Shown here in pieces: positions 1 to 20,000 of a DNA stretch of 20,000 bases (its first letter is position 1; each line of letters begins with the position of its first letter). The DNA lies in IMG/VR virus record IMGVR_UViG_3300023110_000008; one strand, 5' to 3'. Origin of the DNA: an uncultured virus (IMG/VR IMGVR_UViG_3300023110_000008). Taxonomy: Duplodnaviria; Heunggongvirae; Uroviricota; Caudoviricetes. The position numbers were made by a program, and so were the translations under genes. Under the pieces are notes generated by a model that was not told the origin of the DNA, did no database searches, and saw nothing but the letters and a program-made list of their open reading frames with translations.

Positions 1-1173
1 TATGAATTTGAAGGTGTTGAAGAAGTACTTGGAACAAAACAAAGAGACAAGTGTAGTCAATCATGGTTGGCAGATTTAAACCTTCCCTTTGAACCTAGAG
101 AATATCAGATAGATGCATTCAATACTGCTATTCAATATGGCAGACAACTTCTACTCTCACCAACTGCAAGTGGTAAATCATTAATCATATATCTACTTGC
201 AAGATATTACAACAAAAAAACAATTGTCATTGTACCTACTACATCATTGGTAGAACAGATGGCAAAGGACTTCGAAGATTATGGATATGATAAAGACATT
301 TGTAAAATTTATAGTGGTCAACCTGTATTTTCTGCTGACATTACGATATCGACATGGCAGAGTTTTAGTAAAGCACCTAAAGAAATCTTGGAAGGATTTG
401 ACGTAGTAATAGGAGATGAAGCACATCTATTTAAAGCAACAACTTTAAAAGGCATTTTAGAGAAAATGAAGAAGACTGCTGTACGATTTGGTACAACAGG
501 TACGTTAGACGGTAGTGAAGTACACCGATTACAACTTGAGGGTCTTTTTGGGCCTGTAAAGAAAGTTATATCTTCTGCTCAGTTAATTGAAGAAGGCACA
601 ATTGCAAATATTAACATTGATTGTATTATACTTAAACATCAAAAGTGTCATAAAATGTCATACCAAGAAGAAATGGATTATCTAGTTTCTAATGAGAAAC
701 GTAATGCATTCATAACTAATTTAGTTGCCTCTCTCAAAGGCAATACCCTAGTGTTGTTCCAATACGTAGAAAAACACGGTGAAGTATTGTACCCAATGAT
801 TGAGAAGAGAGTGAACAGTTTACACTATGTCTATGGTGGTACAGACACCGAAGACCGAGAGAAAGTCAGAGAACTTGTTGAGCAATCTAATGACAGTGTC
901 ATACTAGCGTCATACGGAACTTTCTCTACAGGTGTCAATATTAAAAAGATTGATAATATTGTTTTTGCAAGTCCTTCTAAATCACGTATTCGTAATCTAC
1001 AGTCTATTGGTAGAGGTCTACGTAAGACAGAAGGCAAAGATGCTATGAGATTGTTCGATATTGCCGATGATCTCCAATGTGATAATTATACCCTTGAACA
1101 CCTGAAAGAAAGGATAAATATCTATAATGGAGAACAATTTCCATACGAAATCAAACAATTTGACTTAGACTAA
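1..1173 (+). CDS. uvsW: UvsW-like SF2 DNA helicase (5'-truncated; frame open from base 1)
   Basis: Q-motif PREYQ, Walker A SPTASGKS, DEAH box, TGT motif III, motif VI QSIGRGLR; T4-like context; no stop codon in frame between 1 and 67. Confidence 0.93.
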   Translation, partial: YEFEGVEEVLGTKQRDKCSQSWLADLNLPFEPREYQIDAFNTAIQYGRQLLLSPTASGKSLIIYLLARYYNKKTIVIVPTTSLVEQMAKDFEDYGYDKDICKIYSGQPVFSADITISTWQSFSKAPKEILEGFDVVIGDEAHLFKATTLKGILEKMKKTAVRFGTTGTLDGSEVHRLQLEGLFGPVKKVISSAQLIEEGTIANINIDCIILKHQKCHKMSYQEEMDYLVSNEKRNAFITNLVASLKGNTLVLFQYVEKHGEVLYPMIEKRVNSLHYVYGGTDTEDREKVRELVEQSNDSVILASYGTFSTGVNIKKIDNIVFASPSKSRIRNLQSIGRGLRKTEGKDAMRLFDIADDLQCDNYTLEHLKERINIYNGEQFPYEIKQFDLD

Positions 1174-1685
1174 TGGCATCACCAAAAGATTTATTACCAA
1201 CAAGATATGAAGTAATTAAACTTAAAACTGGCACTGAAGTTGTAGGTATGACCAGAGAAACCGACACATCTTTAGAAATCACATTGCCAATGATCTGCCA
1301 TTTGTCTATAATACCAGGCACACCAAAAACTCAGGCAACATTCTACCCATATGCGCCTTTGACCTCAGATGAAAAGATTACAATACCAAAAGATCATGTG
1401 GTGCATAGAAGTATTATGAATGATCAATTCATTCCATTTTATGATAGTGCTTCATCAAAATGGTTTAAGATGATTGAAGAGGGCAGTATACCTTTAGATG
1501 ATGGTAGACCGATACCAGTCAAAGGTAGTTTTATGAATAAACTCGATAGCAAGATTAGAAAAGCTATGGATGAACTCATTGAAAATGCAACTGACCTAGA
1601 ACTAGATGAGTTTGAAGAAGTAATGTCTGAGTACGATGATTTTGAATTCGCAGAAGTTCCAAAAGACCCTAAAAAAATTCACTAA
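1173..1685 (+). CDS. Hypothetical protein of the type commonly found between uvsW and gp55 in T4-like phages (possible Sm-like N-terminal domain)
   Basis: 170-aa ORF coupled to uvsW (TAATG overlap); N-terminal VIKLKTGTEVVG beta pattern; acidic C-terminus. Confidence 0.7.
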   Translation: MASPKDLLPTRYEVIKLKTGTEVVGMTRETDTSLEITLPMICHLSIIPGTPKTQATFYPYAPLTSDEKITIPKDHVVHRSIMNDQFIPFYDSASSKWFKMIEEGSIPLDDGRPIPVKGSFMNKLDSKIRKAMDELIENATDLELDEFEEVMSEYDDFEFAEVPKDPKKIH

Positions 1686-1711
1686 AACCTATTTGTTAGG
1701 TTCATTAACTT

Positions 1712-1719
1712 ACTAAATA
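1712..1719 (+). promoter_or_regulatory. Putative gp55 late promoter variant (ACTAAATA)
   Basis: Resembles T4 late consensus TATAAATA; intergenic, upstream of small-ORF cluster; same octamer recurs in intergenic positions near 14743 and 19436. Confidence 0.45.
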
Positions 1720-1778
1720 ATTGCGTTTATAACCAAGAATTATATTATATTATATAATTTACTTATTAATGGAGAATC

Positions 1779-1913
1779 ATGACTGAGCTAGTTAAAAAAT
1801 TAAAAGATGAAATTTCTGAGTTGGATGAATCTAACTTAGTAGATGCCTTAGAACTTATTGTTCTATGTTTTGTATTCATTTCATGCACAGTAGCGATTGC
1901 GCCAATAGTCTAA
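1779..1913 (+). CDS. Small membrane protein, 44 aa (MTELVKKLKDEISELDESNLVDALELIVLCFVFISCTVAIAPIV); below ORF-track cutoff
   Basis: GGAG SD at 1771-1774, ATG 1779, C-terminal hydrophobic segment, stop abuts SD of next gene. Confidence 0.7.
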   Translation: MTELVKKLKDEISELDESNLVDALELIVLCFVFISCTVAIAPIV

Positions 1914-1922
1914 GGAGAAAAC

Positions 1923-2174
1923 ATGAAAAAATTATTTGCTTTAACTACAATGCTCTTGATCACAAGTGAGGCTTTCGCCGATGATTGGAGAATGAGAAAA
2001 TTTGACCTAGATAGTAACGGTTTCGTTACTCAACAAGAATTGAGAGATTCAGGTTGTACGGTACGTGTTGGCCTATTTAAAGCTGCCGATAAAAACGGCG
2101 ATGGCGTATTATCGAAAAAAGAACTACGAAAAGCATCTGACTACATCATTCGTAGAAGATGTCCTAGGGCATAA
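1923..2174 (+). CDS. Secreted EF-hand (Ca2+-binding) protein
   Basis: SD AAGGAG; signal peptide MKKLFALTTMLLITSEAFA; two EF-hand loops DLDSNGFVTQQE and DKNGDGVLSKKE; two Cys. Confidence 0.8.
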   Translation: MKKLFALTTMLLITSEAFADDWRMRKFDLDSNGFVTQQELRDSGCTVRVGLFKAADKNGDGVLSKKELRKASDYIIRRRCPRA

Positions 2175-2335
2175 TGGAAGTTTTACTTATTTTATTCACA
2201 AGTATTGTAATAAGTGTTGCGTATTTGAAGCACGCTCCTATGAGCGAGATCGAATATATTTTATATCAACAAAACAGCAGTAATGCAAAACATAAAGATG
2301 AGATATCCGCAACAGTTACAACTACAACTAAATAA
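2174..2335 (+). CDS. Small protein with N-terminal hydrophobic helix, 53 aa (MEVLLILFTSIVISVAYLKHAPMSE...)
   Basis: TAATG overlap with the EF-hand gene; N-terminal TM-like stretch. Confidence 0.55.
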   Translation: MEVLLILFTSIVISVAYLKHAPMSEIEYILYQQNSSNAKHKDEISATVTTTTK

Positions 2336-2507
2336 AACTACAGACGCTACGCCTGAAGAGTTTGAGAAGTGGAGAGAAGAAGACTTCTTTTCAAAGGGTG
2401 ATTTCGATCCACTTCTTTTGTTTGTAGTAATACCAACAATCATTCAATTAAGTTGTGTCTTTGCAATGGGGGCAGTAATGATGTTGAGTGGCTACCTAAT
2501 AGGATAA
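2283..2507 (+). CDS. Small membrane protein (start may be 2298)
   Basis: Charged N-terminal half then long hydrophobic segment PLLLFVVIPTIIQLSCVFAMGAVMMLSGYLIG. Confidence 0.65.
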   Translation: MQNIKMRYPQQLQLQLNKTTDATPEEFEKWREEDFFSKGDFDPLLLFVVIPTIIQLSCVFAMGAVMMLSGYLIG

Positions 2508-2603
2508 GGCTTCTCAGCGAACATAATAATCATATCATATGATTTGAAATCCAAACACCCCCTTTTCCAAAAAAAATTAGATTTAATAAATACCTAAAAA
2601 CCC

Positions 2604-2633
2604 CTTACAGGATCAACGTTTTTAGTGTAATAT
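2604..2633 (+). promoter_or_regulatory. Putative sigma70-type promoter for gp55 (CTTACA-N18-TAATAT)
   Basis: Same 18-bp spacing and 6-nt gap to ATG (2640) as the TTGACAATG promoters; no SD before gp55. Confidence 0.45.
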
Positions 2634-2639
2634 CCCTTT

Positions 2640-3191
2640 ATGACTACGAAAAAACAAAATGAACACTATGTAAACAACAAAGAGTTCACAGCAGCTGTCG
2701 CCGAGTTTAATGAGTCAGTTAAACTTGCCGAGTCAAAGGGGAAAACACCTCCCCAAATGTCAAACTACATAGGCGAATGTATCTATAAGATCGCTACACG
2801 ACTATCTACTAGACCAAACTTCATCAACTATACTTATAGGGATGAAATGATTTGTGATGCAATTGAAAACTGCATACAATATATCAACAATTTCAACAGA
2901 GAAAAATCAGACAATGCCTTTGCCTACGTAACACAGATTTGTTACTATGCATTTTTAAGAAGAATACAAAAGGAGAAAAAACAAGTATTCGTAAAGCAAA
3001 AACTTATCAATGAAACAGGCTTAACAGAGGTAGGATTCGATACAATAGATGGAGTATATGACCCTAGTTTGTCAAATACAAACGTTGAGTGGATGCAAGA
3101 GAATATGAATCCAGTCGAGTACGAACCAAGAAAATCAAAAAGAACAAAGAAAGCAACAACGAAAAAAAACTTAGATAACTTTACTGAATGA
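2640..3191 (+). CDS. gp55: Late-transcription sigma factor gp55
   Basis: HYVNNKEF, RPNFINYTYRDEMICDAIENC, NAFAYVTQICYYAFLRRIQKEKKQ motifs; upstream of gp47/gp46. Confidence 0.95.
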   Translation: MTTKKQNEHYVNNKEFTAAVAEFNESVKLAESKGKTPPQMSNYIGECIYKIATRLSTRPNFINYTYRDEMICDAIENCIQYINNFNREKSDNAFAYVTQICYYAFLRRIQKEKKQVFVKQKLINETGLTEVGFDTIDGVYDPSLSNTNVEWMQENMNPVEYEPRKSKRTKKATTKKNLDNFTE

Positions 3192-4255
3192 AAATAGCTC
3201 TATTAAATGATACTCATGCAGGTGTCAGAGGTGACATGGTTGCAATGGCCGAATATCAAGGTCGTTTCTACAATGAAGTCTTCTTTCCATACCTAGCTGA
3301 ACATGACATCAAACACATCATTCATTTGGGTGATTACTTTGATAGACGTAAGTATGTAAACTTTGCAAGTCTTAAGGCAAATAGAGAACACTTTATTAAA
3401 CCTATGCTTGAACAAGGCATATCTATGGACCTTATTATAGGTAACCATGATGTCTATTATAAATCAACAAACGATGTGAATGCACCAGAGTTATTACTAT
3501 TTGGTGATGATTCAATCAATGTGATCACAGAACCTTCAGTAAAAGAATACGATGGTTTTAATATTGCACTTGTACCATGGATTAATAATGAAAACTATGC
3601 AGACTCAGTAGACTTTCTGTTATCAGCAAATGCTAGTGTTTGTATGGGTCACTTTGAAATCGAAGGTGCATTGATGATGCCTGGTGCCGTGTGTTCTCAC
3701 GGTTTAGATATCAGTTACTTAAAAAGATTCGATAAAGTTTACAGTGGCCACTTTCATAGTAAATCTGAAGTGAAGAACTGTAGATATCTAGGAAGTCAAA
3801 TGCAATTTACATGGTCAGATTATGGAGACCCAAAATATTTCCATATCTTTGATACAGAAACACAAGAGTTAACACCAGTTTTAAACCCTTTAACAATGTT
3901 TGAAAAGGTATTCTATGATGATGAAAAAGAAACCTTTGAGACCATTATGAATAAAGATTACGACAAGTACTCAAACAAATTTGTTAAGGTGGTCGTAGTC
4001 AACAAAGAAAATCCATATCTATTTGACAGTATGATAGATAAGTTACATGCAGTTAATCCTTTACACATGACTGTAGTAGATGACCATAAACACATGGACT
4101 TACTATCAGATGAAGAACTCGAAGGCGTGGAAGATACATTAACAATACTCAGTAAATATATTGACTCTCTGGAGATACAAGGTGACAAAACCCAATTGTC
4201 AGAAATGATAACTTCGTTGTATAATGAAGCATTGGATGAACACGCTTATCTATGA
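3188..4255 (+). CDS. gp47: Recombination endonuclease subunit gp47 (Mre11/SbcD-like)
   Basis: Metallophosphoesterase motifs DTH, GDYFD, GNHD, GHFH. Confidence 0.95.
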   Translation: MKIALLNDTHAGVRGDMVAMAEYQGRFYNEVFFPYLAEHDIKHIIHLGDYFDRRKYVNFASLKANREHFIKPMLEQGISMDLIIGNHDVYYKSTNDVNAPELLLFGDDSINVITEPSVKEYDGFNIALVPWINNENYADSVDFLLSANASVCMGHFEIEGALMMPGAVCSHGLDISYLKRFDKVYSGHFHSKSEVKNCRYLGSQMQFTWSDYGDPKYFHIFDTETQELTPVLNPLTMFEKVFYDDEKETFETIMNKDYDKYSNKFVKVVVVNKENPYLFDSMIDKLHAVNPLHMTVVDDHKHMDLLSDEELEGVEDTLTILSKYIDSLEIQGDKTQLSEMITSLYNEALDEHAYL

Positions 4256-5970
4256 TACATTTTAAAAAGATTAGATGGAAGAATCTACTTTCATCTGGTA
4301 ATAAGTTTACCACCATCGAATTAGATCGTTCACAAACAACACTAATTCTTGGTGAAAATGGTGCAGGTAAATCTACTTTACTTGATGCCCTTTGTTTTGG
4401 TTTATATGGTAAAGGTTTTAGAAACCTTAAGAAAGAACTATTAATCAATTCAATAAATGAAAAAGAACTCATTGTTGAGATCGAATTTTCTGTAGGTAAG
4501 AAAAACTACAAAGTAATTCGTGGTGCAAAACCAAATAAATTCGAACTCTATCTTAGTGATGTCCTGATCAACCAAGATGCAACAATGAGAGACTACCAAG
4601 ATCACTTAGAAAAGAACATACTCAAAATGAGTTATCGTTCCTTCACTCAAGTGGCAATTTTAGGTTCAGCTAACTTTACTCCATTCATGCAGCTAAGAGC
4701 TCGTGATAGACGTAAACTAGTTGAAGACCTATTAGATATTTCTATCTTCTCTACTATGAAAGACATACTAAGGAAGAAATTTGCAGATCATAGAATTGAA
4801 CTGAAAGACACTGAACATCAAGTCGAGATTATGGAAGAAAGAATTGCTGGCTTGACTGATCAGATGAATGCACTTCAACAAACACGTGATGAACAAATTG
4901 ATAAGTATGAAAAAACCGTGAAAGAAACTGAAACTAATATTCAATCTTTAATGGGGAAAATCAATGAAAAGACGGAAAATGTGGTGGAGAAAGAATCCGC
5001 CATCAAGAGTAAAGATTCTACAGAAAATAAACTTAAACAAGTTATTGATGTGGAGAAACAACTCGAAGCAGCTAGAAAGAAAGCACTTGCAGATATTGAA
5101 TTCTACGAAAACAATGACAACTGCCCAACCTGTAAACAAGGTTTAGATCATGAACACAAGAAGAAACACATTCAGGAAAAATCTGATAAAATCTCTGAGA
5201 TCAAGACGGCGATGTCTACTCTTGACGACCAACTTAAAGAACTCAATGACGAAGTTGATCGAATCACAGGAATACAATCAGAAATTACAGAAGTCCAAAG
5301 AGAAATAGGACTTCTACAGACCGAAGTGTTGTCTAATCAAAAGTACATACAGAAGATAACCTCTCAGATAGAAGAACTTAGAAATAGCATCCAGAGTGAC
5401 GGTGGTGTACAGGACAGACTAACCTCAAGTGAAGACGACCTAGATAAACTAGAGAGTAAAAAGAAATCTCTAACAGAAAAGAGTCATTACTATGAGATAG
5501 CAGCCTTACTCTTAAGAGACGAGGGTGTCAAACAAAAAATTATTAAACAATATGTTCCAGTGATGAACAAGTTAATCAACAAGTATCTATCATCATTGGA
5601 GTTTTATGTTGGGTTTGAACTTGATGAAGGTTTCGAAGAGACTATCAAGTCCAGATTTAGAGACGTTTTCAAATATGATAACTTCTCACAAGGTGAAAAG
5701 ATGAGAATTGACCTTGCGCTTCTCTTTACATGGAGAGCAGTTGCAAGAATGAAGAATTCGGTGAACACTAACCTATTAATATTAGATGAGGTTTTTGATT
5801 CTTCATTAGATGCTCAAGGTACCGATGACTTCTTAAGATTGTTAAATACTCTATCAGAGAAGACAAATGCTTTCATCATATCACACAAAGGCGACCAACT
5901 CTACGATAAGTTTGAAGAGGTCATTAGATTTGAGAAGTATAAGAACTTCTCAAGAATTTCAGTGCAATAA
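4252..5970 (+). CDS. gp46: Recombination ATPase subunit gp46 (Rad50/SbcC-like)
   Basis: Walker A GENGAGKS, long coiled coil with CPTC zinc hook, FSQGE signature, LILDEVFD Walker B. Confidence 0.95.
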   Translation: MIHFKKIRWKNLLSSGNKFTTIELDRSQTTLILGENGAGKSTLLDALCFGLYGKGFRNLKKELLINSINEKELIVEIEFSVGKKNYKVIRGAKPNKFELYLSDVLINQDATMRDYQDHLEKNILKMSYRSFTQVAILGSANFTPFMQLRARDRRKLVEDLLDISIFSTMKDILRKKFADHRIELKDTEHQVEIMEERIAGLTDQMNALQQTRDEQIDKYEKTVKETETNIQSLMGKINEKTENVVEKESAIKSKDSTENKLKQVIDVEKQLEAARKKALADIEFYENNDNCPTCKQGLDHEHKKKHIQEKSDKISEIKTAMSTLDDQLKELNDEVDRITGIQSEITEVQREIGLLQTEVLSNQKYIQKITSQIEELRNSIQSDGGVQDRLTSSEDDLDKLESKKKSLTEKSHYYEIAALLLRDEGVKQKIIKQYVPVMNKLINKYLSSLEFYVGFELDEGFEETIKSRFRDVFKYDNFSQGEKMRIDLALLFTWRAVARMKNSVNTNLLILDEVFDSSLDAQGTDDFLRLLNTLSEKTNAFIISHKGDQLYDKFEEVIRFEKYKNFSRISVQ

Positions 5971-5978
5971 ATAAAACT

Positions 5979-6623
5979 ATGTATGAACTTATAGAAGAAG
6001 CAAGTAAAGTACTCAGAACTCCACCACCCGAGTTTGACTTTGAGAACCCTAAGGAAGACCCTAAGGAAATCGAAAAGAATATGGCAGAGGCGATGGATAA
6101 ATTCGGTGGTATTGGCCTATCAGCAAATCAGGTTGGTCTACCATACAAAATGTTTGTTATGAAAACTGCTGATAAAGGTACAGTAGGTTTCTTTAACCCT
6201 AAGTTAACTAAAGCATCACAAGATACCGATCTTATGAAAGAGGGTTGTCTTTCTTTTCCAGACATCTATCTAATGATCAAAAGATCAAAGACAATAGAGT
6301 TTGAATACCAAGATAGTGATGGTGAAAAACATACGTTAGTGCTAGATGGTCTAGCAGCTCGATGTGTACAACACGAGATAGATCACTTAAATGGTGTAAT
6401 CTTCTTACAACGTGCCTCAAGATTAAAACTCGAAAGAGCATTGAAAGCACGACCAAAGGAAGAAAGAAAACGATTAGAATATGAAAAACGAATGGCAATC
6501 GCAAGATTCATCCAACAACAACAAGAACTCGCAGAGTCAGAGTCCGTTTCAACCTCAGATGATTCAACATCTGTTGACGAAGGAAGAAGCGAAGAATCTG
6601 ATACTATTTCACAAAGCGCATAG
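5979..6623 (+). CDS. def: Peptide deformylase
   Basis: Three PDF motifs GIGLSANQVG, EGCLS, QHEIDHLNG; preceded by late-promoter-like AATAAATA (5966-5973). Confidence 0.95.
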   Translation: MYELIEEASKVLRTPPPEFDFENPKEDPKEIEKNMAEAMDKFGGIGLSANQVGLPYKMFVMKTADKGTVGFFNPKLTKASQDTDLMKEGCLSFPDIYLMIKRSKTIEFEYQDSDGEKHTLVLDGLAARCVQHEIDHLNGVIFLQRASRLKLERALKARPKEERKRLEYEKRMAIARFIQQQQELAESESVSTSDDSTSVDEGRSEESDTISQSA

Positions 6624-7140
6624 AAACTTAGAGACTGTTGGAGACGGTTCTGATTACGTAGGTATCAGATTTCTACACATTAAAACTCAATGGGTCAGAG
6701 ACCTTATATTTCGTTGCATCTACGATTTAGTTGGAGAAATTAAACTTACTTCACGTCAAACTGTTTGGCCTGAAATGATATCTCTAAACGAATGGCCAAT
6801 CGGTGGTATACAAGACCCACACTTAGATACATATTCAAACCAAGAAACAAAAATAAAAAGAAAAGATACAATAGTACCTGCCAGAGAATGGACATGTATA
6901 CTATATTTGAACGATGACTTCAAAGGTGGTAGAACATACATTCCAGATGGTGAAACATTTGAACCAGAAGCAGGTACAGGACTATTGTTTCAAGGCATCT
7001 ACATTCCTCATGGTGTCTCAAAAGTGAGAAGAAACTCACGTCACACAATATCATTTTGGTTCTCTACAGATCCAGACAAACAAATGATACAACACCCTAT
7101 TCACAACTTAGACCTAGACGAAGACTCAGTACGCTTGTAA
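6559..7140 (+). CDS. 2OG-Fe(II) oxygenase (prolyl-hydroxylase-like); start 6559 preferred over 6481
   Basis: HLD (HxD), LYLNDDFKGG, HGV and downstream Arg (RHTISFW). Confidence 0.85.
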   Translation: MIQHLLTKEEAKNLILFHKAHRNLETVGDGSDYVGIRFLHIKTQWVRDLIFRCIYDLVGEIKLTSRQTVWPEMISLNEWPIGGIQDPHLDTYSNQETKIKRKDTIVPAREWTCILYLNDDFKGGRTYIPDGETFEPEAGTGLLFQGIYIPHGVSKVRRNSRHTISFWFSTDPDKQMIQHPIHNLDLDEDSVRL

Positions 7141-7143
7141 AGC

Positions 7144-7173
7144 TTGACAATGACCTCCATTTTTTGGTACCAT
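7144..7173 (+). promoter_or_regulatory. Phage early sigma70-type promoter TTGACA-N18-TACCAT (TGn extended -10)
   Basis: Perfect -35, intergenic, one of three TTGACAATG copies. Confidence 0.75.
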
Positions 7174-7201
7174 TACCATCAAATAAAAAAAGGAGTAAAT
7201 T

Positions 7202-7429
7202 ATGTCACATTTTTCAAACGATCTAATTGCTGATAAAGCAATTTCAGATGCAATCGATGTAGTCGATGCAATGTCAAATATCAAAGTAAAACAGGTTCTA
7301 CATCTAAATTTTGGTATCAATATACCAATGTGGAAGCTAGACTTAGATGAAGCAAGAGAGTTTCTAATCAATAGAATCTCTGAACAATTTTTTGAAGAAG
7401 CGATGGAAGCCCCTGGCCCAATGGGTTAG
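7202..7429 (+). CDS. Hypothetical acidic early protein, 75 aa
   Basis: SD AAGGAG, lies between two copies of the early promoter. Confidence 0.75.
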   Translation: MSHFSNDLIADKAISDAIDVVDAMSNIKVKQVLHLNFGINIPMWKLDLDEAREFLINRISEQFFEEAMEAPGPMG

Positions 7430-7436
7430 GAGACGC

Positions 7437-7466
7437 TTGACAATGACCACCAAAAAATTGTAGGAT
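7437..7466 (+). promoter_or_regulatory. Phage early sigma70-type promoter TTGACA-N18-TAGGAT
   Basis: Shares 14 bp GCTTGACAATGACC with the 7144 promoter; ATG 7473 lies 6 nt after the -10. Confidence 0.75.
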
Positions 7467-7472
7467 ATACAC

Positions 7473-9806
7473 ATGACTGAGATAAGACAACAAAAAGACA
7501 CGCTTGCAAAACTAATGGCAACAGAGAATATTACTGTTGTTCACAAAGCAATTCCAACTGCATACTTTGATGTTAAGAACAGGGTTCTTGCCTGTCCTAC
7601 ATTCAAAGATGATATTTCATCCGAACTTTATGATCTGTTTATGGGTCACGAAGTAGGTCATGCTTTGTATACTCCTTATGAGGGTCTACACTCTACTATC
7701 AAAAACAATAGAACATTGAAAGGTTATCTCAATGTGATAGAAGACGTTAGAATTGAGAGAAAGATCAGAGACAAATTTGCAGGTCTAAGAAAGTCTTTCT
7801 TCAAAGCATATGATGAACTAATGCAAAAAGATTTCTTTGGTATCAAAAATAGAGACCTTCAATCTCTATCTTTGATTGATAAAATTAACTTAATTACAAA
7901 AGTAGGTTCAAGAGTTAACATCAAACTTAATGATGTAGAACAAGCATTCTTAGATGCCTCTTACAAGTGTGAGACATGGGAAGATGTTGTTCAAGTTGCA
8001 AATGCAATCTATGAATGGTCAAAAGAAAACGAGTCAAGAAATGAAGATGATAGTCAACTTGTTAAGACACTCCTAGGTGACGACTTCGATATCGACCTTG
8101 ATGAAGAAGATGAAGAACCAACTTTTGGTGATCAATGGGAGGACACAGACGATGAATACGAAGACAATGAAGACGAAGATACTTTTGGAGAAGACGGAGA
8201 AGATGAAGAACAAGCGTCTAAAGGCGATGATTCTTCTGAACAAAACACCGAAGAAGAATCAGAAGAAGAAAGAGACTTAAGTAAAGATACTTCTGGTAAA
8301 ATGGGTGGTGAGTTCGATTCAGAAGATGGTGCTAGAGAGTCAATCACAGAACACAATGCTCACAGTAACGAGAACGATTTTATTGATGAAAATGCAAGTA
8401 TCAAAACTTATTGTAACCTCGACACATTCTTCGCAAAAGACGGTGTTGTCGACAAGATAATCGTAGGTTACAAAGATGTTTTCAAAGACTTTGATGCTCA
8501 CAATGGACCTAAACCTGCTGAAGAATATAGAAGTGAATGGCACAATAAAGAATATCCTAGATGGATTGAAATGTCAGAGAAGGTTACAAAATACTTAAGC
8601 GACAAAAGTAAAAAAGTTGTCATGCATATGGCAAAAGAATTTGATATGAGACAAACAGCTAAACTTGCAGTGAGAGCTAGAGTTGCTAAGTCTGGTAAAC
8701 TTGACATGAACAAACTTGCTAAGTATCAGATTATTGATGATGTGTTCAAACAAATGACATATCTTCCTAAAGGTAAGAATCACGGTGTGCAAGTCTTACT
8801 TGACTGGTCTGGTTCGATTGCTAACGAAGCAAAAGATATCTTAGAACAAGCAATTATTCTTGCTGAGTTCTGTAGAAAAGTTCAACTACCTTACAGAGTT
8901 TATTTGTTCTCAGATTGTTATTCACCAGACAGTTCTTGGTATGACCATGACGGAAGATTAATTGAGATTCTTTCAAATGAAATGACAGGTAGAGAACATA
9001 AAAAAGCTTTGAATGCTATATCTCAACTTTACATTGGGTCATGGGCAAGAAACATTAACTACTGGCAAACTAATGAGAAGACAGAAGCATTCTTTGAAGC
9101 AACTGGTTATGACCTTACACAAGACTCAGGATCATTAACTTGGAATATTGTTCCTAACAAATACAATTTCAGTGGTACTCCACTTGATCACAGTATCATT
9201 GCTATGAGAAAGTTAGTACCTGCATTTAACAAAAGATATGGTATTGAAAAATCAATCTTAACAGTTGTTACTGACGGTTTTTCCCACGAATCTCAAATGT
9301 TAAAGAAAACAGATGAAGAGTATGCTGATCAGAGATCACAAGAAACAGAAGATTCATGGAGAGGCACGTCTCACAGATATCTAAAAGATCCGTACACAAA
9401 GGCGTCTTATCTGTTCGATGGTAATTACATTGATGCATGGAATAGAACTTGCAATTTATTAGAATGGATATCAGATACAACTGGTGTCACTATCACAGGT
9501 TACTTTATCTTCAGTAAAAAGAGAGACTTCTCAAACCTAGTTTACTATCTCAAAGAGATTTCATGGTCAGAAGAAGCTTCTTCTTGGAGACAAATGAAAA
9601 AAACAGGTTTAGTAGTTAACTCAAAAGGCTACAACAAACTATTCTTAACTACATCAAACAACCTACTTGCTTCAGGTGATGATGAGTTAGACACAGACTT
9701 AGTGGGTGCTAAGAAGTCTAAAGTACTTTCTGCTTTCAAAAGAAATCAGAAATCTAAAACTACTTCTAGATTTTTAACAAACGAGTTCATAAAGGAGATC
9801 GCATAA
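7473..9806 (+). CDS. CobT-like protein: N-terminal HExxH domain, acidic linker, C-terminal VWA domain
   Basis: HEVGH plus EDVRIER; D/E-rich linker; MIDAS DWSGS, GTPL and VTDG; adjacent to a MoxR/CobS AAA+ gene. Confidence 0.85.
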   Translation: MTEIRQQKDTLAKLMATENITVVHKAIPTAYFDVKNRVLACPTFKDDISSELYDLFMGHEVGHALYTPYEGLHSTIKNNRTLKGYLNVIEDVRIERKIRDKFAGLRKSFFKAYDELMQKDFFGIKNRDLQSLSLIDKINLITKVGSRVNIKLNDVEQAFLDASYKCETWEDVVQVANAIYEWSKENESRNEDDSQLVKTLLGDDFDIDLDEEDEEPTFGDQWEDTDDEYEDNEDEDTFGEDGEDEEQASKGDDSSEQNTEEESEEERDLSKDTSGKMGGEFDSEDGARESITEHNAHSNENDFIDENASIKTYCNLDTFFAKDGVVDKIIVGYKDVFKDFDAHNGPKPAEEYRSEWHNKEYPRWIEMSEKVTKYLSDKSKKVVMHMAKEFDMRQTAKLAVRARVAKSGKLDMNKLAKYQIIDDVFKQMTYLPKGKNHGVQVLLDWSGSIANEAKDILEQAIILAEFCRKVQLPYRVYLFSDCYSPDSSWYDHDGRLIEILSNEMTGREHKKALNAISQLYIGSWARNINYWQTNEKTEAFFEATGYDLTQDSGSLTWNIVPNKYNFSGTPLDHSIIAMRKLVPAFNKRYGIEKSILTVVTDGFSHESQMLKKTDEEYADQRSQETEDSWRGTSHRYLKDPYTKASYLFDGNYIDAWNRTCNLLEWISDTTGVTITGYFIFSKKRDFSNLVYYLKEISWSEEASSWRQMKKTGLVVNSKGYNKLFLTTSNNLLASGDDELDTDLVGAKKSKVLSAFKRNQKSKTTSRFLTNEFIKEIA

Positions 9807-10075
9807 TGAGAAATTTAGCAATTGATATAACCGAGTATGAAAGTCCTAGAGATCCAGGATTTAATACAAATAAACTTGCAGAAGCGATGATTCAGGTGGG
9901 TAAAGGCCCATGTGTAAAGTTTGACTGTAAGAGGCAAGAAGAATGTGCCTTAGAAAAAGTAGAATGTAAGGCATTCAGATATTGGGTCAACAACGATTCT
10001 TATTTCACTATGAGAAAAAAGAAGAAGACATCTATTGATGTTGATCTAGGCAGACTATTGAAACCAATCGAATAA
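9806..10075 (+). CDS. Hypothetical protein with four clustered Cys (possible metal binding)
   Basis: SD AAGGAG, TAATG overlap; CVKFDC...EEC...VEC. Confidence 0.7.
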   Translation: MRNLAIDITEYESPRDPGFNTNKLAEAMIQVGKGPCVKFDCKRQEECALEKVECKAFRYWVNNDSYFTMRKKKKTSIDVDLGRLLKPIE

Positions 10076-10080
10076 CATGG

Positions 10081-10110
10081 TTGACAATGGGTGCTGTTTT
10101 TTAGTAGGAT
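10081..10110 (+). promoter_or_regulatory. Phage early sigma70-type promoter TTGACA-N18-TAGGAT
   Basis: Third TTGACAATG copy, same -10 and spacer as 7437. Confidence 0.75.
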
Positions 10111-10151
10111 GGAATCATGATGAGATTAACTGATATTTTTAAGGAGACTAT

Positions 10152-11366
10152 ATGAGAAGTGAAGTTATCAATCTAGGTGATAAGAATTTTAGGTTATCAC
10201 CAGATAAAGTAGAGTTTATAAACACTCTAAAAACTAATTTTCCAGATCAGTCTGTTTTCTCGAAAGAGGATTTAGACACTCTGGATTATGTACCCTATTG
10301 GGTAAAATCTAAAAAGTATCCATTTACGAATGATACTAAAACTACTTTTGATCTAACACCTTTGATCAATAGTAATGTTGTTCCTATGACAACAAGGGCG
10401 ATTCCTGCTAAAGTTCAAAGCAACATGCCTGTTGCTGCTCAGACAGAATCGATTAACATCTTAGAAGACAATGTCAAAATTGTTCCTGAGAAAATGACTA
10501 ATTATGTTCCTTTCGGACATTTCAAAGATGTCAAGAACATAATCAAGTCGAAGATTTTCTTCCCTGTTTTTGTCACAGGTCTTTCTGGTAACGGTAAGAC
10601 TTTGATGATCGAACAGGTTTGTGCTCAACTGAAGAGAGAACTCTACAGAGTCAATATCACTATTGAGACCGATGAAGATGATCTAATGGGTGGTCACACT
10701 CTAGTCAATGGTAACATTGAGTTCAGAGAAGGCCCTGTTATCAAGGCAATGAGAAAAGGCGCTGTTCTTCTCTTAGACGAAGTCGATCTTGGTTCTAACA
10801 AACTTATGTGTTTACAATCAGTTCTTGAAGGTAAAGGTTACTTGATCAAGAAAACTGGTGAGTGGGTGACACCTAAAGAGGGTTTCACTATTCTTGCGAC
10901 TGCAAACACTAAAGGTCAAGGTTCAGAAGATGGCAAGTTCATCGGAACTCAGATCATGAACGAAGCGATGCTTGAAAGGTTTGCGATCACTATGCAACAA
11001 GAATATCCTCCAGTGACAACTGAGAGAAAAATTCTTGAGAAAGAAATGGCATTGACTGGTGAAGTCGACACTGAGTTCACAACCAAGTTAGTAGATTGGG
11101 CTGACATAATCAGAAAGACATACTACGAGGGTGCAATCGATGATGTTATCACAACAAGAAGACTTGTTCACATCGTCAACGCTTTCAGAATGTTTGACGA
11201 CAAACTCAAGTCAATCGAAATGTGTATCTCAAGGTTCGATGAAGAGACAAGAGCTGCTGTTCTTGACCTCTACACTAAAGTCGATGAGGGTGTTTCACTT
11301 AATGATGAAAATCCTCTAGACGAATCAGAGACTTCAGAGTATAATGATACCGATGAGTATGTTTAA
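10152..11366 (+). CDS. cobS: CobS-like / MoxR-family AAA+ ATPase
   Basis: Walker A GLSGNGKT, Walker B LLLDE, ATAN sensor, NEAMLERF arginine finger, TRRL; SD AAGGAG. Confidence 0.9.
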   Translation: MRSEVINLGDKNFRLSPDKVEFINTLKTNFPDQSVFSKEDLDTLDYVPYWVKSKKYPFTNDTKTTFDLTPLINSNVVPMTTRAIPAKVQSNMPVAAQTESINILEDNVKIVPEKMTNYVPFGHFKDVKNIIKSKIFFPVFVTGLSGNGKTLMIEQVCAQLKRELYRVNITIETDEDDLMGGHTLVNGNIEFREGPVIKAMRKGAVLLLDEVDLGSNKLMCLQSVLEGKGYLIKKTGEWVTPKEGFTILATANTKGQGSEDGKFIGTQIMNEAMLERFAITMQQEYPPVTTERKILEKEMALTGEVDTEFTTKLVDWADIIRKTYYEGAIDDVITTRRLVHIVNAFRMFDDKLKSIEMCISRFDEETRAAVLDLYTKVDEGVSLNDENPLDESETSEYNDTDEYV

Positions 11367-11652
11367 GAGAAAGATTGACTACAAGTATAACGAGGACAAA
11401 CTCCTGAAGGAGTTGTCCTCTTATATTGATAAGACGTATGATCAACATTACTCACTGAACAAATACCAATCCACTGAATTTATTATTGACAGTGGACATG
11501 GTGAAGGTTTCTGTATCGGAAACATAATGAAATATGCACAAAGATACGGAAAGAAAAATGGGAAGAATAGGGCAGACTTACTTAAAGTAATTCATTATGC
11601 CATGTTCATGTTACACGTTCACGACAAGGAGGCTAACAGTGAAAATAAGTAA
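11353..11652 (+). CDS. DUF3310-like protein
   Basis: HYS...GFCIGNIMKYAQRYGKKNG...DLLKVIHY pattern; TATAAT at 11340-11345 favours start at 11353. Confidence 0.75.
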   Translation: MSMFKRKIDYKYNEDKLLKELSSYIDKTYDQHYSLNKYQSTEFIIDSGHGEGFCIGNIMKYAQRYGKKNGKNRADLLKVIHYAMFMLHVHDKEANSENK

Positions 11653-12304
11653 TGAAACTAGAAGTATATTAAAAAACTTCGCAACTATAAATTCGGGAAT
11701 CAAAGTCGATTCAGGTAATCAACTTAAGACAATCTCGAATATGAAAAATATCTTGGCAGTGGCAACGGTGCCTGAAACATTCAGCCAAGAGTTTAGTATC
11801 TACAATCTTGCAGAGTTCTTAGGTGCAACTTCGTTATTGGATAATCCTGAATTCAATTTCAATGAAAGTTCAGCATCTATCTCAGACAATGATTCTGCTA
11901 TGACTTACTTCTATGCAAGTGAGGGTATGGTGACTTCACCTGAAAAGATGATCACAATGCCAGATGCAGAGGTCAAGATTGATTTATCATCAACACTACT
12001 AGATGAACTACAGAAAGCTGCAAGTGTTCTAGGTGTAAATGATTTAATTCTTAAATCAGATGGTACCAAGATTGAGTTTGTAGTTACTGATAAGAAGAAT
12101 GCAACATCTAATACATTCAGTAGAATTGTAGGTGAAGGCAATGGTGTTTCATTCTCTATGAACTTCAAAATTGAAAATTTAAAAATCTTACAAGGTAATT
12201 ATGAAGTGTTTGTATCTTCTAAAGGTATATCAAACTTCAAAAACAAAGATGTGGACTTAGAGTACTTTATTGCACTAGAACCTGATTCAAAATATAATGT
12301 TTAG
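11639..12304 (+). CDS. gp45: Sliding clamp gp45 (GTG start at 11639)
   Basis: MKISNETRSILKNFATINSGI, FSIYNLAEFL, YFIALEPDS; SD AAGGAGG upstream of GTG. Confidence 0.95.
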   Translation: MKISNETRSILKNFATINSGIKVDSGNQLKTISNMKNILAVATVPETFSQEFSIYNLAEFLGATSLLDNPEFNFNESSASISDNDSAMTYFYASEGMVTSPEKMITMPDAEVKIDLSSTLLDELQKAASVLGVNDLILKSDGTKIEFVVTDKKNATSNTFSRIVGEGNGVSFSMNFKIENLKILQGNYEVFVSSKGISNFKNKDVDLEYFIALEPDSKYNV

Positions 12305-12321
12305 CATATATATTAATAAGT

Positions 12322-12423
12322 GTGATAGAAGTGCCAGTCTCCGCTTCAATCATGGGAGTAGAGTGATCTCATCATCAATCTTGGGTATTCTACACGACCA
12401 TTCGGAGGGGTTTGGTCTCCATG
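12322..12423 (+). ncRNA. Candidate structured cis-regulatory RNA (three hairpins) in gp44 leader
   Basis: Stems 12322-12353, 12358-12393, 12396-12417 found by eye in a ~115-nt gap in an otherwise tightly packed operon. Confidence 0.55.
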
Positions 12424-13362
12424 AGTAAGGAATTTCTTTACGTTGAAAAGTATCGTCCTCAAACAATTGAGGACACGATACTTCCTGCATCTATCAAAAA
12501 ATCATTCTTTGAGTTCGTAAAGAATGGTGAAATACCAAATCTATTACTAAGTGGTTCTGCTGGGGTTGGTAAGACTACAGTTGCAAAAGCATTATGTAAT
12601 GAATTGGGTGCAGACTTTATTGTCATTAACGGCTCAGACGAGGGCCGTTTGATTGACACCCTACGAACAAAGATCAAAAACTTTGCATCTACAGTATCAC
12701 TTGCAGGTGGTCCTAAAGTTGTTATCTTAGATGAGGCAGATTACATATCTGCTGACTCAGTTCAACCTGCATTGAGAAACTTTATTGAAGAGTTCTCTTC
12801 TAACTGTAGATTCATATTCACGTGTAACTATAAGAACAGGATTATTCCTGCTCTTCATTCTCGTTGTACTGTTATAGATTTCAGTATCACACCAGAAGAG
12901 AAACAAAGACTAGCAAGTGTATTTCTCTCACGTCTCATGGAGATTTGTGATAGTGAAGGCATCAAATATGATACACAAGTACTAGTAGAACTTATTCTCA
13001 AATTCTTTCCTGACTTTAGAAGATGTCTAAATGAAGTGCAAAGATATGGTGCAAGTGGTGAGATTGACTCAGGCCTTCTTGCAACTTTATCAGAAGAGAA
13101 ACTAACACCATTACTTGACATGTTAAAGGACAAAGATTGGGCTGGTATGAGAAAGTGGGTCGGTCAGAATTCTGATCAGGACTTCAACACTCTATATAGG
13201 AAGTTGTTCAATGCTTTAGAAAAGAAATTACAACCATCTAGTATACCTGCTTCAGTTTTATTAATAGCAGACTATCAACATAAGTCTGCCTTTGCAATGG
13301 ATTCAGAAATCAATTTCGTTGCATGTTTAACAGAAATTATGTCGGAGTGTAAATTCAAATGA
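12421..13362 (+). CDS. gp44: Clamp loader large subunit gp44 (RFC-like AAA+)
   Basis: VEKYRP, GSAGVGKT, ILDEAD, SRC motif, FPDFRR; ATG 12421 preferred. Confidence 0.95.
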   Translation: MSKEFLYVEKYRPQTIEDTILPASIKKSFFEFVKNGEIPNLLLSGSAGVGKTTVAKALCNELGADFIVINGSDEGRLIDTLRTKIKNFASTVSLAGGPKVVILDEADYISADSVQPALRNFIEEFSSNCRFIFTCNYKNRIIPALHSRCTVIDFSITPEEKQRLASVFLSRLMEICDSEGIKYDTQVLVELILKFFPDFRRCLNEVQRYGASGEIDSGLLATLSEEKLTPLLDMLKDKDWAGMRKWVGQNSDQDFNTLYRKLFNALEKKLQPSSIPASVLLIADYQHKSAFAMDSEINFVACLTEIMSECKFK

Positions 13363-13535
13363 GTATATCAGAAGAAATGAAATACCAGCTACAAATCATT
13401 GTTGATGCTGGTGAAATAGTTAAAGCATTAATAGAAGAGGGTCATGAAGATATCGCAATCTTTGACGAACCTCTTACCGATATCCTAGGTGCAACTAACG
13501 AAGTCTTACAAGAGATAGACGGAGGTTGGTCATAA
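13359..13535 (+). CDS. Hypothetical acidic protein, 58 aa (MSISEEMKYQLQIIVDAGE...); below ORF-track cutoff
   Basis: ATGA overlap with gp44 stop, GGAG upstream, fills gap exactly. Confidence 0.7.
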   Translation: MSISEEMKYQLQIIVDAGEIVKALIEEGHEDIAIFDEPLTDILGATNEVLQEIDGGWS

Positions 13536-13660
13536 TGGGTAAACTTAGACAATGGTTTAGAAGGTGGTTTGACAGACAGATTGAAAAGTCTTTTCAAAGA
13601 ACAGCAAATCGACAGTTTGACAAGTCAAGGGTTAAATATAATGATGGAGACAATACATGA
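13535..13660 (+). CDS. Hypothetical basic peptide, 41 aa (MGKLRQWFRRWFDRQIEKSFQRTANRQFDKSRVKYNDGDNT)
   Basis: SD GGAGG, TAATG overlap upstream and ATGA overlap downstream. Confidence 0.7.
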   Translation: MGKLRQWFRRWFDRQIEKSFQRTANRQFDKSRVKYNDGDNT

Positions 13661-13956
13661 CGGAGTTTAAAAATAAAGTAGAGAGACAAAGAGTTCTCTT
13701 AGAAGCAGAAGAATGGGCAAAAGGTGTTTCAGGCATTCATGCTCATAGTTTGAGTAGTATGTGGTACGACACTAGACCACAAGATACTCAAGATGGTAAA
13801 GGTGTCGTTGATAGAAGTTTCAATAGTGGACTTATTGAAAGAACACTTGATGATGGTTCTATCGTATACTTTGGTAAAGAACTTAAAGGCGATGAACTGA
13901 TTAATGAATATCAAAGAAAAGTATTGCCTTCTGTCACACAACAAGCACTTGCTTAA
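13657..13956 (+). CDS. Hypothetical protein, 99 aa
   Basis: SD GGAG; coupled to gp62 by TAATG. Confidence 0.75.
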   Translation: MTEFKNKVERQRVLLEAEEWAKGVSGIHAHSLSSMWYDTRPQDTQDGKGVVDRSFNSGLIERTLDDGSIVYFGKELKGDELINEYQRKVLPSVTQQALA

Positions 13957-14348
13957 TGTCCAAAAGAAATCCATTCGACTATGTTAAAAATGTCAGTTTT
14001 GACAAAGTCGATATCATGGTTGATGAGGTAGAAGAGAAGTCTTATCAACCATTCCTAGTAAATCGAGCATTATCTTATCACCAAGATTCGCTCTTTTTCG
14101 TCAACGAAATGAATGTCCGGCACAGTCTGGACAGTCGTCTTCAATACTCTTTTTTAATAAATACTCTTAGAAAAAGAAAAAGGTTCAGCAAGTGGCAGAA
14201 GCCATATGAATCTAAAAAAATAGACACTGTAAGAGAATCTTATGGTGTATCAACTAAAATAGCGAAAGAGTATTTAGAGTTATTAGACGATAAACAATAC
14301 CGTGACTTGAAAGAGAGTATGAAAACTGGTGGTAAGAATAATGGATGA
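13956..14348 (+). CDS. gp62: Clamp loader small subunit gp62
   Basis: YQPFLVNRALSY, NEMN, QYSFLINTLRKRKRFSKW; position before regA. Confidence 0.92.
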   Translation: MSKRNPFDYVKNVSFDKVDIMVDEVEEKSYQPFLVNRALSYHQDSLFFVNEMNVRHSLDSRLQYSFLINTLRKRKRFSKWQKPYESKKIDTVRESYGVSTKIAKEYLELLDDKQYRDLKESMKTGGKNNG

Positions 14349-14748
14349 ACACGATATAGTAAAAGACTTAATCGAAATAACATTCCCCGAAAAAGACGAT
14401 TTTTTAAAGATAAGAGAAACCTTATCACGTATAGGCGTAGCTTCGAGGAAAGACAAAGAGTTATTTCAATCATGTCACATTCTTCATAAAAAAGGCAAGT
14501 ATTATATCGTACACTTTAAAGAACTATTTTTACTAGACGGTAAACAAACCAATATTGATGAGTCAGACATTGGTAGAAGAAACACAATCATTGATCTTTT
14601 ACAACAATGGAACTTATTGAAGGTTAATGATCCATCTAAAATATCAGAACCTAAGTCGCCTTTATCTCAAATAAAGGTAGTATCATATAAAGAAAAATCA
14701 GATTGGAAACTTACAACTAAGTATTCAATTGGTAATATAAACAACTAA
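14341..14748 (+). CDS. regA: Translational repressor RegA
   Basis: DDFLKIRETLSRIGVAS, LFQSCHILHKKGKYYIVHFKELF; ATG 14341 preferred. Confidence 0.96.
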   Translation: MDEHDIVKDLIEITFPEKDDFLKIRETLSRIGVASRKDKELFQSCHILHKKGKYYIVHFKELFLLDGKQTNIDESDIGRRNTIIDLLQQWNLLKVNDPSKISEPKSPLSQIKVVSYKEKSDWKLTTKYSIGNINN

Positions 14749-14773
14749 ATACCATAAAAAATAGGAGGTCAAT

Positions 14774-14980
14774 ATGTTTTCAGGCATAATTGATTTTATA
14801 ATGGGAATCTGGAATCTACTTATGATAGTTCCAGTTGTTATCTCAATTTGTAGTGTTATTGTCGCTATGACACCAACACCAGCAGATGACAAATTATGGG
14901 CAAAAGTCTACAAATGGTTAGAAGTACTTGCCCTAGCAATTGGTAAAGCAAAAGATAAAAACCCCTTGTTAGATAAGTAA
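14774..14980 (+). CDS. Small membrane protein, possibly holin-like
   Basis: SD AGGAGG; hydrophobic helix, TPTPADD turn, amphipathic helix and basic tail; ACTAAATA upstream. Confidence 0.65.
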   Translation: MFSGIIDFIMGIWNLLMIVPVVISICSVIVAMTPTPADDKLWAKVYKWLEVLALAIGKAKDKNPLLDK

Positions 14981-15023
14981 CGATCTGATAGGATGGTAAC
15001 TAAAACCTAATTAGGAGTACATT

Positions 15024-15305
15024 ATGGAATATTTTTTGATTGCAGTTGCAGTATTTGTGATCGGTTACTTCATAGTAAACAGAGGTAAAAGTAATACTTC
15101 TACCACTGTCACACCATCTCCAGTTCCTTCTACAAGACCAGGTGTCTCTGTAGATAGAAATGCTGACGGTGCTGTTTCTAAATTCGAGCTAAAGAAGTTA
15201 ACGAAAGTTCAACTACTTGATATGGCAGAGAAGAAGAATCTCAAAGTTAAGAGATCAGGAACAAAAGCTGAAGTAATCAATGAGATCCATTCTCAACTAA
15301 AGTAA
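15024..15305 (+). CDS. Membrane-anchored protein with C-terminal Rho-N/SAP-like helix-extended-helix domain
   Basis: SD AGGAG; N-terminal TM; T/P/S-rich linker; ELKKLTKVQLLDMAEKKNLKVKRSGTKAEVINEI. Confidence 0.7.
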   Translation: MEYFLIAVAVFVIGYFIVNRGKSNTSTTVTPSPVPSTRPGVSVDRNADGAVSKFELKKLTKVQLLDMAEKKNLKVKRSGTKAEVINEIHSQLK

Positions 15306-15323
15306 TTTTTAGTTAAAAATAAC

Positions 15324-15351
15324 AAAGGGGACATAACGTCCCCTTTTTTTT
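15324..15351 (+). terminator. Intrinsic terminator, probably bidirectional
   Basis: AAAGGGGAC-ATAAC-GTCCCCTTT stem followed by T-run; lies between convergent ORFs. Confidence 0.85.
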
Positions 15352-15354
15352 ATC

Positions 15355-15507
15355 TTAAGGATAAAAAGGGTTATCTGTAATATACTTTGGTAATTCTACA
15401 GATTCCTTCTTTTCAATTTTATAATTCTTAGCCCTAGAGCTTAGATGTTTTTCCCTAAGAGATTTTTTGACTGCTCTTTGAAAGAGCATTGCTTGATATT
15501 TAGTCAT
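15355..15507 (-). CDS. Riboswitch-associated basic 50-aa peptide (MTKYQAMLFQRAVKKSLREKHLSSRAKNYKIEKKESVELPKYITDNPFYP); below ORF-track cutoff
   Basis: GGAG SD 6 nt before ATG; starts 19 nt after second aptamer; stop lies immediately before terminator. Confidence 0.75.
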   Translation of the reverse strand: MTKYQAMLFQRAVKKSLREKHLSSRAKNYKIEKKESVELPKYITDNPFYP

Positions 15508-15526
15508 GTCAATCTCCGAAAAGATT

Positions 15527-15574
15527 GCGTTCCTTCAGCACCATTGCCTACTTCCGTCTAAAAATAGATGAACG
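15527..15574 (-). ncRNA. Glutamine riboswitch aptamer (glnA motif), copy 2
   Basis: CGUUCA-UCUA(UUUU)UAGA-CGGAAGUA-GGCA(AUGG)UGCU-GAAG-GAACGC: P1 CGUUC/GAACG, P2, P3, E-loop AGUA/GAA. Confidence 0.88.
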
Positions 15575-15581
15575 TAACAAT

Positions 15582-15633
15582 GCGTTCCTTCGTCTTATGA
15601 CTACTTCCGACCCTAGAAAAAGGGTTGAACGAT
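15582..15633 (-). ncRNA. Glutamine riboswitch aptamer (glnA motif), copy 1
   Basis: AUCGUUCA-ACCCU(UUUUCU)AGGGU-CGGAAGUA-GUC(AUAA)GAC-GAAG-GAACGC; junctions identical to copy 2, stems differ but still pair. Confidence 0.88.
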
Positions 15634-15637
15634 ACCT

Positions 15638-15653
15638 TTATTTATATAAATAA
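15638..15653. promoter_or_regulatory. Overlapping divergent T4 late promoters (TATAAATA on + 15645-15652 and on - 15646-15639)
   Basis: Perfect palindrome TTATTTATATAAATAA containing the gp55 consensus on both strands. Confidence 0.75.
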
Positions 15654-15660
15654 GAGTATA

Positions 15661-15954
15661 ATGGATGTATTCGAAATGATAACTGAGTTGGGCTTCCCTG
15701 TAGCTATCGCCTTAGTTATGGGAAGTTTTATATTCATTATCATTAAACAAATACTTCAAGGTATAGTTGATGACATTCAGACGCTTACTATGTTCTGTAA
15801 GTCACTAGAGAATCGTGCAAGAACCATGTCTAATGAAATGATTAAGATAGACATGTTAGTATCGTCAGCATTGGAACTTCGACCTGATATTGAGAGAGTT
15901 GCTCGTGCAGAGAACTTTATCGAAGACGGTAAATTGGATGTGAGAAGAGATTAA
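15661..15954 (+). CDS. Small membrane protein (TM plus coiled coil, YvrJ-like GFP motif), paralog 1
   Basis: ITELGFPVAIALVMGSFIFIII then heptad-like region; ATG 15661 preferred because TTG 15625 overlaps riboswitch/promoter. Confidence 0.75.
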   Translation: MDVFEMITELGFPVAIALVMGSFIFIIIKQILQGIVDDIQTLTMFCKSLENRARTMSNEMIKIDMLVSSALELRPDIERVARAENFIEDGKLDVRRD

Positions 15955-16244
15955 TGGAAGAATTTGACATTATCTCAAAAGTCCAAGAGTACGGATTTCC
16001 TATTATACTAGCAATTGGTCTAGGTTACTTTATTTACTATGTGTGGTGGTTCATTGGTGAACACATAGAGCCCGAAATTGAAAAGATGCATTTTGCATTG
16101 ATAAGAGTAATAGACCAAACTAGAATGTTAGACCAAGACCTTATACGACTACAACAAAAGGTTGATGTAGTTTTAGAGTATAGAGAAAACGAGAAGAAAA
16201 AGGGCAAGGTAAAAACCAATGATAAAAAGAGTTCTAGTTCTTAG
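15954..16244 (+). CDS. Small membrane protein (TM plus coiled coil, YvrJ-like GFP motif), paralog 2
   Basis: VQEYGFPIILAIGLGYFIYYVWWFI; RMLDQDLIRL aligns with RTMSNEMIKI of paralog 1. Confidence 0.75.
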   Translation: MEEFDIISKVQEYGFPIILAIGLGYFIYYVWWFIGEHIEPEIEKMHFALIRVIDQTRMLDQDLIRLQQKVDVVLEYRENEKKKGKVKTNDKKSSSS

Positions 16245-16704
16245 TCTACTATCACTACCAGTTTTAGCAGACGAGATTAAATTTGGATTTAAAAATCCAT
16301 CCTTTAGTGGTGTCGGCACAGGCGCACACTATCTGACCATTGAAAACCAAGAGTTCTCAAGAAAAAAGGCAATTGAAGATGCACTTGAATCGGCCAGAAA
16401 GGCAGCTGAAAGAGAGGCAGAAAATTCAACCCTAGCAAAATTTATACGTAACTTAGAAAGTAGAATCTACGCTCAATTTGCTAAGCAATTAGTAGAGTCT
16501 ATGTTCGCAAATGATAACCCAGCAGGTTTCGGTTCATTTGTATTAGAAGGTAACACCATTACATGGGAAGTTATCACAGATGAAACAGGTGCTGAGTTTA
16601 TCAGACTGATTGTTGTAGCAGAAGATGGTACAACCACAGAGATCACCATACCAGTAGGAACAGGAAACTTCGCACAAGATCCTGATGGTGGAAATGGTGG
16701 TTAG
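16219..16704 (+). CDS. csgF: Curli assembly protein CsgF-like
   Basis: Signal peptide ending VLA; mature N-terminus DEIKFGFKNPSFSG matches CsgF F-x-NP-x-F-x-G; LESRIYAQFAKQL; directly upstream of csgG. Confidence 0.88.
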   Translation: MIKRVLVLSLLSLPVLADEIKFGFKNPSFSGVGTGAHYLTIENQEFSRKKAIEDALESARKAAEREAENSTLAKFIRNLESRIYAQFAKQLVESMFANDNPAGFGSFVLEGNTITWEVITDETGAEFIRLIVVAEDGTTTEITIPVGTGNFAQDPDGGNGG

Positions 16705-17623
16705 ATATCTACTAGCACTTACACTTCTAATAAGTGGATGTGCATCTGTACCAAGATGGTCTGATAATCCTCAAGACTGTAACCCAGCAACATGGGAAGA
16801 AGGCGTAGATTATCCAAACGATGTATGGAATCTGGCAAAGGCAGCTGGCAGAACGTTTGAACGGGCAATGCCTTACATTTGTGTTGAAGAACCAGAAGTT
16901 GTTAAATTACCTTCTTATATCGAGTTGCTACAATTACCACCAGCAAAAGAAAGACCAATTGTCACTGTCTATAATTTCTTAGATAAAACAGGACAAAGAA
17001 AAAGTGTAGACAACATTGCATCATTTAGTACAGCAGTAACTCAAGGCGGACCAGAGTTAGTTATTGATGCTCTTAAAACTGCTGGTAACGGAACATGGTT
17101 CAGAGTCGTAGAGAGAAATGGTTTAGATCATCTTGTAAGAGAAAGACAAATCATTAGAACTGCAAGACAAGAATACGCAGACTCTACAGGCGAAGAACTA
17201 CAAGGAGTACAACCACTTCTATTTGCAGGAATGATAATAGAAGGTGGTGTAATTGGTTATGATACCAATATTTTAACTGGAGGCCGAGGCGCAAGGTATC
17301 TAGGAATTGGTAGTGCGAGACAATATCGACAAGATGTTGTCACAGTTTCCATGAGAGCTGTTTCAGTTCTTACTGGAGAAGTTTTACTTAATGTACAAAC
17401 TCGGAAAACTATACTGAGTTATGGTGCTACAGGCGATGTGTTTAGATTCATCGAACAAGGCACTAGACTAGTGGAGTATGAAGACGGAGTTGGTAATAAT
17501 GAATCGGTGACTTACGCAACACGAACAGCTATTGAAGCTGCAGTGTTGGAATTAATCTACCAAGGACACAGAAGAGGTTTTTGGGAAATAGAGGGGTATA
17601 ACGAAAATGAAAAAACTAATTAG
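16694..17623 (+). CDS. csgG: Curli secretion channel lipoprotein CsgG-like
   Basis: Lipobox ISGC; VYNFLDKTGQRK, FSTAVTQG, WFRVVERNGLDHLVRERQIIR, IIEGGVIGYDTN, GGRGARYLGIG. Confidence 0.93.
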   Translation: MVVRYLLALTLLISGCASVPRWSDNPQDCNPATWEEGVDYPNDVWNLAKAAGRTFERAMPYICVEEPEVVKLPSYIELLQLPPAKERPIVTVYNFLDKTGQRKSVDNIASFSTAVTQGGPELVIDALKTAGNGTWFRVVERNGLDHLVRERQIIRTARQEYADSTGEELQGVQPLLFAGMIIEGGVIGYDTNILTGGRGARYLGIGSARQYRQDVVTVSMRAVSVLTGEVLLNVQTRKTILSYGATGDVFRFIEQGTRLVEYEDGVGNNESVTYATRTAIEAAVLELIYQGHRRGFWEIEGYNENEKTN

Positions 17624-18341
17624 TTTATTTTTACTTATGTCGACATCATTCGTTTTCGCACAAGCCACTGATGATAACGAAATTAAGATCACTCAAACTG
17701 GTGATACTTTGAAACTTTATATCGACCAAATCGGTTTTGGAAACAAAATTGGTGGAGACGATGCAAGTTCAGGAAGTTTATCTTCTATGAGTATAACTGG
17801 TACTACACTTGAGTTCGATTTAGATTTTACTGGTAATTCAAACATTTTATTTGGTCCTGTAGTTGCAGATAGTTCTTACTATACGCTAAACTTTACAGGT
17901 GATTCAAACGAGATCGACTGGAATATCGGATACATCGGTAGTGCTGACAGTTCAGATATTAATTTTGATGTAACAGGAAGTAGCAATACTTTTGACTTAG
18001 ATCAAGGTTATGTTTACAGTGCTGAAAGACTTGATGCCGATCTCATAATTATTGGTAGTTCAAATGTTTTTGACATTGATTGGGAAGCAGATGACCTAGT
18101 TTGGAATTTTGACATTACAGGCGGTTCTAGTAATATCAATACACTACAGAATGACGGTGCAGGTAGTATAGATTTTGTTTTAGACGGAGACAGTGCTGAT
18201 GTAGATATCACTCAGATATCTGGTACTTGTTCACCATCTAATGCATCTTGTTCAACACCTAATGGTGTCATTGTTTTAGATGTAACTAGTGATAATGCAA
18301 TCATTCAACTTACACAAAAAGATTCGAACTCCGATTCTTAA
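17607..18341 (+). CDS. Curlin-like secreted beta-solenoid protein (CsgA/CsgB-like)
   Basis: Signal peptide ending VFA; repeats x-F/I-x-G-x-S-N (FTGNSN, FTGDSN, VTGSSN, IIGSSN) and ITQTG/IDQIGFGN; directly after csgG. Confidence 0.75.
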   Translation: MKKLISLFLLMSTSFVFAQATDDNEIKITQTGDTLKLYIDQIGFGNKIGGDDASSGSLSSMSITGTTLEFDLDFTGNSNILFGPVVADSSYYTLNFTGDSNEIDWNIGYIGSADSSDINFDVTGSSNTFDLDQGYVYSAERLDADLIIIGSSNVFDIDWEADDLVWNFDITGGSSNINTLQNDGAGSIDFVLDGDSADVDITQISGTCSPSNASCSTPNGVIVLDVTSDNAIIQLTQKDSNSDS

Positions 18342-19440
18342 TTTTTTATTACTCAGTGGGGTTGCTTTTGGCAATCCCATTGGTGATATCCGTGAATCCA
18401 CAGGCATTGGTAATATCACTCGTAATACAGAGAGTATTGGCAATGATGTAGGTTTAGACATACTACTCAAAGACGAAGCAAAGACTGGTAACGGTCGAAT
18501 GAAGATCGTCTTCTTAGATGATGAAGTTCTGGATATGACAGAACACACCTATGCTTATATCGATAAAGCATATTATGATCCTGACCCAAACAAATCTGAA
18601 ATGGCAATTCGCATGGTCAGAGGCACAGCAAGATTCACCTCAGGCGCAGGAAAGAAAATTAAAAAAGCAAACGTAGACGTATCAACACCTGCTGCTCAAA
18701 TATCAATTAAAGGTACAGATTTTACCACAACCATAGATGAGATCGGAAGAACATTAGTAATTTTGCTTCCTGATCAGGATGGAAATCCATCTGGAATTAT
18801 AGAAGTTTTTAATGACGGCGGTAGCGTCACGCTGGACCAGGCATATCAGGCAACTATGGTCGTATCATTTGATCAAACACCAGCGACACCACTAACTTTA
18901 GCAAACATAACACCAAACATGATTGACAATATGTTCATTGTTAATCCACCTACAGAAATCAGACAACAAATAGAAGAAGGCGCTAGAGACGATCAGAACC
19001 AAGATCAAGGAATATTAGACGTTGACTTCTTAGAATTTAACGAATTAGAACAAGATGCATTAGAGGATACTAAGGGCGATTTAGAGTTTTCAGAATTAGA
19101 CATAGACTTATTAGACGTAGATTTTCTTACCGATCTCTTAGATGTTATTGATGATCTAACAAAGACTACAGTATCATTGAGTGATGTACAAAAAGGCGCT
19201 GGGTCAAGTACAGTAACACTTAAGGGTGCTCAATTAGGTTTCAACAAAGATTCACAATACAATATCTTTATACAAGACGGTGATCTATATCTATACAGAA
19301 ATGTAAACGGAGTTATTGAAATCATAATTGCTGGAGACAACTCTGGATTTATTGATACAAATGTTGAAGGTTATCAAGGAGTCATAGAATTTGGTAATGG
19401 TGACCCAACCATTGAGATTTACATTAATCAATCTAACTAA
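18289..19440 (+). CDS. FecR-domain exported protein with acidic C-terminal region (exact start uncertain)
   Basis: Signal-like LNFLLLSGVAFG; KTGNGRMKIVFLDD, MVRGTARF, VSTPAAQISIKGTDF FecR pattern. Confidence 0.8.
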   Translation: MIMQSFNLHKKIRTPILNFLLLSGVAFGNPIGDIRESTGIGNITRNTESIGNDVGLDILLKDEAKTGNGRMKIVFLDDEVLDMTEHTYAYIDKAYYDPDPNKSEMAIRMVRGTARFTSGAGKKIKKANVDVSTPAAQISIKGTDFTTTIDEIGRTLVILLPDQDGNPSGIIEVFNDGGSVTLDQAYQATMVVSFDQTPATPLTLANITPNMIDNMFIVNPPTEIRQQIEEGARDDQNQDQGILDVDFLEFNELEQDALEDTKGDLEFSELDIDLLDVDFLTDLLDVIDDLTKTTVSLSDVQKGAGSSTVTLKGAQLGFNKDSQYNIFIQDGDLYLYRNVNGVIEIIIAGDNSGFIDTNVEGYQGVIEFGNGDPTIEIYINQSN

Positions 19441-19460
19441 ATATAAGCAGGAGGCAACTT

Positions 19461-19607
19461 ATGGATATACTTAAAAAATTCTTTAAGTGGCATGAAAAAA
19501 ATGTTGAATGGTGGATGAACCAATTCGACATGAGTCACTACGGAGTAATGTGGTTTGCATTCTTCGAAGGACTGGTTATAGGATTATTATTAATGTGGAT
19601 AATTTAG
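19461..19607 (+). CDS. Small Trp-rich membrane protein, 48 aa (MDILKKFFKWHEKNVEWWMNQFDMSHYGVMWFAFFEGLVIGLLLMWII)
   Basis: SD AGGAGG, ACTAAATA late-like motif upstream, C-terminal TM. Confidence 0.7.
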   Translation: MDILKKFFKWHEKNVEWWMNQFDMSHYGVMWFAFFEGLVIGLLLMWII

Positions 19608-20000
19608 ATAATAAAGAAACAAAAGATACACCACTCTTATGGATAGGGTGGTGTATTTTATTAGTTTGGGGATCTCTTGCTTTTGCAGACGACAATGTAA
19701 TCAACATTCAAACACCAACTGCATCTGATAATCTAGACCTTACAATTGAACAGAGAGGTTTTGACCAAGAGGTTTACTTTTCAATCGGTGGTGCAGACAA
19801 CACCATAGACATACTTCAAACAGGTGCAAACAATACAGTCAAGTGGACTGATACATGGGGTTCAGGTTATAGTTGGGGTGGTGATTTAGATGGAACTGAT
19901 AATGCTATTACCATCAAACAAAATACTTCAACAGGAAATAGTCCAAACAATAACTATTTTGGATTTCATATACAAGGTAATAACAATACAGTAAAATTTG
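19595..20000 (+). CDS. Second curlin-like secreted protein (3'-truncated; absent from ORF track)
   Basis: GTG 19595 frame open to the window end; signal LLWIGWCILLVWGSLAFA then DDNVINIQ, LTIEQRG, NTIDILQTGANNTV, NAITIKQ, IQGNNNTV repeats. Confidence 0.75.
   Translation, partial: MDNLDNKETKDTPLLWIGWCILLVWGSLAFADDNVINIQTPTASDNLDLTIEQRGFDQEVYFSIGGADNTIDILQTGANNTVKWTDTWGSGYSWGGDLDGTDNAITIKQNTSTGNSPNNNYFGFHIQGNNNTVKF

Follow-up and report, generated by a model that had tools for sequence, protein, structure and literature searches.

We found that the window, the whole stretch of 20,000 nucleotides analysed here, carries a tandem glutamine riboswitch directly followed by the gene of a conserved basic peptide. 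With a probability of roughly 70%, a marine T4-like myovirus carries at this locus a self-contained unit of late transcription with glutamine-ON logic, in which late transcription would start beside the first aptamer and binding of glutamine would switch the peptide on. The unit occupies positions 15324-15646 as one compact minus-strand block (promoter box, aptamers, hairpin, ORF and terminator) amid plus-strand genes, and its two aptamers are the only matches to the Rfam family RF01739 in the 105-kb virus record. Its features are as follows.

15639..15646, minus strand: putative T4-type late promoter box TATAAATA, followed by 5 nt (AAGGT) and then aptamer 1
15579..15633, minus strand: glutamine riboswitch aptamer 1 (RF01739, glnA RNA type 1; 66.3 bits, E 5.4e-13, model positions 1-53 of 53, not truncated)
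15524..15576, minus strand: glutamine riboswitch aptamer 2 (RF01739; 56.8 bits, E 2.3e-10, model positions 1-53 of 53)
15510..15527, minus strand: predicted expression-platform hairpin (7 pairs, -5.6 kcal/mol) containing the GGAG Shine-Dalgarno (SD) sequence at 15517..15514
15355..15507, minus strand: ORF of 50 codons plus stop, MTKYQAMLFQRAVKKSLREKHLSSRAKNYKIEKKESVELPKYITDNPFYP (ATG at 15507, stop at 15357..15355)
15324..15346, both strands: two-way intrinsic terminator, common to the minus-strand unit and the converging plus-strand gene 15024..15305

All the minus-strand elements that the original prediction had listed (tandem aptamers, box, hairpin, ORF and terminator) are present. Its interpretation stands for the tandem riboswitch, the late-type promoter, the SD hairpin, the conserved basic ORF and the terminator, but the link that it drew to cyanobacterial gifB (IF17) is a mere analogy. 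The terminator, a stem-loop at 15346..15324 with a T run, lies just beyond the stretch that had been marked out; it has 10 pairs (5 G-C) and a T run on the minus strand and 9 pairs and a T run on the plus strand, and the scanned stretch holds 6 terminator-like sites, compared with 0.6 expected. To the question of what glutamine riboswitches control outside cyanobacteria, this locus and its relatives offer a concrete candidate answer, in which the product would be a tiny conserved peptide and the platform a gifB-type SD hairpin.

Glutamine riboswitches are an established class. To place the leader RNA, all 4227 Rfam families were scanned at their gathering scores, and RF01739, with a gathering score of 35, was the sole family found in the window. 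Both aptamers exceed this cut-off over the full model, at 66.3 and 56.8 bits, which makes the proposed tandem glutamine riboswitch genuine; the Downstream-peptide model (RF01704, glutamine-II), which had been named as a second check, gave no match in the window. The aptamers contain a three-helix junction with the conserved CGUUCA, CGGAAGUAG and GAAGGAACGC, and zero pairs are non-standard relative to the consensus. The alignment also bears out the earlier observation that the junction sequences are common to both aptamers while their P2 and P3 stems are different yet pair; these stems vary between the two copies in the window and among 27 distinct leaders of the peptide family. The linker described between GAAGGAACGC of aptamer 1 and CGUUCA of aptamer 2 is indeed 7 nt long (AUUGUUA), and the gap measured by the ends of the Rfam model is 2 nt. 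In the minimum free energy fold of the whole transcript, the 3' strand of aptamer 1 P1 pairs with the 5' strand of aptamer 2 P1, so other folds compete with the tandem-aptamer fold.

The SD-containing hairpin predicted after aptamer 2 was found at 15527..15510. Its 5' arm begins at the C after P1 of aptamer 2 (15527), and its 3' arm takes in three of the four GGAG bases (15517..15514), the first G lying in the loop. The aptamers are thus placed in cis in the 5' leader, with a platform that would tie ligand binding to expression through an SD hairpin anchored on the C after P1. The same arrangement recurs throughout the family: in all 16 distinct platform sequences obtained from the 27 distinct leaders, the GGAG region is paired with a stretch made up of the C after GGAACG and the 4-7 bases behind it, giving predicted hairpins of -4.2 to -9.5 kcal/mol. 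The two arms show compensating changes, with CAAUCUU/GAGAUUG in the window, CAUCU/AGAUG in most leaders and CAUUUUCC/GGAGAAUG in locus L012.

The predicted hairpin design matches the glutamine-ON type proposed for cyanobacterial gifB. In the available text of Klahn et al. 2018 (PMC6212724), expression from the gifB riboswitch rises with glutamine, and ligand binding is postulated to melt the helix formed by the C after P1 with the ribosome-binding site. By analogy, the leader RNA would fold into two glutamine aptamers, of which the second alone would contact the expression platform. At low glutamine, the C after P1 of aptamer 2 and the next six bases would pair with the SD region, blocking ribosomes. 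When glutamine is bound, the C would be pulled into the long-range pair of the aptamer, the weak hairpin would open and the 50-residue peptide would be translated, making the device a translational ON switch. One alternative is an OFF switch, in which glutamine stabilises a structure that hides the ribosome-binding site, so that the peptide is made under nitrogen scarcity. This polarity would be intuitive in marine Alphaproteobacteria, where aptamers of this class lie in front of genes for ammonium transporters and glutamine synthetase. We nevertheless consider an OFF switch quite unlikely, given that the platform here is of the gifB type, in which the C after P1 opens an SD-blocking hairpin and for which an ON response has been measured (Klahn et al. 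2018, in the text available), and that the alphaproteobacterial leaders differ in sequence 3' of the aptamers.

A separate idea concerned the linker after aptamer 1 as a second anti-SD. CAUCUU is present 3' of both aptamers in loci L006, L013, L016, L017 and L020 and in the SAR86 leaders; among the leaders compared, the window, L004, L008, L009 and L021 do not have it behind both aptamers. Because only some leaders have CAUCUU after both aptamers, this idea was dropped as a general mechanism.

Two published systems are close to this leader. With that of Synechocystis gifB, as presented in the available text (PMC6212724), it has in common an RF01739 aptamer and a C after P1 that pairs with the ribosome-binding site, as well as a small basic protein product and an expected ON response to glutamine. 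The two differ in the number of aptamers (one in gifB, two here), in the promoter (an NtcA-controlled host promoter there, a putative phage late promoter here), in the product, which in the window is unrelated in sequence to IF17, IF7 and DUF4278, and in the bearer, which here is a virus, the cellular counterpart of the cassette being in SAR86, whereas gifB belongs to cyanobacteria. The tandem glutamine riboswitches of marine bacteria likewise have two aptamers a few nucleotides apart and one common downstream region, according to the available text on the work of Ames and Breaker 2011 (summarised in PMC5066625 and PMC2864571). A 2016 paper says of the tandem glutamine riboswitches that they had no known expression platform; by contrast, the window has a conserved SD-sequestering hairpin after the last aptamer, and single-aptamer versions of its cassette exist.

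Comparison with relatives also bears on how the unit would be transcribed. The box proposed about 5 nt upstream of aptamer 1 is present as TATAAATA at 15646..15639, with AAGGT as the spacer. It is half of a 14-nt palindrome, TATTTATATAAATA (15639-15652), and the same box is therefore found on the plus strand too. TATAAATA occurs 2 times in the window compared with 1.77 expected, which is chance level, so that support for a promoter comes from the relatives and not from the bare count. In the whole record it occurs 14 times on the main gene strand versus 2 on the other. Upstream of aptamer 1, at a distance of 6-24 nt, [TG]ATAAATA stands in 26 of 26 phage leaders of the peptide family; ATAAATA occurs within 120 nt in 0 of 9 cell leaders. 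A T4-type late promoter is a box that lacks a -35 element and works with the sliding clamp and a sigma factor of the gp55 type. Genes for a gp55-type late sigma factor, a sliding clamp and a clamp loader lie in the window, so the box, the gp55-like sigma and the clamp of such a promoter are all present by sequence. These data support a role of TATAAATA at 15646..15639 as a T4-type late promoter, from which transcription with the gp55 sigma and the sliding clamp would start a few bases past the box, at or beside the first base of aptamer 1. When contigs of four metatranscriptome runs were compared with 14700-16300, none covered the ORF, and such contigs cannot show starts, ends or strand, so that they speak neither for nor against transcription. 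The contig pieces over 15493-15594 have 3 letter differences and 2 gaps and continue into unlike sequence, indicating that their source is not this phage but relatives of the cassette.

Judged by its conservation, the ORF at 15355..15507 is a real gene of a conserved small-peptide family. The family, with members of 38-66 residues in 27 clusters at 50% identity, has invariant or nearly invariant ends, MTKYQ at the N terminus and YITDNPFYP at the C terminus. Differences among its ORFs number 1304, 657 and 3626 at the first, second and third codon positions. Family conservation, the MTKYQ and YITDNPFYP ends and third-position variation thus identify the suggested 50-codon basic ORF as a gene, and its coding conservation downstream of homologous aptamers, which the original prediction had made a test, is borne out by the homologues and by their linkage to the riboswitch. 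A profile search of 1.84 billion proteins returned 27 short clusters, and public metagenome protein sets contain 20 homologues of 40-62 residues. The claim that the ORF is unannotated and falls below the usual cut-offs holds only in part: gene callers predicted the homologues in the public metagenome sets (20 matches), and the exact peptide is in the ESM Atlas. One source names some homologues 'hypothetical protein'.

The peptide of the window has 50 residues, with 12 Lys/Arg versus 5 Asp/Glu by direct count, and AlphaFold2 predicts a helix over residues 3-35 (mean pLDDT 80.6). It would consist of one long basic helix and an invariant aromatic, proline-rich C-terminal tail, and it most likely works by binding a host protein. 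It had no match in Pfam (E up to 10), NCBIfam or PHROGs, and a Pfam scan of 21 family members gave scattered matches only, all with E > 0.03. In isolate phages, the 401-nt unit had no DNA match, and tblastn with the peptide returned three chance matches only (E at least 1, Salmonella phages). A sequence search of the PDB gave one chance match (E 2.5), the ESM Atlas no usable neighbour and Foldseek no match with the peptide model, a single helix being a poor query. Our literature search found no paper on the MTKYQ...NPFYP family.

The peptide is linked to the riboswitch: at 32 of the 33 viral loci that encode the peptide, and at 9 of the 10 cellular ones, the riboswitch stands directly upstream. 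Two RF01739 matches directly precede the peptide at 28 of the viral loci and one match at 4 (L018, L023, L025 and L026), and the remaining locus is cut by a contig end; nine cellular loci have two matches and one is cut. The original prediction had overlooked that glutamine riboswitches have already been published in marine myophages, namely in the OM43 phage Melnitz, the Pelagibacter phage Mosig and virome-assembled pelagimyophages, and the window resembles these as a T4-like phage of a streamlined heterotroph-type lineage with an RF01739 aptamer (PMC9004378, available text). In the available text of Buchholz et al. 2022 (PMC9004378), the only phage paper on the function of these riboswitches that our search found, the riboswitch is read as controlling tmRNA, perhaps lysis, and no peptide is named. 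In Mosig, we found the aptamer after a CATAAATA box and directly before a basic ORF of 51 residues; it is a single aptamer, compared with two in the window. The Mosig peptide was rejected as a member of the family, as hhalign finds just a five-residue motif (ITDNP/FTDDP).

These phages raise the possibility that the RNA is the product and the ORF incidental, with the riboswitch either acting on an RNA gene next to it or itself serving as a small RNA that senses glutamine. The placement of the Melnitz riboswitch in the ssrA 3' domain, and its reading as tmRNA control, would agree with this (Buchholz et al. 2022, PMC9004378, available text). We regard it as highly improbable for the present unit: the ORF is conserved as a protein and in the family is invariably placed at SD distance behind the aptamers, the unit is closed by a terminator of its own, and the Mosig riboswitch also stands directly before an annotated ORF, Mosig_00116. 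Moreover, among viral riboswitch loci in general, 106 of 120 contain, within 70 nt, an ORF of 18-81 codons that begins with ATG.

The unit of riboswitch and peptide is also chromosomal in SAR86-type Gammaproteobacteria, which the original prediction had missed. Scanning 185,579 species for the motif yielded 8 loci, of which 5 are titled SAR86 cluster, including one complete chromosome; most records with cellular copies bear this title, and 12 of 201 sampled genomes of the SAR86-type order match. The cellular cassettes neighbour ilvBHC, a TonB receptor, AhpC/AhpF-type genes, a LysR regulator, a Zn-dehydrogenase and a 5'-nucleotidase. In phages the position varies, directly after the major head protein gene at some loci (L015, L023 and L032) and among tail genes at others (L008, L016 and L019). 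The cassette is thus common to SAR86 chromosomes and several T4-like phage lineages, and the phages appear to replace the host promoter with a late promoter. A maximum-likelihood tree was built from 35 distinct cassettes, 28 of phages and 7 of cells, with the truncated L005 excluded; six of the cell rows group in a single clade (100/99) and the seventh joins a long phage branch. The backbone support of 19/63 leaves the placement of the branch with the leader and peptide of the window unsettled and, being weak, allows no donor to be named for transfer between cell and phage. The clamp loader is 60.0% identical to those of cyanomyoviruses versus 60.1-61.9% for Pelagibacter phages, values too near equal to discriminate the host of the phage, and a search of the 105-kb record (about 58% complete) for Photo_RC (psbA-type) gave no match. 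The cassette itself offers a possible host marker for uncultured phages and a candidate small-protein regulator in a marine bacterium that is abundant and little studied.

The resemblance to gifB invites the guess that the peptide inhibits glutamine synthetase, although the proposed connection to gifB/IF17 is one of analogy only: there is no detectable sequence or profile similarity to IF7, IF17 or DUF4278. Our best guess at a target is a protein that acts in nitrogen assimilation in a SAR86-like host, such as the type II glutamine synthetase of that host, although we give this specific target a low probability. Equally low is the probability that the peptide is the viral counterpart of IF7/IF17, shutting down host glutamine synthetase when glutamine is plentiful. 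The predicted regulatory logic and platform are the same as in gifB, and the peptide is small, basic and, in the AlphaFold2 model, helical. In addition, 5 of 5 peptide-bearing genomes of the SAR86-type order contain a type-II-like glutamine synthetase of 323-329 residues (Gln-synt_N and Gln-synt_C), and none of the five has a match to the GlnE adenylyltransferase, which the control search found in E. coli, Caulobacter and Corynebacterium. A protein inhibitor would fill the regulatory gap that this combination suggests; the missing GlnE is weak evidence, as the completeness of the five genomes is unstated. IF7 and IF17 bind type I glutamine synthetase, whereas the likely target here would be the type II enzyme. 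Against a counterpart of IF7/IF17 there is also the lack of similarity to IF7-like or DUF4278-like sequences: hhalign gave the family profile a probability of 0.05% with IF7-like peptides and 0.07% with riboswitch-linked DUF4278-like peptides, and 1 of 21 family members touched DUF4278 (PF14105), at E 0.08. A complex prediction with two copies of a 323-residue type-II-like glutamine synthetase and the peptide of the same genome, run without controls, scored 0.25 compared with a mark of 0.32, a result that counts neither for nor against binding. A peptide-bearing SAR86 genome with the 323-residue enzyme also encodes a GS-like enzyme of 464 residues and two PII proteins.

Alternatively, the peptide may serve the late programme of the phage (assembly, packaging or lysis timing), with glutamine as a proxy for the biosynthetic state and no action on host nitrogen. 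Consistent with this, the unit has a putative late promoter, the cassette lies beside the major head protein gene or among tail genes in several phages, and the available text of Buchholz et al. 2022 (PMC9004378) speculates on a link to lysis for the Melnitz riboswitch. However, SAR86-type cells that are not infected carry this cassette amid their housekeeping genes, which implies a cellular function of the peptide, and the position of the cassette in phage genomes is not fixed, which is more in keeping with a mobile accessory gene than with a module for structure or lysis. A purely late function thus appears rather unlikely.

Extending the nitrogen-assimilation reading to the whole family, the MTKYQ...NPFYP peptides may be new SAR86-specific, glutamine-gated regulators of nitrogen assimilation, rewired by marine myophages to a late promoter. 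They would be functional analogues of the cyanobacterial inactivating factors, with type II glutamine synthetase or some other protein of nitrogen handling as their target in cells without GlnE. We hold this proposal to be unlikely. If it is true, the late-promoter version in the phages would fix host nitrogen flux during particle production, and the cassette would be the first sequence marker by which a group of uncultured T4-like phages is tied to SAR86 as host. The same strategy would then recur, in host-specific form, in the many other small-peptide families that lie behind glutamine riboswitches of phages. Cyanophage cassettes with YRG (DUF4278-like) peptides are similar in that a phage glutamine riboswitch precedes very small basic peptides, but they encode another peptide family, whose profile does not match, and the cellular counterpart of our family is SAR86, not picocyanobacteria. 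Some members of our family carry an internal YRGV motif.

Read along the minus strand from 15646 to 15324, the unit contains the following elements in order.

Elements of the riboswitch unit
first element, from 15646, minus strand: late box TATAAATA, 5 bases from aptamer 1 (direct reading)
between the late box and the SD hairpin, minus strand: two glutamine riboswitch aptamers (Rfam RF01739)
3' of the aptamers, minus strand: short hairpin containing GGAG (direct reading)
15507..15355, minus strand: ORF of 50 codons, with its ATG six bases 3' of GGAG (direct reading)
last element, down to 15324, called on both strands: G+C-rich stem-loop with a T run, terminator-like (terminator scan)

Consistent with the original prediction of a tandem glutamine riboswitch, Rfam covariance models run over both strands of the whole window returned two full-length RF01739 matches (66.3 and 56.8 bits; gathering score 35) and no other Rfam family. 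Beyond this pair, no further RF01739 match was found in the 105,279-base virus record. The predicted promoter box, SD hairpin, 50-codon ORF and terminator were all present, with the terminator lying slightly beyond the predicted coordinates. RNA-library contigs from three runs (X12, X13 and X18) over the plus-strand genes at 14700-15329 end at 15323-15329, the foot of this two-way terminator. These end points hint weakly at a terminator that acts on the plus-strand transcript, as contigs cannot prove an RNA end.

The source of the window is a marine T4-like myovirus. Its large genes in the window all lie on the plus strand and have T4-type replication and late-transcription functions, encoding a helicase, a gp55-like late sigma factor, gp46/47-like nuclease subunits, a sliding clamp, a clamp loader and a RegA-like repressor. 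The clamp loader shares 61.9% identity with its counterpart in Pelagibacter phage Mosig, 60.1% with that in HTVC008M and 60.0% with that in Synechococcus phage S-SM2, and a large peptidase is less than 60% identical to every one of 464 matching records, mostly from cyanomyoviruses. A reaction-centre (psbA-type) gene was not found in the record, which is about 58% complete. The plus-strand block diverging from the riboswitch unit begins with two adjacent paralogues (15661-15954 and 15954-16244; 97 and 96 residues), both matching phrog_18771 (E = 2.9e-25 and 2.5e-25), a family without an assigned function.

We then considered whether the unit is transcribed from a late promoter. The window contains two copies of TATAAATA, the number expected by chance, and both fall within one perfect 14-base palindrome at 15639-15652 (TATTTATATAAATA) that includes the late box. 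Because of this palindrome, the plus strand also carries TATAAATA (15645-15652), with 8 bases between it and the start codon of the diverging gene (ATG at 15661). What supports a late promoter is therefore not the window count but three other observations. Across the whole record, the strand encoding 54 of the 63 ORFs of at least 200 codons has 14 copies of TATAAATA and the opposite strand has two, one of these two being the box of the unit; TATAAATA or GATAAATA lies 6-24 bases before aptamer 1 in every one of the 26 distinct phage leaders that extend far enough upstream; and ATAAATA is absent within 120 bases upstream in all nine cellular leaders. Late transcription in T4 begins about six bases after the box, and by this spacing rule the transcript of the unit would begin with the base at which the Rfam model starts. 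Several TATAAATA boxes elsewhere in the record lie only 5-6 bases before an ATG, which suggests that the source phage makes leaderless or near-leaderless late mRNAs.

In most phage relatives (loci L006, L008, L009, L013, L015-L017 and L020-L035), a small hairpin lies about 20 nt before aptamer 1, between it and the late box; the window lacks this hairpin. Some of these palindromes read TGTA-N8-TACA and so resemble an NtcA site, but spacings range from 8 to 10, and the arms covary (GTAAC/GTTAC, GTAAT/ATTAC, GAGTAA/TTACTC). The more likely reading is a 5' RNA stem-loop rather than a protein-binding site. Two cellular leaders (L183 and L184) have a similar palindrome.

The 50-codon ORF encodes a peptide with 12 Lys/Arg and 5 Asp/Glu residues. 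In a word-indexed search of 5.8 billion proteins, 20 homologues came up, 40-62 residues long and 49-90% identical. A profile search through all 1.84 billion cluster representatives gave 28 matches at E ≤ 0.001, 27 of them of 38-66 residues; the remaining match, a 1246-residue protein aligned over 14 residues only, was left out. The family has a constant MTKYQ start, a RAVKK-type basic helix and a LPxYITDNPFYP C-terminal tail, which ends in NPWY in one subgroup, around a middle part of variable sequence and length. When 32 distinct coding sequences were compared at their first 5 and last 13 codons, codon positions 1, 2 and 3 showed 1304, 657 and 3626 differences, respectively, a count in which a few MTNQ-starting rows are offset by one codon in the first block. 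The expectation that a small basic ORF is conserved behind homologous aptamers thus held, through the homologues in protein sets and IMG/VR and the third-position excess, and these patterns indicate that the ORF is a gene. Given the family alignment, AlphaFold2 predicted a single helix (residues 3-35) and, within the tail, a short turn (mean pLDDT 80.6). Family libraries (Pfam, NCBIfam and PHROGs), solved structures and ESM Atlas neighbours gave no function, and a full-text literature search, judged from listed papers and text passages, found no description of the family.

A scan of IMG/VR with the C-terminal motif yielded 33 peptide-encoding loci. Directly upstream of the peptide, Rfam found two RF01739 aptamers in 28 loci and one in four (L018, L023, L025 and L026), so the tandem arrangement is usual but not obligatory; the last locus (L005) had none, its contig ending 45 bases before the start codon. 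In phages the cassette can follow the major head gene, sit amid tail genes or, in the window, lie inverted between replication-side genes, a variable position that fits a mobile accessory gene.

To examine how the aptamers might control the peptide, we compared the expression platforms, defined as the stretch from the last GGAACG to the start codon (34 leaders, giving 27 distinct leaders and 16 distinct platforms). In predicted folds, all 16 form a hairpin (-4.2 to -9.5 kcal/mol) with the C after P1 as its first base and the end of GGAG within its 3' arm. Its arms covary: CAAUCUU/GAGAUUG in the window, CAUCU/AGAUG in most leaders and CAUUUUCC/GGAGAAUG in the phage locus L012. The cyanobacterial leaders examined have the same layout (GCCUC ... 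GGAGGC). Expression from the gifB riboswitch increases when glutamine rises, and crystal structures led Klahn et al. 2018 (PMC6212724) to postulate that the ligand melts a helix formed by the post-P1 nucleotides and the ribosome-binding site. Because the conserved SD hairpin matches this proposed helix, we infer that the unit is a translational ON switch, with its direction taken from gifB. For tandem glutamine riboswitches, the available text of Ruff et al. 2016 reports non-cooperative binding in vitro and an expression platform not identified at that time. The hairpin conserved behind aptamer 2 would fill this gap for the present peptide family. In the predicted fold of the whole transcript, the 3' strand of the first P1 pairs with the 5' strand of the second P1; such an alternative fold could disable both aptamers together and might sharpen the response. 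In many phage and SAR86 leaders, an AUG inside the 3' arm of the SD hairpin opens a two-codon frame whose UGA stop overlaps the authentic start codon (…GGAGAUGUUAUGAC… or …GGAGAUGACAUGAC…); in the window this position reads AUU, so the feature is not universal.

Scanning 185,579 species genomes for the aptamer core gave at least 122 stretches. Among the 80 loci examined, the next ORF encodes an IF7-like or YRG-repeat (DUF4278-like) peptide in cyanobacteria, an ammonium transporter, glutamine synthetase or other enzyme, often after tandem aptamers, in marine Alphaproteobacteria, and sometimes a small peptide with a family-like start in SAR86 and other Gammaproteobacteria MAGs. The alphaproteobacterial tandem loci (L042, L068, L078, L079, L081, L085, L099 and others, some in records titled Pelagibacteraceae or SAR116), where ammonium transporter-like and glutamine synthetase-like genes come next, have a distinct conserved sequence after the aptamers (…CCATAGCTAAGCATG…), probably another type of platform.

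Of 201 genomes sampled from the SAR86-type order, 12 matched the family profile at E ≤ 0.01; E was below 1e-12 for seven of the 12, and two among the weakest appear spurious. Two RF01739 aptamers lie directly upstream in nine of ten cellular loci, and the tenth ends at a contig edge. A motif scan of all species genomes, using an alignment that includes the cellular version, found eight loci: five titled SAR86 cluster (one a complete chromosome), two titled uncultured Gammaproteobacteria and one on an 823-base contig of an Acidimicrobiales MAG, which we take to be misbinned. The cellular contigs otherwise carry routine cellular genes, among them ilvB/H/C, TonB-dependent receptor, transporter and AhpC/AhpF-type genes, as well as a LysR regulator, Zn-dehydrogenase and 5'-nucleotidase. 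Phage and cell cassettes are 74-94% identical over 80-215 bases, much of it conserved aptamer core, and the best match of the window cassette is 78% over 110 bases. A tree built from 35 distinct cassettes places six cell rows in one clade (100/99) on an unresolved backbone. The cassette is clearly common to SAR86-type cells and several phage lineages.

By analogy with gifB, the peptide might inhibit glutamine synthetase; the evidence is mixed, and we consider this target unlikely. Profile-profile comparison found no similarity to eleven riboswitch-linked DUF4278-like and eleven IF7-like peptides; some family members have an internal YRGV motif, and one of 21 gave a marginal hit to DUF4278 (E = 0.08). 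Each of five peptide-bearing genomes has two PII genes and an enzyme of 323-329 residues that combines Gln-synt_N and Gln-synt_C domains and resembles a type II glutamine synthetase, and none has a GlnE or type III N-domain match. Three of the five also encode a 464-471 residue glutamine synthetase-like protein, which in the one genome checked scored 201.5 against the NCBIfam type I cut-off of 429.15. A protein regulator of glutamine synthetase in peptide-bearing cells is plausible on circumstantial grounds. At L188, in one peptide-bearing genome (G018), a glutamine synthetase-like gene (464 residues; ORF 1147-2541) that falls below the cut-offs of type I and type III glutamine synthetase and gamma-glutamylputrescine synthetase is followed by a 366-residue ORF (2544-3644) with no NCBIfam match.

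The RNA adds a new member to a known riboswitch class, and a glutamine riboswitch gating a small protein is a known design. Glutamine riboswitches in marine phages have also been published: Melnitz, Mosig and pelagimyophage genomes carry them, and Buchholz et al. 2022 (PMC9004378) read them as controlling tmRNA and perhaps lysis, with no peptide named in the available text; the introductions of two cyanophage papers mention the riboswitch. What is new in the window unit is that a probable phage late promoter drives it, that it would gate a new peptide family and that SAR86 shares the cassette. Mosig has a single aptamer after a CATAAATA box, directly before an annotated 51-residue hypothetical protein (Mosig_00116) that has no detectable relationship to the MTKYQ...NPFYP family.

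The aptamer pattern matched at least 120 loci in IMG/VR (L203-L322). Of the 120 viral loci listed, 106 have an ORF of 18-81 codons whose ATG lies within 70 bases, and these ORFs sort by eye into at least eight unrelated-looking families, small and mostly basic. The MTKYQ...NPFYP family accounts for six of the loci listed, plus two whose second aptamer escaped the pattern. Among the matches listed, most of the peptides (26-81 residues) are preceded by a TAAATA-type box. They include a Mosig-like family ending in DPRLQ, several Trp/Cys-containing families of 28-38 residues, YRG-repeat peptides and peptides of 63-65 residues with an NGxGTSGY core, the last of which also lie behind a riboswitch in a Pelagibacteraceae MAG (L115).
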